NCBI GenBank assembly: GCA_963816145.1 | Contig: CAWFJP010000005.1 | Span: 160,001 to 224,000, forward strand | Source of the DNA: an uncultured delta proteobacterium | GTDB taxonomy: Bacteria; Desulfobacterota; Binatia; UBA9968 | DNA length: 64,000 nucleotides | Reading direction: 5' to 3' | Part shown: in pieces, positions 1 through 64,000 of the stretch | Position numbering within the stretch: the stretch's first letter is position 1 | Layout: every line of letters starts with the position of its first letter | Program-made: the position numbers and the translations under genes | The notes under the pieces: model-generated | The model's input: the letters and a program-made list of their open reading frames with translations, nothing else | Databases searched by the model: none | What the model was told of the DNA's origin: nothing

Positions 1-454
1 GCCGTTTAGTTTCGAGGCGGAGCGCTACAATCTGACGCCGCTGGCAGACTTCGCCACCGGCACGGAACCGTTCCCGCAATCCGGCTTGGTCGTGCGCAAG
101 GAGCTGCTGCGCGGCAATCGGGACCTAGTCAAGCGCATGTTGATGGCCTACGTCGAGGCGATTCATGTCCTCAAAACCGATGTCGAGAGAAGTCTGCCGA
201 TCATGAAGAAATACATGCGCATCACCGACGAGGTTATCGCCAAGCGCAGTTACGAATACTATTCCAAACTGTTTTCACTCCCGCCGCTGACGGACGAAAA
301 AGGCATCGGCGTGGTGCTCAACTTTCTCGCCACCCAGCCGGGCGGAGCCGGCGCGAAGAACGCCAAAGCCGAAGAATTTTTCGACAACAGTTTGCTACAG
401 GAGTTGCGCAAGGAAGGATTCTTCGCCCGGCTGCAAGGCGGCAAGGGGTTGTGA
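1..454 (+). CDS. NMT1/THI5 (SsuA/TauA-like) ABC substrate-binding protein, 3' part (starts before window)
   Basis: C-terminal motifs shared with the other SBPs in the window (LMAYVEAIH...AEEFFDNSLLQELRKEGFF); the frame is open to the window edge. Confidence 0.8.
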   Translation, partial: PFSFEAERYNLTPLADFATGTEPFPQSGLVVRKELLRGNRDLVKRMLMAYVEAIHVLKTDVERSLPIMKKYMRITDEVIAKRSYEYYSKLFSLPPLTDEKGIGVVLNFLATQPGGAGAKNAKAEEFFDNSLLQELRKEGFFARLQGGKGL

Positions 455-469
455 GCCGAGAGAAGAAAA

Positions 470-558
470 TTAACCACAAAGAGCACATAGACCACAAAGT
501 AAGAAGAATCCGAATCCGATTATTCCCGCTATGTGACCTTTGTGCTCTTTGTGGTTAA
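470..558. repeat. Inverted pair of 9-nt-period tandem arms (ACCACAAAG type)
   Basis: TTAACCACAAAGAGCACATAGACCACAAAG (470-499) is inverted relative to CTATGTGACCTTTGTGCTCTTTGTGGTTAA (529-558). Confidence 0.8.
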
Positions 559-573
559 ATATCCGAGGTGTTT

Positions 574-2256
574 ATGTCCGTTGATCCCATCACCGTAGAA
601 ATTATCCGCTGCGCTTTGAAAGCCGCTGCCAACGAGATGTCGGCGGTTTTGAAGAAGACAGCCTATAACATGATGATCTACGAGGTGCAGGATTACTGCG
701 TCGCGGTGCTCGATGATGAGGGGCGGACGATGTCGCAGAACGAGGGCGCCTTGCCGATCTTTCTCGCCGACTTAGGCGTGGCGGTGCAAGATGGAATCGA
801 GGTTTACGGCAAGGAAAATATTCATCCCGGCGATGTCTTTCTGGTCAATCATCCGGAGATCTGCGGCCAGCACTTGAACAACATGGCGGTGTACACGCCG
901 TTTTTTTGGGACGGCAAGTTGGTCAGCTTTCTCGCCGTGCGCGCTCATTGGATCGATGTCGGCGGCGGCAGCACGGGGTTCGGGTCGAGCAACACGCGCG
1001 ATGTTTACGAAGAAGGCTTGCAGGTGCGCTCGGTGAAAATCTACAAACGCGGCGAGCCGAATACCGAAGTGCTGCACTTGATCGAGGACAACATTCGCTT
1101 TCCCGAGTCATCGCTCGGCGATCTGCGGGCGCAGATCGCCTGCTGCCGCACCGGTGAAGAACGGTTGGAGCAGATCTGCCGCAAGTACGGCGGCGCGCGA
1201 TTTCAAGAGGCGGTGCAGGCGATCTGGCATCAAACCGATAAGCTCGTGCGCGAATCGGTGCGGGCGATTCCCGACGGCGTTTACGAAGCCTCGTCGTTTC
1301 TCGACGACGACGGCCGGGTGATGAACAAGACCATTCCGCTTAAGATCAAAGTCGAAGTGCACGGCGACGAGTTTATCATCGATTATTCAGAAGTGGCGGA
1401 TCAAGTGCCGGGCTTCATCAACTGTGGCGCGTCGGGCGGTATGGCCGCGGCACGGGTGGCTTTCAAAGCGCTCACTTCGCCGCGCGGCGAAGTCAACGAA
1501 GGCTCGTTCCTCGCGCTCAAAGTGATTTTGCCGCCGGGCAAACTCTTGAGCGCGCGCCGGCCCGCGCCCATCGGCGGCTGGAGTCTGTCCTTGCCGACGG
1601 TGCTCGATACGATCTTTCGCGCCCTGGCGCCTGCGCTACCGGAGCGCGTGCCCGCGGCACACAAGGGCGATATGGGCGGCTACGCCATCTTCGGCATGAA
1701 CTCCAAAACCGGCCGGCGCTACGTCTGCCAAAATATCATCGGCGGCGGCTGGGGCGGCCGGCCCTTCGAAGACGGCGTCTCCTCCGCCGTGTCGATGTGC
1801 CAGGGCGATGTCAAAAACACGCCCATCGAATTGCAGGAACTGTATTATCCTTTGCTCTACGAGTGCCATCAGTTTCGCGCCGATAGCGGCGGCGCCGGCA
1901 AGTATCGCGGCGGCAACGGCGTCGAAGTGCGGGTCAAGCCGCTGGAGAATTGTTTCTTGAGCCGCAACACCGATCGCATCAAGTGTCCGCCTTGGGGTTT
2001 ACTGGGCGGCGCAGCGGCGATGGTCAACGAGACGCGCATCGAGCGCGGCGGCAAAGACGAACCGCTGCCCGGAAAGTTTAGCCACTTGCAGGTCCATCCC
2101 GGTGAGAGGGTGACGATATTTACGGCGGGCGGCGGCGGTTACGGCGCGCCCGACAAGCGCGACGCGGCGGCGGTACGGCGCGATGTCGCGCTCGGTTATC
2201 TGTCGCGGCACAATGCCCAGAAAAGCTACCCGCATGCCTTTTCGTCGAAGTCGTAA
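574..2256 (+). CDS. Hydantoinase B / 5-oxoprolinase B family protein
   Basis: Motifs DPITVEII, HLNN, RAHWIDVGG, GLQ, DSGGAGKYRGG, AGGGGYG; GAGGT RBS before ATG 574. Confidence 0.92.
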   Translation: MSVDPITVEIIRCALKAAANEMSAVLKKTAYNMMIYEVQDYCVAVLDDEGRTMSQNEGALPIFLADLGVAVQDGIEVYGKENIHPGDVFLVNHPEICGQHLNNMAVYTPFFWDGKLVSFLAVRAHWIDVGGGSTGFGSSNTRDVYEEGLQVRSVKIYKRGEPNTEVLHLIEDNIRFPESSLGDLRAQIACCRTGEERLEQICRKYGGARFQEAVQAIWHQTDKLVRESVRAIPDGVYEASSFLDDDGRVMNKTIPLKIKVEVHGDEFIIDYSEVADQVPGFINCGASGGMAAARVAFKALTSPRGEVNEGSFLALKVILPPGKLLSARRPAPIGGWSLSLPTVLDTIFRALAPALPERVPAAHKGDMGGYAIFGMNSKTGRRYVCQNIIGGGWGGRPFEDGVSSAVSMCQGDVKNTPIELQELYYPLLYECHQFRADSGGAGKYRGGNGVEVRVKPLENCFLSRNTDRIKCPPWGLLGGAAAMVNETRIERGGKDEPLPGKFSHLQVHPGERVTIFTAGGGGYGAPDKRDAAAVRRDVALGYLSRHNAQKSYPHAFSSKS

Positions 2257-2284
2257 TCCTAACAGCCGTCGAAAGTCGGAGGCG

Positions 2285-3340
2285 ATGATGAACAGACTGA
2301 TTCGATACTCGATGCTGACGATTCTCGTCTTATTGTCTAGCGCCAATGGTTGGGCGCAGGCGAAGAAAACTTTTTCGCTCGCCGAACTCGGTGCCTACAC
2401 GGGTGCAGACCGCGAGCAACGGCTAATCGCCGGGGCGAAGGCGGAGGGCAAGGTGGTTTGGTACACCTCGCTCGCCGGCAGCTCCTACAAAGATCTCGCC
2501 AAAGGCTTCGAGACCAAGTACGGCCTCAAGATCGAACCCTATCGCGCCACCAGCTCAGACATTATGACCAAGGTGACGGCGGAGGCACAGGCCAAACAGG
2601 TCATCGCCGATGTGATCGAGACGACCTTGCCGACGCTGCGCTTTCTGCGCGAGAGCAAACTGCTAATTCCATACACGTCCGTGCATCTCGCCAAATATCC
2701 GGCGCACGCCAAGGAAAACGCCACCAAGGGTTTGGTCTACTGGGGGATCGACCGCGAGACCTACATGGGCGTGGGCTACAATACCAATCTGATTCCCGCC
2801 ACGGCGATCCCAAAAAACTACGGTGATCTCCTCAAGCCGGAGCTCAAGGGCAAGATCGGTTTCGTTTCCAATGAGACCGGCACGCGAACGTTGGGCTCGA
2901 TTCTCAACATCAAGGGCGAAGAGTTCGTCAAGAGATTACGCGTCCAGGAAATCTCTTTGCACAATATCTCGGGCCGGGCGATGGCCGATCTCGTCATGTC
3001 GGGTGAAGTGGCGCTATCGCCGACAATCTTTCGCGATCACGCGCTGGAGGCGAAGGCCAAAGGCGCGCCGATCGACTGGGCGGCGATGGAAGTGGTGCCG
3101 ACCAACGCCGGTGGTGTGTCGCTGGTCGCGCAGGCGCCCCATCCCTACGCCGCGGTCCTGCTCACGGATTTTCTTCTCGGCCCTGAGGCGGCAAAAATCC
3201 TCGGGGATTTAGAATATGGCAGCGTGTTCAAGCCGGTTTCCTACAAACTCTGGTATCCCGAGACAGGTCTATCGACGGTGCAGTACGACAAGGCAGCCGA
3301 GCGCTGGGAAAAGCTTTTGCGGGAGATCGGTAAGAAATAG
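2285..3340 (+). CDS. Extracellular solute-binding protein (Fe3+/SBP_bac_6-like)
   Basis: Signal peptide; AKAEGKVVWYTS, YNTNL, DLLKPELKGK, APHPYAA motifs; GGAGG RBS. Confidence 0.85.
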   Translation: MMNRLIRYSMLTILVLLSSANGWAQAKKTFSLAELGAYTGADREQRLIAGAKAEGKVVWYTSLAGSSYKDLAKGFETKYGLKIEPYRATSSDIMTKVTAEAQAKQVIADVIETTLPTLRFLRESKLLIPYTSVHLAKYPAHAKENATKGLVYWGIDRETYMGVGYNTNLIPATAIPKNYGDLLKPELKGKIGFVSNETGTRTLGSILNIKGEEFVKRLRVQEISLHNISGRAMADLVMSGEVALSPTIFRDHALEAKAKGAPIDWAAMEVVPTNAGGVSLVAQAPHPYAAVLLTDFLLGPEAAKILGDLEYGSVFKPVSYKLWYPETGLSTVQYDKAAERWEKLLREIGKK

Positions 3341-3349
3341 TTTTGACAA

Positions 3350-4327
3350 TCAGCGGTACAAACCGTCGATGTAGCCGCTACGATCCAGGTCTTCTAGGTA
3401 TTTTGTATCGATGAAGTCCTTCGGATCGGCGCTTTTCGCGGCCGGGATTTGGTCGGCCAACTCGGCAAACACGGCTTTGAATCCATCCATCGTCGGGTAC
3501 GGTTTGCGCGGCAGGAAGCTGCGCAGGACTTGCATGGCTTCTTCTTGTTCTCGGTCTTGTTGCAGGCGGATGTAGCGGCGGAACGCTTGCTTGGCAACCT
3601 CGGCATTGGTCATGGCCAGATGGATGCCTTCGACAAAAGATTTGACCACGCGCCGGGAAATGTCCGGCGCTTTCGACAACTGGGCGCGCGTCGTAACGAG
3701 GCCGGTGTGTTGAAAGGGAACGTTCATCTCTTCCATGTTAGCGAGCACGCGCATGCCGGCGTCCTGCGCCTTCTTATGATCCGGCGGTTCAACAATAGTC
3801 GCATCGATGCTGTTTGCGATCAGCGCCGCCAGGCGCGTCGGAGCGCCACCGACTTGAATCAACGTCAAATCTTTTTCCGGATTGAAGCCGAGTTTACCGA
3901 GCAGCAGGCGAGTGGCGCGATCAGCGCCGGCGCCGAAGCGCGACACGCCGACCCGTTTACCTCTCAGATCGGCGACGGAAGCGATTTCCGGTCGGGTGAT
4001 CAAACGATACAAAAGTTTGTTGAGGAAGCCAGCGATCATGACTAGGTCCGCACCTTGCAACCGGGGCGCGGACATCAACGAGCCGGTCATCTCGCCGAAG
4101 GCGATGTTGCCGGCGATCAGCGCGCGCTGCACCAAGGCGCTTTCCAGATAAAGCACTTCGACGTCGAGGCCGTTTTTCTCGAAGAGCCTGCCTTCCTTGG
4201 TGATCCACAGGACAGACATCGCCACCGACGGCGCGCCGTAGCCGATACGCAGCTTGTCGGCGGCCAAGCTCGGATGAATCAATCCGCTACCGAGTGTGAA
4301 GAGGAGAGTGAGAAGGCCGCAGCGCAT
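3350..4327 (-). CDS. NMT1/THI5-type ABC substrate-binding protein
   Basis: Signal peptide; FEKNGLDVE, DLRGKRVGVSRFG, DFIDTKYLEDL motifs. Confidence 0.9.
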   Translation of the reverse strand: MRCGLLTLLFTLGSGLIHPSLAADKLRIGYGAPSVAMSVLWITKEGRLFEKNGLDVEVLYLESALVQRALIAGNIAFGEMTGSLMSAPRLQGADLVMIAGFLNKLLYRLITRPEIASVADLRGKRVGVSRFGAGADRATRLLLGKLGFNPEKDLTLIQVGGAPTRLAALIANSIDATIVEPPDHKKAQDAGMRVLANMEEMNVPFQHTGLVTTRAQLSKAPDISRRVVKSFVEGIHLAMTNAEVAKQAFRRYIRLQQDREQEEAMQVLRSFLPRKPYPTMDGFKAVFAELADQIPAAKSADPKDFIDTKYLEDLDRSGYIDGLYR

Positions 4328-4345
4328 GATTGGGTGTTCTGATGG

Positions 4346-4474
4346 GTTCCAATCGTTCCAGTTGTTCCAAGGTTTCAGAGGTTACCTAACCGAGACCATT
4401 TCTCACAGAGTCGGTGAAGCGATCCAAGAGCCTTAAACGAATGGAACATTTGGAACCACTGGAACCGTTGGAAC
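4346..4474. repeat. Inverted pair of 9-nt-period GTTCCA/TGGAAC arrays
   Basis: GTTCCA at 4346, 4355 and 4364; TGGAAC at 4442, 4451, 4460 and 4469. Confidence 0.85.
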
Positions 4475-4482
4475 GGAATTTT

Positions 4483-5882
4483 TCATTGCCTTGTGACGCA
4501 ACCCTTCAGACCTTCGTGGTAGCCCCGGTCCCAGGCTTCTTCGTAGTCGGGCAATTCGTTCAATAGAAGAATATCGTCGTAGGTGCCGTGGCCGGAACCG
4601 ATGCGCCGTTCGGGATGGACGCATTCGCGGCGCGGCATGGGTAAATTGTATTTCTTCCAGCTGTTATAGTAGTTGCCCATGAGCTGTAGATAATATTCCA
4701 GCGGGATCGGCGGCTGCTGCCATTGCGATCCCAAGTTGGAGCCAGGTTCGCGGCGCCATTGGTTGAAGCGCGGGATGATGCCGTGGCTCATCATGAAATC
4801 GACGCCGTCGGAAGTGGATTTCACCGCCTCGGCGACGGTTTCGAAGCCGTAGGGTTTTGCCATCTCGACGCCGCCGACGAAGTTGGGCCGGACGTTGCCT
4901 TCGCCAAAAATATCGACTTCGTCGATCATGCTTCTCACCCAGCCGTCCCAGCCGACGCGGCGGTTCTTGCCGGGGTTGATCCATTCGAAAAGCGTTTCTC
5001 CCATACTTCCATATTCGAATGATGGCAGTCCACGCCGGCGGCGCGGTAGTGCTTCATCGTGTCTTTGTCTTGGGCGTTGGACTGCAGGTTGACAAATCTG
5101 CGCCGGCCGCCCCATTTGAGCGCCGAGACATATTCGGAATAAAAGTCGAGCTCGTTCTTGCCGTGGAGGGTTTTCAAAATCGTCCCGCCGGTGATGAGGA
5201 AATCCATCGGCGGGGTGAAGCCGACTTCCTCGGTCGCGTCTTGTTCGATGGAGCGCGCGACTTCGACCATGTATTTCACTGGTTTCACCGGCGCGTCGAA
5301 AGTGAAGTCCTTGGATTCCTTCATCTGCCGGGCGTTGATGTTGATGTCGCAGAAGCGGCATTCCTCGTCGGGGCCCCAGTACTGGCAATTGCGAAACACC
5401 GTGACGAAGTAGCCGAAGGCGATGATCTCGTGATAGGCCGTGCCGTCGTCGAACTTGCGCGTGTAGTATTTCATCGGCTTGGGAAAGTAGACCTCGCAGA
5501 TCGCTTTGCCATTGAGCAGCAGCATCGGTTGGCCGTCGACGACGTCGATGACATAGGGCGAGTTGGAATCGAGGGTGGTCTGAATGCTCACCGGTCTGAG
5601 GCCGTACATGCCGCGCCGGATGGTGAACCACTCGGGGATCTTGCGGTGCTCTTTGCGCTTCATGTCCTTCATCGCCATGAGATCGTAGGAAAACAGCCGG
5701 TAGGATTTCACCAGCGCTTGCGACGCCAACTCCAACGCGGCGTCGCTGAACCAGTGGCCGACGCGCAGCAAATCGTGCTTTAAAATTATTTCTCGCGGCA
5801 GGTCGCGATAGCGTGAAAAGTAGCTTTCGAGTTCAGGTAAGGTGCGGCTATTGGCGTCTGTGGTTTCTGAGATGGTTTCCAT
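4483..5882 (-). CDS. Radical SAM protein (CX8CX2C), split by a single-base frameshift near 4992
   Basis: CQYWGPDEECRFC motif and ITGGT. ORF 4935..5981 (...MEVWEKR) continues as LFEWINPGK... in ORF 4483..5631 if one base is restored. Confidence 0.8.
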
Positions 5883-6081
5883 GAGTATGGTTTCCTTTCC
5901 GCGTCTGGCGTTAGGTAGCGGGGGGAGAACAGGTCCGATGGCAAAGCTCGACGATGTCACGGCATCGTCTTCGGATTGCAAACTACCTATGGCAATGTTA
6001 CGTGGCTGTCAAGTTATTAGTAGGTTGAAGCTGAAGCCACCGGGCGGAGCAGTTCTGTTCGGGTCTCGCAGGAGGGATGCG

Positions 6082-7158
6082 ATGCTTACGATCGACGCCG
6101 ATGCTCATGTCATGGAAGGGCCGCGGACCTGGGAATACTGCGACCCGTCGGAGCGCAAGTTTATGCCGGTGTTGGTCGATCCCGGCGCCGACTCCGACCG
6201 TCAGTTCTGGTTGGTCGACGGCAAGATCCGCGGCCATGTGCGCCATGTGATCAAGCCCAAGGACTTTCAGGCGCTTGCCCAGGCCAGCGGCCGGGACATG
6301 GTCGTGCCGCCGGAAGCGCAGCACCTCGAAGATGTCCCGGCGCGCATTCGCCACATGGACGAGATGGGCATTGATATTCAAGTGATGTATCCGACGATTT
6401 TCATCCAGCAGGTCACCGACAAGCCCGAGTTCGAAGTGCCGATCTGCAAAGCCTACAACCGCTGGATGGCCGATGTCTGGAAGCAAGGCAATGGCCGCTT
6501 GCGCTGGGTCTGCGTGCTGCCGCTGTTGAGTATTCATGACTCCATCGACATGTTGCCTTGGTGCAAGGAGAACGGCGCGGTGGCGGTGCTGATGCGGCCC
6601 TTCGAAGGCGACCGGTTGATCCAAGATCCGTATTTCCATCCGCTCTACGACGCGATGACAAAGCGCGATCTGCCGGTGGGCATGCATATCGGCAACGGCA
6701 ATCCGGGATGCCTGGATATCACCCGCCAGCGCGTCGGTTATGGCGCCGGCTTCTGGAGCATGTCGGCCAACACCGCCGGCGCGTGCCACGCGGTCATTAC
6801 CAGCAAGCTGCCGGAAGTGTTCCCAGCTCTGCGCTTCGGTTTCATCGAAGCCTCGGCGCAATGGATTCCCTGGGTCTTCAAAGACATCAAGCGGCGCGCC
6901 GAAGGGCGCAAGCTGCCGGAGAACTTTTTCGAAACCTATCGTCTCTATGTTTCCTGCTACAGCAGCACCGACGACATCGAATACATCGCGCAGTATTCCA
7001 CTGAAAATGTCTTGATGACCGGCACCGACTATGGCCATGTCGATATGTCGGTGGAGATCGACGCACTGCGGTCGCTGGAAAAGAGCGGCAAGGTGCGGCC
7101 CGAACTGGCGCGGAAAATTTTGTACGATAATCCGGCAAGATTTTATGGGATTCAATAA
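6082..7158 (+). CDS. Amidohydrolase family 2 protein
   Basis: IDADAH, MDEMGIDIQVMYPT, GMHIG, IEA, GTDYGH, NPARFY motifs; GGAGG RBS. Confidence 0.92.
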   Translation: MLTIDADAHVMEGPRTWEYCDPSERKFMPVLVDPGADSDRQFWLVDGKIRGHVRHVIKPKDFQALAQASGRDMVVPPEAQHLEDVPARIRHMDEMGIDIQVMYPTIFIQQVTDKPEFEVPICKAYNRWMADVWKQGNGRLRWVCVLPLLSIHDSIDMLPWCKENGAVAVLMRPFEGDRLIQDPYFHPLYDAMTKRDLPVGMHIGNGNPGCLDITRQRVGYGAGFWSMSANTAGACHAVITSKLPEVFPALRFGFIEASAQWIPWVFKDIKRRAEGRKLPENFFETYRLYVSCYSSTDDIEYIAQYSTENVLMTGTDYGHVDMSVEIDALRSLEKSGKVRPELARKILYDNPARFYGIQ

Positions 7159-7166
7159 ATCAAACC

Positions 7167-7200
7167 GTTCCAATTGTTCCAGGGGGTTCCAATCGTTCCA
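7167..7200. repeat. GTTCCA tandem array (single arm)
   Basis: Four GTTCCA copies at 9-10 nt spacing directly after the stop codon. Confidence 0.75.
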
Positions 7201-7217
7201 GTTGTTTTAACCGGTGA

Positions 7218-8216
7218 TTGTGGATGATGCGGTTAACTTCAGTTCGATTCGCGGCTGTATATGTTTTATCTGCGTTCTTTACCAACGCCGACGCGTTGGC
7301 GCAGCTGACCAAGCTTAACGTCGGCTATGTCGGCATCACTTCGGATAACGCCGCGGCGTTCATCGCGCGCGACATCGGAATTTACGCGCGCAATGGGCTG
7401 GATGTGCAGCTGATCTACATGAACAGCGGCAGCACGGCGGTGGCGGCTTTGATCAGCGGCGATACGCCGATCTCACAGACCGCCGGACCGAGCGTCATCA
7501 ATGCGACCATGAACGGCTCCGACATTGTGATGATCGCGGGCGGCAATGTGACACTGGATTACTGGATGCTCAGCCGTCCCGAGATCAAGAGCGCTGAGCA
7601 GTTGAAGGGCGGCGCGGTGGCGATCAGCCGCTTCGGCTCGGCGTCCGATTTCATCGTCCGCTATGCGCTGCAGCGACTGGGGTTGGTTCCTGTGAAGGAC
7701 GTGGCGATCTTGCAAGTCGGGTCGCTGACTGAACGGCTCGCCGCGATGGAAACCAAGCGTGTGCAGGCCACCGTGCTGGCACCGCCGGCCATGTATCAAG
7801 CGCAAATGCGCGGCTTTAATATGCTCGCCGACATCGCCGCCCTCGGTCTGCCCTATCAGGCCACCGGCGTGGCGACGACGCGAAAGTTCATTCGTGAGCG
7901 GCCAGATGTTGTCCGCCGCTATATCAAAGCCCATGTCGAAGCCGTGCACCGCTTCAAGACCGACCGCGAAGCCTCGTTGAAGGTACTGGCCAAGTCACTA
8001 GCGATCTCCGACAAACAGTTGCTTGAGAGAACTTATGAAGGCGCCATCGCCGAGCATAAACTGCCGGCGAAGCAGTATCCGACGCTCGAAGGTTTGAAGA
8101 CCATCATGGCGAGCGACCCCAAAGCCAAGGGCGCGAAACCCGAAGACTTTGCCGATCTGCGTTTTATCAAAGAGCTCGACGATAGCGGTTACATCGACAA
8201 GTTGTATAAGAAATGA
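7218..8216 (+). CDS. NMT1/THI5-type ABC substrate-binding protein
   Basis: NGLDVQLI, LKGGAVAISRFGSASD, EDFADLRFIKELD motifs; exact start uncertain (7218-7227). Confidence 0.9.
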   Translation: MWMMRLTSVRFAAVYVLSAFFTNADALAQLTKLNVGYVGITSDNAAAFIARDIGIYARNGLDVQLIYMNSGSTAVAALISGDTPISQTAGPSVINATMNGSDIVMIAGGNVTLDYWMLSRPEIKSAEQLKGGAVAISRFGSASDFIVRYALQRLGLVPVKDVAILQVGSLTERLAAMETKRVQATVLAPPAMYQAQMRGFNMLADIAALGLPYQATGVATTRKFIRERPDVVRRYIKAHVEAVHRFKTDREASLKVLAKSLAISDKQLLERTYEGAIAEHKLPAKQYPTLEGLKTIMASDPKAKGAKPEDFADLRFIKELDDSGYIDKLYKK

Positions 8217-8496
8217 ATTCCTCAAGTAACCAACCAGTGTGCCAAAGATAGTCTTACGTCATTCTTCAATCCGTTCGATGGTTGGACGCGGTTCTTGCTC
8301 GCGGCCAAATGCCGAAGGACTCCGCAACGCCGTGCTCGCTGCAAAGTAGACGTCGTTCATTGTGACTGATCAGGCGACCTTCAGCGGAGAACCGCGTAGG
8401 AATCGCTTCTTGATCCTCCCGGTTGTTCAGACCATATTGGATGGCAGATAAACGAGTCGTTCGTCAATTACCCCAGTCGAAAGCGAGAAAAACACT

Positions 8497-9486
8497 ATGA
8501 ATAATCTGAAACTGCTTTTCGTCTGCGCCATATTCTGGAGTTCGAGCGCATCTGCTGTTTCCGCCGCGGCGGCGCCGCAGAAGGTTGTCATCACGCCGGC
8601 GAGCTTCAGCGAGCGAGAGGGGATCTTGATCGTGGCGCAGAACCAGGGGTTCTTTCGCAAGCACAATCTCGATGTGCAGTTGGTGCTGATGCCCAGCGCG
8701 CCTGTCGCATTCGCCGCTTTGGCGGCGGGGGAGTCGCAGTTTTACTTCGGCACAACCTCGGGCACGAGCTTGGGCGCGGTGGTGAATGGGCTCGATGGGG
8801 TATTCATCGCCGGTTTTATCAATAAGCTGGTCGGCGCTTTCGCGGTCGGCAAAGACATCAAGACGCCCAACGATCTCAAAGGGAAGTCCATTGGTGTTGC
8901 CAGCCTCGGCGGCGGCAACTGGATGTTCACCATGTTGGCCTTCGACCATTGGGGGATCGAGCCCAAGCGCGACAACATCACTTTTCGTATTATCGGCAAT
9001 ACCGGTGTGCGCGCGCAGTCTATTGCTAGCGGTATCATCGCAGGCTCTATGCTGGGCTATACTTTCGCCACCAACTTACGGCGCGATGGCTACCCGATCC
9101 TCGCCGATGTCGCCGATCTGAATATCCCGTTTCAGGACAGCGCGCTGTTTACCCGCAAGAGCTTTCTCAATCAGCATCCGGAGACGGTGGAAAATGTCCT
9201 TCGGGCGCTGCTCGACGCCATCGCATTCATTCAAGACCCAGGCAACAAGAACGCCGTACTCAAGAGTTTGGTCCAGTGGCTGCGGCTGGCGAAGACCGAG
9301 GACGCGGTCGAAGGCTATGAGTTCATGCGCCGGATGTACACCAAGCGTATTTATCCCACTATCGATGGCATCCGGAATTCCATTCGGGTGCTCAGCACGA
9401 CCAATGAAAAATTTCGCGGCTTGAAGGCGGAGGATCTGGTCGACGACCGGATCGTCAGGAAGCTGGAAAAGGAAGGGGTTTTTTAG
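8497..9486 (+). CDS. NMT1/THI5-type ABC substrate-binding protein
   Basis: Signal peptide; GFFRKHNLDV, DLKGKSIGV, EDLVDDRIVRKLE motifs. Confidence 0.9.
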   Translation: MNNLKLLFVCAIFWSSSASAVSAAAAPQKVVITPASFSEREGILIVAQNQGFFRKHNLDVQLVLMPSAPVAFAALAAGESQFYFGTTSGTSLGAVVNGLDGVFIAGFINKLVGAFAVGKDIKTPNDLKGKSIGVASLGGGNWMFTMLAFDHWGIEPKRDNITFRIIGNTGVRAQSIASGIIAGSMLGYTFATNLRRDGYPILADVADLNIPFQDSALFTRKSFLNQHPETVENVLRALLDAIAFIQDPGNKNAVLKSLVQWLRLAKTEDAVEGYEFMRRMYTKRIYPTIDGIRNSIRVLSTTNEKFRGLKAEDLVDDRIVRKLEKEGVF

Positions 9487-9540
9487 TTACCACCCCGGTC
9501 TGGGTACTTCGCGCTTCCGGTTGCGCTGCCAAAGCCTGCT

Positions 9541-10311
9541 ATGGGACGTTCACCCGCCATTCACTTACTGGTTTCCATTATTTTGTTTGGCTCCGGCTGC
9601 GCCACGGTCATACCGCTTTCGCGAATCGAAGTGGTCGAGTCCCGCTCGATCACTACGAATCCTGCACTGGCGAATTATCTCGTGACCGTGCATGTCCTGC
9701 TGCAAGTGCACGAACATCCCGACGAAACAATTCGGGCGACAGAGGATAAAGCCCGAATATCAGCGTGTCAGGAACGAATTGTGGCTAATGCGTTACGCCT
9801 TGGCGAGAGCGGGATCCGCGCGATTGTCGCCGAGGGAATCTACGGGGTTGGCTCGTTAGACAAACCGCTGCCAGTCGATACAATGCAATTCTCACAAACG
9901 AATAGGACTCGCGCGGCTGAAATCTTAGCCGCCCGTTCCGACATGGCGGTCTATGGTTTTGAGCTGAAGCCCTTGAACGAATTCGGCATGTCCGTGGTCC
10001 AGCAGCTTGGCAGCTCCGCCGCCCGAGCGCGTGAGATCGGGAAAGATAGCTCAGGAATATCCAAACCCAGTAACGACGAGGAAATTAATAGGCTTATCCA
10101 AGATGAGGCTACGCGCCTCAATCTGTGGCATGCCGGACTGGTGCCGGAAAGAAGCTTTCTTGCCTTACAAACCGCTCTCGCCGTTGCCTTGGCCCGTCGC
10201 GAAAATCAGGTACAACTGATTATTGGCAAGGCCCACTGGCGCGATTTGGTTTACGCGGTGAATCGCCAGGAAGACGTACGGCTGCGGCTGGTGCCGTATC
10301 CTTGCGACTAG
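9541..10311 (+). CDS. Hypothetical putative lipoprotein
   Basis: 256-aa ORF with a hydrophobic N-terminus and lipobox-like GSGC; no recognised domain. Confidence 0.55.
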   Translation: MGRSPAIHLLVSIILFGSGCATVIPLSRIEVVESRSITTNPALANYLVTVHVLLQVHEHPDETIRATEDKARISACQERIVANALRLGESGIRAIVAEGIYGVGSLDKPLPVDTMQFSQTNRTRAAEILAARSDMAVYGFELKPLNEFGMSVVQQLGSSAARAREIGKDSSGISKPSNDEEINRLIQDEATRLNLWHAGLVPERSFLALQTALAVALARRENQVQLIIGKAHWRDLVYAVNRQEDVRLRLVPYPCD

Positions 10312-10551
10312 CGCTGAAATAGAATTGCCGAGTTTATCCACTGTGCGCCGCCGCATCGGCTGACCTCTGACCTCATTCCAGACCGCCAAATATTTTCACA
10401 GCGTTGACAGAAGCAAACGCACTCGACTAGTGTCCGGGAAGCCCCACGGGGTTTAGCGCCTCGACTAGTCAGAACATCTTGATCTGAAAGATAGGCGCTG
10501 GGGGAAGGCGCATTGACGTAACGACGCTACAAGAGAAGGGAGAGAGAAGCC

Positions 10552-11565
10552 ATGCTTTACTTTCGAGCGGTGCTGCTGATTCTCCTGGCGATTTCGAGCG
10601 GCGCAGTGGTGGGTCATGCAGCGGTGGCGCCCAACAAGATGACCATCGCTTATGCGTCCATCGGGCCGCGTTCGGCGCCGCTTTGGGCCGCCGACGAGTA
10701 CGGCATCTTTCGAAAATATGGCATCGAGCCGCAAGTGATCTTTGTGCGCGGCGCGCCGACGTTGGTGGCAGCGCTGACTTCAGGCGATATGGATGTCGGC
10801 TACACCGGCGGCACGGCGGTGCTTGGCGCTTCGGTGGCGGGCATCGATCTAAAAATTCTCGCGGTGCTGACCAACCGCGTCACCTACGACGTGGTGGCCC
10901 GGCCCGGCATCAAGAGCGCCGAAGATCTGCGCGGCAAACGCTTCGGCGTCACCAGTATCGGCGGCACACTGTGGATGGGCGGCGTTCTCGGCCTGGAAAA
11001 ACTCGGCCTCGATATCGCCCGCGACGATATCAAGGTTCTGGTGATCGGCGACCAGGTGGTTCTCAGCCAAGCGCTTGAAGACAATCGCATCGACGCTACG
11101 GTGCTTGATCTGGTTTTTAGCAAGCGCCTTGCCCAAAAGGGATTTTCAATTTTGGCCGAACTGCATAAGACCAACCTGCCGATTACCAGCACGAGCATCG
11201 TCGCGCGCCAGGCTTACATCCAGAAAAATCCCCAGTTGATGGAGAATTTCATGAAGGCGGTGATGGAGGGGATCGCCTTCGTGCTCGGTCCGCCGAACAA
11301 AGCTGCGACCCTTAAATTACTTCAAAAGCGCTTGCACGTGAGCGAGCGCGAGGCGGAAGAGGGATTCGTCGACATGCTCATCGGCATGGACAAGAAACCG
11401 TTTCCATCCATGGACGGCTTGCGCAATATCCAGAGGTTGATGAAACTGCGCAATCCGAAAATGGCCGGCATCAAACTGGAAGATCTGGTCGACGATCAGA
11501 TCCTGCGCCGGCTCGACGAGAGCGGATTTATCGACAAGTTGTTCGCCACTCATGGGGTGAAGTAG
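10552..11565 (+). CDS. NMT1/THI5-type ABC substrate-binding protein
   Basis: Signal peptide; FRKYGIE, DLRGKRFGV, EDLVDDQILRRLDESGF motifs. Confidence 0.9.
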   Translation: MLYFRAVLLILLAISSGAVVGHAAVAPNKMTIAYASIGPRSAPLWAADEYGIFRKYGIEPQVIFVRGAPTLVAALTSGDMDVGYTGGTAVLGASVAGIDLKILAVLTNRVTYDVVARPGIKSAEDLRGKRFGVTSIGGTLWMGGVLGLEKLGLDIARDDIKVLVIGDQVVLSQALEDNRIDATVLDLVFSKRLAQKGFSILAELHKTNLPITSTSIVARQAYIQKNPQLMENFMKAVMEGIAFVLGPPNKAATLKLLQKRLHVSEREAEEGFVDMLIGMDKKPFPSMDGLRNIQRLMKLRNPKMAGIKLEDLVDDQILRRLDESGFIDKLFATHGVK

Positions 11566-11694
11566 ATGTTGCCACCCGCTTTCATGCCCGACAACAAAGC
11601 CGATGATTTATCGATCAGTGTGTAGATAGAGAAACTAGACAGTATGGTTCAAAAAAGCGCTGGCTCGGGCTGATACTGACTCTCGGAGGTTGGA

Positions 11695-12756
11695 ATGAAT
11701 CGAAGATCCCTGCTTCTATTGCTTTACACCGGTGGTTTTTTTCTGTTCGCCGGTGCTCCCGCATCGGTCCATTCTCAAGCGCCGTTTTTTCAAGGCAAGA
11801 CGATCAAGATCATCAACAACGATCCCGGCGGCACCGCGGGGTTGCGGGTCAAGGTGGTGATGACGCACCTACGCAAGTATATTCCTGGTAATCCGACTCT
11901 GATTATCGAGTTTGTCGAAGGCGGCGGCGGACGCCGGGCGGCCAATCAGGTTTTTCAAAACGCCAAGCCCGACGGCCTGACCATCGGCGCGCTCAGCAGT
12001 TCGATCATTGGCCTTCAGGTCATGAAAGAGACCGGGGTCATGTACGACATCGATAAATTCATTTATCTCGGTACGCCGGTGAGCGAGAACCACAATGTCA
12101 TCTACACGCGGCGGGAACTCGGTCTCAATTCCCTCGACAAACTGCGCGCGGCGAACGGGCTGCGTCTCGGCGCCCAAGAAGTCGGCGCGGTGGCATATAT
12201 CTCGGCGCGCTTGTTCGCTTACTTTCTCGATCTCAAAGCGCCGAAGTTTGTTACCGGTTACACTTCGCTGGAAGCCGACGTGGCCTTGCGCAATGGTGAG
12301 ATCGATTCGCGCTCCAACAACGTCACTTCCGTTTTGACCCGCAACCGTGAATGGATCGATAAAGGCATCATGGATTTCCATGCGGTCTTGGCGGTGCCCA
12401 AAGACGACAAGCCGTCGCACCCGCGCCTGGCCCAATTGCCGGAGATCGAGAGCTTCGCGAAGACCGACAGGGAGAGGAAGCTACTGACGATGTGGCGCAG
12501 TTTCCGAACCGCGACGACGCCGTTCGTGTTGCCGCCGGCGACGCCGAAGGACCGCGTCGAGACCCTGCAAGAAGCGATGCGCAAGGTATTCACGGATGCC
12601 GAGTTCCGCGCTGAGTTTAAGAAGCTCGCCAACGACGATGCTTCGCCGCTAATGCCCGAAGAGCTGACGAAAGTCATTCATGACATTCCCCGCGATGCCG
12701 AGATTATCGAGTTGCTGCGGAAACTGTCCGGTGTCGATCCGTTGCCTGCGCGTTAG
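11695..12756 (+). CDS. Tripartite tricarboxylate transporter substrate-binding protein (TctC/Bug-like)
   Basis: FFQGKTIKII, PGG, KYIPGNP, AKPDGLTIG, PPATPKDRV motifs. Confidence 0.88.
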   Translation: MNRRSLLLLLYTGGFFLFAGAPASVHSQAPFFQGKTIKIINNDPGGTAGLRVKVVMTHLRKYIPGNPTLIIEFVEGGGGRRAANQVFQNAKPDGLTIGALSSSIIGLQVMKETGVMYDIDKFIYLGTPVSENHNVIYTRRELGLNSLDKLRAANGLRLGAQEVGAVAYISARLFAYFLDLKAPKFVTGYTSLEADVALRNGEIDSRSNNVTSVLTRNREWIDKGIMDFHAVLAVPKDDKPSHPRLAQLPEIESFAKTDRERKLLTMWRSFRTATTPFVLPPATPKDRVETLQEAMRKVFTDAEFRAEFKKLANDDASPLMPEELTKVIHDIPRDAEIIELLRKLSGVDPLPAR

Positions 12757-12880
12757 GGATTCAATCCACGCCTGGATTACTGCTTATAGCATGAGGCGAT
12801 GACAGTGTTTGGAAGGACGATTGAGCTAAAGCGATAAACTGCCAACAGTTAGACACGCCGAGATTATAAAGGAGTTGGGA

Positions 12881-13966
12881 ATGAAGAATAATTCATGGCG
12901 ACTCTTCTTGTTTGTTATCGGCTCGTACGTTGCCTGGGCGCCGCCAAGTTTCTGCGCCGAGAAACCCTTCTATGAGGGGAAGACCCTCACGGTTTTGATC
13001 AATTATGCGGCCGGGGGGCCCACCGACGTCGAGGGGCGGCTGTTGGCGCGCCATCTCGGCCGGCATGTTCAAGGGCAACCGAATGTGATCGTGCAAAATA
13101 TGGCCGGGGCGGGCGGCGTCATCGGCACCAACTACTTGGGCCAGGTAGCCAAAACCGATGGGCTGATGATGGGCTATTTTACCGGCGCGCTATTTCATCA
13201 GCAGGTGAAAAATCCCGCGTTGCGCACGGACCTGTCTAAATATGCTTTCATCTCGGGAATCCAGGGAGTCACCGTGTCTTATATTCGTTCGGATGTCGCC
13301 CCGGGCATCAAAAAGCCCGCCGATCTCATCAAGGCGCAGCGGTTCAAAGCGGGCGGGCTAAGCAACGACAGCTTCAAGGATGTCGCCTTTCGGCTGTCGT
13401 TCGATCTGCTCGGTTTGCAGTACGACTATGTGACCGGTTACAACTCCAGCGCTGACGCCAGACTGGCGGTGCAGCGCAATGAAGTTCAGTACCACGACGA
13501 GACCTTGCCGGGATACCGATCGCAAGTGGAGCCCAGTATGGTCAAACCGGGACAGGTGACGCCGCTCTACTATGCCGATCTCATCGACGCCGACGGCGGC
13601 GTCGCCGATAGCCCCGATGTTCCGGAGCTGCTGCCTTTCACGAAATTTTTTACCCAGGTAACCGGTAAGCCGCCGTCAGGAATCAAGTACGAAGCGTTGA
13701 AGGTGGCCGGCATCGCAGGAACCAATATGACGCGGGCGATGTTACTGCCGCCAGGGTCGCCGAAGGAGGCGGTAGCCGCGTTGAAACAGGCCGCTGCGTC
13801 GCTTTCGAAGGACGACGAATATCTCGCCGACGCGGTTAAAGTGATGCGCTTTCGTCCGAGGTTTGAATTGGGCGCAAGCGGCGAACTGCTTTATCAAAGG
13901 GCCACGGGGATTTCTCCTGACCTAGCTAAGTTCATCAGGCAATTTATCGAGCAGGAGAGAAAGTAA
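12881..13966 (+). CDS. Tripartite tricarboxylate transporter substrate-binding protein (TctC/Bug-like)
   Basis: FYEGKTLT, AAGGPTD, VQNMAGAGG, PPGSPKE motifs; start at 12875 (TTG) or 12881 (ATG). Confidence 0.88.
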   Translation: MKNNSWRLFLFVIGSYVAWAPPSFCAEKPFYEGKTLTVLINYAAGGPTDVEGRLLARHLGRHVQGQPNVIVQNMAGAGGVIGTNYLGQVAKTDGLMMGYFTGALFHQQVKNPALRTDLSKYAFISGIQGVTVSYIRSDVAPGIKKPADLIKAQRFKAGGLSNDSFKDVAFRLSFDLLGLQYDYVTGYNSSADARLAVQRNEVQYHDETLPGYRSQVEPSMVKPGQVTPLYYADLIDADGGVADSPDVPELLPFTKFFTQVTGKPPSGIKYEALKVAGIAGTNMTRAMLLPPGSPKEAVAALKQAAASLSKDDEYLADAVKVMRFRPRFELGASGELLYQRATGISPDLAKFIRQFIEQERK

Positions 13967-14026
13967 ATCTGGGCCAAAGGGTTTCAGGTTTCAGAAGAAA
14001 TCCCCGCCGATTGCAGGCAGTGAGAA

Positions 14027-14093
14027 AGATTTCTCGCTTCGCTCGAAATGACAGAAAGCCAATTGCTGTCATCCCGAACGAAGTGAGGGATCT
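14027..14093. repeat. REP-like inverted pair (GTCAT-CC-GA-CGAAG-GAGG-ATCT type) between convergent genes
   Basis: AGATTTCTCGCTTCGCTCGAAATGACAG (14027-14054) is inverted relative to CTGTCATCCCGAACGAAGTGAGGGATCT (14066-14093). Confidence 0.75.
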
Positions 14094-14181
14094 AGCCAAG
14101 CTCGATCACCATCCAAAGATAGCGTGCGTCCACTGGAGACGGATATTTTCGCGGCAGATGCCGCCGCGACGCTCGCCCTGA

Positions 14182-14613
14182 TTATTTCGCCGGCTGAAAC
14201 TTCGGCAACGTATAGTCCGGCAGGTCCTCGAAGATCACTTCGACGTTCATGCCGATCTTGACTTCTTCCGGCGCGCAGCCGATGACGTTGGTCACCAACC
14301 GCCCGCCCTCCGCGAGGTCTACCAGCGAGACGTTGTAAGGAACCTTGTCCTGGTACGCAGGGTGCCAAGCCCGGTGGTAGGCGATGTGGGAATAGACCGT
14401 TCCCTTGCCGCTGAGCGGCACCCACTGGTAATCGCTCGACAGGCAATGTGGGCAGTGCGACTGCGGCGGGTAACCAAATATTTTATTGCAGGATGCGCAG
14501 CGTTGGGCGGTCAGTTTGTGTTCCCGCAGATTGGCCCAAAACGGTTTGGCTTCAGGCTCTTCGAGATAGGGTTGTCCTCGGCGCGCAGCGCGCCCGCGTT
14601 CGTCTTTGCTCAT
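14182..14613 (-). CDS. Zn-ribbon/OB-fold protein (DUF35 / ChsH2-C-like)
   Basis: PFW...QRCASC...CPHC...SGKGTVYS...VPY...DLAEG; overlaps the thiolase stop codon. Confidence 0.92.
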   Translation of the reverse strand: MSKDERGRAARRGQPYLEEPEAKPFWANLREHKLTAQRCASCNKIFGYPPQSHCPHCLSSDYQWVPLSGKGTVYSHIAYHRAWHPAYQDKVPYNVSLVDLAEGGRLVTNVIGCAPEEVKIGMNVEVIFEDLPDYTLPKFQPAK

Positions 14614-15764
14614 AATGCCCCCAAGATCATCGTTGCATGCATCGCCAGACTGCCGCCATGGCCGCTGACAATACCGACTTTAGCGTTCGGCACTTGCCGT
14701 TCCGGTTCGACTTCGTTGCCGCGCAATTGTTTAACCGCTTCGGTGATGTGCAGTTGCCCTTCGAGATGGGCTTGCGACAGCAACCCCCCGTGTGTGTTGA
14801 GCGGCAGCTGGCCGCCGATGGTAATGCGCCCGTTCTTGACGAAGTCCTTGCCTTCGCCTTTTTTGCAAAAGCCGTAGTCTTCGAGCGTGATCATCGCCGT
14901 GATCGTAAAGCAGTCATAGATTTGCGCGAACTGCATGTCCTTGGGTTTCAGCCCGGCCATGCGATAAGCGGTCTCCGAGGATTTTTTGCCGCCGAGAGTG
15001 GTGAGCGTCGGCGCATCGAGCAGGCTCCAGTGTGGGTGGTGCTGGCCCATGCCCAAGATTGACACCGCTTTCTTGGGGAAATCCCGCGCCCGCTCGGCGC
15101 TGGTCACCAACACTGCGCCGCCGCCGTCGGATTCGAGCGAGCAATCGAACAAACGAAGCGGCGCGACGATCATGCGCGAATTCTGATGATCTTCCATGGT
15201 CATCGGTTTACGCAGCGTGGCATTCTTGTTGAGGCTCGCATGATAGCGCGTCGAGATCGCGACATGGGCGAGGTCCTCGCTGGTGGTGCCGAACTCGTAC
15301 ATATGGCGTTGCGCCGCAAAGGCATGTCCGCCGGCGGCGGCGAAGTGGCCCCATGGTTCTTCCCAATGCTCGTCGCCACGCCGGATAGGATGTCCCGGTG
15401 TCGGATCGGCAGTTGAACGCTTGCGCGCATGGACGCACACGACGGTGCTCGCCATGCCGGCTTCGATGGCCATCACGGCGCACTGGACCATCGCGATGGG
15501 CGTGGCGCCGCCGAGCGCCAGGTCGGTGGCGAACAGCGGATCGATGCCCGCCATATGTGAGAGCTTTGTAGCGTAACTCCGGTGCGCGTCGTTGAGCGGT
15601 TGGTTGGTTAACAGGCCGTCGACCTGCGACGCCTTGATGCCGGCGTCGTCCAGGCAGGCCTTGATCGCTTCGAGATGGAGCGAGTTGGTGGTCGCGTCGG
15701 GCCGTTTCCCCACCACCGTCTCGCCCATTCCCACGATGGCGCATTTGCCGCTGAGGTTTGTCAT
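14610..15764 (-). CDS. Thiolase-like lipid-transfer protein (SCP-x/Ltp2 type)
   Basis: AIVGMGET, PLRLFDCS.ESDGG, QIYDCFT, NTHGGLLS motifs; lacks the nucleophilic Cys (LGGAT). Confidence 0.9.
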   Translation of the reverse strand: MTNLSGKCAIVGMGETVVGKRPDATTNSLHLEAIKACLDDAGIKASQVDGLLTNQPLNDAHRSYATKLSHMAGIDPLFATDLALGGATPIAMVQCAVMAIEAGMASTVVCVHARKRSTADPTPGHPIRRGDEHWEEPWGHFAAAGGHAFAAQRHMYEFGTTSEDLAHVAISTRYHASLNKNATLRKPMTMEDHQNSRMIVAPLRLFDCSLESDGGGAVLVTSAERARDFPKKAVSILGMGQHHPHWSLLDAPTLTTLGGKKSSETAYRMAGLKPKDMQFAQIYDCFTITAMITLEDYGFCKKGEGKDFVKNGRITIGGQLPLNTHGGLLSQAHLEGQLHITEAVKQLRGNEVEPERQVPNAKVGIVSGHGGSLAMHATMILGAL

Positions 15765-15846
15765 GTTTTGCCTTTCGTCGACTTTCAAAAAACTCATTCG
15801 GCAAGGTACATTTTCAGTTCGGTGCCGAATTGTTTCTGTTGTGGCG

Positions 15847-15876
15847 ATCTTATATGGGAGGTTTTTCCACTGTCAA
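15847..15876 (-). promoter_or_regulatory. Putative sigma70 promoter for the thiolase-DUF35 operon
   Basis: Minus strand TTGACA-N18-TAAGAT, about 80 nt upstream of ATG 15764. Confidence 0.5.
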
Positions 15877-16063
15877 GCAAATGGGGTGAATCATTCAAAT
15901 GTAATGTCAATCGTCCTGCAATTTGGCTACCGCTTTGGCTCACACCGGCGTGGATTCAGTTTGCAGTGTTGCAAGGCCGTTTGCTAAATGGGTGGAGCCT
16001 GGGCCACCGGACTGCAGATTTTTCATGTCGGCGAAAAATGGCAACCAGGCGACGCACTAAGGT

Positions 16064-16134
16064 CGTCATACCGTTGGAAAACGGTATCCAGGTTAGGGGC
16101 GGGGGGATGGACCCCGGTTTTCACCGGGGTGACG
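16064..16134. repeat. REP-like inverted pair (CGTCAT..CC..GG.ATCCAG / TGGA.CCCGG..CCGGGGTGACG)
   Basis: Two internally palindromic arms, 16064-16091 and 16108-16134, in inverted orientation. Confidence 0.7.
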
Positions 16135-16269
16135 ATAACGGCGGAGTGATGCAGGGAAAGTCAGATTAGATTCACCAGCGTCAGTAGCCGTCTGCATTTA
16201 GCCAGTGAGTTTGCAACGTTTTTCAGAGACAACACTGGAGAATTTGATTTCTCAGTAACCGGAGGTGTC

Positions 16270-17235
16270 ATGCTTTCTTTTTCAAAAAGGTCGTACCTAA
16301 TCATTGTCTTGTCACTCGGGCTTTCCCAAGAGTCGTCTGCGCGCGACGCGGTGATCGGCTACTCCGGGCGGACCATCGCCGAGATGCCGTTTGCCTGGGC
16401 GAGCCGCAAGGGATTTTTCAAAGAAGCCAATTTGGACGTCAAGATGATCTACATGTCGACCAGCATCGCCGCCAAGGGATTGATGAGCGGCGACGTGGAT
16501 TACTCCACGGCGATGGGCGGGGCATTGCGCGCGGCGATCGCCGGCGCGCCGATTATCGGCATTTATTCCATGTTCAAAGCGCAGATGTACTTAGTGTCGC
16601 AGGGCAAGTACAAGCAGGTTGCCGATCTGAAAGGCAAAACGGTGGGGATCAGCGTCTTCGGCGGCGCCTACGATCTGGCGGCGCGAACGATTCTCAAGCA
16701 TCACGGTCTCGACCCGGAAAAGCAGGTGACCTTGTTGCAGATCGGCGACAGTCGGACACTTTACAGCGCTCTCGCCGCCGGCAGCATCGACAGCGCGATT
16801 TTGGGACCGCCCTACGACATCAAGGCGGAGATCGAGGGCGCCAACCGTCTGTTCGATTCGTCGGAGATCTTCGACATGCCGTTTTCCGGTCTGGCGACCA
16901 GCAAGAAAAAACTGCAGCAAGACCGCGCCGAAGTGAAGGCGATCGTACGCGGCTTGGAGCGCATGCGCCGCTACATCGTTGCGAACCGCGCCGAGGCCGA
17001 GGCGTTTGCCAAGCAGTTTCTTAATTTGAATGACAAAGAAGCGCGCTTGTCGATCGCCCAAATGGTGAAGTCTTTCCGCGACACCGGCCGGACCACCGAC
17101 GAGGCGGTGGTCGATTTCATAGAGACCACACTCAGGAGCACCAAACAAAAAGTCGGCACCATCAAGCCCAGCGACATTGTCGACTGGAGCGTGACGACCG
17201 AAGTGGTGCGGGAACTGGATAAAGAGAAGCGGTAA
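16270..17235 (+). CDS. NMT1/THI5-type ABC substrate-binding protein
   Basis: KGFFKEANLDV and DLKGKTVGIS motifs; GGAGGT RBS. Confidence 0.9.
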   Translation: MLSFSKRSYLIIVLSLGLSQESSARDAVIGYSGRTIAEMPFAWASRKGFFKEANLDVKMIYMSTSIAAKGLMSGDVDYSTAMGGALRAAIAGAPIIGIYSMFKAQMYLVSQGKYKQVADLKGKTVGISVFGGAYDLAARTILKHHGLDPEKQVTLLQIGDSRTLYSALAAGSIDSAILGPPYDIKAEIEGANRLFDSSEIFDMPFSGLATSKKKLQQDRAEVKAIVRGLERMRRYIVANRAEAEAFAKQFLNLNDKEARLSIAQMVKSFRDTGRTTDEAVVDFIETTLRSTKQKVGTIKPSDIVDWSVTTEVVRELDKEKR

Positions 17236-17300
17236 GGGGTGAAGGGTAAGGTGAAAGGGGTATTCCGATCGCCTCACCCCTGACCCTTTACCCCTCACCC
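17235..17300. repeat. Inverted pair of ~7-nt-period AGGGGTG/CACCCCT arms
   Basis: AGGGGTGAAGGGTAAGGTGAAAGGGG ... CCTCACCCCTGACCCTTTACCCCTCACCC; a related single arm lies at 26861-26892. Confidence 0.7.
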
Positions 17301-17321
17301 GCGACCGAAGGGAGCCAACCA

Positions 17322-18438
17322 ATGATAATCGATGCCGACGGCCATACGCATGTTGCCAATGTTGTGTTCGACGAGTATCTCGATCCGGCGTTTCGCGCCA
17401 AGCGGCCGCGCTATGTCGAGCTGGACGACGGCCGCGGTGTTTACCTCATCGAAGGGCGGGTGATCATCAAACCGTCGGGTTGGGGGCCGGGAACGCCGCT
17501 CAGCATCGGCAGCCGCCGTCTCGAAGGCTGCCAGGCCTTCGGCATGGAAAATATCGCCGGCCGCTTGTCCGATCTCGACCGGGAAGGGATCGACGTGCAG
17601 GTGATCTATCCCAATGTCTTGATGTCGATCAACAGTTTCGATGATGCCGCGCTCGCCTCGGCGGTGGCGCGCGCTTACAACCGCTGGATGTCCGATCGCT
17701 GCGCCGAATCCAAGGGCCGCTTGCGCTACGCCGCGGTGGTCGCGCTGCAAGATCCGAGCGCGGCAGCGGACGAGGTCGAATACGCCGCGACCAAGTTAGG
17801 CGCCGTCGGCGTCATGGTGCCGGGCACCATCGGCACGCGCACCCTCGATCATCCCGATCTCTATCCGTTTTGGGAACGAGTGCAGAAATATGACGTCGGC
17901 GTCGGCATCCATACGGTCACGGGTATGTATCCGACAGTGGGCGCGGACTTGTTCGATCACTTCTTCGGTTCCAAGGCGGTCGCCATGCCGCTGACGTTGA
18001 CGGTGGCTCTGGTGTCGCTCATCGCCGGCGGCATCGTCGATCTGTTTCCCAAACTTCGCTTCGGCTTGCTGGAAACCGGCTGCGGCTGGCTGCCGTATTG
18101 GCTCGAACGGCTCGACGACCTGCACGAACGCGGCGAACACGAGCCGGCGATCTACGACGGCCTGCTGCGGCGAAAGATGTCCGGCAAGAGAACCAAGCCC
18201 AGCGATTTGTTTACGTCAGGCCGCATGATCGTCTCCTGCGAGCCCGGCGAGAAGATCTTTGCCCTACGTCGTCAGCGCCGTCGGCGACCAATGCATCATG
18301 TACGCCTCAGACTATCCTCATCCCGACAGCAAATGGCCCAACACCGTCGCGCCGATTCAGAAGGCGGAGATGTCGGCGGTAGCGAAGAAGCGGATACTTG
18401 GGGAGAATGCCGCAAGGTTGTATAAGTTGGGCAATTAA
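17322..18438 (+). CDS. Amidohydrolase family 2 protein, +1 frameshift near 18259
   Basis: IDADGH, DREGIDVQVIYP, LETGCGW motifs. Removing one T in ATCTTTG restores LPYVV...YASDYPHPD...ILGENAARLY ending at TAA 18436-18438. Confidence 0.88.
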
Positions 18439-18694
18439 TGCCGGGGAGAATCGTGCCGGCGACAGGGTAAATTATTGCAGCATAAACTCAAACAACAAAA
18501 CCTCGCGTGGCACTACTTCCCTACTTTGGCGCTTTAGTGGCGTGACCACGAGTATAACTACCCAACTGTTGAATCGACGGGGCAGGGACGATCGAAGTCC
18601 TTTGGCTAAAGTGTCATACGTTCCCTGGTGTTGGTCGGCTATATTGAGTTTTCGCAGATCTGTGTATAGAGGTCGCACTCGTCTCCAAGAATGT

Positions 18695-18723
18695 TTGACA
18701 AAGAATTAGAAAGTAAGGAGAAT
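18695..18723 (+). promoter_or_regulatory. Putative sigma70 (Pc-like) promoter upstream of the integron cassette
   Basis: TTGACA (18695-18700), 17-nt spacer, GAGAAT (18718-18723). Confidence 0.5.
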
Positions 18724-18777
18724 CGCCGCGTATTGTGAATTTTAAAAACTGTCATTCGCAGAACTGCATACTCACAA

Positions 18778-19710
18778 GTTAGACTCGAACGTGACTCATG
18801 CCCAGTGCAACTATCAAATTGTTCTTGGTTAACGGAGAGCCGAAACGTCTGCGAACCGCCGAGCTTTCAAACTGGACCGGCAAAGCCGTCGCCGGGCCGC
18901 GGAGCGAGTTGGATAGCGTGCTCGCTCGTGAAGAATCGCAGAAATCCGGCGTCTACTTTCTCACTGGTAACGACCCCGAGAGTGGGAAAGGTGCCGTCTA
19001 CATCGGCGAGGCCGAATGTGTTCGCGACCGATTGAAGAGCCATCTCGAAAAGGACTTCTGGAATCAGGTCGTCTTCTTCACGAGCAAAGATGAGAATCTT
19101 ACGAAAGCGCACATCCGATACCTCGAAGGTCGCCTAATCGAGCAATCCAGACAGGCCGCCAGGGCTATTGTCCAGAATGGCCAAAGCAGCGGTGCGCGCC
19201 TCCCTGAGTCAGACCGGGAGGATATGGAAATCTTCCTCGAGAAGGTTCATCAGCTCTTGCCAGTGCTGGGCGTCGAGGTGTTGGTTCCAGTTGCAGCACC
19301 GCCTAGCGCCATAACCGAGCGCGAGTTGCTCTTTTGTGAAATCAAAGGGCTCAAAGCGACCGGCCATTTGACGCCCAACGGGTTTGTAGTGCTGGCCGGC
19401 TCGCAGGCTGTTCTCACTGAACGCCCGTCATCGCAGAAGTATCCCTGGCCGCTCAATATGCGCCAAAAACTAAAAGAGGAAGGTATTCTTGTGGCGAAGC
19501 CCGATCACCTCGTGTTCAGTCGGGATGCGGAGTTTTCCAGTCCCAGTGCAGGGGCTGCCGTTATTCATGGCGGGCACGCCAACGGGCTCATCGCGTGGAA
19601 GAACAAGCACGGCAAGACACTGAAGGAGCTTGAGTCCGCATGAGCAGCGAGATCGAGCCTAACCAACGGGTTGAGAAGGACGCGGCGGACCGCGCGTCTC
19701 ACCCATAACG
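18778..19710 (+). mobile_element. Integron gene cassette (GTTAGAC core - ORF - attC)
   Basis: GTTRRRY core GTTAGAC lies 20 nt before the ATG; it is complementary at 6/7 positions to the R'' box GCCTAAC of the downstream attC. Confidence 0.75.
18798..19643 (+). CDS. GIY-YIG nuclease family protein with C-terminal DUF4357 domain
   Basis: GVYFL...VYIGEAE...RLKSH, YLEGRL; C-terminal GFVVLAGS...FSSPSAGAAVIHGGHANG..AWKN. Confidence 0.9.
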   Translation: MPSATIKLFLVNGEPKRLRTAELSNWTGKAVAGPRSELDSVLAREESQKSGVYFLTGNDPESGKGAVYIGEAECVRDRLKSHLEKDFWNQVVFFTSKDENLTKAHIRYLEGRLIEQSRQAARAIVQNGQSSGARLPESDREDMEIFLEKVHQLLPVLGVEVLVPVAAPPSAITERELLFCEIKGLKATGHLTPNGFVVLAGSQAVLTERPSSQKYPWPLNMRQKLKEEGILVAKPDHLVFSRDAEFSSPSAGAAVIHGGHANGLIAWKNKHGKTLKELESA

Positions 19711-19716
19711 TTAGCT
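19657..19716 (+). other. attC recombination site (60 bp)
   Basis: R'' GCCTAAC; GGGT(T)GAGA pairs with TCTCACCC leaving one extra base; central CGCGG-CGGA-CCGCG hairpin; R' GTTAGCT. Confidence 0.8.
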
Positions 19717-19832
19717 GCCAGGGAAGTGTTGCACAACCGATATGGAGCCCCGATATGATGCCAGCTCTTGCAAGCATGCACCGAGCTTGGTTTTGGCTCT
19801 CTTGCTTCTTATTCGATAATTCCTTCATTTTT

Positions 19833-20261
19833 TCACCCGCTGACGTAGCGCACGAGTTGTTCGATTATGAACTGCTGGTCGGCGATGATCGACTTTACGA
19901 TATCGCCGATGGATATCAGACCAACGAGTTTTCCGTCTTCGATGACGGGAAGATGGCGGGTGCGTTTTTCGGTCATCAGCGACATGCATTCTTCGATCGG
20001 TTGGTCGAGGTGAATATACACGACCGGGCTGGTCATGATTTCTTTGACTAACGTGGTCGGAGAGGCGCGGCCGTGGAGAACAATTTTGCGGGCGTAATCG
20101 CGCTCGGATATGAGGCCGACGATTTGCCCGCCTTGCATGACCACCAGGGCGCCGACTTCCTTTTCCGCCATGCGTTGGAGCGCATCGAACACCGTCGCAT
20201 CGGGCTCGACGCACCAAACATCGGTTCCTTTAGTCTTTAGGATATCTCTGACTGTCTGCAT
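19833..20261 (-). CDS. CBS domain pair protein
   Basis: TVRDIL..KG, GALVV, GLISERDY, RHLPV, GLISIGD motifs; GGAGGT RBS. Confidence 0.93.
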   Translation of the reverse strand: MQTVRDILKTKGTDVWCVEPDATVFDALQRMAEKEVGALVVMQGGQIVGLISERDYARKIVLHGRASPTTLVKEIMTSPVVYIHLDQPIEECMSLMTEKRTRHLPVIEDGKLVGLISIGDIVKSIIADQQFIIEQLVRYVSG

Positions 20262-20317
20262 GGGAGACCTCCGTTCGACGCGATAGGGATCTGCGTTGAT
20301 ATAAAAAAGGCGAAGGG

Positions 20318-20584
20318 TTAGTCATCTTCCCAAGGCATCTTTGGCAGTTTGTCGAGGCGTTCGACGAAGCGGTTGAGGTTGAAGGATTGCTGGTTCTTCA
20401 GGACGTCAAAGATCTCCGACGCGACCACAGCGCCGACCATTTGCTTTGCTTCTTTGATTGAGTGGCCCGCCGCAAGAAGACGCTTCAAGGTTTGTTGTGT
20501 CTGCGGTGGATCGTTGTTGCGGAGCTGATTTTCCACCGCTTCCATGACCGCGGCTTGGGCGTATCGATTTACTTTCGGCTTCAT
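20318..20584 (-). CDS. Small conserved hypothetical protein
   Basis: Protein-like 88-aa ORF (EAVENQLRNNDPP.T..TL.RL...G.S..EAK); family not named with confidence. Confidence 0.7.
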   Translation of the reverse strand: MKPKVNRYAQAAVMEAVENQLRNNDPPQTQQTLKRLLAAGHSIKEAKQMVGAVVASEIFDVLKNQQSFNLNRFVERLDKLPKMPWEDD

Positions 20585-20686
20585 CTTGCTTCGTCGCGAG
20601 CGTTATTTAATTGGGCCTTCGAAGCTTTGACAACTCGATCTTGAGCGGCTTCGGGCTTGGTCTTGCTTAGGTACCTATTCTAGTTT

Positions 20687-21775
20687 TCAACTTACCTGAT
20701 AAAACCGCAGCGCGTTCCCGCCAAGGATCGCCGCTTTATCCTCATCGCTGAGTCCTTCGTATTCCTCCACCTCTTCGATCTCGTGCAGGATGTCTTGCGG
20801 GCCGATTTCGTGGGGGAAGTCGCTGGCGAAGAGGAAGTGGTTGTTGCCGGAGCGTTTGACCTGGTAGTCGAGGCCCACCTCGCCGCCTTCGCAGCCGATG
20901 TAGACGTTGGGATTCTTGAGATACTCGCTGGGCTTTTTCTGCATCGACGGGCCTTTGTAGCGTTCGCGCAGGTTGAGTTCGCCGAAGTAGTGGTGCGAAC
21001 GATCCATTCGATCCATCCAGAAGGTCGCCCAGGCGGCGCCGCCTTCGAGAAAGCCGATGCGCAGTTTGGGGAACTGATCGAAGACGCCGTGATAGACCAT
21101 GCCGGAAAATGCGATAATCAACGACAGCGGATGTCCCAGGCCATGGATCGGCACGAAGTTTTCAAAAGTGTCGATGCCCATGCCGTGATGGCAACCGCCG
21201 TGGACGGCGAGGGCGCAGCCTAGCTTTTCCGCTTCGGCGTAAATCGGCCAATAGGTGCGGTGGCCGAGGTCGAAGGGTAAGCCGCGCGACGGCAGCATCG
21301 CGCCGGGCATGCCCAGCTCTTTCACGGCGCGGCGTAGTTCGTTGACCGCTTCGCTGACATCCTGCATCGGAATCAACGCCATGCCTTTGAGCTTGGGGCT
21401 GCGCTTCATGTAGCGGTCGTGCAGCCAGTTGTTGTACGCGCGGGCGACGACGCAGGCCCAGTCAGGATGGACTATGTTGCCCATGGCGAGACCGACGGTG
21501 GGGTAGAGAAAGGCGTATTCGAACTTCGATACCTCCAGGAACTGAACCCATTCCTCCGGGCCGACGCGCTTGCCGCCGCCGAAAGCGCGGTCGCTGCGTT
21601 TGAAGGTTGCCAGGTGAAGAAAGTCTAAAGTCGGAAAGACATTGCCGAGAACATTGCGGATCGGTCCGATGATGCCGCCTTGGGTTCGGCAACTGCGATA
21701 GGGTTCCTCAAGAAAATCCATGAGGGTTTCGTCTTCGATGACATGGCCGTCGGCGTCGATCAATCTCGGTTCCAT
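20687..21775 (-). CDS. Amidohydrolase family 2 protein
   Basis: IDADGHV, YPT, AVHGG, FLEGG, FASDFPHE, GGNALRFY motifs. Confidence 0.92.
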   Translation of the reverse strand: MEPRLIDADGHVIEDETLMDFLEEPYRSCRTQGGIIGPIRNVLGNVFPTLDFLHLATFKRSDRAFGGGKRVGPEEWVQFLEVSKFEYAFLYPTVGLAMGNIVHPDWACVVARAYNNWLHDRYMKRSPKLKGMALIPMQDVSEAVNELRRAVKELGMPGAMLPSRGLPFDLGHRTYWPIYAEAEKLGCALAVHGGCHHGMGIDTFENFVPIHGLGHPLSLIIAFSGMVYHGVFDQFPKLRIGFLEGGAAWATFWMDRMDRSHHYFGELNLRERYKGPSMQKKPSEYLKNPNVYIGCEGGEVGLDYQVKRSGNNHFLFASDFPHEIGPQDILHEIEEVEEYEGLSDEDKAAILGGNALRFYQVS

Positions 21776-21848
21776 GGGGATCTCCATAAAATGTTTTTCG
21801 GCTTTCTAGGGTTTTATGTGGATCACGTCTGTCGGTCAGACTGTTTTG

Positions 21849-21931
21849 TTCACCACGAAGATCACGAAGGGCACGAAGCGGTTGGATAAATTATTTTCCG
21901 AACTTCGTGATCTTCGTGTCCTTCGTGGTAA
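21849..21931. repeat. Inverted pair of 9-nt-period CACGAAG/CTTCGTG arms
   Basis: TTCACCACGAAGATCACGAAGGGCACGAAG ... CTTCGTGATCTTCGTGTCCTTCGTGGTAA. Confidence 0.85.
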
Positions 21932-21943
21932 GTCATGGTCTGC

Positions 21944-22918
21944 CTATTTACACAACGCCCGTGCGGCTTCGACGATCCGTTCCGCCATCGGCGTGACGTA
22001 GTCCTCCAATGGCACGGCGTAGGGCACCGGTACCGGAGGGATCGACACGCGTTTGATCGGCGCGCGCAGACTGGCGAAGCCTTCGTCGGCGATGATCGCG
22101 GCGAGGCCGGCGGCGACGCCGCAATTATCATGGCTCTCGTCGGTGATCAGCACACGGCCGGTTTTTTTCACCGACGCGAGCAGCGCCGGTTTGTCCAATG
22201 GCTGCAACGTGCGCGGGTCGATGACTTCGGCGGCGATGCCGTCTTTCGCTAGAATTTGAGCGGCGGCCAAGGCGCGCGGCACTTGAATTGATGTTGCGAT
22301 GATCGTCAGGTCTTTGCCGGCGCGTTTGATGTCGGCTTTGCCGAGCGGGATTTCGTAGGCGCCGTCGGGCACGACGCCCTTGTTGTCCAATAAGCGGTCA
22401 TGGCCGAAGAAGATAGTCGGATCTTTGCTCTTAGTCAGCACGGTGCGCATCAACCCTTTGGCATCGGCGGGCGTCGACGGCATGATCACCTGCAAGCCCG
22501 GTGTGTTCCAGTACCAGGACTGCGGGCTGCCGGAGTGCTGCACGCCGCCGCCGCCGCGAATGCCGAACTTCAAATAAAAAACCACCGGCACATTGGTTTG
22601 CCCGCCGGAGTTGGAGTAGGCGATCGCCGCTTCGTTGACGATCTGCGGGATCGCTTCGTAAGAAAAAGTCGCAGTGCTGATGTCGACCAAAGGGCGCAGG
22701 CCGGCCATGGCGGCGCCGATAGCAATGCCGCAGAAGCCGATCTCGGCAATGGGCGGGTATTTGATCCGCGCCGCATATTTCTTCCGCAGCGCGGCGAGTT
22801 TTTCATGGCCGGCTTCGCCGGCGAAGCTCGGGTTGAACAGCACAATCCGCGGGTCTTGCTCCGCGACTTCATCGATGGCGGCCAGGAGCGCTTCACCAAA
22901 AGTCATTTCCTGTGGCAT
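21944..22918 (-). CDS. TPP-dependent dehydrogenase E1 beta subunit (PdhB/AcoB-like)
   Basis: PIAEIG, GAAMAGLRP, QHS, PSTPADAKGL, IDPRTLQPLD, SVKKTGR motifs. Confidence 0.9.
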   Translation of the reverse strand: MPQEMTFGEALLAAIDEVAEQDPRIVLFNPSFAGEAGHEKLAALRKKYAARIKYPPIAEIGFCGIAIGAAMAGLRPLVDISTATFSYEAIPQIVNEAAIAYSNSGGQTNVPVVFYLKFGIRGGGGVQHSGSPQSWYWNTPGLQVIMPSTPADAKGLMRTVLTKSKDPTIFFGHDRLLDNKGVVPDGAYEIPLGKADIKRAGKDLTIIATSIQVPRALAAAQILAKDGIAAEVIDPRTLQPLDKPALLASVKKTGRVLITDESHDNCGVAAGLAAIIADEGFASLRAPIKRVSIPPVPVPYAVPLEDYVTPMAERIVEAARALCK

Positions 22919-22921
22919 GGC

Positions 22922-23938
22922 TTAGTTTCCTTCCCCGGCAAATGCGTATTTGACGGCATCCTGTGCCGACGGCAGCGGGCTTTCGAGCGCGAACATAGCC
23001 GCCTCATCCGCTTGTTTGCGCACCTCGGCATCGATCTTTTCCAATTCGGCGCGGCTGACGCCGGCGCCGGCCAACTCGCGCACGTAATTCAAGATCGGAT
23101 CGTGGTTTTTGTGCCAGTCGCGCACTTTTTCCGGCGCGCCGCTCACGTCCCAGGCCCAGGCGATGTCGGTAATGCCGCCGACCAGTTTCGGCATGTTGAA
23201 AGCGTTACCGGGCCACAGGTGCGTGCGCGCTTCGACGAACAGCGGGCCTTGGCCGGCGCGCACGCGGCTGACGATATCATTTGCCGTCTTGTGCACCGTG
23301 CCGACATCGATGCCGTCGATAACGGTGGCTTCGACATCGAGCGCTTTGGGAATATTCGTCAGTTCCAAAGCCGCGTGGCCGGCGCCGCGGCCGCTGCGCC
23401 GATAATTATTTTCCATCCAGAAGATCATCGGCAGCTGCCAGAGCTTGGCGATGTTCAACGCTTCGTAGAACACGCCTTCTTCCATAGCGCCGTCGCCGAA
23501 AAACACCACGGTGATAGCTTTCTCACCTTTGACTTGCGCGGCGTAGGCGGTGCCGCCGGCGAGCGCCAAGCAGCCGCCGACGATGGCGGAGGTGTGAATG
23601 ACGCCGACTTCAGGCGCGGCGACGTGAAACGTCCCGGCGCGCCCCTGGCAGTAGCCGGTGGCGCGGCCGATGATCTCGGCCAGGACTTTCTTGGGGTCGC
23701 CGCCCTTGGCGATGACATGGCCGTGGTTGCGATGGGTGGTGAAGACATAATCGTCGGGGTTCAACCAGTCGCATACCGACACGCCGGTGGCTTCCTGGCC
23801 GATGTAAACATGGAAGTGGCCGCGGATCAGGCCGGTGTGTTCGTCGTTGAAGCGGATGCAATGTTCTTCGGCACGCCGGATCATCAGCATCTTGCGCAGG
23901 ATGCCGAGCTGCCGGTCTCGAGAAATGTCGGGTAGCAT
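22922..23938 (-). CDS. TPP-dependent dehydrogenase E1 alpha subunit (PdhA/AcoA-like)
   Basis: HVYIGQEA, THRNHGH, GDGA...ENN TPP motif, GPLFVEART. Confidence 0.9.
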   Translation of the reverse strand: MLPDISRDRQLGILRKMLMIRRAEEHCIRFNDEHTGLIRGHFHVYIGQEATGVSVCDWLNPDDYVFTTHRNHGHVIAKGGDPKKVLAEIIGRATGYCQGRAGTFHVAAPEVGVIHTSAIVGGCLALAGGTAYAAQVKGEKAITVVFFGDGAMEEGVFYEALNIAKLWQLPMIFWMENNYRRSGRGAGHAALELTNIPKALDVEATVIDGIDVGTVHKTANDIVSRVRAGQGPLFVEARTHLWPGNAFNMPKLVGGITDIAWAWDVSGAPEKVRDWHKNHDPILNYVRELAGAGVSRAELEKIDAEVRKQADEAAMFALESPLPSAQDAVKYAFAGEGN

Positions 23939-24076
23939 GGGTACCTCCCTGGGTTAGTGGCCTTCGGTGCATACTTACTGCCGGTCTTCGAGAATTGCAA
24001 AGAGTGTTGAGATTAGTGAGTTGTTCCGTCTTGGGCGGTAGAATCTCCACCCTGTTAGTCGTTGATATAGATTAAC

Positions 24077-24170
24077 TCACCACGAAGGACACGAAGATCA
24101 CGAAGGAGGGACAAGGATTGCCTTGCCTGTGAACTCTAACCCTTCGTGTCCTTCGCGCCTTCGTGGTGAA
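24077..24170. repeat. Inverted pair of 9-nt-period CACGAAG/CTTCGTG arms
   Basis: TCACCACGAAGGACACGAAGATCACGAAG ... CTTCGTGTCCTTCGCGCCTTCGTGGTGAA. Confidence 0.85.
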
Positions 24171-24274
24171 AATGAAAATTGTCATTGCGCGGATGGGCTC
24201 GCTTTACTTGAACTGGTTAGGGCTTTCCATTAGCGTTCTCGCAACATCTTCGAGAAAGTTGAGTCCTGATCGTC

Positions 24275-24613
24275 ATGAATTGTCCGAAATGCCAATCCGC
24301 CACATTGGCGGAGTTCAAACTGGAAGGCGTCGCAGTGGACCGCTGTTCCCGGTGCGACGGGATATGGTTCGACGCCCAGGAGCTCGGCGAGCTGTTGGCT
24401 GAAGATGCCAGGCTCGTGGCCGAATTGCGCCGCGGCTCGGTGGACGAATTCACCGATACAAAAAAAGGCCGTTGCCCGCGCGACTCTGCCGACCTCCTGC
24501 GAATTTACAGCGCCATCGATCGCAGCGTGACCTTGGACGCCTGCGCCGACTGCCATGGCATCTGGCTCGATGCCGGCGAATTCGCCAAGCTATTCGCGGC
24601 GCGCCGTCGATAG
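24275..24613 (+). CDS. zf-TFIIB double zinc-ribbon protein
   Basis: MNCPKC...DRCSRCDGIWFDAQEL, repeated as CPRD...DACADCHGIWLDAGEF. Confidence 0.88.
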   Translation: MNCPKCQSATLAEFKLEGVAVDRCSRCDGIWFDAQELGELLAEDARLVAELRRGSVDEFTDTKKGRCPRDSADLLRIYSAIDRSVTLDACADCHGIWLDAGEFAKLFAARRR

Positions 24614-24817
24614 CGGAACATGCTTGTTTGCGTCGCCGTTCACATGTTAGAAGCCGAGAGAATATGATTGAGGAGAATGATGCGATGGCATACCGTGACG
24701 CAATGCCCATTTTGCTCTCGATGTGATCGCCATCGATCCGGGCGCGTAGTCGTGCGGCGCGCGAATTCCAAATTTCAAATTCCAGATTCCAAATTCGCAG
24801 ACCGCTGGGAGAATGAG

Positions 24818-25811
24818 ATGATGGTCGAAACTTTCGCTTTTGCTAAATCTATCGCCCGAGTGTCGCTGATTTCAGTTCTGTTGATATTCGCTGGCGCCGT
24901 CGATTAGCGAGGCGGCGCAGCCGGCGCGCGAGTTGAAAGAAGTAAAAGTCGCTTATCCGCCGTCGATGGCATCGGTGACTCTGATGACCGGGATCAAGCA
25001 GCATTTTTTCGACGAACAGGGGCTGCGGCCGGTGCTACTGGTTATCACCAGCGATCTGGCGCTGAAGAGCCAGGTGGTCGGCGAGATCGATTACACGTTG
25101 TTCGGCGGCGGCTCCGGTATGCTGGCGGCGGCGCAAGGATTGCCGATTAAAAACGTTCACTTTCCGCATAAGTTCGCCGATCTGACTTTGGTGGGAAGGC
25201 CGGAATACAAATCGGTCGCGCAGCTGCGCGGCAAGAAAGTCGGCGTCAGCAGCTTTTCCGGAGCGGTCTACAACTCCACCCGGGCCATGCTCTCGGCCGG
25301 CGGTTTGGACCCCGACAAGGATGTCATCATCATTCCGATGGGACGCGAACCGATCCGGCTCCAGGCACTCTTTTCCGGCAGCATCGATGCGGCGACGCTG
25401 CCGGTGCCGCTGCATGCCGTGGCGGAGGAGAAAGGTTTCAGCCTGCTTGCCGATATCGAAGGCAAATTCGAAGTGCCGTTCAGCGGTATTACCGTGACCG
25501 ATAAGAAACTCAGAGAGAATCCCGATGAGGTGAAACGTTTCATTCGCGCGATGGTGAAGGCCAGCGGGTATTTCCTGAGCCATCGCGGCGAGTCGGTGGC
25601 GCTTTACATGGACTGGCTGAAACTTTCGCGGCCGATCGCGGAGAGCGCCTACGTGCGCTCGCTTAAGACGGTGAGCCCAGACGGATTAGGAAAAGACAGT
25701 GCGATCAAGACTCAACTCGCGATCATCAAGCAGACTACCGGGAAAGATGTCAAGGCGGAGGATGTCATCGATTTTACCCTGCTGCGACAAGTCTTGGCGG
25801 AAGCGAAGTGA
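24818..25811 (+). CDS. NMT1/THI5-type ABC substrate-binding protein; signal peptide detached by a +1 frameshift near 24897
   Basis: Body in ORF 24933..25811 (QLRGKKVGVSS, EDVIDFTLL); the signal peptide MMVETF...LLIFAGA lies in the adjacent frame. Confidence 0.8.
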
Positions 25812-25843
25812 GCGCGGCAGCGGATAACCAAAAGGGACGGTGC

Positions 25844-26860
25844 ATGAAGATATTCTCGCTGCAGAGCTGGGTGGCAGTGCTGCTGGCTGCGATTGTATCT
25901 TCTGGATTCAGCCAAGCGGCGGCGCAAACGATCGCGACGAAGCTGGAAAAGAGCCGCTTGGAAGTCGCCATGGCGGGGACGGGTTCGACGAGCTTGCCGT
26001 TACTCGTGACGTTAGAGGCCGGCTATTTCACCAAGCGCGGTCTTGCGGTCAACCTCAATCAAGTGAGCGCCAGCGTCTCGGTGCAAGGCGTGATCTCCGG
26101 CACCATCGATATCTACCAAGGCGGCGCCGCGGCGATTGCCGGCAACCTCGCCGGCGCGGACATTATTTATGTCGCCGCCGCTGTCGATAAGAGCTCGCTC
26201 AATCTATTCGGTCAAAAGGGCATCACCAGCTTCGAAGCGCTGCGCGGCAAAGCGATCTCGACGACGTCGCCGGGCGCCTTTGGCGAGATCGCCGTGCGCG
26301 GCACGGCGCGCCGCTTGGGACTGGAAATAGGCAAGGATATCAAGCTGCTCTACCATCGCACGCCGGCTGAGGCGCTGTCGACATTTTTGCTTGGCAACGC
26401 CGAGGGCCTGGTCATCACACCGCCGCAGACCGATATGGCCAGGCAGAAGGGCTATCCGATGCTGATCGATTATTTCAAAGAAGGCTTCAAAATCATCGGG
26501 CCGGGCACGTCAGTGACGCGCGAATTCGCGCAAAGGAATCCCAACACACTCAAGGCCTACCTGATGGCTTATCTCGACGGCCTGCGCCGGACGATCGACG
26601 ATGAAGAATACGCCAAAAAGATCTGCGCGAAATATACCAAGTTAACCGACATGAATATTTTGACGGAAACCTACCAGCAGGGGCTGCGGGTGTGGAACCG
26701 CGACATGACCGTCGATCCGGCGGCGATCCGTAACGTGCTCGATGATTCTTCCGATCCGAAAGCGAAGAGCGCTGACCCGAAGCGGTTTTACGACAATGCG
26801 ATTATTCAGCAGGTCAATCGCGAGCACGCCGCGAAGTTGTTTCCGGGGGAAATGAAATAA
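25844..26860 (+). CDS. NMT1/THI5-type ABC substrate-binding protein
   Basis: EAGYFTKRGL, LRGKAIST, DPKRFYDN motifs; close paralog of the next gene. Confidence 0.88.
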   Translation: MKIFSLQSWVAVLLAAIVSSGFSQAAAQTIATKLEKSRLEVAMAGTGSTSLPLLVTLEAGYFTKRGLAVNLNQVSASVSVQGVISGTIDIYQGGAAAIAGNLAGADIIYVAAAVDKSSLNLFGQKGITSFEALRGKAISTTSPGAFGEIAVRGTARRLGLEIGKDIKLLYHRTPAEALSTFLLGNAEGLVITPPQTDMARQKGYPMLIDYFKEGFKIIGPGTSVTREFAQRNPNTLKAYLMAYLDGLRRTIDDEEYAKKICAKYTKLTDMNILTETYQQGLRVWNRDMTVDPAAIRNVLDDSSDPKAKSADPKRFYDNAIIQQVNREHAAKLFPGEMK

Positions 26861-26965
26861 GAGGTAAGGGGTGAATGGTTAGGGGTAAGGGGTTTCGGAT
26901 GCCGCTCGGGGAGATTGTTCGCCGCATGGGAAGCTTTTGCACTGTCGTAGGAGGTTGAGGGGATC

Positions 26966-27973
26966 ATGGCAATGAAATTTTCGCTTCGTGGAATCGCTTC
27001 GGTAGCGGTGATGCTTGCGTTTTTAGTTGCCGACGCCGGCGCCCAGGCGGTCAAGCCGGAGAAGAAGAGTCTCGAGATCGCGATCGCGGCATTTGCGCAT
27101 ACGACCATGCCATTGTTGATAGCGCAGGAGGCGGGTTACTTCGCCAAATACGGCCTCAACGTGAATATCAGCGCAGTCAGCGCAGCTGTCGCGGTGCAGG
27201 GGTTGATATCGGGCAAGATCGACATTTATCAAGGCGGGTCGGCGGCGATGATGGCGACGCTCGCCGGCGCCGATATTATTTACGTCGCCGCGGGCGTCGA
27301 CAAGAGCTCTCTTATGCTGTTTGGCCAGAAGGGCGTCACCAGCTTCGACGCGCTGCGCGGCAAGACGGTCGCGACGACCTCGCCTGGCGCCTTCGGCGAG
27401 ATCGCCATGCGCATGATGGCGCGGAAAAACGGCATGGAAATTCCCAAAGACATTAAGCTGATGTTCCATGGCACGCCGGCGCAAGCGTATTCGACGTTTA
27501 CGCTGGGCAACTCCGATGGGATGATCAACACACCCCCGCAGAGCGATATGGCACGACAGAAAGGCTATCCGGTGATCATCGATTTTTACAAAGAGGGCTT
27601 GAAAATTATCGGCCCCGGCACGGCCGTGACCCGAGAGTTCTCACAAAAGAATCCTAACACTGTCAAAGCTTTTCTGATGGGGCTTTTGGAGGGCATCAAA
27701 CGCGCTTTCGATGACGAAGAATACGCCAGCAAGCTCGAATCGAAATATTCCAAAGTTACCGACCCGAAAATACTCGCGGAAAATTATCAACAAGGGCTAC
27801 GCGTGTGGAACAAGGACCTGACTGTCGATCCGGCGGCGATCCGTGTGGTGCTCGAAGACTCTCCGGATGGCAAGGGCAAGGGCGCCGATCCGAAGCGGTT
27901 CTACGATAATTCTTTTATTCAAGCGATCAACCGCGACTTCGCGTCGAAGTTGTTTCCCGGGGAAGTGAAGTGA
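26966..27973 (+). CDS. NMT1/THI5-type ABC substrate-binding protein (tandem paralog)
   Basis: Shares long blocks with 25844..26860 (TTSPGAFGEIA, YQQGLRVWN, DPKRFYDN, KLFPGE). Confidence 0.9.
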   Translation: MAMKFSLRGIASVAVMLAFLVADAGAQAVKPEKKSLEIAIAAFAHTTMPLLIAQEAGYFAKYGLNVNISAVSAAVAVQGLISGKIDIYQGGSAAMMATLAGADIIYVAAGVDKSSLMLFGQKGVTSFDALRGKTVATTSPGAFGEIAMRMMARKNGMEIPKDIKLMFHGTPAQAYSTFTLGNSDGMINTPPQSDMARQKGYPVIIDFYKEGLKIIGPGTAVTREFSQKNPNTVKAFLMGLLEGIKRAFDDEEYASKLESKYSKVTDPKILAENYQQGLRVWNKDLTVDPAAIRVVLEDSPDGKGKGADPKRFYDNSFIQAINRDFASKLFPGEVK

Positions 27974-28090
27974 ATAGGCATGAGGCACGAGGCAATAGGC
28001 AACCGTAAGATGGCGCGGGTAACCACCCGTCTTGGTATGCTCTATAGTTACCTTTTTTTTGCGTTCTTTGCGGCCGGTCGCTTCGCCGAA

Positions 28091-29263
28091 TCAATTTCGC
28101 CCGAGATAGGCGATTGAATCGATTTCTACGAGGCAACCTGGCGACAGTTCTTCGACGATTACCGTGAGCCCTGCGGGCATGGGACGGCTACGGCCATGCG
28201 CGGCGAAGAAGTTTCTGTAGGCTTCGGCAAACTCCTGGCGATTGGTGCCGTCAGTTAAATACACAGTAGTCTTCACGATGTCATCCAGGCTGCCGCCGGC
28301 GGCTTCGACGATGTCTTTGGTGTGGCGCAGGGTCGCTTCGGTTTGGCCGGCGAGACTGCCTTCACATTCGACAATTCGATCGAAGGTCACGGAGTCTTGA
28401 CCCGCGAGCAGCAGCCAATCGCCGACCCGCACCGACTGGGAAAAGGAACCGGGGGCCAGACGAACTTTGGGACTCGTGACAATCTTCTGCTCGCCGCGAT
28501 AGGCGATCGCCATGGAGCGCAGCAATATACTCTCGCCTAACGATCGTATGTAGATGCCCGAGTTGGGTGGAAAGGCATCTTCGGCGAAAATTCCCTGGTA
28601 AACTTTTTTGCGCGCTGCGCCGTAGCCTGGGCGGTATTTAGTTCCGGGCATGAACATGAAAGTCCGGCAAAGATTGCCGAGGCCGAGCTGCTGGCGGCCG
28701 AGAATCTTGTCGATACGCGTGAGCACTTCGCTGGTTTGCATTTCAATCGAGGTCGCCGCGGCGATGCGGTCATTCTGATCCGCCGCATCCACACCGGAAA
28801 GAAAATAGAAATTGCCGACGCGCACGCCATGGCATCCCGCGCCGATGGACAGCGGGAAATTGGCAATGCGGATAGTCTCACGATCTTCGCTGGTCGTGGC
28901 GATGGCATCCAAACGCACGCGGCAACCGCCGTCGAGACCGCAGACGCCGACGAAATTCACGGCCGGCGCATCGTTACCGAAACGAGCTCGCAGCGTCTTG
29001 GCAACGGCGGTAGCGTCGCGGTATTCGGCTATATAGACCGAGAGGCTGACCACGTCTACAGTCGATAGGCCGAACGGTTGCAGCGTGGTGTCGAGATTGA
29101 GGAGAGATTGGTCTGTTTGTAGTTCGGCTGTTGGCGCTGCTCTAACAGCGCCCTCCTGGCCGCGTGCATCGTGGGCGACGAATATGAATTCACCTGCCTG
29201 GACGCCTTGCCTGAACAGGCTCGACTCCGAGAAAAGGTATTGTTCGGATGGTGTTGGCGACAT
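28091..29263 (-). CDS. Protein with three tandem RidA/YjgF-like domains
   Basis: Three repeats of G..V..G..F.SG...QT...L..I...L...G..L..V.....Y...P...; the third ends LVEIDSIA. Confidence 0.82.
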   Translation of the reverse strand: MSPTPSEQYLFSESSLFRQGVQAGEFIFVAHDARGQEGAVRAAPTAELQTDQSLLNLDTTLQPFGLSTVDVVSLSVYIAEYRDATAVAKTLRARFGNDAPAVNFVGVCGLDGGCRVRLDAIATTSEDRETIRIANFPLSIGAGCHGVRVGNFYFLSGVDAADQNDRIAAATSIEMQTSEVLTRIDKILGRQQLGLGNLCRTFMFMPGTKYRPGYGAARKKVYQGIFAEDAFPPNSGIYIRSLGESILLRSMAIAYRGEQKIVTSPKVRLAPGSFSQSVRVGDWLLLAGQDSVTFDRIVECEGSLAGQTEATLRHTKDIVEAAGGSLDDIVKTTVYLTDGTNRQEFAEAYRNFFAAHGRSRPMPAGLTVIVEELSPGCLVEIDSIAYLGRN

Positions 29264-29285
29264 GGGATTGTTTGATGCTGAGAAC

Positions 29286-29312
29286 AGGGCAACCACAGGG
29301 GGTTGCCCCTAC
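29286..29312 (-). repeat. GTAG-type REP palindrome
   Basis: Minus strand reads GTAGGGGCAACCCCCTGTGGTTGCCCT; near-identical copy at 38412-38438. Confidence 0.8.
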
Positions 29313-29352
29313 ACCATTACCCACCTGATAATTTCGTTGCGGCTCGTGGCGA

Positions 29353-30015
29353 TCAGTGACCGGCGTTTTCCCACACCGACATGCCGGCGCGGCAGCACAG
29401 CGCGTCTTGTTCCGGACGGCTCGCGCCGGCGACACCGATGGCGCCGACGATGGTGACGCCGTTGACGATCGGCAGGGCGCCGGCCATGGGCAAAATCTTG
29501 CCACGGTGCGAAATCATTAGGCTGCGTAGCCAGGGCTGGCGCGCTTGCGGCACCATTTCAGTAGTTGAGACGTGAAACGCGGCGGCGGTGTAGGCCTTGT
29601 TGAACGCCAGCTCGGCGCTTCTCGCTTCGGCCTTGTCCATCTTGCCCACCGCTATGGGGGCGCCGGCCTCGTCGACCACCACGGCGGTGATCGCGCTGCC
29701 GACCAGGCTGGCGTACTCGTGGGCGGACTCGATCATCGCCCAGGCGGTAGCGAAGGGCACCGGGCCGATGGCTGCTTTGTTCTGGCGGAAGAATGCCGCG
29801 TTAACTTCGATGGCGTAGGTGTATTGGGCGGGAAGATCCACGTCTTTGAATATCGCGTCCACCGGGCAGACGATCTCGCACTGCTCGCAGTCGATGCAGA
29901 CTTCCGGGTCGACGTAGAACTGCGGCGCGCCCGGTTTGGTGTGGATGCAGGCTACCGGACATACTTCGACGCAGGCGCCGTCGTTGGTGCAAAGGTCGGT
30001 GATGATGTAAGGCAT
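29353..30015 (-). CDS. Dicluster ferredoxin fused to a GlcG/HbpS (Haem_degrading) domain
   Basis: CxxDxxCxxxCP and CxxCxxCxxxCP at the N-terminus; C-terminal AVVVDEAG, AFNKAYTAA, GALPI..GAIGVAG...D. Confidence 0.88.
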   Translation of the reverse strand: MPYIITDLCTNDGACVEVCPVACIHTKPGAPQFYVDPEVCIDCEQCEIVCPVDAIFKDVDLPAQYTYAIEVNAAFFRQNKAAIGPVPFATAWAMIESAHEYASLVGSAITAVVVDEAGAPIAVGKMDKAEARSAELAFNKAYTAAAFHVSTTEMVPQARQPWLRSLMISHRGKILPMAGALPIVNGVTIVGAIGVAGASRPEQDALCCRAGMSVWENAGH

Positions 30016-30034
30016 GGTCCTCGCTACGCTCGGC

Positions 30035-30123
30035 AATTAATAATGGATAATTGAGAATGGAGAATCGAAAGGAAGTTTCCGAATCCGCAATTATCAATTC
30101 TCCATAATCCATTCTCAATTATT
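30035..30123. repeat. Inverted pair of 7-nt-period GAGAATG/CATTCTC-type arms
   Basis: AATTAATAATGGATAATTGAGAATGGAGAAT ... AATTATCAATTCTCCATAATCCATTCTCAATT; a single arm also lies at 33590-33615. Confidence 0.75.
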
Positions 30124-30124
30124 T

Positions 30125-30718
30125 CTAGCCGTCCGCGGCTAGCGGAAGATCAGTGTAGATCGCGTCGGCGACGTAAACGCCGGCGCCGAATTCGTGAGTC
30201 ACCAATCTGCCGCTGCCGTTCAATGTTCCCAATCCCGCTTTGGCGGCCAGTGCGTCGGTGTCGGCATCGCGTGCCACCGTGGCGCGAAAGCCCAACTCGC
30301 GGATCCAAGAGCTCAATACAAAGGTGATGAACAAGCCGTTTTGCACCGGCATCTGTCCGCCAATGCCTATGGCTGCGCGTGGATCGTAGTCGGCGTGGAC
30401 GGCGCAGAGGACGGCGAACGGAAGATCATTGCCCTCATCCTTGCCCTCTCCCGCGAGCGGGCGAGGGGATATATTTTCGAGCTTGGCGATGCCGATGAGT
30501 TCCGCGCCGAAGTATTGCGCCATGCCTTTGACATGACTCGAGGTGATCTCGGGTGTGTGCAGTTCCGCCTTCGTCGGAAAGATATTTCCCGCCGGCGCGT
30601 TGCGGATCAACTCGATGACGGTGTTGGTGCGATCCGCCGGCGGTGTATTGACGAAAAAATCCCAGAAGGGATCGTTCTTGTGCGTGTCCTTGGCGGACCA
30701 GGGGAGTTTAAATGCCAC
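30125..30718 (-). CDS. Reductive-dehalogenase-like cobalamin-domain protein lacking Fe-S motifs
   Basis: HVKGMAQYFGAELIGI, WIRELGFRA, AAKAGLGTL...LVTHEFGA, TDLPL parallel the upstream RdhA; the protein ends before any CxxCxxC. Confidence 0.75.
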   Translation of the reverse strand: MAFKLPWSAKDTHKNDPFWDFFVNTPPADRTNTVIELIRNAPAGNIFPTKAELHTPEITSSHVKGMAQYFGAELIGIAKLENISPRPLAGEGKDEGNDLPFAVLCAVHADYDPRAAIGIGGQMPVQNGLFITFVLSSWIRELGFRATVARDADTDALAAKAGLGTLNGSGRLVTHEFGAGVYVADAIYTDLPLAADG

Positions 30719-32037
30719 TTAGGGTTCCCGTTTGACGAATCGATTGGTGTTTTCTTTGAGCGGCGCATAGTAGCCGACGCTGCCGGCAACCGCCTTGGCG
30801 CCGGCTTTCTCGTGTGATGCGTTGCAGCCGGCGACGGTGCAGGCATGCTCGCCGGGCTTGACGCCGGAGTCGTAGCCTAGCCAGGTCACTCGCGCATTGC
30901 GCACCAGGCCCCAGAATCGGTCGTCGATCCATTTCAGAAACTTCACCAGCACCGGGCGCAGGGCATAGGGGCAATAGTGCAACGCCGAGGTCGCCATGTT
31001 GTGCCACCAGGTTTTCGGTTTGGTGTAGGGACAGACGGCGGCGCAGGTGAGACAGCTGCCCCAGTGATCGTGGACATAGGGGCGCAGCTTGTAGCAGGTG
31101 AGCCAGTTGATCTTGTACTTCTCGATGCCGTTGTGGACGACCTTGTCGCCGACCGGGATGCTGTTGGTCGGGCAGGTGTTGGCGCATTTGCGGCAGACTT
31201 TGCAGAAATCGTCGACGCCGATGTCAATTGGCTCGTCACCCACCAGCGGCAGGTCGGTCATGATCGGGTCGGGCATATGCACGCGGGCGCCGTATTCCTT
31301 ACTGATGACCAGCCCGTTACGGCCGAGTTCGCCGACGCCTGAGGCCACGCCCACCGCTTGCGGCACCGCCACCCCGCGCAGCGCCGTATAGCCCAACTCT
31401 TTGATGTAGCCTTCGAGCGCCTTCAATATCATGTTGCCCTTGATTTGCGAGATGTGATAGGCGGCGTCGCCGATCAGATGGCGGTGTGCTTGCAACTTAT
31501 TGTAGTCCCATGCGGTGGTCGCCATGATGATGTAGGGAAATTTGCGCGCCATCTGCTCCGGCGTATGGGACGCGTAATCGTCCTTGGCGGTGCCGTCTTG
31601 GACATAGCGGCCGCCGCCGGCAGCATATAGATAATTTGGATGGGCCTTGGCGATCCGAACGATATCTGCGCCCATGTAGTGCGCCACAGCTTTGATGTGG
31701 CGCGCCATCGCGGCGGGATCGTTCACCGGAACTTTCTGCGGATTGATTTTGCCCTTGGCCGCTTGGTTGACCACCGTGCTCAAGAAATGTCTACGGTCGG
31801 CGAAATGGTTTGGCGCCGATACCCTGGTCAGTGGATCTTTGGATACTGTGTTGTGGTACCAATTGAACAATGGCTTGCCCAGTTCGCCGCGCTGGTTTTT
31901 CGGGTGCGGCGACTGATTCATGTCGACGTTTTCAAACTTGCCGACGACGCGCACCGTGCGGCCGAGGTAAGGCGGGGGAAACTCGCGCTGGTATTGCTGG
32001 TTTCCGGCGAAGGTTCTAGTTTTTCTGCCTTGGACAT
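30719..32037 (-). CDS. rdhA: Reductive dehalogenase (RdhA)-like cobalamin/2x[4Fe-4S] enzyme, no TAT signal; probable frameshift near 32000-32025
   Basis: IKAVAHYMGADIV, IKELGYTA, GVGELGRNGLVI, TDLPL..D.PID.G...FCKVCRKCANTCP, CX13CX2CX3CP. The GGAGGAG-preceded ATG at 32037 is one base out of frame with the body (ORF 30719..31954). Confidence 0.82.
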
Positions 32038-32061
32038 TTTCGCTCCTCCGGGTAACTGTTA

Positions 32062-32140
32062 AAGGATGAAGTAAGAAGGATGAGGGATGAAGTGAATCGG
32101 GATTTCTAAAATCATCCTTCCGCCTTCATTCTTCATCCTT
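32062..32140. repeat. Inverted pair of 7-nt-period GGATGAA/TTCATCC arms
   Basis: AAGGATGAAGTAAGAAGGATGAGGGATGAAG ... ATCATCCTTCCGCCTTCATTCTTCATCCTT. Confidence 0.72.
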
Positions 32141-32534
32141 GATACGCTGCCAGCGCCACTTCGGCGCATTTCTGATCCTGATCGTCGGTACCGCCCGAGA
32201 CCGCGATGGCGCCGACGACGTTGCCGCCTTCGACCACCGGGATGGCGCCGCCACCGGGCATGACCTTGCCGCTGCTCGATACCACCAGACTTTGAAACCA
32301 GGCTTGATTGGCCACGCCGGCTAAATCCTTCGTCTGCTGTTGGAAACTTGCCGCGGTGTAAGCTTTGTTGAGGGCGATCTCGACCGTGATCGGCCGCGCT
32401 TTGTCCATGCGTCCGAGAGCGATCATCCGTCCGCTCTGATCGACCACTGCTGCGGTCACGGCGATGTCCAACTGTGCTGCTTGGGTATGCGCATTGCGAA
32501 CCATCTGAATCGCTTTTTCTCCAGGAATAGCCAT
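32133..32534 (-). CDS. GlcG/HbpS family heme-binding protein
   Basis: AAVVDQSG, RMDKA, IALNKAYTAA, GGAIPV...GAIAVSGG..DQD motifs; GAGGAGG RBS. Confidence 0.92.
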   Translation of the reverse strand: MAIPGEKAIQMVRNAHTQAAQLDIAVTAAVVDQSGRMIALGRMDKARPITVEIALNKAYTAASFQQQTKDLAGVANQAWFQSLVVSSSGKVMPGGGAIPVVEGGNVVGAIAVSGGTDDQDQKCAEVALAAYQG

Positions 32535-32661
32535 TTTGTCGGCGAACCTCCTCGTTGCTGAGCTATAGTCTACTTTAGCAGCAAATGGGTATTGCCAGTC
32601 AAGGGGTAAGAATGACAGGGGTAAGAATGACAGTCGGTCACCGACGTATCATGTTTTTGCG

Positions 32662-32788
32662 GTGGTTGAGGGGGACTCCGGAAGCAAATCGGCTGCCTGC
32701 AGTCCCTGAGGCGGCGGGTGAGAGTGTAGCATGCTTAACGCCCGCGGAAGATTTAGACCCTTCGGTGCCTTTCTAATCCCTTGGCTGC
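32662..32788 (+). ncRNA. Candidate structured RNA (four-way junction), family unassigned
   Basis: Stems found by eye: 32662-71/32779-88, 32672-77/32701-06, 32714-20/32739-45, 32750-57/32772-78; many G-U pairs favour the + strand. Confidence 0.35.
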
Positions 32789-32854
32789 GTCGAGTTGCGC
32801 ATTTCAATCGATCTAGTTTAAGGTCGGTACCGTTGGACAAACGGAAATATTTGT

Positions 32855-33589
32855 ATGGGTAGACTCGACGGACAGGTTGCGATCGTCACCGGCGGTAGCC
32901 GCGGCATTGGCCGGGCCGTGGCACTGGCTTTTGCGCAGGACGGGGCGCGGGTGGCGATTACGGCGGCGCACGACCGCGACGCGCTTGAGAAAGCCGAGCG
33001 AGAAATCGCCGCGCTGGGAAGCGGCTGTATCGCGATGATGGCTGACGTGGCGCGCCGCGGCGATATCGACAGGCTCGTGCAAGCGATTCTCGCCAGGTGG
33101 GGGCGCATCGATGTGTTGGTGAACAACGCCGGTATCCTACGTCTGGCGCCGCTGGAAGATATCACGGAAGAACGCTGGGACGAGACGCTGGGCGTGCATT
33201 TGAAAGGGACGTTTAACTGCACTCAAGCGGTGATCCCGATCATGAAACAGCAGAAGAAGGGTAAAATCATCAACATCGCGGCGCCTTCGGCCCTGCGTGG
33301 TTCTTACGGGGTCGCCGACTACGCGGCCGCCAAAGGCGGCATCGTCGCGCTGACCAAGAACGCCGCCAATGAACTTCAGTCTTTTAACATTCAAGTCAAC
33401 TGCATCTCGCCGGTGGCCGATACGCGCATGACCGAAGAGCTGACCAGATTTCGCCGCGAGCAGTTGGGCATCGCCCGGCGCGACCGCGAAGCGGTGCCGC
33501 CGGAAGCGATCGCGCCAGCCTTTTTGTTTTTTGCCAGCAGCGATTCCGATTATGTATCGGGGCAGTTGTTGGAAGTGGGGCGGACGTGA
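32855..33589 (+). CDS. SDR family oxidoreductase (FabG-like)
   Basis: TGGSRGIG, NNAGI, YAAAKGG, VNCISP motifs. Confidence 0.93.
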   Translation: MGRLDGQVAIVTGGSRGIGRAVALAFAQDGARVAITAAHDRDALEKAEREIAALGSGCIAMMADVARRGDIDRLVQAILARWGRIDVLVNNAGILRLAPLEDITEERWDETLGVHLKGTFNCTQAVIPIMKQQKKGKIINIAAPSALRGSYGVADYAAAKGGIVALTKNAANELQSFNIQVNCISPVADTRMTEELTRFRREQLGIARRDREAVPPEAIAPAFLFFASSDSDYVSGQLLEVGRT

Positions 33590-33762
33590 AAATTGAGAAT
33601 TGAGAATGGATAATTTCGGACAACGTCGAAGACTCGATTGCAGAAAACATTCTAGTTTGGAGGAGCGTGGTAATGACTAGGTTAGGTGGCACGGTTGGTT
33701 CAAGAGTTCAAAAGTTCAAGATTCGCGCTTTGACGTAGCTTGATCAGGCTGTTGCCGCTGGC

Positions 33763-35016
33763 CTACTTCTTCACGCTCACCCGCCAGACTTTATTGCTAC
33801 CGTCGTCGCTGACCAGCAGCGAACCGTCGCTCCAGACGGCGACGCCGACCGGGCGGCCGTAGACTTCGTTGGATTTTGGGTTGGGTAAGAAGCCGGTGAG
33901 GAAGTCTTCCATGGCGCCGCTGGGTTTGCCGTCAGCGAACGGTAAAAATACAACCTTGTAACCGACCAGGCTCGATCGATTCCATGAGCCGTGCAGACCG
34001 ATGAAGGCGCCGCCGTGGTAGCGCGCCGGAAATGAGTTGCCGTTGTAAAATACCAGCCCCAACGGCGCGACATGGGAGCCTAAGGCGAAGTCGGGCTTGA
34101 TCGCTTTGGCGACGAGATCGGGGCGTTGGCCTTTCTTGCGCGGATCTTCGTTCTGGCCAAAGTATGAGTAGGGCCAGCCGTAAAAGGCGCCGTCTTTTAC
34201 GCTGGTGAGATAGTCGGGCACCAGCTCGTCGCCGAGCATGTCGCGTTCGTTGACGACGGTCCAGAGCTGTTTAGTTTTCGGCTGCCAATCCAATCCCACC
34301 GGGTTTCTCAGACCGCCGGCGAATACGCGCATGGCGCTGCCGTCGAGGTTGGTTTGCAAGATGGCGGCGCGGCGATTGTCCTTGGCGTCGGTCATATCTT
34401 CATCGATGTTGCTCGTCGAGCCGACGCTGACGTACAGCTTCTTTCCTTCAGCATCGAGTAAGATATTTCGCGTATAGTGGCCACCGCCGGGCAAGTCGAG
34501 AATCTTTTCGCCCTGGCGGAAGATCTTGGTGTCACCGTTGCGATAGGGAAAGACCACCACACCGTCGGTGTTGCCGACATAAAAGCGGTTGCCATGCAGC
34601 GCCATGCCGAAGGCGCCGTTCAAATTGTCGATGAATACTTCGCGGCGATCGGGTTTGCCATCTTTGTTGTCGTCGCGCAGCAGGATGATGCGGCTCGATC
34701 CCTGGCGGCGCTGGGATTCGATCACCAGGACATCGCCATTGGGTAATGGGTAAATCGTCCGCGGGTTTTCTAGCTCGTCGGCGAACAAATCGACTTCGAA
34801 GCCCGCTGGGGCGGTGGGCAGTTTCCCCCGGGGCCAGGCGACGATGCGTGACATATTGGCGACGCCCCGGGTGGCGTAGGGCGGCGGCAGGACGATCTTA
34901 TCGGCGGGGCCGCTTTCGATGACGCGCGCCGGCTCCGCGGCATTCGTTGCGGCGACGGATCTCAAGATTAGGGAAGCCGCAAAGAACGCAAAGTTCACGA
35001 AGCGAACAATGAACAT
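33763..35016 (-). CDS. Sorbosone dehydrogenase family (PQQ-type beta-propeller) protein
   Basis: GLRNPVG, WTVVNERD.LGD..VPDY, FYGWPY, HGSWNR, GRPVGV motifs. Confidence 0.92.
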   Translation of the reverse strand: MFIVRFVNFAFFAASLILRSVAATNAAEPARVIESGPADKIVLPPPYATRGVANMSRIVAWPRGKLPTAPAGFEVDLFADELENPRTIYPLPNGDVLVIESQRRQGSSRIILLRDDNKDGKPDRREVFIDNLNGAFGMALHGNRFYVGNTDGVVVFPYRNGDTKIFRQGEKILDLPGGGHYTRNILLDAEGKKLYVSVGSTSNIDEDMTDAKDNRRAAILQTNLDGSAMRVFAGGLRNPVGLDWQPKTKQLWTVVNERDMLGDELVPDYLTSVKDGAFYGWPYSYFGQNEDPRKKGQRPDLVAKAIKPDFALGSHVAPLGLVFYNGNSFPARYHGGAFIGLHGSWNRSSLVGYKVVFLPFADGKPSGAMEDFLTGFLPNPKSNEVYGRPVGVAVWSDGSLLVSDDGSNKVWRVSVKK

Positions 35017-35112
35017 TTCCTTGCTCTGCGATCTCTGTATTACTATTGCTTACAATTTGCGCGGTATGCGCAAATGACCTGGAATTTGAAGCTACTCGGA
35101 TTCGGAAACGTT

Positions 35113-35220
35113 TCCCGCCAAGGCGCAAAGACGCCAAGTTCGGATGAAAAAAATAATAATTCTTTCAAATTATTTTTATTCCTGTTCTCCGATCTTTGCG
35201 ACCTTGGCGTCTTTGCGGGA
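35113..35220. repeat. Inverted pair of 9-nt-period CGCAAAG/CGCCAAG arms
   Basis: TCCCGCCAAGGCGCAAAGACGCCAAG ... CTTTGCGACCTTGGCGTCTTTGCGGGA flank an AT-rich spacer. Confidence 0.82.
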
Positions 35221-35290
35221 GATATTCCGAGCCTCGGTTGCGGCTTCGCCGCGCCGTGCACTCTGTGGTGAAATATCTTTCCCGCGTCGG

Positions 35291-36574
35291 TCATTTTTTC
35301 GCCGTGACGCGCCAGACTTTGCCGCCGCTGTCGTCAGCGACGAGTAGCGAACCGTCGGGCAAAACGGTGACGCCGACGGGCCGGCCGTAGGCTTCGAACT
35401 TGCTTTCGTCGGCGATGAAGCCGGTGAGGATATCTTCAATGGGTCCGGCCGGCTTGCCGTTGGCGAACGGAACGAAGGCGAGCTTGTAGCCGACCATCTT
35501 TGAGCGGTTCCACGAGCCGTGCATGCCGATGAAGGCGCCGCCGTGATAGCGTTCGGGAAACATTTTGCCGTTGTAGAAAGCCAAACCGAGTGACGCGGTG
35601 TGCGAGCCCAGGGCGTAATCGGGTTTGATCGCTTTGGCGACGAGATCGGAGCGTTGGCCTTTCTTGCGCGGGTCTTCGTTCTGGCCGAAGTAAGAGTATG
35701 GCCAGCCGTAAAAAGCGCCGTCTATTACGCTGGTGAGATAGTCCGGCACCAGATCGTCGCCGAGCAGGTCGCGCTCATTTACCACGGTCCAGAGAGTTTT
35801 GGTTGTAGGCTCCCAGTCCATGCCAACGGGATTGCGCAGCCCTCTGGCAAAGATACGCATGCCACTGCCGTCGGGATTGATTTCGATAATGCCGGCGCGC
35901 CGCTGGTCTTTCTCCCAAACATTTTCTTCATCGACGTTGGAGGCCGAGCCGATGGCGACATAAAGTTTTTTGCCGGACGGATCGGCGCTGAGCGTGCGGG
36001 TGTGATGGCCGCCGGCCGGCAGGTCGAGAATCTTTTCGCCCTTGCCGTCGATCTTGGTCTGGCCGGCGCGATAGGGATAGCGCATGACGCTGTCGGTGTT
36101 GCCGACATAGAACCAATTGCCGAGCAGCAGCATGCCCTCGGGCATGTTCAATCCTGTAAGAAAGGTCTCGCGCAGGTCCGGCGTGCCATCGTTGTTGGTG
36201 TCGCGGAACAGCGTGATCCGATTGGCCGATTTTTCCGGCCGATCAGCGCGGCCGGGCCACTCGCGAATGGATTCCACCACGAGGACGTCTTTATTTGGCA
36301 AGACATAGGTCTGCCGCGGATTGGCGAGCTTATCGGCGAACAGGCTGACCGCGAAGCCCGGCGCGGCTTTGGGCGTCTTGCCCTGGGGCCAGCCGATGAC
36401 TTTAGATTGGTTGCGCGCGGACGGCGTCGCGAAGGGCGCTGGCAGTTGGAGTTTGTCGGCGGGGCCAGTGCCGGGGGCATAGCGGTGCGAAACATCGTCG
36501 GTCACCGTGGCGCAGGAACATGCCAAGGCGACACCGGCGGCGATGGCAATGCGATTTATATTAAGATTCGACAT
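35291..36574 (-). CDS. Sorbosone dehydrogenase family protein (tandem paralog, probable lipoprotein)
   Basis: Same motifs as 33763..35016; N-terminal LACSC lipobox-like sequence. Confidence 0.92.
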   Translation of the reverse strand: MSNLNINRIAIAAGVALACSCATVTDDVSHRYAPGTGPADKLQLPAPFATPSARNQSKVIGWPQGKTPKAAPGFAVSLFADKLANPRQTYVLPNKDVLVVESIREWPGRADRPEKSANRITLFRDTNNDGTPDLRETFLTGLNMPEGMLLLGNWFYVGNTDSVMRYPYRAGQTKIDGKGEKILDLPAGGHHTRTLSADPSGKKLYVAIGSASNVDEENVWEKDQRRAGIIEINPDGSGMRIFARGLRNPVGMDWEPTTKTLWTVVNERDLLGDDLVPDYLTSVIDGAFYGWPYSYFGQNEDPRKKGQRSDLVAKAIKPDYALGSHTASLGLAFYNGKMFPERYHGGAFIGMHGSWNRSKMVGYKLAFVPFANGKPAGPIEDILTGFIADESKFEAYGRPVGVTVLPDGSLLVADDSGGKVWRVTAKK

Positions 36575-36727
36575 CGAATTGGGCCTCCGATGGTTTAGCT
36601 TTCCGGCTCTCCGCCAGCGATCGATGCTGCGACTATATACAAACTGCCCGCCGCGCGAAAGCCAGAATCTGCAGGTTGTGCGCAGGCATCGTCCGTTCTA
36701 AGATCGGCGCGTTCTGAAGGAGGTTGG

Positions 36728-38155
36728 ATGCATTATCGTGATCTGCGCGGGTGGCTTGAGGGCGTGGAGTCGTTTGGCGAGTTGCGCGTCGTCGAGGGGG
36801 CCGATTGGAATCAGGAGATCGGCGCGGTCGCCGAAGTGGCGGCGCAGTCCAATCCGCCGCCGGCGGTGCTGTTCGACAAGATCAAGGACTATCCTGCGGG
36901 CCGGCGGGTGCTCACCGGAATTCACAATCCGACGCTCAAGCGCCAGTGTCTGACCAATCATCTGCCGCTCGACTACAGCCGCGATCAGTTCATCGACGCT
37001 TGGAAAAAACGCCTCGATCATCCGGCCCTGTTGCCGCCTCGGGTCGTCGATAGCGGCCCTGTGCTCGAAAATGTTTTCGAAGGCAAGGATATCGATTTGT
37101 TGTCCCTGCCGGTGCCGTGGTGGCACGAAGGCGACGGCGGCCGCTATATCGGCTCCATGGATACGACGATCAGCCGCGACCCCGACGAAGGTTGGATCAA
37201 TGTCGGCTGCTACCGGGTCATGGTGCATGACAAAGACACGCTGGCGCTCTACATATCGCCGGGACATCATGGCCATATTCACCGGCAAAAATATTTCGAC
37301 AAGGGCCAGCCGTTTCCCGTCGCGATCAGCTTCGGCCCCGATCCGCTGCTGTGGTTCTTCGGCCAGATGGAGATCCCGGCGGGTGAGTCCGAATTCGACT
37401 ACGCCGGTGGCGTGCGCGGCGAGCCCTATGAAGTGATCTTGGGCAAACACACTGGACTGCCGATCCCGGCCTATTCGGAGATCGTCATCGAGGGCGAAGT
37501 GTTGCCCGGCACGAAGATTCCCGAAGGGCCGTTCGGCGAGTTCACCGGCTATTATGCCGGCGGACTGCGCTCCGAGCCGATGTTGAAAGTGAAGCGGCTC
37601 ATGTACCGCAACGATCCGATCATGACCGGTGCGCCGCCCTTCAAACCGGCACCAGGCGCGGAGAATAACTTGATCCGCGCCGCGTATATCTGGAACTACC
37701 TCGACAAGGCCGGCGTGCCGGATGTGCGTAGCGTGGCATATCACCAAACGAGATTGCTGGTAGCTCTGTCGATCAAGCAGCGCTATCCCGGCCACGCGCG
37801 CCAAGCGGCGTTGATCGCTTCGCAATGCCGCGCCGCGGCGTTGTTGACGCGCTACGTCATGGTGGTCGACGACGACATCGATATCTGGGACAGCAACGAA
37901 CTCCTGTGGGCGCTGTGCACGCGCACCGACCCGGCGAAAGATATCGACATCCTGCGGCGTTGCTGGAGCAATCCCATCGATCCAATTATCCCGCCGAGCG
38001 AGCGCGGCTTTCAGTCTCGCGGCATCATCGACGCCTGCCGGCCCTATGAATGGATCAATGAATTTCCCAAAGTCTCGGGCGCAAGCAAAGAATTGAAAGA
38101 AAAGGTGACGAAGAAGTTCGCCGCGAGCCTGGCGGGAAAGACCAAAGAGATTTAA
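36728..38155 (+). CDS. UbiD family (prFMN-dependent) decarboxylase
   Basis: DLRGWL, DGGRYI, NVGCYR, EIVIEG, EGPFGEFTGYY, VVDDDID motifs. Confidence 0.93.
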   Translation: MHYRDLRGWLEGVESFGELRVVEGADWNQEIGAVAEVAAQSNPPPAVLFDKIKDYPAGRRVLTGIHNPTLKRQCLTNHLPLDYSRDQFIDAWKKRLDHPALLPPRVVDSGPVLENVFEGKDIDLLSLPVPWWHEGDGGRYIGSMDTTISRDPDEGWINVGCYRVMVHDKDTLALYISPGHHGHIHRQKYFDKGQPFPVAISFGPDPLLWFFGQMEIPAGESEFDYAGGVRGEPYEVILGKHTGLPIPAYSEIVIEGEVLPGTKIPEGPFGEFTGYYAGGLRSEPMLKVKRLMYRNDPIMTGAPPFKPAPGAENNLIRAAYIWNYLDKAGVPDVRSVAYHQTRLLVALSIKQRYPGHARQAALIASQCRAAALLTRYVMVVDDDIDIWDSNELLWALCTRTDPAKDIDILRRCWSNPIDPIIPPSERGFQSRGIIDACRPYEWINEFPKVSGASKELKEKVTKKFAASLAGKTKEI

Positions 38156-38287
38156 CCACAAAGAGACTAGGGCGGCACAAATGTTAAGAAGGCCGGAAGC
38201 GGATGATTAACTGCAAAGTAATTCATGTACCAATCGGTACAACACAGCAAATGAAAATGAGCTGCCCACGTTCAAAGCAACGACGGA

Positions 38288-38536
38288 AAATCCCCCAATG
38301 GCCCCCTTTGCCAAAGGGGGCGGGCCGAAGGACCGGGGGATTTCTGCCTCTAATCGGCATTTGCATAAGAGAACGCAAAGGGCGCAAAATATTCCAAGTG
38401 AAATTCCGGACGTAGGGGCAACCCCCCGTGGTTGCCCTTTCCGATAACGGATGTACTGGCAGTGACCTCATAGCTGATGGGAATGTAATTATGATTATCA
38501 GTGGCAGGCATGTAGGGGCGACCGGCTGGTCGCCCT
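38288..38536. repeat. Cluster of REP-like palindromes
   Basis: AAATCCCCC..CCCCCTTTGCCAAAGGGGG..GGGGGATTT (38288-38343); GTAG-type REPs at 38412-38438 and 38512-38536. Confidence 0.75.
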
Positions 38537-38549
38537 CAGATTCGGCAAA

Positions 38550-39510
38550 ATGCGCATCGGTATCGTTGCTGTTGGTTCTTCTGCTCGGCCTCACACCACA
38601 ACTGCATGCCCAGCAGGACAAGAAGCCGTCTCGAAAAAGTCCGGCTGGCGGTGGCGGCGAAGGCGTTGACGTTGTTGCCGTACTATTTTGGCAAGTCGAA
38701 GGGATTGTTCGAGCGGGACGGGATCGATTTGGAAATTATCGCCATGCGGCCGCCGGTGGGCGTTACGGCGCTGCAAGCGGGCGAAGTCGATTACGGCGGA
38801 TCTACTGGAGTAGCGCTGCGCGGCGCGATCAAAGGATTACCGCTCAAGGCCTATATGTTCATCCAGACGCGCTTGAGCTTCACGCTGGTGGGCCAGCCGG
38901 GCATGACGCCGGCGCGCATGCGCAACATCGCCGTTAGCGGCATCGGCTCGCTGGCGCATACGGCGGCGATCACTGTGGCGCGGCGGCTGGGCCGGGACGG
39001 GCCCAACGACAGGATCGTTTACCTCGCCACCAACACGACGCCGAGCAGTTTCCAATCGCTCATGGCGAAAGCCGTCGACGCGGCGATCTTGACGCCGCCA
39101 TACACCTCGATGGCGACCTTGGCGGGTTACGTCGATCTCGGCGATACCTTCGATGTGCGCGACTTGCAGGGCGGCATCGTCGGGCGAGTGAGTCATGTGC
39201 AAAATCACCGCGAGCAGATGAAAGGGATGATCCGCGCCGTCTTGCGCAGCACCGAGCTGATTCAAAAAAACGAAGCTGAGGTCGTCGCTTACATTCAAAA
39301 AGATTTCAGCCTGGAACAGAAAGTGGCCGTCGATAGCTACAAGATCCTGCTCAAGGTTCTTAACCCCGACGGCGACATCGACGACGCGACTTTGAAATCG
39401 ATCATCGATAAGATTCGCCAGGAGTCCGGTCTTGCGGCGGAGATTCCGTTGGATCGCTTGGTCGATCTAACTTGTTGCGTGAAGTCAAAGCGGAGTTGAG
39501 AAAGAGATAA
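38550..39510 (+). CDS. NMT1/THI5-type ABC substrate-binding protein with about three frameshifts
   Basis: Body in ORF 38606..39499; signal peptide (LLLVLLLGLTPQLHAQQ) and C-terminus (LLREVKAELRKR) lie in neighbouring frames. Confidence 0.72.
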
Positions 39511-39582
39511 CCGCCAAGTTGCGAGAAGGGCAATCGCCTAGTAAGCTCGCGGCGTTAAATACCAATCTAAGGGAGGTCCCTA

Positions 39583-40050
39583 ATGATACGTTTTTTTCGA
39601 GTTGCAGCCATGATGGTTGTCTTGGGCCTTTGGCAGTCGGTCGGGTTTGCCGATATGCCCGAACCGAAAGGGAAAACGGAAAATCCCAACGTCGTCGCGG
39701 CGCGCAAGGCGATCGATGCGAAGGATTACAAAGGCGCAGTAGGACATTTGACCAAGGCGGTGCAAGAACTGCCCAACGACGCCGACGCTCACAGCATGCT
39801 CGGCTATGCCTACCGCAAGACCGGCGCCTTCGACAAATCCATGGAGCATTATCAACGCGCGCTCAAGCTCGACTCGAACCATCGCTGGGCGCATGAATAC
39901 TTGGGTGAGCTCTATCTCGACATGAATCAGCCGGATAACGCCGAGAAGCAGTTGGCGGCGCTGAAGAAAGCCTGTCCGTTTTTGGGCAAGTGCGAGGAGT
40001 ACGATGATCTGAAGAAGGCGATCGATTCTTATAAAGCGAAAAAGAAGTAG
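39583..40050 (+). CDS. Secreted tetratricopeptide repeat protein
   Basis: Signal peptide; TPR motifs (ADAHSMLGYAYRK, YQRALKLD, AHEYLGELYL); GGAGG RBS. Confidence 0.88.
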   Translation: MIRFFRVAAMMVVLGLWQSVGFADMPEPKGKTENPNVVAARKAIDAKDYKGAVGHLTKAVQELPNDADAHSMLGYAYRKTGAFDKSMEHYQRALKLDSNHRWAHEYLGELYLDMNQPDNAEKQLAALKKACPFLGKCEEYDDLKKAIDSYKAKKK

Positions 40051-40072
40051 CATCCCAGCTCAACAGGGATTG

Positions 40073-40120
40073 CCCCCACCTCTGTCCTCCCCCGCTGGCG
40101 GGGGAGGATGAAGGAGGGGG
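40073..40120. repeat. REP-like palindrome (CCTCCCCCGC..GCGGGGGAGG)
   Basis: Nested inverted repeat CCCCCACCTC..TCCTCCCCCGCTGGCGGGGGAGGA..AGGAGGGGG. Confidence 0.75.
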
Positions 40121-40163
40121 AAGCCCTCTCGACAATAATAACTACAATATTGGAGATTCCCCA

Positions 40164-40886
40164 ATGGCAGAGCAAATCAAGGTAAAAGTTGGATTCGTCA
40201 GCGGTGGGTCGAGTAACATGCCGCATTACCATAGCTTCACACCCATGGTGCCGAAGGATGTCGAGCTCGACTTCCAGGGCCTGAATCTTTACGGCAAGTC
40301 ACTTTATGAAATCTCGGACAAGAAGGACGTCATCCTCAGCCGCGTGAAGGGCTATATCGCCGAGCGTAAATGGGATGGTCTGATTGTCACCGCCGCGCCG
40401 ACTGAAGTGTTGAATCCTGGACTGTTCGACGATCTCAAAGCGGCGGTGTCGATACCGTTCACGACCGCGCTCAACGCTTGTGTCGCGGCGCTACGAACTT
40501 ACTCCGCGCCGAAGGTGCTCTTGCTCACGCCTTTCGATGCCAAGTTGAATGACCTGATCGTCGCTCATCTGGCCAAAGCCGGCGTCACCGCGATCTCGCC
40601 GAATTCCTTCGCCGAACTGGCCGTGCCCAAACGCATGACGCCCGAGGAGGTCTTCGATCTGACGAAGAAAAACCTTGCCGTCGCAGGTAAAGTCGACGCG
40701 ATCTATTTTCAAGGCGCCGTGCTCGATCCGATCAAATGTTTGGAGAGAATAGAGGCCGAACTCAACGCCACCGTGATCGCCAGCAACCCGGCGATGCTTT
40801 GGTACGTGCTTTCCAAGCTTGGGTATAAGTATCCGACCAGCGGTTACGGCAGGCTGCTGCGCGAGTGGCCGGCGCTCGGAAATTAG
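40164..40886 (+). CDS. Maleate isomerase / arylmalonate decarboxylase (Asp/Glu racemase superfamily)-like protein
   Basis: PFTT, LLTPF, IEAELNATVIASNPAMLW, GYGRLL motifs; canonical catalytic Cys residues not evident. Confidence 0.78.
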   Translation: MAEQIKVKVGFVSGGSSNMPHYHSFTPMVPKDVELDFQGLNLYGKSLYEISDKKDVILSRVKGYIAERKWDGLIVTAAPTEVLNPGLFDDLKAAVSIPFTTALNACVAALRTYSAPKVLLLTPFDAKLNDLIVAHLAKAGVTAISPNSFAELAVPKRMTPEEVFDLTKKNLAVAGKVDAIYFQGAVLDPIKCLERIEAELNATVIASNPAMLWYVLSKLGYKYPTSGYGRLLREWPALGN

Positions 40887-40929
40887 CGTTCAAGGTTCCA
40901 GGTTCAAAAGTTCAAGATTTGGACCGCCG

Positions 40930-41223
40930 GCAGTCGCCCTTCCGCGCGCTATGACCAAAGCGATTCACATCCATAAAACCGAGAAGGAATGGACCAGGCG
41001 CGTTATCGACAAATACCTGCGTACCAACGATGGGGAAAAACTTGAACGTACCTACAATAGCTTCCGCCCGTTGTTCTCCGAAGTGCCTCGCCCGACTGCA
41101 GACGGTGTAAAGACGTTACTCGACGATCTTGCTGGAAAACCCCCTAAGGCAGCCGAGGCGATTCCGAAATAGTTTGTCGATGGGAGTTTTGTCGATGAGA
41201 TGGAGCGTCGGGGTTTATCATGA
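40930..41223 (+). pseudogene. Remnant 3' end of an NMT1-type SBP gene
   Basis: AMTKAIH...KYLRTND...PRPTADGVKTLL...K*FVDGSFVDEMER; no N-terminal half and an internal TAG at 41170. Confidence 0.7.
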
Positions 41224-41349
41224 AGCTCTACGAGAGATAGCCCTGGCCTCGCCGATTGGTGAAGCCGAACTACCGTTGACCACACGATTAAAGTTCGTAT
41301 TTTTATCAATACGACTCCAAATCCGGACTTGTCTCGCGAGAGTAAACCG

Positions 41350-44260
41350 AAGACCATTGTAAGATAGTACTAGCTAAGTGAGGGGGGCTTTAAATGGCAG
41401 ACCTTCAAAAACAGGCTAGCGTGTTATCCTTACAACGAGAGGGCCAGTCGGTTACCGCGCAACTTTTCGAAGCGTATTTGTTGTGTCCCACCAAGTGTTT
41501 TCTTCAGTCTGTCGGTGAGGTGCCGCAAGAGAACGAGTTCGCGAGCTGGAAGGAATCTCGGCGTGTGACGTATCGTTTCGAAGGCACTCAAAAGTTATTA
41601 TCCGGACACCCTTCCTGGTTGGTTGACGAATCTCCTGAACTCGGTCGTTGGAGAAACGTGTCTTGGGATTTTGCCATCAACCCTGTTGCGCGTGCCGAGG
41701 GCTTAGAGGCGCGACTTCACGTCGTACAGCGCATCTCCGCGAGAAGGACGAAAAACCTAGCCTCTTTCGTACCATTTCGTTTTGTCCCCGACATCAAACT
41801 TTCGCGCTCCGACAAACTGATTGCTGCATTCGATGCGTTCGCGCTCTCGACGGCGTTGGGAGTGAAGATCCCTGTTACGAGAGTCATTCACGGGGATAAG
41901 GCATCCGTTTATAAAGCAAATGTCAAATCTCTGTCACGTGCAGTCCATAAAACCATTGGCAAAGTCACTGCCTTGTTAGTTGCCAACGCTCCACCAGATC
42001 TAATCCTAAACCGCCATTGCCCCGAATGTGTGTTCCAGAATCGATGCCGAAAAATAGCGGTTGAGAAAGACGATCTCAGCCTATTAGCCAATCTCCCTAA
42101 CAAGGAACGATTCCGGCTGAATAACAAAGGAATTTTTGCTGTTAACCAACTCTCCTATACGTTTCGCCCGCGTCGTCGCATCAAACGGATCGCGGCTAGA
42201 CCCGAAAAGTATCATCACTCATTGAAAGCCCTCGCGATTCGAGAACGAAAAATACACGTCGTGGGTTCACCAACGCTACGAATCGTGGGAACACCGATCT
42301 TTTTCGATGTCGAGGGGCTGCCGGATCGAGATTTCTATTACTTGATCGGTATGCGTCTGGAGGGCGATGCAAGTCCAACGCGCCATGCTCTGTGGGCCGA
42401 CGCCGCGGTCGATGAAGAGCACATATGGAACGCCTTCCTCACAGTATTGTCGAGCATCGAGAACCCTGTCTTGATTCATTTTGGCAATTTCGAAAATAGA
42501 TTTCTGAAGCGGATGTGCCAACGATACGGTAGCCTGCCGCGAAGATTCGCCAGCGGCTAAGGCGATCGTGTCTTCGATTAATCTATTGTCTGTGATTTTC
42601 GCCCAGGTTTACTTCCCTACATATTCTAATGGGCTTAAGGAAATTGCCCGATTTCTGGGTTTTGAATGGTCAGACCCCTCGGTTTCTGGCCTTCAATCCA
42701 TCGCTTTGCGATACCGATGGGAAGAATTCGGAGATCCCACGGTTCGCGAGAAGCTGATCACCTACAATGCTGACGATTGTGACGCGTTGAGCCTTGTCGG
42801 TCATAATCTCAGGCGACTCTTAGAGCCTGATATCGACGCAGACAAAACCTCAAGTTCTGTTTTCGAGATCGTTCATGCTGAAGCGCTGGCAAAAAACCTG
42901 AACTCTAAATGGCGTACCTTCAAGAGTCCTCTAGCCGATTTGGAGCATGTTAACCGTGCCGCTCATTGGAGCTACCAAAGGGACCGTGTTTTCGTTAGGT
43001 CGGGGGTGGACAAGCGGCTGTCGATACGACGATTCAGGCGACGCGGGTCTGTCAAGAAAGCGGAGACTGCTGGTTTTTCTCAAGGCTAGGATATCCTGCC
43101 CGGACTGTGGCAAAAAGGGACGGCGAAAATGTCGGCTCGTCTCGACGGACTGTGCAAGATTTGGTTTTCGGGCGGGCAAGCGTGAAAGGCAGACGTGTGA
43201 ACTACATGTTTCAGACCTACCGGTGTCGGAGTTGCGGACACGAGTATAACGTCCACGAATGGTATTGCGGTCGTGGCGCGGTGAAATGGGGTTGGAATCT
43301 GGTTGCCTACTTCGTCTACCACGTTGTAGGCCTCCGCGTTCCACAACTAACGGTGCAACGCGGTCTTCACGGCCTGTTCGGGGTCGATGTGGCTCCGGAG
43401 TTCTTTAAACGACATTAAAATCAGAGCGTCTGATTATTATTTGGTCAACCAAACGAAAGATCTTGCGCCGGATCGTCCAAGGAGAATTGATTCATGTCGA
43501 CGAGACCAGGGCTAACATAAAAGGTCATCTGGCTTACGTGTGGGTTCTCACAAACCTGCGGGAGGTGGTCTACATTCTAGCTGAGAGTCGCGAGGGGGAG
43601 TTTGTTCAGACGTTATTGCAAGATTTTAAAGGTGTTCTTGTGTCGGATTTCTATGCAGCTTACGACGGAATTGCTTGCCCCCAACAAAAATGTCTTATTC
43701 ACCTCATGCGCGATCTGAACGACGATATTTTGAATAATCCGTTTGATGAAGAAATGAAATCGATCGCCGTCGGTTTTGCTCGCTTGTTGAAACTTATCGT
43801 GGAATACTATCGATCGGCACGGACTGAAGACATATTTCTTGCGGAAACATTTGGTCGACGTACATCGCTTCTACCGATTTCTTGACTCGTCGGAAGTCAA
43901 AAGCGAAGTCGCATCCAAATGTAAACAGCGCTTTGAGAAAAACCGCGACAAACTGTTTACGTTCTTACGTTATGACGGGGTCCCATGGAACAATAACAAC
44001 GCCGAACACGCGATCAAAGCTTTTGCGAGGCTTCGGGACGTTATTGGCGGATCGTCTACAAAGAAGGGTGTAGACGAATATCTCACTCTCTTAAGCGTGG
44101 CTCAGACGTGCGAATATCAAGGGATCGATTTTCTGAGCTTTCTGCGATCTGAAGAGAAGGATGTCGACACCTACTGGGCAGCTTTCGTAAGCGTCCAAGG
44201 CGTCGCTGATTTTGTGTCGGCAGCTATCGGAACTCGCTAATGGCATCGAGACTTTAGCGG
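41350..44260 (+). mobile_element. IS66-related element carrying a TM0106 nuclease fusion (ends not defined)
   Basis: IS66 DDE domain and lower GC than the flanks; no TIR pair, target duplication or tnpA/tnpB seen; boundaries are approximate. Confidence 0.5.
41394..44240 (+). pseudogene. TM0106-family (Cas4/RecB-like + RNase_H_2) nuclease fused to an IS66 (TnpC) transposase; at least 6 frameshifts
   Basis: YLLCPTKC, NRHCPECVFQNRC, FFDVEG, YFPTYSNGLKEIA, YNADDC, then CPDC/CRSC zinc ribbon, HVDET, LVSDFY, QQKCLIHLMRD, NNNNAEHAIK across ORFs 41394, 42568, 42947, 43107, 43463 and 43839. Confidence 0.8.
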
Positions 44261-44304
44261 AAAGGTGACATGCTTTCTCCGTTAAGAACGGTTGGGGTTG
44301 CTAA

Positions 44305-44542
44305 ATGCCGACGATTCTGCGAGTTAGGTCCTTTTCGTTTCTTTTTCTACGCTGGGGATCGAGAGGAACCGCGGCATGTTCACGTCGAGCGTGACGATCG
44401 GATCGCGAAGTTTTGGCTTGATCCGATTCGGCTTCAAAGCAGCGGCGGTTTTTCGCGACTGGAAATTGCGCGCATCGAAAGATTGGTGAGCAATCACCGA
44501 GAAGAGCTTATGGAGGCTTGGGATGAATACTTCGGCGGTTGA
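44305..44542 (+). CDS. DUF4160 protein (putative toxin); +1 frameshift near 44325
   Basis: MPTILRV + GPFRFFFYAGDREEPRHVHVERDD..AKFWL...WDEYFG. Confidence 0.82.
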
Positions 44543-44873
44543 AATCGCGATTCCGTACGTTGAAGACGTGACCGTGTCTCAAGACACGCTTACCGTGGAA
44601 CTTGGCGATGGCCGAACTCTTTCGGTTCCTCTGGCGTGGTTTCCTCGCTTGGCGCATGCGTCATCGGCCGAGCGTAAGCGTTGGCGTCTGATCGGCAGAG
44701 GCGTCGGAATTCATTGGGAGGATATCGACGAGGATATCAGCGTCGAAGGGCTATTAGCAGGGAAGGCGTCAGGGGAAAGCCAGGCGTCATTCAGCAAATG
44801 GCTTGCGAAGCGTTCGTCGCGGCCAACATCACGCTCAACAAAGACACGCTCAAAGGTGAGTCGGTCGGGTTAG
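44523..44873 (+). CDS. DUF2442 protein (putative antitoxin partner of DUF4160)
   Basis: LTVEL.DGRTLSVPLAWFPRL..AS..ER..W...G.GIHWEDIDEDISVEGLL; overlaps the upstream gene. Confidence 0.9.
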   Translation: MNTSAVEIAIPYVEDVTVSQDTLTVELGDGRTLSVPLAWFPRLAHASSAERKRWRLIGRGVGIHWEDIDEDISVEGLLAGKASGESQASFSKWLAKRSSRPTSRSTKTRSKVSRSG

Positions 44874-44925
44874 CGCAGTGGAGCGGGAACTAGGATCACG
44901 CTTGCATGCGGGTGGTCCGCAAATC

Positions 44926-45747
44926 CTACCGCAAAGTCTTTTTCAACCACTCCGTCACAATCTTCGAAACTTTATCCTCTGCGCCGACATAGAAGTGGTC
45001 GCAGTCGGGGATGATTGCGACTTCGCAGTGGCCGGGGCAATTTTTCGCGAACTCTTCGGCGGGGTAGTTTTCTTTGGGCTCCTGGTCGCCGCGGATGAAG
45101 AGGACGGGGCAGGTGATTTTCTTGGCGTTCTCCAGCAGGTCGGGGGCGTTGGTCAGGCGGTCGAGGAATGTTCTCGCCGAGATCACCCACCACCAGGCGG
45201 GGATGAGCATGAGTTGTCTGGGCTTGCCGGCGGCGACCAGGGCTTCGGCTTCTTTTCTCTGCTTTTCGACATCGCCGGCGAGGGAGTAGTTGCGCGCGGC
45301 GCGCTGGTGGACCATGCGGTTGCCGCCGGTGTGGGCTGATAGCAAAATCAAGGCTTTGGTTTCCGGGTGATGCGCGACATGTTCGGCGGCGAGAACGCCG
45401 CCGTTGCTGTGGCCGATCACGATGGGATTGGGAAATCCTCTACCGGCTAAATATTTCGCCACCAGATTGTTGTCTTCGACGCCTTCAGCGACGGTTTGAT
45501 AGGCGCCGCCGACGCATTCACGGCTGTCGTAGGTGCTCACCGAGTCGTGGCCGCGGCGGTTGAAGGCCAAGTATTCAAAACCTAATCCAGTGATGTGCGG
45601 CGCCAGAAAGCGCGCGGCGCAGACGTAGAAATTCATCTGATTGCCGTGGCAATACATCGCCGCGCCTTTGCTCGGTCCGTCGGGTGTGTAGTAGGCCCCG
45701 TCAAGCGGATGCGTTGGCGTGGCAATGCTGATAAGTTCGGTGCGCAT
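44926..45747 (-). CDS. Alpha/beta fold hydrolase
   Basis: HGN, NRRGHD, GHSNGG nucleophile elbow, PVLFIRGD, DHFY. Confidence 0.9.
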   Translation of the reverse strand: MRTELISIATPTHPLDGAYYTPDGPSKGAAMYCHGNQMNFYVCAARFLAPHITGLGFEYLAFNRRGHDSVSTYDSRECVGGAYQTVAEGVEDNNLVAKYLAGRGFPNPIVIGHSNGGVLAAEHVAHHPETKALILLSAHTGGNRMVHQRAARNYSLAGDVEKQRKEAEALVAAGKPRQLMLIPAWWWVISARTFLDRLTNAPDLLENAKKITCPVLFIRGDQEPKENYPAEEFAKNCPGHCEVAIIPDCDHFYVGAEDKVSKIVTEWLKKTLR

Positions 45748-45842
45748 TTTGGTTTCCTCGGCACTGCTGCTGATGTTTGCGACAATATGGCGTAATGTGT
45801 TTCAAATTCAAAGTGTGCTGGAGCAGATTGGGGGAGAGTTCC

Positions 45843-46973
45843 ATGGTTGAGCAAAAAAAACCGCCGTTTCGCGCCGATCATGTCGGCAGCTTGTTAAGAC
45901 CGCCGGTGCTGTTGGAGGCGCGGGATCAACGGGAACGCGGCGAGATCGATGATGTCCAACTGCGCGCGGTCGAAGACCGCTGCATTCGCGATGTCGTAAA
46001 GATGCAGGAAGATATCGGCCTGCAGGCGGTGACCGATGGCGAGTATCGGCGCAAGCTCTGGAATGTCGACTTCGTCAGAAAATTCGCCGGTGTCGTGGTC
46101 AAGGAAGGGCTCGCCGCGGAGGCCGACAAATCGTTTCAAGGCGGCGATGCCAACTTGCAGCGCTCGCCGACGCGATTTGACGTCACCGGCAAACTGAAGC
46201 GGGTGCGCGAGCATGAGGTCGAGAACTTCAAGTTCACCCAGTCGGTGACGAACGTAACGGCGAAGCTGTCGATCCCATCGCCTTCGGTCTTGCACTTCCG
46301 CGGCGGGCGCGGCGGCGTGAGCCAGGAAGCCTACCCCGATATGGCGGAATTCTTCACCGACCTGGCGCGCGTCTATCGCGAAGAAATCCACGCGCTCGGC
46401 GCTGCGGGCTGCACTTACCTGCAGATCGACGACACCAACCTGGCTTACCTCTGCGATCCCAAGATGCGCGAGGGCGCCAAGAAAATCGGCGAAGACCCCG
46501 ACCGCTTGCCGTCGCTCTACGCCAACTTGATCAACGAGTGCATCAAAGACCGTCCGGCCAACATGGTGGTTTGCACGCATCTATGCCGCGGCAACTTCGC
46601 CAGCGCTTGGGTCGCCGAAGGCGGCTACGATCCGGTGGCGGAAGTGTTATTCAACGAATTGAAGGTCGACGGTTACTTTTTGGAATTCGATTCCCCGCGC
46701 GCCGGCAATTTCGCGCCGCTGCGCTATCTGCCGGAGGGCAAACGTCTGATGCTCGGCTTGGTCACGACCAAGACCGGCCAATTGGAAAATCCCGACGATC
46801 TTAAGCGTCGCATTGACGAGGCCGCCAAGGTGGCGCCTTTCGATCAGCTCGGCATCGCGCCGCAGTGCGGCTTTTCCAGCACGGTGCTGGGAAATAAACT
46901 GACCGTCGAAGACCAGATTGCGAAATTACGATTGATCGTCCAGGTGGCCCGCGACGTTTGGGGCGGGGTCTGA
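45843..46973 (+). CDS. Cobalamin-independent methionine synthase II family protein (MetE C-terminal-like, YxjH type)
   Basis: RADHVGSLLRP, TDGEYRR, YLQIDD, Zn ligands HLCRGN, LEFD, PQCGF. Confidence 0.9.
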   Translation: MVEQKKPPFRADHVGSLLRPPVLLEARDQRERGEIDDVQLRAVEDRCIRDVVKMQEDIGLQAVTDGEYRRKLWNVDFVRKFAGVVVKEGLAAEADKSFQGGDANLQRSPTRFDVTGKLKRVREHEVENFKFTQSVTNVTAKLSIPSPSVLHFRGGRGGVSQEAYPDMAEFFTDLARVYREEIHALGAAGCTYLQIDDTNLAYLCDPKMREGAKKIGEDPDRLPSLYANLINECIKDRPANMVVCTHLCRGNFASAWVAEGGYDPVAEVLFNELKVDGYFLEFDSPRAGNFAPLRYLPEGKRLMLGLVTTKTGQLENPDDLKRRIDEAAKVAPFDQLGIAPQCGFSSTVLGNKLTVEDQIAKLRLIVQVARDVWGGV

Positions 46974-46976
46974 TCG

Positions 46977-48041
46977 ATGACGGGCTTTCGCGGCGAGCTT
47001 GCGCTCAAATTCGCGTTGCAAAGCGCAACTCAATACGGGACTCCCGACGTGGTTCGCCTGGCACGGCTCGCTCTCGGGCAAGGCTTCAAGCAGATCTGGG
47101 TCAACGACAATCTGGGTCAGCGCAACATTTTCGTTGTCTTGGCGGCGATAGCGGCGCAGGTGCCGATCAAGTTAGGCACCGCGATTGTCGTGCCGTATTT
47201 TCGTAATCCGGTGGACATTGCCGATAGTTTGGCTGCCCTCTCTGAGTTGACCGAGGGGCGCGAGGTGAGTGTCGGCATCGCTCGCGGTGAATCGGCTCGC
47301 GCCGGCCAGCAGGTCGAGATGCCGAACCCCGTCGCCATGGTGCGCGAGACAACCTTAGCGATCAAGGCTTTGCTGGCAGGAGACAGCGTCAAGTTTCGCG
47401 ACTACCCGACAGCTTGTGCCTATCATCATATCCATCCCGAACAAGAGTTTCGTTTAGCCTTTTCCCCCGGCGCGCCGATGCGATTCTATTGCGGCGGGCA
47501 CGGAAAGCGCATTCTCAAAGTCGCCGGCGAGGTGATGGATGGGATTTATTTCGGCGATCATGCCATTCCCGTGATGCGCGCCGGTCGTCTCGACGCGTTC
47601 CTGGCCGTTGCACGTGCGGCCAGTGCCACGCGTAGCCAGGGCCGGTTCGACATTTGCGAGTTAGATATTTCGCTGTCGCGTGATCGCGCGAGCGCATTCG
47701 CGTATGCCCGTCCCTTCGCTGCCCATGTTCTAGTGCATCTTGAAGGCATGGGTTTTACCGCGGACGATTTTCAGTCGTTGGCGATAGAGCCGAGGTTGGT
47801 GGATTCGCTGATCGAAGCTTGCCGCGGCGGTGCAACGATTCAGGCCGCTTCAGCTCTGCTCTCGGATGACGTGGTAAAAAGCTGCTTTGTCGTCGGCAGT
47901 CCTGAGGAATGCCGCGATCAGCTCGCGGCATTGATGGACGAAGCGGAGCGGCTCAAGCTCAGCCAAATGGCTTTTGCTAAGCTAGGACCGGATTATCATG
48001 AGGCGATTAGCTTACTCGGAGATACCTGCGGCCGCTCCTAA
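46977..48041 (+). CDS. LLM-class flavin/F420-dependent oxidoreductase (Mer-like)
   Basis: GFKQIWVND, IKLGTAIV.PY.RNP, LSEL..GR..VGIARG, AGEVMDG, VVGSPEEC motifs. Confidence 0.85.
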   Translation: MTGFRGELALKFALQSATQYGTPDVVRLARLALGQGFKQIWVNDNLGQRNIFVVLAAIAAQVPIKLGTAIVVPYFRNPVDIADSLAALSELTEGREVSVGIARGESARAGQQVEMPNPVAMVRETTLAIKALLAGDSVKFRDYPTACAYHHIHPEQEFRLAFSPGAPMRFYCGGHGKRILKVAGEVMDGIYFGDHAIPVMRAGRLDAFLAVARAASATRSQGRFDICELDISLSRDRASAFAYARPFAAHVLVHLEGMGFTADDFQSLAIEPRLVDSLIEACRGGATIQAASALLSDDVVKSCFVVGSPEECRDQLAALMDEAERLKLSQMAFAKLGPDYHEAISLLGDTCGRS

Positions 48042-51000
48042 TGGGACATCGCTTGCCAAATCTCATGGGCCAGCGACTCGATGCTTTTGCTTCCCAGGAT
48101 CTTTGTGGCGGAGATTGCGCAGTCGAAGTCGAGGCGGATCTGGTTCGATAAAACCATGGCGACCATAGAGTCCAGCCCCAAGGCCATGAAGCCGCTCTCT
48201 GCCGTGATCGTCGATTCGGGAAATCCCGATAGTTCGGCGCATTGTGTCTGCAGATAGCGCATCATACTTTGCACACTGGAGATCGCCGTAAGCGGCTCAA
48301 CAATGCGGTGCGAGCCGGTCTGCACCCTGCGTTCGCCGGCGCCGAGGGTTGTTTGATCTCTGGGCGCCGCCACGGCGTCGCGCGTGATCGGCCGCAAACG
48401 GAACCCTGCTAGTTTTGCCACCAGCTGGCCGGCGCTATTCAAAATCGACAGGTCGGCAACAACGTCGTCCGCGCTATGATCGCGCAATCGCGCATGGCAC
48501 CAAGCTTCATGGTGGGTCGACGGCACATCGAACAACATGAATGTATCGACTGAAAACGGCACAAACGTAGCGCCGGTTTTGTCCATGACCTCTGCGGTCT
48601 CGATAGTCGCGCAGCAGTGCAGCACCTGGCAGGCGGCTTCGATCAGGCCGGGATGGAGCCGATAGCGCGAAACATCGATCATCTCGTTCGGGCAGACGGC
48701 GCGGCATAGCGCTTCGCGATCGCCCTGCCAGATTGAGTCGATCCAGCGGAACGCCGATCCGGTGCCACCCTGGTTCGCCCAAATCTTCGAGTAAAATTCC
48801 ACGCCCGACAATGGTTTGCGACAGCGGGCTTTGATAGCGGCCAAAGGCAAAGTCTCCTCGTCAAGGCGCCGATCGCTTGATGGCTGCGAGCGCCCCAGCC
48901 CAATCATATGGGGCGTCCACGCCGCATTGTTCCTCGTTGGCTTCTTGACTGTCGGCGCTGGTGAGTTCCAAGTTCCATCGTTGCTGTTCGGGCCTGAAGA
49001 TGAGCTGAACATCACGCTGACAGCCGTCCGGAAGCAACAGGGGACGCAGCATGTAGAGATCTTCGAATTGAAAAGCCGGGTCTAGTGCGCCGCCAAGGTG
49101 CTCAGCTGCTTGGGCGAGCATCGCAAAATGCGAAGCGGCGGGCGGCAGTGATATACCAAACAGGCGGTGGTCGGTGAGAAAGTGAGGCGAGGTCTGGGTG
49201 AAACGCGATTCAAAACGAATTTCGTTCGAGCCGGGCAAGCGGAGTCGCCTTCCCAGCAAAGGATGATCGGTTGGCTCAGCCGAAGGAGTGGTCGCGAGCG
49301 GCGCGGCGGACGCCAGCGCGCCTTGATACCAATGACGCGAACGTTGGAATGGGTAGCTCGGCAGAGGGACGGGCGACCGGCGCTGGCCGCCTTGAAAAAC
49401 GGCCCAGTCTGCCGGCGCTCCGCGAACGTAGAGACGCGCCAGGGTCTCGAGTAGCGCGATCCAGTCGTTTTCGCCGCGGCGCAGGGTTGGAATTGTTTCG
49501 CTGCCAGGCTTTGACGCACCGTCTTGGTTTGAGTGAGACGAAATACCGTTGGGGCCGACTTCGACAATGATGTCGCACTGTTTTTCGAACTCGGCCCGCA
49601 TCGCGCCTGGGAACTGTCTTGGGTGCCGCATACCTTCGCCGCTGTACTGCTGAACGAGAAACTCGTTCGTCAACGTCTGATCAGATGCTTGGCCGATCGG
49701 TTGCAAAGTGGGATGATGCCCTGGGATTTTGCCGCGGAGATGTTGTCGCGGTTTGCCGGCCGCCAAGGCGATGCCATCCTCCAGGCTCAGAACTCCGGCG
49801 ATGCAGCCGGCCGCAAACTCACCGACGCCCTGGCCGATGAGGCACCGGGGCTCGATCCCGTACCAGCGAAGCAGTTCGGCTAGCGAGTATTGCAAGGCAA
49901 ACAGGGCGGGCTGCGCATACTCGGCGCGCTGCAGCAGATCTCCCGACGCGGCGAACATCACATCGACCAAGGGGCGCTCAAGATGACTGCGCAGGGTTCG
50001 ATCGCAGTCATCGAGCAAGCTGCGGAATTTTCTGCTGGCGCGATAAAGCTCTTGCCCCATGCCCGGATATTGCTCCCCATGCCCGGAAAATGAAAAACCA
50101 ATCGCTAGCTCGCTAGCGGCTTTAGCCCGCCAACGGCCGGACGCACCGTTCGAGCGTTCGCCGCGCGCCAAGCGCTCGCGCATTTGCTCGACGGTGTTGC
50201 CGACGACGGCGGTACGATACCTATAGCGAGACCGACTGCGCTGGCTTGTCGCTGCGATACTGCCGATGTCGGTGCTGGAGTTTGCCGCAAGAAAATCCTG
50301 GTAGCTCGCCTCCAATTGAGCGAGCGCTGGCGCAGATGCCGCTGAGAGCGTCAGCAGGGAAGCGGGCAACTCATCCGCGGTAAAATCATCAACCGCCGGA
50401 GGCGCTTCCTGTAGGACTACGTGACAGTTGGTGCCGCCGACGCCGAATGAGGAAACCCCGGCGATGCGATGCGCACGCCGATAGTCGGTCGGCCACGGCA
50501 GCAAGCGGGTGGAGATCCGAAAGGGACTGGTGTCGAGGGCGATCTCCGGATTGGCTGTCTGGAAATGCAGCGTTGGCGGGATCTCGCGGTTTTTGAGCAC
50601 CAGGACGGTTTTGATCAGGCCGGTGATGCCGGCGGCGGTGTCGAGGTGGCCAATATTGGTCTTGACCGCACCCAGAGCGCAAAAGCCGCGTTCGGTGGCG
50701 GTGCGCCGAAAGGCGCGCTCGAGAGCGGCGAACTCGATGGGATCGCCGATCGGCGTGCCGGTACCATGGGCTTCGACATAGCCGATCTCAAGGGCCTTAA
50801 CCTGCGCGTGCTCCTGCGCCCGCAGGATCACCGCAGTTTGACCGTTGACGCTCGGCGCGGCAAAGCTCGCCTTGTTCGAGCCATCGTTGTTGATCGCCCA
50901 ACCGCGAATCACCGCGTCGATGCGGTCATTGTCTCCGATCGCGTCTGTTAGCCGTTTGAGCACGACGGCGCCGACGCCGTCGCTGAAAACCGTACCAGAG

Positions 51001-53654
51001 GCGTCGATATCGAAGGCCCGGCAATGGCCATCGCGGGAGTGCATGCCGTCCTGGCTAAAGGTAGCGCTGTGGGTTTGCGGAAACGTCAGCGCCACGCCTC
51101 CGGCGATGGCCATATCGCACTGGCCGCTGACCAGTGCTTGGCAGGCTTGCGCGACGGCGACCAGCGAGGTGGAACAGGCGGTCTGAACGTTGATGCTGGG
51201 ACCGCTAAGATTGAGCAGATAAGACGTGCGCGTGGCGATGGAATCGCTGTCGTTACAGATCATGAGTTGGCGGGCTTCATCGGTCGCGCGTTGCAGCAGC
51301 GCATCCACGGCAGCGCGATCGCCGCCGACGAGGTGCCACAGATAGGTGCTTTCCCGTCCGCCCGCGAAAACGCCGATATTATTATTTTCACCGGCAAATC
51401 CCGCTTCGCTCAGCGGCAATCCGGCATCTTCCAGGGCTCGATGCACGCATTCCAACCAGATACGTTGCTGGGGGTCGAGCCGCTGGGCTTCCCTTGGCGT
51501 TAGCCGGAACAGCGCGGCATCGAATTCATCGACATGGGAAAGCACGCCGCGCGCCGCGACGAGGACAGGGGTGTCGTCCGGCGCCGTGCCTTCGTCGGTT
51601 AAAGTAATACTCTCACGCCCGGCGCGCAGATTGTCCCAGAACTGTTCTAAATTGTCGGCGCCAGGAACGCGTCCGGCCATGCCGATGATGGCGATACTGT
51701 GATCGGGCCAAGGGCTCTTATCATGGGCGGTTGTGCTTGGGTGCTTCTGGTCCTTGGGCGGCTGCGGCAGGCCGCCTATGAAGTTGGCCAGCGCACGAAT
51801 CGTGCGGTGTTCAAAAAGACTGGCCACAGCCATTTCCTTGCCGTTCTGCTCCCTGAAGCGAGTGACGAATCGAGCCGCGCGCAACGAGTCGCCGCCGAGA
51901 TCGAAGAAGGAATCGAGCACACCGACATCGTCGATCTCCAGGATTTCCGACCAGAGGCTCGCAATCTGCTTCTCGATCGTGGTTTGAGGCGCGACAGGAT
52001 CATTCGACAGCGGCGGGCGCTGTCGACCCGGCAGCGGCAAGCGCTGGTAATCGATTTTGAGATCGTTGGTCAGCGGCAATGCATTTACAAAGACGAAGGC
52101 GCTCGGCACCAGCGACTGCGCAAGGCGTTCAGTTAGCGCTTGGCGCAGCTGCGTGACCGTCACGCTGGTCTGGGCAACCAGATAGGCGCACAGCCTGCGC
52201 TCGCCGACACGATCTTCGAAGTCGCGGACCGCGCACTGGGAAACTCCCGCAATCCTGAGCAAGTGGCCTTCGATCTCGGCCGCGTCGACAAACTCGCCGG
52301 CGACACGGATGCGCTGATCGACTCGACCGCGGTGAGTCAAGCAACCGTCATCGCTCATGCTGCCCAAATCGCCGGTGCGGTAGCGGCGCATACCGTTATC
52401 AAGCGCGGCAAAGCGTTCGATGCTCAGTTCCGGATTGCGCCAGTAACCGGTTGCAAGATATTCGCTTTCGACGACAATCTCGCCGGTAGCTTCAGGCGGC
52501 AGCTCGTCGCCGCGCTGATCAACGATGCGCACCGTCATGTCCGGCACCGCGTAGCCGATTGGCACTGATTCGGTTTGATTCAACCGAGTCTGCGCGTTGA
52601 TGAAGAACTGACGCACCAGCCCGCACTCGGTTGCGCCCAGACCGTTGACCAGCGTGCAATGATCCTGAAAGTTTGTCTGAAAATGCGCTATATCCAGCGC
52701 CGATGCGCGGTCGCCTTCAAGTCGCACTAGCCGAACGTCTGGAAATCTCGTGACCGGATCCGAGAGTTGGCGGAAGATCGACGGAACCGAGTGAAAGACA
52801 GTTACCCGAGTCCGCCGAAGCCATTCCGAGAGAGCCGAGAAACCATCGCGTTGTAGATCGAAAGGGGCAATCACCGCGCCATTTAAGAGCGCCCCAAACA
52901 GGCTCGAGACCGTACCGCTGAAGCTCGGGTTTTGCACCAGACTTAGAATATCTCCCGGGGCAAACTTGAGTGTGTTGGTGTAGCGCAGGATGTTGTGCAA
53001 GACGTTGCGATGGCAGTCAGCAACGCCCTTGGGCGTGCCAGTGGATCCCGACGTATAGAAAATATAGGCGATGCTTTCAGTGGCAACCAGCCGGTCCAGG
53101 TTCTCGCTGGAAAAGCGATTCAGATCTGCATCAGACGGGATCACAGGAAATCGGCCGGCAGCCAGTTTTCGAGCAAGATCGAATTGATGTCCAGCGCTGA
53201 TTATTGCGCCTGGGCGAAGTTTATCGACCATGTTACGTAGGACGGGGTCGGGAAGGCGCTGGTCGAGGGGTGCGTAACTACTGCCCGCCTTGAGAATAGC
53301 CAAGGTCCAGACAATCGATTCGTCGCTTTGATCGATCAACATCGCGACCGGCCGAGTTTCGCTGGTCATCTTGGCGAGTAGCAGGTGCGCAGCTTGATTC
53401 GCGGCGCTATTCAATTCTGCATAGGTGACGTCGCCTGATGAGCGGCGAATCGCTAGCGCAGCCCCGTCACGAATCACTTGCTGCTCAAAAAGCCGATGGA
53501 TAGGTTGGTGGCATTGATCGGCGGAAAATTCCGAGAAGGCCTCAGGAAAACATAGGTTGTTGCGCGCGTCCAGGTCCCTCATGACAGTTTCGATGGTGGC
53601 TAGGTTGAGTCCCTCACGACCGGTGAATCCGTAAGCATTGCCCGATGCAGCCAA
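48038..53654 (-). CDS. Hybrid NRPS-PKS: A-PCP-KS-AT(degenerate)-DH-ACP; one frameshift near 48935
   Basis: A: YTSGSTGTPKG, YRTGD; PCP: FFDLGGDSL; KS: TACSTS, EAHGTGT, NIGHL; AT: GQGVG in place of GHSxG; DH: HPLLG, HRLFG..LPP, LHPGLIEA; ACP: LGLDSM. Start at 53654 or 53582. Confidence 0.88.
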
Positions 53655-53975
53655 ACGGCGACAAATGTCTCAGGAATAGGCGAGAAAAGTGTTTTGTAAG
53701 TGTGCCATGGTAATTTTGCCCATACCCTAGCTGGCTAAGAATTCTTCCGAGGCGCAAGATATCCACGGGGTCGAATGAAATCAACATCGGGTTGGTAACA
53801 TGATTAATTATGTCTCATGATACCAGAAGCCGTGGTAAAACTCGCGACTTCCATCGAATCGAACTACAAGCCGGCCGTAGCGGTCGATATTACCGCAGCG
53901 CGGCAATTTCGCGGCATCGAAACTGTGGGAATGGTCATCTAAAGGTAGGACCATTGGCGTTAGGAGGGGACGAAC

Positions 53976-55184
53976 TTGACGATAGTTCCGAGCGGCCTTG
54001 AAGGATCAATGATCTCAAAAAGCGCCGGTGGCTTGATCATTTCGCGAGCCGAGCTTAGCGGGCGATTGGCAGATCGTGCGTTGGTGATCGTTAACGTGAT
54101 GCCGGTGGAGTCGTTCAAAGCGGGGCATATTCCCGGTTCCGTGAATCTTCCCATCGCGGACATACCAAGCAAAGCGCGCCAGGTGCTCTCCGATCTCCAT
54201 CAGGAGATCGCCGTGTACTGTGCCGGGCCTACCTGACCGTTGGGCAAGCAAGCGGTCGGCTTGCTCGAAGGCCTGGGTTACACCAACTTGCGCTATTATG
54301 TCGGCGGAATGGCGGAGTGGTCGGAAACTGGCGGACCGGTGGCAGGCCAGAATCAAGCCGCTGCGCCGTCATCGAACAGTTCTAGTTTGGCTCCACGTGC
54401 GTATCGCTTATCTTGGCTGGAAAGGGTTGCCGGTCTTTCACTTGAAAGGCTAGTCGTCCTCTGGCTCTCCATGATCGTTGTTTTCGGCGTGATCTATTGG
54501 GTTGCCGGGGTCGGTATGGGAATGGGACTTCAGGCAGGTGGTAATCTGGTCAGAGCCGATGGCCAGGGTTTCGTCACGGCAATTTATTTTAGTTTCGTCA
54601 CCGCGCTCTCAATCGGTTACGGCGATGTCGTGCCGCTCGGCTTGTTTCGCATCGTCGCGATCGTCGAGGGTGCGGCCGGCTTGCTGATCTTTGGCTGTGT
54701 AATTTCAAAATTGGTGTCGCGGCGCCAAGAGGAACTTACCGAAGAGATCCATCAGACGACTTTCGAAGACCGGCTCGATCGGGTGCGGACCAATCTGCAT
54801 CTAGTCTTCACCGATATTGGCTCGGTGCAGCAGTTGCAAGCGGAACAGGGGGTTCTGCCGGAGCTCGTCCTGCGAAGATTGGAGAGTACGGTGCGGGTAT
54901 TTCGCGGCGAGCTGCGGGCAGTGCATGACTTGCTCTACCGTTGCCGGGTGATGCCCGACGAAGAAACAATGGACTCGCTGCTTGCCAATTTGATCATTTG
55001 CCTACAGGGTTTGACCGATATCGATAATGCTTTGCCGATCCGGTCCTCGAACTTGAACCTGGGACTCCGCTCCATTGGCAACCTCGCCAATGAGATCTGC
55101 GGCGAATGCGTGCCCCACGCTTATGCGCCGGTATTGAAAGATTCGATGGATCAAATCCAAGAACTGGCGCGCAAGATTGCATGA
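53976..55184 (+). CDS. Candidate selenoprotein: rhodanese (YCAGPT-U) fused to a 2-TM potassium channel domain
   Basis: ORFs 53976..54236 and 54240..55184 are in frame and separated only by TGA-CCG. The rhodanese fold spans the TGA (GHIPGSVNLP...VYC / LGYTNLRYYVGGMAEW). Filter motif TALSIGYGD; SECIS-like hairpin after the TGA; AGGAGG RBS. Confidence 0.78.
54237..54271 (+). promoter_or_regulatory. Bacterial SECIS-like hairpin
   Basis: TTGGGCAAGC (54240-49) pairs with GCTTGCTCGA (54259-68); the apical CGGT loop starts after 16 nt from the UGA. Confidence 0.6.
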
Positions 55185-55282
55185 CCATTCCCGCCCGCCT
55201 CATGTGAATTCTTGTTTGCTATCCATTGCCGTGCTATTCGTTGCGACACCAATTGCGGAGGGACCTCCTGGCTTCGGCTTAG

Positions 55283-55583
55283 ATTGATTAATCCCATACT
55301 GTCGTTGATCGCTCTGGTCTTGATGCTTGGCGGTTGCCAAGCTTTGACTGGCGAAACGGTCGGCGAAAGTGTCGACGACACGGGAATCATTACCCGCGTC
55401 AAAGCCGCGCTGGCCGCAGACAAGGGATTTTCACTGACTCGTGGAGGCGTTGAAACCACGCGCGGCGTCGTCCATTTGACCGGTGTCGTCCAGTTGGCGT
55501 CGGATCGCAGCCGCGCAGAACAGGTAACGCGCACAGTGACCGGGGTAAGAGGCTGACCGACAATCTACAAGTTGGGCCGTAGC
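55283..55583 (+). CDS. BON-domain lipoprotein; frameshift near the 3' end (~55554)
   Basis: LGGC lipobox, VDDTGIITRVKAAL, GVVHLTG; restoring one G gives VRGVTDNLQVGP. Start uncertain. Confidence 0.75.
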
Positions 55584-55730
55584 CCAGCCAAGGAGAGCTG
55601 ATTTGGCTGGATTTGGCGGCGGCTGAAGTTTGCATACCTGTTTTTTTGGGCGCCGCTTCCCCATCTTCTAACTTTTGGGTGAAAGGAATTTTTTCTGAAA
55701 GGTTCTAAGTTTCCTGTCGCCGTTGCGGTT

Positions 55731-56006
55731 TTGTTATTGAGTTTGGCGTTCGGCAGTTGCCAGACGATTCGCGATAAAGCTTCCGGGCCGGAGTTCGAGG
55801 ACGCCAAACTGATCGCTGTTATCAAGGCACAGCTGGCGCTGGAAGATCGGGCGACCGTTCAGGGCATCGATGTGGATGTCGACGATGGCGTGGCCAAGCT
55901 CAAAGGTACCGTCGATACGGTCGAGAAGAAAAACAAAGCCGGCGAGATCGCGCGCAAGGTGAGCGGCGTCAAGAGCGTCGTGAACAATATTCAGGTCAAG
56001 CCCTGA
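55731..56006 (+). CDS. BON-domain lipoprotein
   Basis: FGSC lipobox, DAKL..VIKAQL, IDVDVDDGVAKLKG, VSGVKSVVNNIQV; the true start may lie slightly upstream. Confidence 0.82.
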   Translation: MLLSLAFGSCQTIRDKASGPEFEDAKLIAVIKAQLALEDRATVQGIDVDVDDGVAKLKGTVDTVEKKNKAGEIARKVSGVKSVVNNIQVKP

Positions 56007-56092
56007 ACGGTGAGAATGTCCCGCCCATGTTGCGAAATTCCGTTGTCATTGGATCATCCAAAAGATTGCATAACGATCGCCGAGCCTCATCC

Positions 56093-57082
56093 TCATTTCG
56101 CAATCGAATCGATGAAGCCGCTTTTTTCCAACTGATCGACGATCGATAGATCGACGAACTGTTCGGGTTTCGGCAGCGGTTTTTTCCCCGGATATTGGTT
56201 TTCAATCATGAACTGGATCGCCTTGAGCGACGGGCGCGGGCTTTTTTGCAGTGTCGGCGCGTAGTCTTGCCAGGTGCCTTCGAGGATTTCTTCGTCGTTT
56301 AACTTGCCGTATTTGGCGAGGATTTTTTTGCTGAACTCCTTGTCGGTGCGATAGCGCTGCATGCCGCGGGTGAAAGCGCGCATGAAGCGCAAGGCGGTGT
56401 CGCGCTGCTGGGTCAGAAACGTGCGGGTGGTGATCACCGTGCCATTAATATCCTCGACGCCCAAATCGGCGAAGTTGACCAGCTCGCGCATGCCCATCTT
56501 CTGCGCCTTGGGGTACAGCGGGTAGCTCAGCGCCGCCACTTGAACCACGCCGTTGGCCAGAGCCGCGAACGCTTCCGGCTGCGCGCCGAAGGTGAGGATC
56601 GCCACATCTTTGTTCGCTTCGAGGTTGAAATGCTTGAGGGCGATGCGCACGAGCTGGTCCGAGGTGGAGCCGAAGGTGGTAATGCCGGCCTTCTTGCCTT
56701 TCAAGTCCGCCGGCAGTTTGATTTCGGGACGGGCGATCAGACGAAACGGCGACACCGTGCCGGTGGAGCCGATGATCACGACATCGCTGCCTGCGGTCGT
56801 CGCGGTTATGGCGGCGATGGCCCCTGCCTGGATGATCGGCGCGCTGCCGCCGAGCATCGCCGCGACCATCCGGCTGCTACCGCCGACGCGGATGAGCTCG
56901 ACATCGAGTCCTTCAGCGCTGAAGTATCCCGCCTCTTTGGCGATCCATGCGGTCGCCCAGCTGCCCGCAAAACTAGGATAGAGCAGGCGCATGGGTGTCT
57001 GGGTGGTCGCGCAAAATGCCGCGTTCGATAGGCCGCTGATGGTTACTAGCAAGGCGAGCAGCGCGATTTTTCTGCCGAACAT
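56093..57082 (-). CDS. NMT1/THI5-type ABC substrate-binding protein
   Basis: EAGYFSAEGLDVE, DLKGKKAGITTFGS, EQFVDLSIVDQLE motifs; GGAGG RBS. Confidence 0.9.
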   Translation of the reverse strand: MFGRKIALLALLVTISGLSNAAFCATTQTPMRLLYPSFAGSWATAWIAKEAGYFSAEGLDVELIRVGGSSRMVAAMLGGSAPIIQAGAIAAITATTAGSDVVIIGSTGTVSPFRLIARPEIKLPADLKGKKAGITTFGSTSDQLVRIALKHFNLEANKDVAILTFGAQPEAFAALANGVVQVAALSYPLYPKAQKMGMRELVNFADLGVEDINGTVITTRTFLTQQRDTALRFMRAFTRGMQRYRTDKEFSKKILAKYGKLNDEEILEGTWQDYAPTLQKSPRPSLKAIQFMIENQYPGKKPLPKPEQFVDLSIVDQLEKSGFIDSIAK

Positions 57083-57158
57083 AATTCCTCCGGGCGGGCG
57101 CTAGGGCATTGGCTTCTTTTTTGTGCGCGTTGTAGACATTGGGTGTTAGCGATTGGTT

Positions 57159-58412
57159 ATGCAACGCGAAGATACCTCAAAGCTGCCATCGAAGAAAAGC
57201 GCCGCGGCGGAAATTGCTCAAGCCGCCGGTGCGCCAGCCGGTTCCTTTTGGCCCCAGGCTGCGCCGGTATTTTTCTTGGTGGCGATCTTTCTGCTCAACT
57301 TTATTGCTCGGGTTATTTTCTCGCCGCTCTTGCCGACCATCGAGAAGGAAATGGAGATCGGCCACGGCCAGGCCGGGTTCTTTTTCTTTCTCATCTCCGC
57401 CGGTTATTTGAGCGGCTTACTGGGCTCGGGATTTTTGTCGTCGCGCACGACCCACCGCCTGACTATCCTAGTTTCCGGCAGCGGGGTTGGCGCGGCGCTC
57501 TTGCTGCTGTCGGCTTCGAGCAGCCTTGGGTCGATGCGCGCCGGTTTGTACGTCTTGGGACTGGCCGCCGGGCTTTACATGCCGTCAGCGATCGCTACGA
57601 TCACCGCGCTGGTCGATCAACGCCATTGGGGCAAAGCAATTGCGATTCACGAGTTGGCACCTAATCTAGCATTTTTCATCGGTCCGTTTGTCGCCGAATT
57701 GTTTCTCAATCATTCGACTTGGCGCGCGGCGTTGGCGATGTTGGGAATGACTTCCGTACTTATCACCATCGCTTACTCCCGCTATGGAAAGGGCGGCCGT
57801 TTCGTCGGTGAATCGCCGGCGTCGAATGCCGTCGGTGTGCTCGTGCGCACATCGGCATTCTGGATCATGTTGATTCTCTTCGGCATGGGTGTGAGTGCGA
57901 CGGTGGGGATTTACGCCATGCTGCCGCTCTATCTGGTGACTGATCGCCATGTCGAGGCGACCTGGGCGAACACGGTTACCGCATTTTCACGTTCCTATGG
58001 ACCGGTATTCGGCATGCTCGGCGGCTGGGCCTCAGATCGGCTTGGGCCAAAACGGACCATGATGGTCAGTTTGATCGTTACCGGTGCGCTGACTTCGCTT
58101 TTGGGGTTGGTCGCCGACGATTGGATCGGTGCGTTGGTGATTGTCCAACCGGCTCTGGCGGTATGGTTTTTCCCGGCTGGATTCGCTGCCCTCGCGGTGA
58201 TCGCGCCGCCGCAAGCGCGCAACCTCGCGGTGGGCTTCACCATCCCCTTTGGCTATTTGATCGGCGGCGGCGCGATCCCGACGTTTATCGGCATCATGGG
58301 CGACGCTAAACTTTTCGCTCTAGGCTTCACGATCACCGGGCTGTTGATCACCGCCGCCGGTTTGCTGGCGATTTCGCTCAAGCTGCCCGGCTATGCCAAA
58401 GTCGGTCACTAG
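57159..58412 (+). CDS. Major facilitator superfamily transporter
   Basis: About 12 hydrophobic segments; R.IFSPLLP.I, GWASDRLGPK motifs. Confidence 0.9.
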   Translation: MQREDTSKLPSKKSAAAEIAQAAGAPAGSFWPQAAPVFFLVAIFLLNFIARVIFSPLLPTIEKEMEIGHGQAGFFFFLISAGYLSGLLGSGFLSSRTTHRLTILVSGSGVGAALLLLSASSSLGSMRAGLYVLGLAAGLYMPSAIATITALVDQRHWGKAIAIHELAPNLAFFIGPFVAELFLNHSTWRAALAMLGMTSVLITIAYSRYGKGGRFVGESPASNAVGVLVRTSAFWIMLILFGMGVSATVGIYAMLPLYLVTDRHVEATWANTVTAFSRSYGPVFGMLGGWASDRLGPKRTMMVSLIVTGALTSLLGLVADDWIGALVIVQPALAVWFFPAGFAALAVIAPPQARNLAVGFTIPFGYLIGGGAIPTFIGIMGDAKLFALGFTITGLLITAAGLLAISLKLPGYAKVGH

Positions 58413-58459
58413 TTTTCGGTTGTCAGCGGCGCGCCGGCTGTTCTATAAGTAATCTTATT

Positions 58460-59212
58460 ATGAAGCTCGAAGATTTCGCTGCGAGAATTCGTCAGAGTGA
58501 CGAAATCGTGGTTTTCACCGGCGCGGGAATCAGTACCGAATCCGGCATCCCGGACTTCCGCAGTCCCGGCGGCATCTGGACCCGCTATCGCCCGGTGACG
58601 TTTCAAGAATACATGACCAGCGAGGCGGCGCGCATCGAAGCATGGAAGCGACGCCTTGACGGCTGGGAGCAGTATCGCAAGGCCCAGCCCAACGTCGGCC
58701 ATTATTTCGTCCAAACGCTGAGCGCTAAAGAAAAATTAATCGGGCTGATCACGCAGAATGTCGACGGCCTGCACAGCAGAGCTGGGTTGCCGGACGACAA
58801 GGTTGTTGAGCTGCATGGTTCGAATCGCAAGATTCTTTGCATGAGCTGCACCAAGGAGTTCGAGCCGGAGCCGATTATCAATCGTTTAGTCGGTGACTTC
58901 GCCTCGCCGAGGTGCGACAGCTGTGGCGGCATTCTCAAGTCGGCGACAGTGTCCTTCGGCCAGGCCATGCCCGAGCAGGCGATGTGCGTAGCGCAAGAGT
59001 GGACAGAACAGGCGAAAGTATTCATCGTCATGGGCTCGTCTTTGCAGGTGCAACCGGCGGCGTCGTTCCCGGTCATGGCGAAACGTAACGGTGCGCTGCT
59101 GGCGATTATCAACCGCGAAGAAGGGCCATTGGATGACATGGCGGACTTTGTTCATCATGGTGCCATCGGTGAGTTTTGCGGCAAGTTCGGCGAAATGATC
59201 GCCGACGGGTGA
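58460..59212 (+). CDS. cobB: Sir2 family NAD-dependent protein deacylase
   Basis: TGAGISTESGIPDFRS, TQNVDGLH, ELHGS, CxxC...CxxC, GSSLQVQPAA, INRE motifs. Confidence 0.93.
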   Translation: MKLEDFAARIRQSDEIVVFTGAGISTESGIPDFRSPGGIWTRYRPVTFQEYMTSEAARIEAWKRRLDGWEQYRKAQPNVGHYFVQTLSAKEKLIGLITQNVDGLHSRAGLPDDKVVELHGSNRKILCMSCTKEFEPEPIINRLVGDFASPRCDSCGGILKSATVSFGQAMPEQAMCVAQEWTEQAKVFIVMGSSLQVQPAASFPVMAKRNGALLAIINREEGPLDDMADFVHHGAIGEFCGKFGEMIADG

Positions 59213-59227
59213 GTCGGAAGTATTGGC

Positions 59228-59346
59228 CGCAAAGTACGCAAAGGACTCAAAATTATTCGGACGACGCATTCACCACGAAGGCACGAAGGACACGAAGGTT
59301 TCGGGAAAATGTCAGAACTTGGCGCTCTTCGTGCCTTCGTGGTGAA
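59228..59346. repeat. 9-nt-period CGCAAAG arm plus an inverted CACGAAG/CTTCGTG pair
   Basis: CGCAAAGTACGCAAAGGACTCAAA, then TTCACCACGAAGGCACGAAGGACACGAAG ... CTTCGTGCCTTCGTGGTGAA. Confidence 0.8.
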
Positions 59347-59384
59347 AACCATTGAATCAGTTCTGCAGATGAAAGGGCAATGAC

Positions 59385-60389
59385 ATGGCTGACTGGAAGA
59401 TGATCGATGCCGACGGACATATTCGCGAGGTCGAGAGCGATGTGTTCGAGTATCTGCCGGATTACTACAAGGCGCGGCGCGAGGCTGTCATGTATTTCCC
59501 GCTGCTGCCGCATCATGGCTGGCATCGGCAGGCCGGGAGAGAGGGGATTGGCCGGTCATTTTTGATTCCGTCGCTGCAGGATTGGCAGCAGGCGCTGGAC
59601 CTCGGCAAGCTCGAGGCAGCGGTGATTTATCCGACTCGCTTCATGCATATCGGTCAGGTCGGTATGACCGACTTCGCCGTGGATTTAAGCAAAGCCTACA
59701 ACGATTATCTGCACGATCGCTTTTTGCGCCATGAACCGCGCATGAAAGGCATGGCGATTTTGCCGATGCAAGATGTGCCGGCGGCGGTCGCCGAGCTGCG
59801 CCGCGTGGTCAAGGATTTGGGCATGGTCGGCGCGGTGCTGCCCGCGGACGGCTTGCCGCGGCCGTTGGGCCATCCGGAGTTTCATCCGGTCTACGAGGAG
59901 GCTAATCGCCTCGGTTGCATGCTCGCGGTGCACTCGCAGAATTCATTGCGCAACAATGATCTGTTCATGTGGCGCGGCGAGGCGGCGACGCTGGCCCATG
60001 TCTGGCCGCAGATGCGCCAGTTTACCAACTTCATGTTTTCAGGAATTCTCGGTCGCTTGCCGGATTTGAAAATAGCCTTTCTTGAAGCCGGCTGCGGTTG
60101 GGTGCCCTATCTCATGAGCAAGATGGGCAACCGCATGGGCGAGGCGCTGCCGCCGGCAAAATTGATTGAACGCGGGCAGATTTATTTCCAATGCGGCGAG
60201 GAGATGACCACCAGCCGTGACTTGGAATTGCTCGGCGACGAGTGTTTGTTCTGGGCGTCCGATTTTCCCCACGAGGGGATTGTCAGCATGAAAAAAGCGG
60301 TCGATGAGTTTGTCGAGCGGGAGGATATTCCCGAGGCAGCGAAACGCAAAATCAGTTACGACAATCCGAAGCGACTTTACGCGCTCTAA
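59385..60389 (+). CDS. Amidohydrolase family 2 protein
   Basis: IDADGH, YPT, AVH, FLEAGCGW, WASDFPHE, NPKRLY motifs. Confidence 0.92.
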   Translation: MADWKMIDADGHIREVESDVFEYLPDYYKARREAVMYFPLLPHHGWHRQAGREGIGRSFLIPSLQDWQQALDLGKLEAAVIYPTRFMHIGQVGMTDFAVDLSKAYNDYLHDRFLRHEPRMKGMAILPMQDVPAAVAELRRVVKDLGMVGAVLPADGLPRPLGHPEFHPVYEEANRLGCMLAVHSQNSLRNNDLFMWRGEAATLAHVWPQMRQFTNFMFSGILGRLPDLKIAFLEAGCGWVPYLMSKMGNRMGEALPPAKLIERGQIYFQCGEEMTTSRDLELLGDECLFWASDFPHEGIVSMKKAVDEFVEREDIPEAAKRKISYDNPKRLYAL

Positions 60390-60397
60390 CGAGCGCG

Positions 60398-60492
60398 GTT
60401 CCAATCGTTCCAGCCGTTTCAACGGTTCCAATAACGGACGATCCGCATGTCCGATCGATTGGAACCGCTGGAACCTTTGGAACGATTGAAAC
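60398..60492. repeat. Inverted pair of 9-nt-period GTTCCA/TGGAAC arrays
   Basis: GTT(C/T)CA at 60398, 60407, 60416, 60425; TG(G/A)AAC at 60460, 60469, 60478, 60487. Confidence 0.85.
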
Positions 60493-60503
60493 CGGCGGCG
60501 TTC

Positions 60504-60893
60504 TTACGCCTTGGCGAACTTTTCCTGAACCTTTTGCCTGGTATCTTTGCGCGTGACGTAGTCGATAATTTGAATATCTTCCGACGGGCCGGAGCGGTTA
60601 CCCATCATGATCATCGGTTGGTCGCTGGCATTTTCCAGCTGGTAGAACGAGCCTCCGGTGATGGTCGCGGCCATGCCCGGTTTGAGCACGGCTTTGCCGC
60701 CGTCGGGGAAATGCATGGTGCACTCGCCGTCGATGACGTAGAACGTCTGATCGGCATTATGGCAGTGCATGTCGTCTTTGTGGCCGGGTTTGTAATAATG
60801 CATCCAGGCGTGAAAACGCTTGGTATTAAAAATTTCCTTGCGTCGTTTCTCCTTGTGGGCGAAATCGACCATGTCGATGACTTCGATGGGCAT
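60504..60893 (-). CDS. Cupin domain protein
   Basis: MHCHNADQTFYVIDGE and LKPG motifs; GAGGAGG RBS. Confidence 0.85.
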   Translation of the reverse strand: MPIEVIDMVDFAHKEKRRKEIFNTKRFHAWMHYYKPGHKDDMHCHNADQTFYVIDGECTMHFPDGGKAVLKPGMAATITGGSFYQLENASDQPMIMMGNRSGPSEDIQIIDYVTRKDTRQKVQEKFAKA

Positions 60894-60969
60894 AATTTAT
60901 CCTCCTCATATGTTCTCAAAATTCTGAAAATGTTCTGGTTTGGAGTCATTTTCTTTCATTTACCATTTT

Positions 60970-61057
60970 GTTCCAATCGTTCCACTAGTTCCAGTGGTTT
61001 GCGGATTCGCCCGTTGCCGACGGTTGGAACGGCTGGAACGATTGGAACTATTGGAAC
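60970..61057. repeat. Inverted pair of 9-nt-period GTTCCA/TGGAAC arrays
   Basis: GTTCCA at 60970, 60979, 60988; TGGAAC at 61025, 61034, 61043, 61052. Confidence 0.85.
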
Positions 61058-61074
61058 GACGCGCGCCTCGCGCG

Positions 61075-61455
61075 TCATAATACCGCGATCACTTCGATCT
61101 GAAACAGCACTTTGCCGCGCAAGTCAACTTTGAGCGCGTGGCGCGCCGGGCGATCATGGGGATCGGGAAACATCTTCTCCCACGGCCCGTTGACATTGTC
61201 GCGGTACTTTTCATCTTTCAAATAGACCTTCATGTGGGCGATGTTGTCGACCGTGCCGCCGACGCTGTCCATGAAAAGCCTCAAGTTGCGGAACATCGCT
61301 TCGGCCTGTTCGTCGGGATTGTCCGAGAGCACGCCGGTCTTGGCGTCCTTGCCGCCGATCGCCGAGGAGAAAACCATGTTGCCCATAACCACGCCGTTGG
61401 GGATAGGCGCGCCATGTTCCATGCCGGGGATGTGAATGCTCTTACGTTTTGCCAT
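61075..61455 (-). CDS. RidA family protein
   Basis: HGAPIP, VFSSAI.G.D, EQA..MF.N, FPDP..RPARH, QIEVIAVL. Confidence 0.88.
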   Translation of the reverse strand: MAKRKSIHIPGMEHGAPIPNGVVMGNMVFSSAIGGKDAKTGVLSDNPDEQAEAMFRNLRLFMDSVGGTVDNIAHMKVYLKDEKYRDNVNGPWEKMFPDPHDRPARHALKVDLRGKVLFQIEVIAVL

Positions 61456-61514
61456 TTGTTATACCTGCCTCGATTTGAGTTTTTGGAGTCATATCACGAT
61501 CATCGAACCCTAGT

Positions 61515-63011
61515 CTAGCTTGCCGATGTCGACCATTTTGCCAGCGCTTGATCGACATGCCACATCGCCAGGCAGTCGTCTTCGTTGTAGGTCAACGCGC
61601 GGTCGATGGCGAATAGATCGGTGTTGTCGAGATAATCCCAGTAGCAGACCATCGACTGGTAGGCGCCGATGTCTTTTTGCCGCCAGTGAAAGCCCAGGGC
61701 CGGGGCGACGGATTTGATCGAGAAAGTCGGCACCGGCAGATAGACGGCGGTTTGGATCGCCTCTTTCAGGTCGACGCACTTGGTGACGATCTGTTCGATC
61801 GACCCGGACAGCGTCGGCCAGCGGCGCGCGACGCGGCGCATTTGCTGAATCTCGAAGTCGGTCCAGTGGTACAGGCAAACGTCGCGCGGATCACCGACAT
61901 AATCGAAGAACTCGGTGAAGATGCGCGCTTCGTCTTCGGCGCCGCGGGCGAGAAACTTGACGAACTGATCGCGGGCGCCGTCGTAACAGCCGATCAGGTA
62001 GGTGTGCGGCGGCTCGCTCGGATGGACCGAGTCGGAAGTTTCAAAATCGAAATAGAGCAAGCGCTTGCTTCGCGGTATTGTCAGCTGCTGCCCAGGCTTC
62101 AAAACCGGTCCGCTGACTTTATACGCTTGGCTCACAAGAAAGGCGATCGCACCAAAGTGTTCGCCGAGTATCTCGATCAGCTCTTCCTGGCGCAAGTTCC
62201 AAACTTGATCGACTCTGTGAATGCCGGCGCGGCGCAGCTTTTCCCGTTCGCGCTTGGTGATACCTGCCAATAGGACCAAGTCGCGTTGGTCAAGAGCCCG
62301 TTGGTTGGCGTAAATTCGCCAAGGCGAACTCGCCGCATTGGGCGGCCGGTTGGTCTCGGGCACGACGTTGCCATCGCGCAACTCTCTCCAAAACTCGCGT
62401 GCCGCGGCGATTTCTTGCGCCTTATCGGCAAAGCTAACAGTTTCTTCGCTATCTTTCAGGACGATCGTGAACTGATTGGGCACGAAACCTTGGAGCTTGC
62501 CGATATTCTCATTGTAGAAAGCGCCTTGCAGCGCGTGGGAGGTTTGCAGCGACTGCGATCTTTTGATCTCGATGACGCGATAGTGGAAAGGCCCGAGATC
62601 CGATGGTGCTGAATCGTCGCGCACAAGCAAATCGCCTTTGCCGTAGGTCGCTTGCGCTAAATCCCAAAGCTGCGGTTGATAGATTGCCGGCGCACCTGCG
62701 AGCAGGGTATCGCAGGTGTTTTTTAGCGCCGCGAAGCCGAAGCCGGGTTTGATTTCCACGCCGTTGGGGTAGTGGCTCTTGACCCAGCGCTGCTCGTATT
62801 CGACGCCCTGCTGCATGCGCAGTTTTTCATAGCGGGTGGTTTCATCGACGGCGGCATTCTTGGGCGCGTGATGCTGACACCAGAGCCAGAACGGGTCCTT
62901 GAGCAGGTAGTAGCTGAGCGAAGGGCGAAACAAATTGTGACGGTTGAACTTTTGCCCGGCTATGGCGCGTTGGAGCAGTGTTTCGAGGTTGACTTTTGCA
63001 ACTGCTGACAT
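61515..63011 (-). CDS. TM0106 family RecB-like nuclease with C-terminal RNase_H_2 (DEDD) domain
   Basis: IYQP.L, GKGDLL, VIEIK, LQGAFY; GI....E.LR.AGI; YFDFET, VDL, FSIKSVAP..GF.W, YNEDDC. Confidence 0.88.
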   Translation of the reverse strand: MSAVAKVNLETLLQRAIAGQKFNRHNLFRPSLSYYLLKDPFWLWCQHHAPKNAAVDETTRYEKLRMQQGVEYEQRWVKSHYPNGVEIKPGFGFAALKNTCDTLLAGAPAIYQPQLWDLAQATYGKGDLLVRDDSAPSDLGPFHYRVIEIKRSQSLQTSHALQGAFYNENIGKLQGFVPNQFTIVLKDSEETVSFADKAQEIAAAREFWRELRDGNVVPETNRPPNAASSPWRIYANQRALDQRDLVLLAGITKREREKLRRAGIHRVDQVWNLRQEELIEILGEHFGAIAFLVSQAYKVSGPVLKPGQQLTIPRSKRLLYFDFETSDSVHPSEPPHTYLIGCYDGARDQFVKFLARGAEDEARIFTEFFDYVGDPRDVCLYHWTDFEIQQMRRVARRWPTLSGSIEQIVTKCVDLKEAIQTAVYLPVPTFSIKSVAPALGFHWRQKDIGAYQSMVCYWDYLDNTDLFAIDRALTYNEDDCLAMWHVDQALAKWSTSAS

Positions 63012-63013
63012 AG

Positions 63014-63283
63014 CTAGTTCGAGCCGCCCATGGAGTGGCCGATCAGATGGGCGTGATCGATTTTCTCACTCGCGAAAAACTCCCGCAGATCGTCCGCCAT
63101 GGCGGGGTAACCCATGGCTCGATTATGCGGCGACGCGCCGTGATTTCTTAGATCGAGACAATAGACTTTGAAATGGGCGGCGAAGCGCTTGCTCATGGCG
63201 CGCCAATTATCGGACGAGCCGAGAAAGCCGTGGAGGATGATTATCGGGACACCCGCCCCTTGGACATGGAAATTGAGGCGCAT
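63014..63283 (-). pseudogene. Truncated alpha/beta hydrolase (YbfF-like N-terminal third)
   Basis: LHGFLGSSDNW, DLRNHG.S, GHSMGG followed almost at once by a stop; acid and His catalytic residues are missing. Confidence 0.8.
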
Positions 63284-63452
63284 AGTTTCGAGTTGCCGCG
63301 CAAGGCTTACGGAACTCTGACAAGATCACGGAGAAAAGGAAAGGGTCGTGCGTGCGCTGCAGCGAACTGAACCGGAGTTTGGGTTTGGGGGGCAGCTATG
63401 GCAAAGGCTGGCGCCGCCGGTGGGGAGCGGCGGGGATGAATCGATAATTCGA

Positions 63453-64000
63453 TCAGCCGCCGACTCGCGCCACTGCGTCGCTGCGGATAAATCCTGGCGG
63501 CCGGCCATGCTTGGAGTGAATCTCTAGCCAGCCATCGCGGGCGTTTACCACGTTCACTTTTAGGCCGGGTTCGATCTCGCCGACCTGCTGGGCAAATTCA
63601 GTGGGCGCGGCAAAGACTCTAGTGCCGCGAGTGACTTCGTAGGTGCCGGCGCCCGCTGATGACGCAGGCTGGGCTTTGGGTTGTCTTGCCGGTTCTTTCT
63701 GAACCGCCGGCGCATTGGTGTCTTTGTTGATCGGTGTGGCTAAGGTTACCGTTTCGGTGCTAGGCGCTGGATTTTGCTTGGTGGGCGCAGCTTCTTTCCG
63801 CGGCGCCGTTGCCTGCAGGGGTTTGGCTGCGTGTGTCACCGGCTGATCGCCGCTCTGGCTCCAGAATAGCGCGGTTAGCGCTCCGCCAACGACCAAGGCG
63901 ATCACGGCGTGAAAGACACCGAAGCCGCGCTTGGCCTTGGGTGCGGTCTCGACATCGCCGTTTACTTGACCGGCGCTTGCCGCTTCCGGAGTACGCGTCA
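63453..64000 (-). CDS. Membrane-anchored protein with a C-terminal SH3b-like domain (5' part outside the window)
   Basis: TM segment, Pro/Ala-rich linker, then TRVFAAP...VGEIEPG.KVNVV...GWLEI...GFI. Confidence 0.7.
   Translation of the reverse strand, partial: TRTPEAASAGQVNGDVETAPKAKRGFGVFHAVIALVVGGALTALFWSQSGDQPVTHAAKPLQATAPRKEAAPTKQNPAPSTETVTLATPINKDTNAPAVQKEPARQPKAQPASSAGAGTYEVTRGTRVFAAPTEFAQQVGEIEPGLKVNVVNARDGWLEIHSKHGRPPGFIRSDAVARVGG

Follow-up and report, generated by a model that had tools for sequence, protein, structure and literature searches.

The question raised by this locus is whether a run of broken reading frames, in which a nuclease-like module is followed by an IS66-type transposase core, is the remnant of one genuine fusion protein, a chance junction of two genes or a flaw of assembly, and what such a protein would do if it is genuine. 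The locus lies on the + strand of the window, by which we mean the whole 64,000-nt stretch of DNA that was analysed. The original prediction had bridged at least six 1-nt shifts into one frame, and when the DNA is aligned, with frameshifts allowed, to P0001 (936 aa), the closest of the intact homologues, the result agrees, giving exactly six +1 shifts of one extra base each, plus a seventh shift of opposite sign at ~44174. This alignment spans 41394 to 44206 at 80% identity, with no in-frame stop in the bridged frame, and places the broken fusion gene, which encodes a protein of ~936 aa, at 41394..44209, the ancestral stop being 44207-44209 in the frame of the relatives. As assembled, the gene is spread over + strand ORFs at 41394-42560, 42568-43089, 43107-43418, 43463-43885 and 43839-44240. 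All catalytic codons, of the DEDD and DDE sites alike, are intact in the window copy, and the motifs quoted in the prediction are all found (LCPTKC, HCPECVFQNRC, FFDVEG, YNADDC, the CPDC...CRSC zinc ribbon, HVDET, SDFY and NNAEH).

The profile check that had been proposed, with TIGR03491, PF13482 and PF03050, returns all three families on pieces of the broken gene, and along its ORFs the matches run in the order TIGR03491, PF13482 and then PF03050/NF033517. The pieces score 92.6 and 63.6 bits against TIGR03491 (TM0106; whole-model cut-off 97.45, the gene being split), 22.3 and 51.6 bits against PF13482 (RNase_H_2), 65.3 and 30.4 bits against PF03050 (IS66; cut-off 23.1) and 81.6 and 56.6 bits against NF033517 (IS66; cut-off 180). 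Intact members match TIGR03491 over the whole model (182.5 bits for P0001 and 175.3 for P0083), PF13482 at 70.9-86.9 bits in the five scanned (P0001, 80.5) and PF03050 at 99-127 bits (P0001, 100.6). Their NF033517 scores are borderline, at 180.7 for P0083 and 178.7 for P0001, as they lack the N-terminal third that canonical TnpC has. No other IS66-specific Pfam family matched the intact members scanned at E<=0.01, and a sequence search of the PDB gave no match.

At the N terminus, a Cas4/RecB-like Fe-S domain (aa ~20-225; 41451..42068, + strand) is delimited by Foldseek and motif alignment. Residue conservation was counted over 62 family members, and the cysteines C31 (41484), C209 (42018), C212 (42027) and C218 (42045) are kept in 60-61 of them, so the 1+3 cysteine staple described in the prediction stands, and with it a Cas4 fold found by Foldseek. 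The best structural matches are Cas4 chains, headed by that of a Cas4-Cas1-Cas2 complex, 8d3l (E 2e-6, TMt 0.64-0.69, with 0.64 for 8d3l_I), and followed by Dna2, Exo5 and MGME1; the Cas4-fold matches also include 4r5q and 4ic1; against the Cas4 sequence models the fusion scores below cut-off (TIGR00372, 23.5 vs 65; PF01930, 16.6 vs 22.7). In motif III of the PD-(D/E)xK site, E is replaced by R in 56/62 members and K by V or I in 49/62, with the E..K pair kept in 0/62, and in the QxxxY motif the Q has become L or M and the Y has become D, each in 53/62. The suspected loss of both motifs was thus confirmed, over the 62 members and by comparison with stand-alone TM0106 genes. With its nuclease residues lost, this Cas4/AddB-like Fe-S domain most likely has a role only in holding DNA ends.

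The remaining domains present a picture of strict conservation. The RNase_H_2/DEDDy 3'-5' exonuclease domain (aa ~295-470; 42276..42804, + strand; PF13482), which is interrupted by the shift at 42540, carries D305 (42306), E307 (42312), E367 (42492), Y457 (42763) and D461 (42775), found in 62, 62, 61, 62 and 62 of the 62 members, respectively. Its Foldseek matches are the exonuclease domains of Pol II (PolB) and RNase T, and the enzyme is predicted to be live. Next comes a CxxC...CxxC zinc ribbon (aa 568-613; 43097..43235, + strand), located by its aligned cysteines and split by the 43145 shift; 61-62/62 members have all four cysteine positions, and the segment has weak matches to transposase zinc-ribbon families. 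The IS66-type DDE core (aa ~637-890; 43305..44069, + strand; PF03050) is interrupted at 43392, 43447 and 43805, and contains D701 (43499), D750 (43646), C765/H768 (43691/43700) and E869 (44004). Each residue of the DDE triad, and of the conserved IS66 C..H..R motif between the second D and the E, is found in 62/62. The pattern of a seemingly inactive Cas4-like domain followed by an apparently intact DEDD exonuclease and an apparently intact DDE site therefore holds, as judged from the aligned residues, in all 62 members.

Intact homologues of this protein are common. Among 8000 scored candidates, 2153 proteins match at E<=0.001, and PF03050 and PF13482 occur together in 119/120 best matches, the 120 having lengths of 708-1053 aa. 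The typical intact homologue is a single ORF of ~900-1000 aa with a fixed order of Cas4-like domain, DEDDy domain, zinc ribbon and IS66 DDE core, an architecture that is kept in members only 35% identical. Relatives are encoded at 527/601 pattern matches in species genomes and at 599/602 in metagenome contigs, and an intact ORF of at least 800 aa is present at 60/80 genome loci. The segment between the domains is itself conserved, with A523, W525, Y527 and Q528 invariant. Since intact homologues share this fixed architecture, the fusion is old and selected and not a chance junction, and the finding that had been named as fatal to it, namely homologues in which TM0106 and IS66 are separate genes joined here with TIRs, is not what the homologues present. 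The view that an IS66 element simply inserted beside or into a TM0106 nuclease gene at this locus draws on a separate stand-alone TM0106 gene in the same genome (window 61536-62309), but it can be dismissed as having a negligible chance of being right, given that a single ORF spans both parts in 119/120 best matches and at 60/80 loci, that the linker is conserved among family members, that no IS66 TIRs lie at or near the junction and that the N-terminal module of the fusion, with its active site lost and a Cys cluster present, is unlike the stand-alone type.

Both halves of the protein have well-defined relatives. Like the TM0106 family (TIGR03491; COG2251; PF13482 cluster F.13, Majorek et al. 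2014), whose whole model is matched by the N-terminal 470 aa, the fusion has a Cas4-like domain, a helical linker and a DEDD exonuclease with identical exonuclease residues. Stand-alone TM0106 proteins in this genus keep the D, ExK and QxxxY and have no Cys cluster, whereas in the fusion ExK and QxxxY are gone, four cysteines remain and an IS66 DDE domain forms the C-terminal part. The description of cluster F.13 (PMC3985635) predicts a 3'-5' exonuclease and gives DUF83 and AAA as its partners, with no transposase among those it gives. With canonical IS66/IS679 elements (tnpA-tnpB-tnpC) the fusion shares the catalytic domain family of TnpC, but it has no tnpA/tnpB beside 38 loci or in this genome, whereas canonical IS66 requires three ORFs (Han et al. 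2001, as summarised in PMC3469429). A closer likeness is to the ISBst12 group of single-ORF IS66 elements, such as ISDge4, which also combine an IS66-type DDE core with a single gene and no tnpA/tnpB. ISDge4 is described (PMC12898284) as encoding a transposase of 449 aa and as having TIRs of ~14 nt that start with GTGAC/GTAAC, together with a direct repeat of 8 bp; the fusion protein, by comparison, is ~930 aa long, of which 550 aa form the nuclease-like and exonuclease module at the N terminus, searches around the fusion genes turned up neither a TIR nor a TSD, and no multi-copy genome was seen among those searched. The family thus appears, from its domain composition, to be a branch of IS66 in which the usual N-terminus and the helpers have been swapped for an end-binding domain and an exonuclease.

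As for the window copy itself, the breaks are numerous, and their nature was assessed against contigs of close relatives. These contigs (X1, X2 and X3) come from other samples and not from the source, the best share of sampled words being 0.23; that of X1 covers 41304 onward and is 95-99% identical to the window. The first extra base, at 42540 in the P0001 alignment, is matched by a loose end of the X3 contig at 42538 that continues one base shorter, as read from the loose-end letters. The second (43066) corresponds to a base at 43065 that is absent from the X1 and X2 contigs, and the third (43145), fourth (43392) and fifth (43447) correspond to bases at 43145, 43394 and 43446 that are absent from X1; the sixth (43805) rests on the P0001 alignment, no relative's contig covering the site. 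At the seventh shift, where one base is missing near the C-terminus (44174..44175, + strand like the others), X2 has an extra T behind 44174. The extra bases are therefore missing at 5/6 sites in near-identical relatives from other samples, and hence the breaks are specific to the window copy. No homopolymer is found at any of the six +1 sites. In the wider comparison with near relatives there are nine indels, all of exactly 1 nt; at seven of them the window has an additional base, and six fall within 43033-43446. Of the coding differences from X1, 33 are listed, 16 synonymous and 17 nonsynonymous, a division that is not clearly neutral.

Programmed frameshifting or some other recoding, to which the common sign of the six main shifts and the absence of a stop from the bridged frame might point, is next to impossible, since the extra bases are absent at 5/6 sites in near-identical relatives, the intact homologues need no recoding and no slippery motif common to the six shift contexts was found. 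A stronger case can be made for assembly error: the organism would have an unbroken gene, and the seven 1-nt indels would be mistakes in the consensus at a heterogeneous or low-coverage locus. No indel against near relatives is longer than 1 nt, extra bases in the window make up the majority and a stretch of ~410 nt holds six of the indels, a pattern that consensus errors produce more often than natural decay does; the bridged frame has neither stop codons nor any larger lesion, the catalytic codons are all intact and the source run is absent from the compared samples. Set against this are the six +1 sites, which are not homopolymers, and the rest of the window, which is cleanly coding: ORFs of at least 100 aa cover 86% of it, with a median of 318 aa and one ORF of 1598 aa. 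Transposase genes elsewhere in the assembly are also unaffected, with 16/16 PF01609 matches open, the multi-copy ones included. Furthermore, roughly a tenth of the full-length family loci elsewhere, counted in bulk, are without a long ORF, so decay is common in the fusion family. On this evidence assembly error is an unlikely explanation, and the breaks are probably real and the locus probably a true pseudogene. As assembled, the window copy is non-functional, since its seven 1-nt indels keep it from making the protein, and it is itself of no functional importance; it is almost certainly a dead copy of the exonuclease–IS66 fusion family.

How the gene came to lie here can be approached through its surroundings. 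The GC content of the broken gene is ~0.49 vs ~0.60 in the flanks, and the gene is single-copy, being the sole PF03050 match in the genome; both features, like its absence from genus relatives, speak for a foreign origin. Comparison with the genus relative G007, which has both inner flanks and no fusion gene, and instead a 235-bp duplicated gene fragment at this position, brackets the unit on both sides. In the 5' flank (41237..41393, + strand) homology to G007 stops at ~41237 and X1 covers 41304 onward, which puts the left end somewhere in 41237-41304; in the 3' flank (44210..44300, + strand) homology resumes at 44300, which puts the right end somewhere before that position. In five further genus relatives (G008, G013, G017, G018 and G027) the flanking genes are 35-150 bp apart. 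The site is a hotspot, variable and intergenic, between two conserved genes and different in every genus relative, so that none of these relatives supplied a clean empty site. The 5' flank has a G-rich stretch just before the ATG; a promoter-like site in it at 41276-41303 (TTGACC-16-TATTTT) is not above chance, with 3 found vs 2.5 expected, and Rfam gave no matches at E<=1 within 40800-45000. The statement in the prediction that no tnpA/tnpB helper genes or TIRs are visible was upheld, as an inverted-repeat search found no significant repeats flanking the gene and tnpB (PF05717) is absent from the whole genome, which is 99.5% complete.

A discrete unit is also suggested by loci in other genomes, where flank alignment for ends and TSDs, as had been proposed, succeeded in part: it yielded a common left breakpoint, and neither TIRs nor a TSD. 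Four loci (L052, L064, L069 and L192; the named members are from Betaproteobacteria and Acidiferrobacterales) share 89-91% DNA identity, and their common DNA extends only from ~-45 nt to at most ~+190 nt. Others (L038, L040 and L183/L211) have the same left breakpoint in three different contexts, and the right boundary varies with context from 0 to +190 nt. With TIRs of ~14-30 nt beginning GTAA/GTRAC as the criterion for an IS66 element, none were found at 55/58 intact loci scanned by blastn-short and exhaustive 24-mer comparisons, and none specific to the family were found at the mapped boundaries or inside the ORF ends. Repeats at the other three proved to be REP-like repeats of the host: the 26-31-nt inverted repeats of L079 and L081 occur genome-wide, with 31 and 138 copies, and the 15-mer of L083 is found five times, each time locally, next to a Y1_Tnp (RAYT-like) gene. 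Under an 8-bp criterion the mapped boundaries, which on the right are placed only approximately, showed no convincing TSD. The 150 ORFs that neighbour 38 of the loci include no tnpA/tnpB. Upstream k-mer enrichment recovered the start-codon context only, and a putative shared left-end motif, ATTCC, occurs at only 6/58 loci. A conserved 5' hairpin before the ATG was considered and rejected, with a mean z of -0.05 vs -0.06 for neighbouring genes and its 3' arm paired in 29/46 vs 82/156.

The family is rare, occurring in about 1-5% of sampled genomes, and is scattered across phyla. It was found in 2/300 other genomes of the phylum, on 3/72,556 plasmids and, in an acidobacterial family, in 7/151, 8/201 and 7/151 genomes of overlapping samples, with one copy each. 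In a tree of 60 proteins the 55 labelled tips, from 9 phyla, require 24 changes of phylum label, the minimum possible being 8; in the first 10 of 200 label shuffles, 28-34 changes were needed. Some copies look vertically inherited, such as L065 and L091, which share flanks, and L042 and L050, which are syntenic and abut recG by 5 nt. The copy-number check that had been proposed came out against mobility: no genome with more than one recent copy was found among those searched, including three family-level searches, each genome having one copy. The ends of short metagenome contigs do not fall at the ends of the gene either, and so give no sign of a collapsed repeat.

Taken with these observations, the proposal of a transposon class with end processing, or of a domesticated enzyme, stands in so far as the fusion is real, ancient and widespread, while the ends, TSD and multi-copy genome that would mark a transposon did not emerge. 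The reading that we favour, though not strongly, is that the locus holds the decayed remains of a ~3-kb single-gene unit that was acquired horizontally and belongs to a large uncharacterised family. The unit, comprising its own leader, the gene and a tail of up to ~190 nt, would have landed in the hypervariable intergenic hotspot and would then have gained its seven 1-nt indels. Whether the family is self-mobile by means of its own DDE domain we regard as evenly balanced.

The main competitor to mobility, which we judge rather unlikely, is that the family is a recruited transposase and not a transposon: one gene that processes DNA or counters invaders and is carried along passively in flexible or defence islands. 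Foreign or damaged DNA would then be the substrate on which the DDE domain acts, as nuclease or integrase, and which the exonuclease degrades. The failure to find TIRs, TSDs or multi-copy genomes, the strong conservation of catalytic sites across nine or more phyla and the conserved 5-nt recG junction of L042 and L050 would all fit such a factor. So would the neighbourhoods of the 38 loci, where TA, RM, Wadjet JetD, AbiEii and integrase genes abound, although such company suits a mobile gene equally well, and the sparse 1-5% prevalence, which is typical of defence genes. However, no neighbour is conserved across those loci, PADLOC gives no family matches beyond weak Cas4 hits, and both the left breakpoint common to three unrelated contexts and the gene-only homology at 89-93% DNA identity across orders point to a discrete moving unit. 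Table 1 of a 2012 survey (PMC3469429), moreover, reportedly lists four genes annotated with this pair of names in a single complete genome, that of Ca. Solibacter usitatus Ellin6076.

If the units do move by their own enzyme, a mechanism can be sketched by analogy. In CRISPR adaptation, Cas4 or DEDDh works with Cas1-Cas2 as a trimmer-integrase, and the fusion resembles both the Cas4-Cas1-Cas2 and the DEDDh-Cas1/Cas2 arrangement in coupling an end-capping, Cas4-fold Fe-S domain and a DEDD exonuclease to an enzyme that joins 3'-OH ends. This is a functional analogy only: unlike Cas1, the integrase of the fusion is an RNase-H-fold DDE enzyme, its Cas4-like domain is catalytically dead, and no cas1/cas2 families occur among the 150 neighbouring ORFs of 38 loci. 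By this logic the N-terminal module would bind a DNA end, the exonuclease would trim the 3' strand back to a protein-protected boundary, making a 3'-OH, and the DDE site would join the trimmed 3'-OH to target DNA, a scheme of binding, trimming and joining that we put forward as doubtful. Its fullest form, a TIR-independent DDE transposon in which the Cas4-like domain and zinc ribbon clamp the ends, DEDDy trims to the footprint and DDE integrates, is more speculative still. Here a molecular ruler of the kind at work in CRISPR spacer capture, and not sequence-specific cleavage, would set the ends, and this would explain the gene-sized units, the one sharp and one ragged boundary and the lack of a TIR or TSD.

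[quoted passage not shown] If the fusion family is mobile, its lack of TIRs would change ideas of how transposon ends are recognised, and the CRISPR trimmer-integrase would have a counterpart among DDE transposases; if the family has been recruited, it would represent a widespread domestication of a bacterial transposase, possibly in defence or repair. The family is large, with at least several hundred species, and uncharacterised. Its members go by inconsistent database names, either “IS66 family transposase” or “TM0106 family RecB-like nuclease”, and in the tabulation of one genome survey (PMC3469429) the fusion genes are counted as ordinary IS66.

Five abutting ORFs on the forward strand at 41394–44240 of the window match, in order, TIGR03491 (the TM0106 family of RecB-like putative nucleases, with 92.6 and 63.6 bits), PF13482 (RNase_H_2) and the IS66 transposase models PF03050/NF033517. 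Alignment of P0001, the closest intact homologue (936 aa), to the window DNA with frameshifts allowed spans 41394–44206 at about 80% identity and is free of in-frame stops. It contains exactly six +1 shifts of one extra base apiece (42540, 43066, 43145, 43392, 43447 and 43805) and a seventh, of opposite sign, near 44174, and places the gene end in the relatives' frame at 44207–44209. Codons for the four Fe–S cysteines, D305/E307/E367/Y457/D461, the four zinc-ribbon cysteines and D701/D750/E869 are all intact. The domain matches, the shift map and these codons therefore bear out in every particular the original prediction that bridging at least six 1-nt shifts gives one long frame, running from a TM0106-like N-terminus through an RNase_H_2/DEDD domain and a zinc ribbon to an IS66 DDE core. 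As assembled, the window gene is a non-functional copy from a real and widespread fusion family, which is a variant among IS66 transposases, and the interest lies in that family rather than in the copy itself.

The shifts were compared with 95–99% identical contigs of other samples; the best public run shares 0.23 of the sampled words. At 43065 the contigs of two of these runs, X1 and X2, are both one base shorter than the window; X1 is also one base shorter at 43145, 43394 and 43446, the loose end of a contig from a third run, X3, runs on one base shorter at 42538, and X2 carries an additional T behind 44174, while the site at 43805 falls outside the coverage of all three. Since the relatives' contigs lack the window's extra bases at five of the six sites, the breaks are specific to the window sequence. 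We regard it as probable that they are real and the gene a true pseudogene. An artefact is the alternative, and it would account for indels that are exactly 1 nt in every case, are mostly additional bases on the window side and include six packed into about 410 nt; against it, none of the six shift sites lies in a homopolymer, the remaining window is clean (86% in ORFs of at least 100 aa, whose median is 318 aa and one of which reaches 1598 aa), and other parts of the assembly have intact multi-copy transposase genes, with PF01609 matches open in 16 of 16. Among the 40 of 160 differences from X1 that were listed, 16 of the 33 coding ones are synonymous, an intermediate ratio.

Sequence comparison identifies the fusion as a real, old family. 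Searching longer proteins with the first 388 aa returned 2153 proteins at E≤0.001 among 8000 scored candidates, and PF03050 and PF13482 are both present in 119 of the 120 best matches (708–1053 aa). Pattern scans found at least 527 relatives in species genomes (527 of 601 candidate stretches) and at least 599 on metagenome contigs (599 of 602 stretches). An intact fusion ORF of at least 800 aa is present at 60 of the 80 genome loci kept, the other 20 being cut by contig ends or broken-looking, and the architecture is unchanged in members from two further genomes of the window's genus, although their identity is only about 35%. The idea that separate TM0106 and IS66 genes were joined here by chance insertion is excluded by the near-universal pairing of the two domains, by homologues that are intact single ORFs and by a conserved inter-module segment, in which A523, W525, Y527 and Q528 are invariant among 31 sequences.

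Active sites were assessed by aligning six stand-alone TM0106 genes with 62 members of the fusion family, which come from at least nine phyla. The PD-(D/E)xK signature (GDLL, IEIK, QxxFY) is retained in the stand-alone proteins; in the fusion proteins Arg replaces the motif III glutamate in 56/62 and Val or Ile the lysine in 49/62, the Q and Y of QxxxY have become Leu or Met and Asp, respectively, in 53/62 each, and E..K is retained in none. These substitutions are themselves conserved and the four N-terminal cysteines are kept in 60–61 of the 62, which argues that the Cas4-like domain is retained for a role other than cleavage; the retained cysteine staple and lost nuclease residues noticed in the window copy are thus features of the family. 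The DEDDy exonuclease residues are present throughout (D 62, E 62, E 61, Y 62 and D 62 of 62), as are the zinc-ribbon cysteines (61–62) and the DDE triad with its C..H..R motif (62). The family is accordingly predicted to combine four parts: a Cas4-like domain that binds ends but is catalytically dead, a DEDDy exonuclease that is live, a zinc ribbon, and an IS66 DDE domain that is live as well. A sequence-profile search returned no solved structure related by sequence. In an AlphaFold model of mean pLDDT 65, residues ~20–200 and ~290–470 are good and the DDE part is weaker; Foldseek matched the first domain to Cas4 in Cas4–Cas1–Cas2 complexes (8d3l_I, E 2e-6, TMt 0.64) and further to Dna2, Exo5 and MGME1, and the second to family-B polymerase exonuclease domains and RNase T. 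The N-terminal module might hold DNA ends, which the exonuclease would trim and the DDE site then join. The opposite residue pattern is seen in a stand-alone TM0106-family gene at 61536–62309 on the reverse strand (TIGR03491, 197 bits; ORF of 498 aa in locus L007:1480-2976), which keeps PD-(D/E)xK, ExK, QxxxY and the DEDD residues but lacks the cysteine cluster; a search of 60 further relatives gave matches of this type in 22.

The fusion gene is single-copy and the sole IS66-type DDE of the window genome (99.5% complete), from which IS66 tnpB is absent, and its block has a GC content of ~0.49 against ~0.60 in the surroundings. It lies in a hypervariable intergenic hotspot of the genus (40886–44926), between two conserved genes (40164–40886 and 44926–45747) that are only 35–150 bp apart in five genus relatives (G008, G013, G017, G018, G027), so that some 4 kb of the window is additional at this place; three others (G007, G019, G021) hold unrelated inserts of 0.9–2.6 kb. 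G007 has homologues of 40944–41230 and of 44300 onward without the fusion gene, its homology ending at ~41237 and restarting at 44300, and a near-identical contig of another sample already covers 41304. The unit therefore falls within 41237–44300, on the forward strand, with its left end at 41237–41304, its right end at 44210–44300 and a size of ~3.0 kb. Neither a clean empty site nor a TSD is readable at this locus, because the hotspot differs in every relative compared. Just downstream, at 44270–44873 (forward strand), is a DUF4160 (65 bits) and DUF2442 (81 bits) gene pair that weakly matches the DhiT toxin. The pair also occurs in G007 and G019, where the fusion gene is missing, and looks like a separate small cassette within the same hotspot; in G007 a duplicated 235 bp from the 3' end of the adjacent hydrolase gene (window 44932–45166) stands ahead of the pair.

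Most likely, the window copy came in horizontally as a ~3-kb single-gene unit, landed in a variable hotspot and then decayed. In favour of mobility, the family is rare and patchy, being found in two of 300 further genomes from the phylum (≥90% completeness), in 7/151, 8/201 and 7/151 genomes when one acidobacterial family was sampled three times with overlap, and on three of 72,556 plasmids. Its protein tree mixes phyla heavily (24 label changes over 55 labelled tips from 9 phyla; the first 10 of 200 label shuffles gave 28–34). Four loci (L052, L064, L069, L192), the named ones from different orders, are 89–91% identical as DNA, and their shared DNA reaches only from ~45 nt ahead of the ATG to no more than ~190 nt past the stop; in an acidobacterial group (L038, L040, L183/L211) the left breakpoint is exactly identical in three contexts. 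Against mobility, or unexplained, are right boundaries that are ragged between contexts, the synteny of L065 and L091, the position of L042 and L050 next to recG, and the single copy in every genome searched save one with a very divergent tandem pair. That pair (L038:4004-7033 and L038:7488 onward, ~450 nt apart) recurs in L211 in a different upstream context, and just 62 nt of the two L038 genes align as DNA. No TSD was found at the candidate or mapped ends examined, and searches of the window, of the surroundings of 58 intact loci and of mapped ends turned up no TIRs, apart from three host-repeat exceptions. Overall, the findings fit either a selfish unit that stays at low copy number and has no TIRs, or a gene of defence islands.

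Neither tnpA, tnpB nor any conserved partner is among 150 ORFs neighbouring 38 loci, where toxin–antitoxin, restriction–modification, Wadjet, Abi and integrase genes are numerous. In two acidobacterial genomes (L042:3995-8936 and L050:3974-8918), which are 74% identical in DNA and keep synteny over the junction, a recG-like helicase gene lies 5 nt past the fusion gene end; the two genes may form an operon, and the arrangement may point to recruitment by the host in this lineage. At L075:7525-9162 a stand-alone 545-aa RNase_H_2 (TM0106-like) gene follows the fusion gene by ~750 nt on the same strand.

In the literature searched, none of the papers that mention TM0106 is concerned with this protein, and no description of IS66 fused to RecB-like, Cas4 or exonuclease domains was found. 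PF13482/COG2251 proteins are described by Majorek et al. 2014 (PMC3985635) as predicted 3'-5' exonucleases co-occurring with a DUF83 nuclease-like domain, and a term search of a Cas4 phylogenomics paper (PMC5704561) gave no mention of transposases. Table 1 of Challacombe and Kuske 2012 (PMC3469429) lists four 'transposase IS66' genes of Ca. Solibacter usitatus Ellin6076 with pfam03050 and COG2251, handled there as ordinary IS66; the fusion has therefore already been tabulated, yet not analysed. Single-ORF IS66 elements of the ISBst12 group are reported to transpose (PMC12898284), among them ISDge4, which has a 449-aa transposase, TIRs of 14 nt and a repeat of 8 bp.

The three apparent TIR exceptions (L079, L081, L083) were rejected as host REP-like repeats. 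The 24-mer GTAGCAGCCGACGTAAGGAGGCTC flanking L079 and L081 occurs 31 and 138 times, with up to three mismatches, in the verrucomicrobial-type genomes G061 and G062, often as inverted pairs 50–70 nt apart. The repeat is REP/BIME-like, and its copies beside the fusion gene have the look of TIRs. At L083:3402-9981 the fusion gene stands with a Y1_Tnp (RAYT-like) gene and five local REP copies, CGTAGGGTGCGTTAG, in an insert that splits the normally contiguous NADH dehydrogenase operon between nuoA and nuoB/C/D. The window has a REP-like element of its own at ~40070–40121, a 50-nt GC-rich palindromic repeat (predicted hairpin −41 kcal/mol) with 47 blastn-short hit lines in its own genome, 32 over the same core, which recurs at 88–96% identity in many genus genomes.

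What the first reader, a model, noticed from the sequence alone, without database searches (positions are those of the whole stretch)
53976..55184. Candidate selenocysteine rhodanese fused to a potassium channel
Seen: two annotated ORFs are in one frame, separated only by TGA (54234-36). The TGA lies in the rhodanese active-site loop (EIAVYCAGPT-TGA-PLGKQA), and the C-terminal rhodanese signature (LGYTNLRYYVGGMAEW) follows it, so termination would cut the domain in two. A 10-bp hairpin with a G-containing apical loop about 16 nt downstream fits bacterial SECIS geometry. The same frame continues into a KcsA-like module (TM - YFSFVTALSIGYGD - TM) and a helical tail. Known: C-x4-C/U rhodanese-like selenoproteins occur in Sec-using bacteria. 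Inference: a 402-aa Sec-rhodanese-K+ channel whose gating may respond to redox state or persulfide/selenium chemistry. UGA readthrough could also tie channel synthesis to selenium supply. I know of no characterised example. This lesion is not an indel, unlike the other gene breaks here.
Basis: partly seen in the sequence, partly recalled or inferred. Interest (0 to 1): 0.9.

Follow-up and report, generated by a model that had tools for sequence, protein, structure and literature searches.

The report
Selenocysteine rhodanese fused to potassium channel
What is annotated as two genes split by a stop codon is most likely one gene for a potassium channel with a sulfur-handling sensor domain that contains the rare amino acid selenocysteine, a combination not found in the literature searched.

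Summary
ORFs 53976-54236 and 54240-55184 share one frame and are separated only by TGA 54234-36. That TGA sits inside a rhodanese domain (Pfam match 24-117 spans it) which is followed by an Ion_trans_2 K+ pore and a 154-aa helical tail.

The TGA is very likely a Sec codon:
- It is at the same column in 13 of 13 genome loci and 80 of 80 metagenome loci, at 52-99% identity.
- Flanking codons vary synonymously while the residues stay fixed.
- Two independent DNA assemblies show no difference there.
- The genome has selA, selB, a TGA-containing selD and tRNA-Sec.
- Cys fills the column in 19 of 20 distant homologs and Ser in 1; several are Cys-form fusions with the same architecture.
- A conserved 7-bp hairpin has a G22-U23 loop.

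The motif is C-x4-U, with Sec five residues after the retained catalytic Cys. The gene misses the cut-offs of the TsoB and LYCAU selenoprotein models. Top database hits are all called from after the TGA.

Gating by redox or sulfane sulfur is inference only. I rate it a new variant of a known kind.

The parts
53962..53967 (+). Shine-Dalgarno-like AGGAGG, 8 nt before the TTG start
53976..55184 (+). Single CDS of 402 codons plus the TGA stop (55182-55184), read with TGA 54234-36 as Sec
54045..54326 (+). Rhodanese-like domain (residues 24-117), on both sides of the Sec codon
   Evidence: Pfam PF00581, 55.5 bits. The model superposes on the solved rhodanese 3nhv at rmsd 1.5 A over 99 columns.
54219..54221 (+). 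Cys82 codon (TGT), aligned to the catalytic Cys of solved rhodaneses; invariant
   Evidence: C in 77 of 77 distinct sequences
54234..54236 (+). In-frame TGA = Sec87 of the C-x4-U loop
   Evidence: TGA in 13 of 13 genome loci and 80 of 80 metagenome loci. Cys in 19 of 20 distant homologs. No difference in the contigs of 2 independent DNA runs.
54247..54265 (+). SECIS-like hairpin: stem 54247-54253 with 54259-54265, apical loop 54254-54258 (GGTCG) with G22 and U23 counted from the U of UGA
   Evidence: 93.9% of 462 cells paired against 21.6-46.8% when slid; 11 double-change cells (1 of 500 shuffles reach this). G22 in 65 of 66 and U23 in 66 of 66. Reduced synonymous variation in the 3' arm.
54465..54719 (+). 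Two-TM K+ channel pore module (Ion_trans_2, residues 164-248). Model helices: 156-181, pore helix 196-211, and 224 onward.
54609..54626 (+). Selectivity filter SIGYGD (residues 212-217), invariant in the orthologs
54720..55181 (+). Cytoplasmic helical C-terminal domain (residues 249-402); no Pfam family and no Atlas hit
55098..55109 (+). CxxC motif (Cys375, Cys378) in the C-terminal domain
   Evidence: Present in all 11 Sec-form orthologs that reach it. Invariant in 8 of 8 distant Cys/Ser-form fusions.
55212..55556 (+). Downstream BON-domain ORF, a frequent same-strand neighbour of the channel gene
   Evidence: Pfam BON 4.2e-11. A homolog lies within 600 nt downstream on the same strand in 45 of 77 related loci that have at least 450 nt of downstream sequence.

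Best explanation
Positions 53976-55184 are one gene for a 402-residue membrane protein. UGA 54234-36 is decoded as selenocysteine by the genome's SelA/SelB/SelD/tRNA-Sec system. A hairpin directly downstream presents a G-U apical loop about 22-23 nt from the UGA and probably directs the decoding.

The protein has three parts: an N-terminal cytoplasmic rhodanese domain, a two-TM K+ pore with a GYGD filter, and a helical cytoplasmic tail with a conserved CxxC. The rhodanese active-site loop keeps the catalytic Cys82 and has Sec87 five residues later (C-x4-U).

Shown by comparison: the single reading frame, the Sec/Cys pairing at the column, the Sec machinery and the conserved hairpin.

Inferred, not shown: the Cys82/Sec87 pair takes up sulfane sulfur or is oxidised to a selenenylsulfide, and this state is passed to the pore gate, possibly through the CxxC tail. 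K+ flux would then follow the cell's redox or reactive-sulfur state. A side effect would be that full-length channel is made only when selenium is available.
For: One frame, with TGA inside a rhodanese domain:
-.

Conservation of the TGA:
- In one search (61 genomes), 12 had a match that includes the rhodanese part. Each carries exactly one TGA, and all 12 are at the same column.
- A 13th locus, L044, is the same. Identities to the window copy are 52-77%.
- 80 of 80 metagenome loci (61-99% identity) have TGA there, and 0 have TGC or TGT.

Protein-level selection on both sides (77 distinct sequences):
- Tyr -6: TAC 39, TAT 37.
- Cys -5: TGC 58, TGT 19.
- Gly -3, Pro -2 and Pro +1: four codons each.
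- Leu +2: six codons.

Independent assemblies:
- Contigs of runs X9 (54072-54563) and X14 (53900-54342), from different studies, list no difference at 54234-36.

Sec machinery:
- selA 616 bits, selB 417 bits, selD 380 bits with its own in-frame TGA, tRNA-Sec 74 bits.
- selA was found in 56 of 61 relatives, and in 11 of the 12 genomes that carry the gene.

Sec/Cys pairing:
- In alignment A3, Cys fills the column in 19 of the 20 sequences that reach it.
- Five Cys-form proteins (P0197, P0258, P0252, P0261, P0269) have the same rhodanese, Ion_trans_2 and CxxC-tail architecture (Pfam run on four of them, not P0261).
- The closest solved structure, BH2092 (3nhv), has the same C-x4-C loop.

Hairpin:
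- 93.9% of cells are paired, against 21.6-46.8% in slid controls.
- Pair 18-28 is GC 28, GU 26, AU 10.
- L122 changes pair 17-29 from A-U to G-C, with amino-acid changes on both sides.
- Leu +9 has G at the third position in 73 of 74, whereas the next Leu uses six codons.
- Val94, which supplies G22-U23, is Val in 76 of 77 Sec-form sequences but in only 4 of 20 Cys/Ser-form homologs (read from A3).

Redox theme:
- The CxxC is invariant in 8 of 8 distant fusions.
- One relative, P0188, adds an AhpC-TSA peroxiredoxin domain (2.8e-25).
Against: - There is no direct evidence of selenium in the protein.
- No Rfam family matched the region.
- The 86-nt region folds no better than shuffles (z = -0.27).
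- RNAalifold's own consensus on the 66 sequences did not return the 7-bp helix. It gave a weak 5-pair structure at -1.13 kcal/mol.
- Pair 15-31 is unpaired (A/C) in 10 of 66.
- Much of the hairpin's conservation is confounded with conserved amino acids (K-Q-A-V-G-L).
- One homolog, P0213, has Ser at the column, so Cys or Sec is not obligatory there.
- No Cys form was seen among close relatives (top 120 of 1154 hits). The Sec/Cys pairing therefore rests on homologs of 32-45% identity.
- selA was not found in G009, which carries the gene (93% complete).
- The gating mechanism has no supporting computation.
- RNA evidence is only short metatranscriptome contigs at 2-5 differences. None bridges the TGA by 31 nt on both sides.
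Confidence: 0.82

Rival explanations
1. Two separate genes: TGA is a true stop. An 86-residue peptide ends there, and the channel is translated independently from a start just downstream (TTG 54240), as gene callers assume.
For: All top 120 database hits are called as 231-321-aa proteins that begin after the TGA. Three 80-87-aa ORFs ending right before it are also on record. TTG is available at 54240 in this copy.
Against: The rhodanese fold needs both halves (Pfam 24-117; model and 3nhv superposition). Only 29 of 73 Leu codons at +2 are TTG; the rest are CTN or TTA, so that start is not conserved. Cys-form homologs are single uninterrupted fusions. The residues just before and after the TGA are under protein-level selection in one frame.
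Confidence: 0.04
2. Pseudogene or sequencing error: a nonsense mutation (TGC or TGT to TGA) in this copy has broken a Cys-form gene.
For: The neighbouring BON ORF does change frame near its 3' end.
Against: TGA is at the same column in all 93 loci examined, at 52-99% identity, and none has TGC or TGT. Two independent assemblies agree. There is no sign of decay downstream: 315 open codons and an invariant filter.
Confidence: 0.01
3. UGA is read through, but not as Sec. It could be near-cognate Cys/Trp insertion or a lineage-wide reassignment.
For: No direct chemistry. The hairpin is not recognised by Rfam or RNAalifold.
Against: The same gene ends in TGA in 9 of the 11 complete genome copies, so TGA is a normal stop here. 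The full Sec machinery is present, and selD itself carries a TGA at its known Sec/Cys site. The column is Cys in homologs, as expected for Sec.
Confidence: 0.03
4. It is a genuine selenoprotein, but the rhodanese domain is a membrane-tethered sulfurtransferase or selenium-handling enzyme, or a structural module, and does not regulate gating.
For: Stand-alone C-x4-C rhodaneses of 109-140 aa exist, so the domain can act alone. In P0188, P0199 and P0201 the filter is degenerate (SYGD or SYGE in place of GYGD), and Ion_trans_2 is not detected in P0188, the one of these scanned. This suggests the membrane part may sometimes only be an anchor.
Against: In the Sec clade the filter and pore are invariant. 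N-terminal cytoplasmic sensor domains on 2-TM K+ channels usually regulate gating (general knowledge, not tested here). The CxxC in the tail co-occurs with the rhodanese domain in all fusions.
Confidence: 0.25

Closest known systems
[quoted passage not shown]
   Same: It has a rhodanese domain with Sec five residues after the first active-site position. It is the best selenoprotein model hit to residues 21-140 (E 7.4e-8).
   Different: The score is 30.9 bits against a cut-off of 805 (25.5 bits). The first position here is Cys, not Sec. There is no DsbD part. Here the domain is fused to a K+ channel.
Rhodanese-related (seleno)protein, LYCAU type (NF041203; 'form 3', CxU)
   Same: A small rhodanese with Cys followed by a nearby Sec in the active-site loop.
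   Different: 18.2 bits against a cut-off of 115. The spacing is C-x-U rather than C-x4-U, and it is stand-alone.
Rhodanese selenoproteins with Sec at the catalytic position (forms 1, 2 and 4; UxxS or UxxG in PMC13188914). One such ORF is in this genome at G000:C31:513177-513419.
   Same: The same domain family and the same organism's Sec system.
   Different: There Sec replaces the catalytic Cys (..FT-U-GTGRS..). Here the catalytic Cys is kept and Sec is at +5, in a loop two residues longer than in standard rhodaneses.
BH2092 of Bacillus halodurans (PDB 3nhv, 3o3w), a structural-genomics C-x4-C rhodanese
   Same: It is the best structural match (rmsd 1.5 A over 99 columns). It has the same loop type..YC-WGPA-C...
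   Different: It has Cys, not Sec, is stand-alone, and its function is unknown.
KcsA/MthK-type prokaryotic 2-TM K+ channels with cytoplasmic regulatory domains
   Same: Ion_trans_2 pore, GYGD filter, cytoplasmic domains on both termini.
   Different: The regulatory modules are a Sec-rhodanese and an unclassified CxxC helical domain rather than RCK or CNBD. That comparison is from general knowledge.

Membership tests
Bacterial selenoprotein gene | In-frame UGA conserved among orthologs, with protein-level conservation on both sides | tested here: met
   93 of 93 loci have TGA at the column. Synonymous variation flanks it.
Bacterial selenoprotein gene | Sec-decoding machinery (selA, selB, selC, selD) in the genome | tested here: met
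   All four score over their cut-offs.
Bacterial selenoprotein gene | Cys in the aligned position of homologs | tested here: met
   Cys in 19 of 20, Ser in 1.
Bacterial selenoprotein gene | SECIS hairpin immediately downstream of the UGA, with a conserved G/U in the apical loop at suitable distance | tested here: inconclusive
   For: a 7-bp helix kept in 93.9% of cells, G22 in 65 of 66 and U23 in 66 of 66, and reduced synonymous variation in the 3' arm. Not confirmed by: no Rfam hit, RNAalifold not recovering it, and overlap with conserved codons. The E. coli fdhF reference values (G23, U24) are recalled, not from a call.
Bacterial selenoprotein gene | Selenium demonstrated in the protein | not testable with these tools
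   Needs 75Se labelling or mass spectrometry.
Rhodanese-like domain (PF00581) | Profile match over the gathering score, and the rhodanese fold | tested here: met
   55.5 bits against 22.2. Foldseek gives probability 1.00 for 3nhv, 6mxv and 6bev.
Rhodanese-like domain (PF00581) | Catalytic Cys at the start of the active-site loop | tested here: met
   Cys82 aligns with the loop Cys of 6mxv and 1yt8 domain 2. It is invariant.
K+ channel pore (Ion_trans_2, PF07885) | Profile match over the gathering score, and a GYG-type filter between two TM helices | tested here: met
   49.6 bits against 22.5. SIGYGD is invariant. Helices 156-181, 196-211 and 224 onward. K+ selectivity itself was not tested.
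TsoB (NF045694) | Score over the curated cut-off (805 bits), a UxxxxU motif and a DsbD-like part | tested here: not met
   30.9 bits and 25.5 bits. The motif is CxxxxU. There is no DsbD domain.
rhodanese_LYCAU (NF041203) | Score over the cut-off (115 bits) and a CxU motif | tested here: not met
   18.2 bits and 21.9 bits. The motif spacing differs.

The most novel reading that the evidence does not exclude
This would be the first ion channel that is a selenoprotein. It would be a K+ channel whose opening is set by a Cys82-Sec87 selenenylsulfide or persulfide switch in an N-terminal rhodanese domain, acting with a CxxC in the cytoplasmic tail. Membrane potential and K+/osmotic balance would then follow reactive sulfur or redox state, and channel synthesis would depend on selenium supply. 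The clade is common in soil, wetland and sediment metagenomes, and in the top database hits it is annotated only as a truncated channel.
Probability: 0.35. Interest if true: 0.85.

Novelty: new variant of a known kind. Interest (0 to 1): 0.72.

Why it matters
Rhodanese selenoproteins and ligand-gated prokaryotic K+ channels are each known. A channel with a Sec-containing sensor domain was not found in the literature searched:
- The searches were 'selenoprotein + rhodanese + potassium channel', 'rhodanese + KcsA' and 'TsoB + selenoprotein'.
- A term search of the main text of the 2026 selenoproteome review PMC13188914 found no 'channel', 'potassium', 'CxxxxU' or 'PF07885'.

If confirmed, three things follow.
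- It adds a new Sec position (C-x4-U) and a new architecture to the prokaryotic selenoproteome.
- It corrects a systematic annotation error. The top 120 hits of 1154 are all called from after the TGA.
- It offers a tractable natural system for asking how redox or sulfane-sulfur chemistry can gate an ion channel. Natural Sec, Cys and Ser variants are available for comparison.

Tried and rejected
- Rfam scan of 54150-54350 at E up to 10 gave only a chance lncRNA match.
- The search for homologous proteins restricted to residues 1-135 found no Cys-form fusion. This was a sensitivity limit of the word index, because the exhaustive HMMER search did find them.
- Complex prediction of the rhodanese part against the C-terminal domain of the Cys-form homolog P0258 (alignment A5) returned 'no answer', score 0.00. 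It is no evidence either way.
- The protein-atlas search on the C-terminal domain gave no usable hit. Pfam also found nothing for it.
- A sample of 400 other genomes across the phylum had no match at E <= 1e-30 with this query. The Sec clade was therefore found only in the window's genus (11 other genomes) and one other genus of its family.
- The metatranscriptome run X20 gave three short contigs on the gene. The one over the TGA has a loose end and fewer than 31 nt on each side, so I do not count it as proof of a transcript across the TGA. Run X1 covered only 4 of 30 bins.
Most orthologs lack the AAGCAAGC repeat that allows it.
- I also looked at the selD TGA of this genome as an internal comparison. 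A G-G-U lies at positions 22-24 after its UGA, but the fold there is ambiguous, so I give it little weight.
- Supplementary files of the papers were not opened. The selenoprotein lists in the supplements of PMC13188914 or its sources could contain this family without my seeing it.
Full report
**What is in the sequence.**
On the + strand, a TTG at 53976 is preceded by AGGAGG 8 nt upstream. It opens a frame that meets TGA at 54234-36 and then continues for another 315 codons to a TGA stop at 55182-84. Mechanical ORF listing splits this into an 86-aa and a 314-aa ORF.

Read through, the 402-residue product has three parts:
- Pfam Rhodanese at residues 24-117 (55.5 bits, cut-off 22.2).
- Ion_trans_2 at residues 164-248 (49.6 bits, cut-off 22.5).
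- A 154-residue tail with no Pfam family.

The TGA is residue 87, so it lies inside the rhodanese match. An AlphaFold2 model built from 13 orthologs has mean pLDDT 76.5 and pTM 0.43. It folds residues 20-116 as one rhodanese domain. A disordered linker (117-145) follows, then TM1 (156-181), a pore helix (196-211), and a TM2 that runs on as a long helix into a helical bundle. Foldseek places the N-terminal domain on solved rhodaneses; the best is 3nhv at rmsd 1.5 A over 99 columns.

**Is the TGA real and conserved?**
- A six-frame search of 61 related genomes found 12 with a match that includes the rhodanese part. Each carries exactly one TGA, and in all 12 it is at the same column..YC-x4-U-PLG...
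- A 13th locus came from named MAG records and is the same. Those MAGs are labelled Syntrophobacter sp., Candidatus Binatia and Deltaproteobacteria.
- Identities to the window copy are 52-77%.
- A metagenome scan kept the best 80 of 190 confirmed stretches (61-99% identity). All 80 have TGA at the column: 71 by a strict motif and the other 9 by inspection. None has TGC or TGT.
- Contigs from two DNA runs of different studies cover the site and list no difference at 54234-36, while they do differ at other positions.

Codons on both sides vary synonymously while the residues stay fixed. Among 77 distinct sequences, Tyr -6 is TAC 39 and TAT 37, Cys -5 is TGC 58 and TGT 19, Pro +1 uses four codons and Leu +2 uses six. 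The frame is therefore translated across the TGA under protein-level selection. The codon that gene callers use as a start in this copy (TTG at +2) is TTG in only 29 of 73 sequences.

**Why Sec.**
- The genome has selA (616 bits), selB (417 bits) and selD (380 bits) as neighbours on contig 30. selD has its own in-frame TGA.
- tRNA-Sec (74 bits) lies about 10 kb further along the same contig. All four are over their curated cut-offs.
- selA was found in 56 of 61 relatives, and in 11 of the 12 genomes that carry the gene. It was not found in G009, which is 93% complete.
- TGA is otherwise a normal stop: this gene itself ends in TGA in 9 of the 11 complete genome copies.

I ran an exhaustive HMMER search with the rhodanese domain; 9490 hits had E <= 1e-3.
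- Among its top 150, 24 proteins matched in a single stretch. I fetched 21 of them and aligned 23 of the 24 with the query.
- Of the 20 that reach the column, 19 have Cys and one (P0213) has Ser.
- The other three are 80-87-aa ORFs that stop right before the column.
- P0169 was left out of the alignment. It is apparently frameshifted after its pore region, and it also reads Cys there.

Five of the Cys proteins (P0197, P0258, P0252, P0261, P0269; 372-452 aa) have the same rhodanese, Ion_trans_2 and tail architecture in one uninterrupted ORF. Pfam was run on four of them, not P0261. The fusion is thus an established family, and the window's clade is its Sec form.

**The SECIS-like element.**
Count positions from the U of UGA. 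Positions 14-20 pair with 26-32, which is 54247-54253 with 54259-54265, around a five-base loop.

Support, from 66 distinct 48-nt sequences:
- 93.9% of 462 cells form standard pairs, against 21.6-46.8% when the partner is slid by 1-3 columns.
- 11 cells carry changes on both sides. Only 1 of 500 shuffles reaches this, or reaches the observed covariation score.
- Pair 18-28 runs GC 28, GU 26, AU 10, with no A/C.
- L122 changes pair 17-29 from A-U to G-C at the cost of two amino-acid changes.
- Loop G22 is kept in 65 of 66 and U23 in 66 of 66.
- Synonymous freedom drops in the 3' arm. Leu +9 has G at the third position in 73 of 74, while the next Leu uses six codons. Gly +8 is GGC in 50 of 56.
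- Val94, which encodes G22-U23, is Val in 76 of 77 Sec-form sequences but in only 4 of 20 Cys/Ser-form homologs.

From memory, not from a call: the E. coli fdhF SECIS needs G23 and U24 in its apical loop, so the geometry here is within one base of that.

Against:
- Rfam reports nothing.
- The region is not unusually stable.
- RNAalifold does not recover the helix.
- Pair 15-31 is A/C in 10 of 66.
- Coding constraints overlap the whole element.

I therefore rate the SECIS as likely but not proven.

**Where the Sec sits.**
Alignments to solved rhodaneses put Cys82 on the catalytic Cys. Sec87 lies at +5, in a loop two residues longer than usual. The best structural match, BH2092 (3nhv), has the same C-x4-C loop.

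The 2026 review PMC13188914 (table passages read through term search) lists five rhodanese selenoprotein forms: UxxS, UxxG, CxU, UxxG and TsoB UxxxxU. None is CxxxxU. The words channel, potassium and PF07885 do not occur in its main text.

The NCBIfam models TsoB and LYCAU score 30.9 and 18.2 bits against cut-offs of 805 and 115. The gene is therefore a member of neither.

**Context and distribution.**
- All top 120 of 1154 database hits are 231-321 aa, meaning they are called from after the TGA. Where a source gives a name, it is 'potassium channel LctB', 'ion channel', 'potassium channel family protein' or 'hypothetical protein'.
- A BON-domain ORF follows on the same strand in the window. 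It also follows in 45 of the 77 related loci that have enough downstream sequence, which hints at an envelope or osmotic context.
- With this query the Sec clade was found in 11 other genomes of the genus and one other genus of the family. It was not found in a sample of 400 other genomes of the phylum.
- Near-identical DNA is held by 19 runs from 18 studies of wetland, soil and sediment metagenomes.

**Mechanism.**
Shown: the domain order, the retained Cys82, Sec87, an invariant filter, and a CxxC (Cys375, Cys378). The CxxC is present in all 11 Sec-form tails and invariant in 8 of 8 distant fusions. One relative adds a peroxiredoxin domain.

Inferred: with two TM helices, both termini are cytoplasmic. 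The Cys/Sec pair would accept sulfane sulfur or be oxidised to a selenenylsulfide, and this state would be relayed to the gate, perhaps by exchange with the CxxC tail. No computation supports this docking.

**Verdict.**
The gene is a new variant of a known kind: a rhodanese selenoprotein with a new Sec position in a new architecture, a K+ channel. Its biochemical role is untested.

Noticed in passing
window 55212-55600: The BON-domain ORF downstream ends early at a TGA (55554-55556). Another frame continues with a C-terminus (..LQVGP) like that of the relatives' BON proteins, so there is a 1-nt frame change near its 3' end. This may be a real indel or an assembly error.
   Followed up: partly
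G000:C31:513177-513419 (locus L140; outside the window): The same genome holds a second rhodanese-like ORF with an in-frame TGA. There the TGA is at the canonical catalytic position (..FT-U-GTGRS..), the known 'UxxG' type.
   Followed up: partly
G000:C30:565877-566803 (locus L010; outside the window): selD of this genome is itself a selenoprotein gene, with TGA in the N-terminal ..AAG-U-AAKLGPGDL.. site. selA and selB lie directly upstream of it and tRNA-Sec about 10 kb further downstream.
   Followed up: partly
P0188 (565 aa), P0201, P0199 (database proteins): Distant Cys-form relatives have a degenerate filter (SYGD or SYGE instead of GYGD). P0188 carries an extra C-terminal AhpC-TSA peroxiredoxin domain. 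These may be non-conducting redox proteins derived from the channel.
   Followed up: partly
window 48861-53654 (-): A 1597-aa hybrid NRPS/PKS-like ORF (adenylation, carrier, ketosynthase and acyltransferase-like parts, judged by eye from its translation) lies directly upstream on the opposite strand. I did not analyse it.
   Followed up: no
G003:C19:297414-297653 (locus L034): One same-genus genome has only a fragment of the gene (residues 248-327) with an in-frame TAG. It may be a decayed copy.
   Followed up: no
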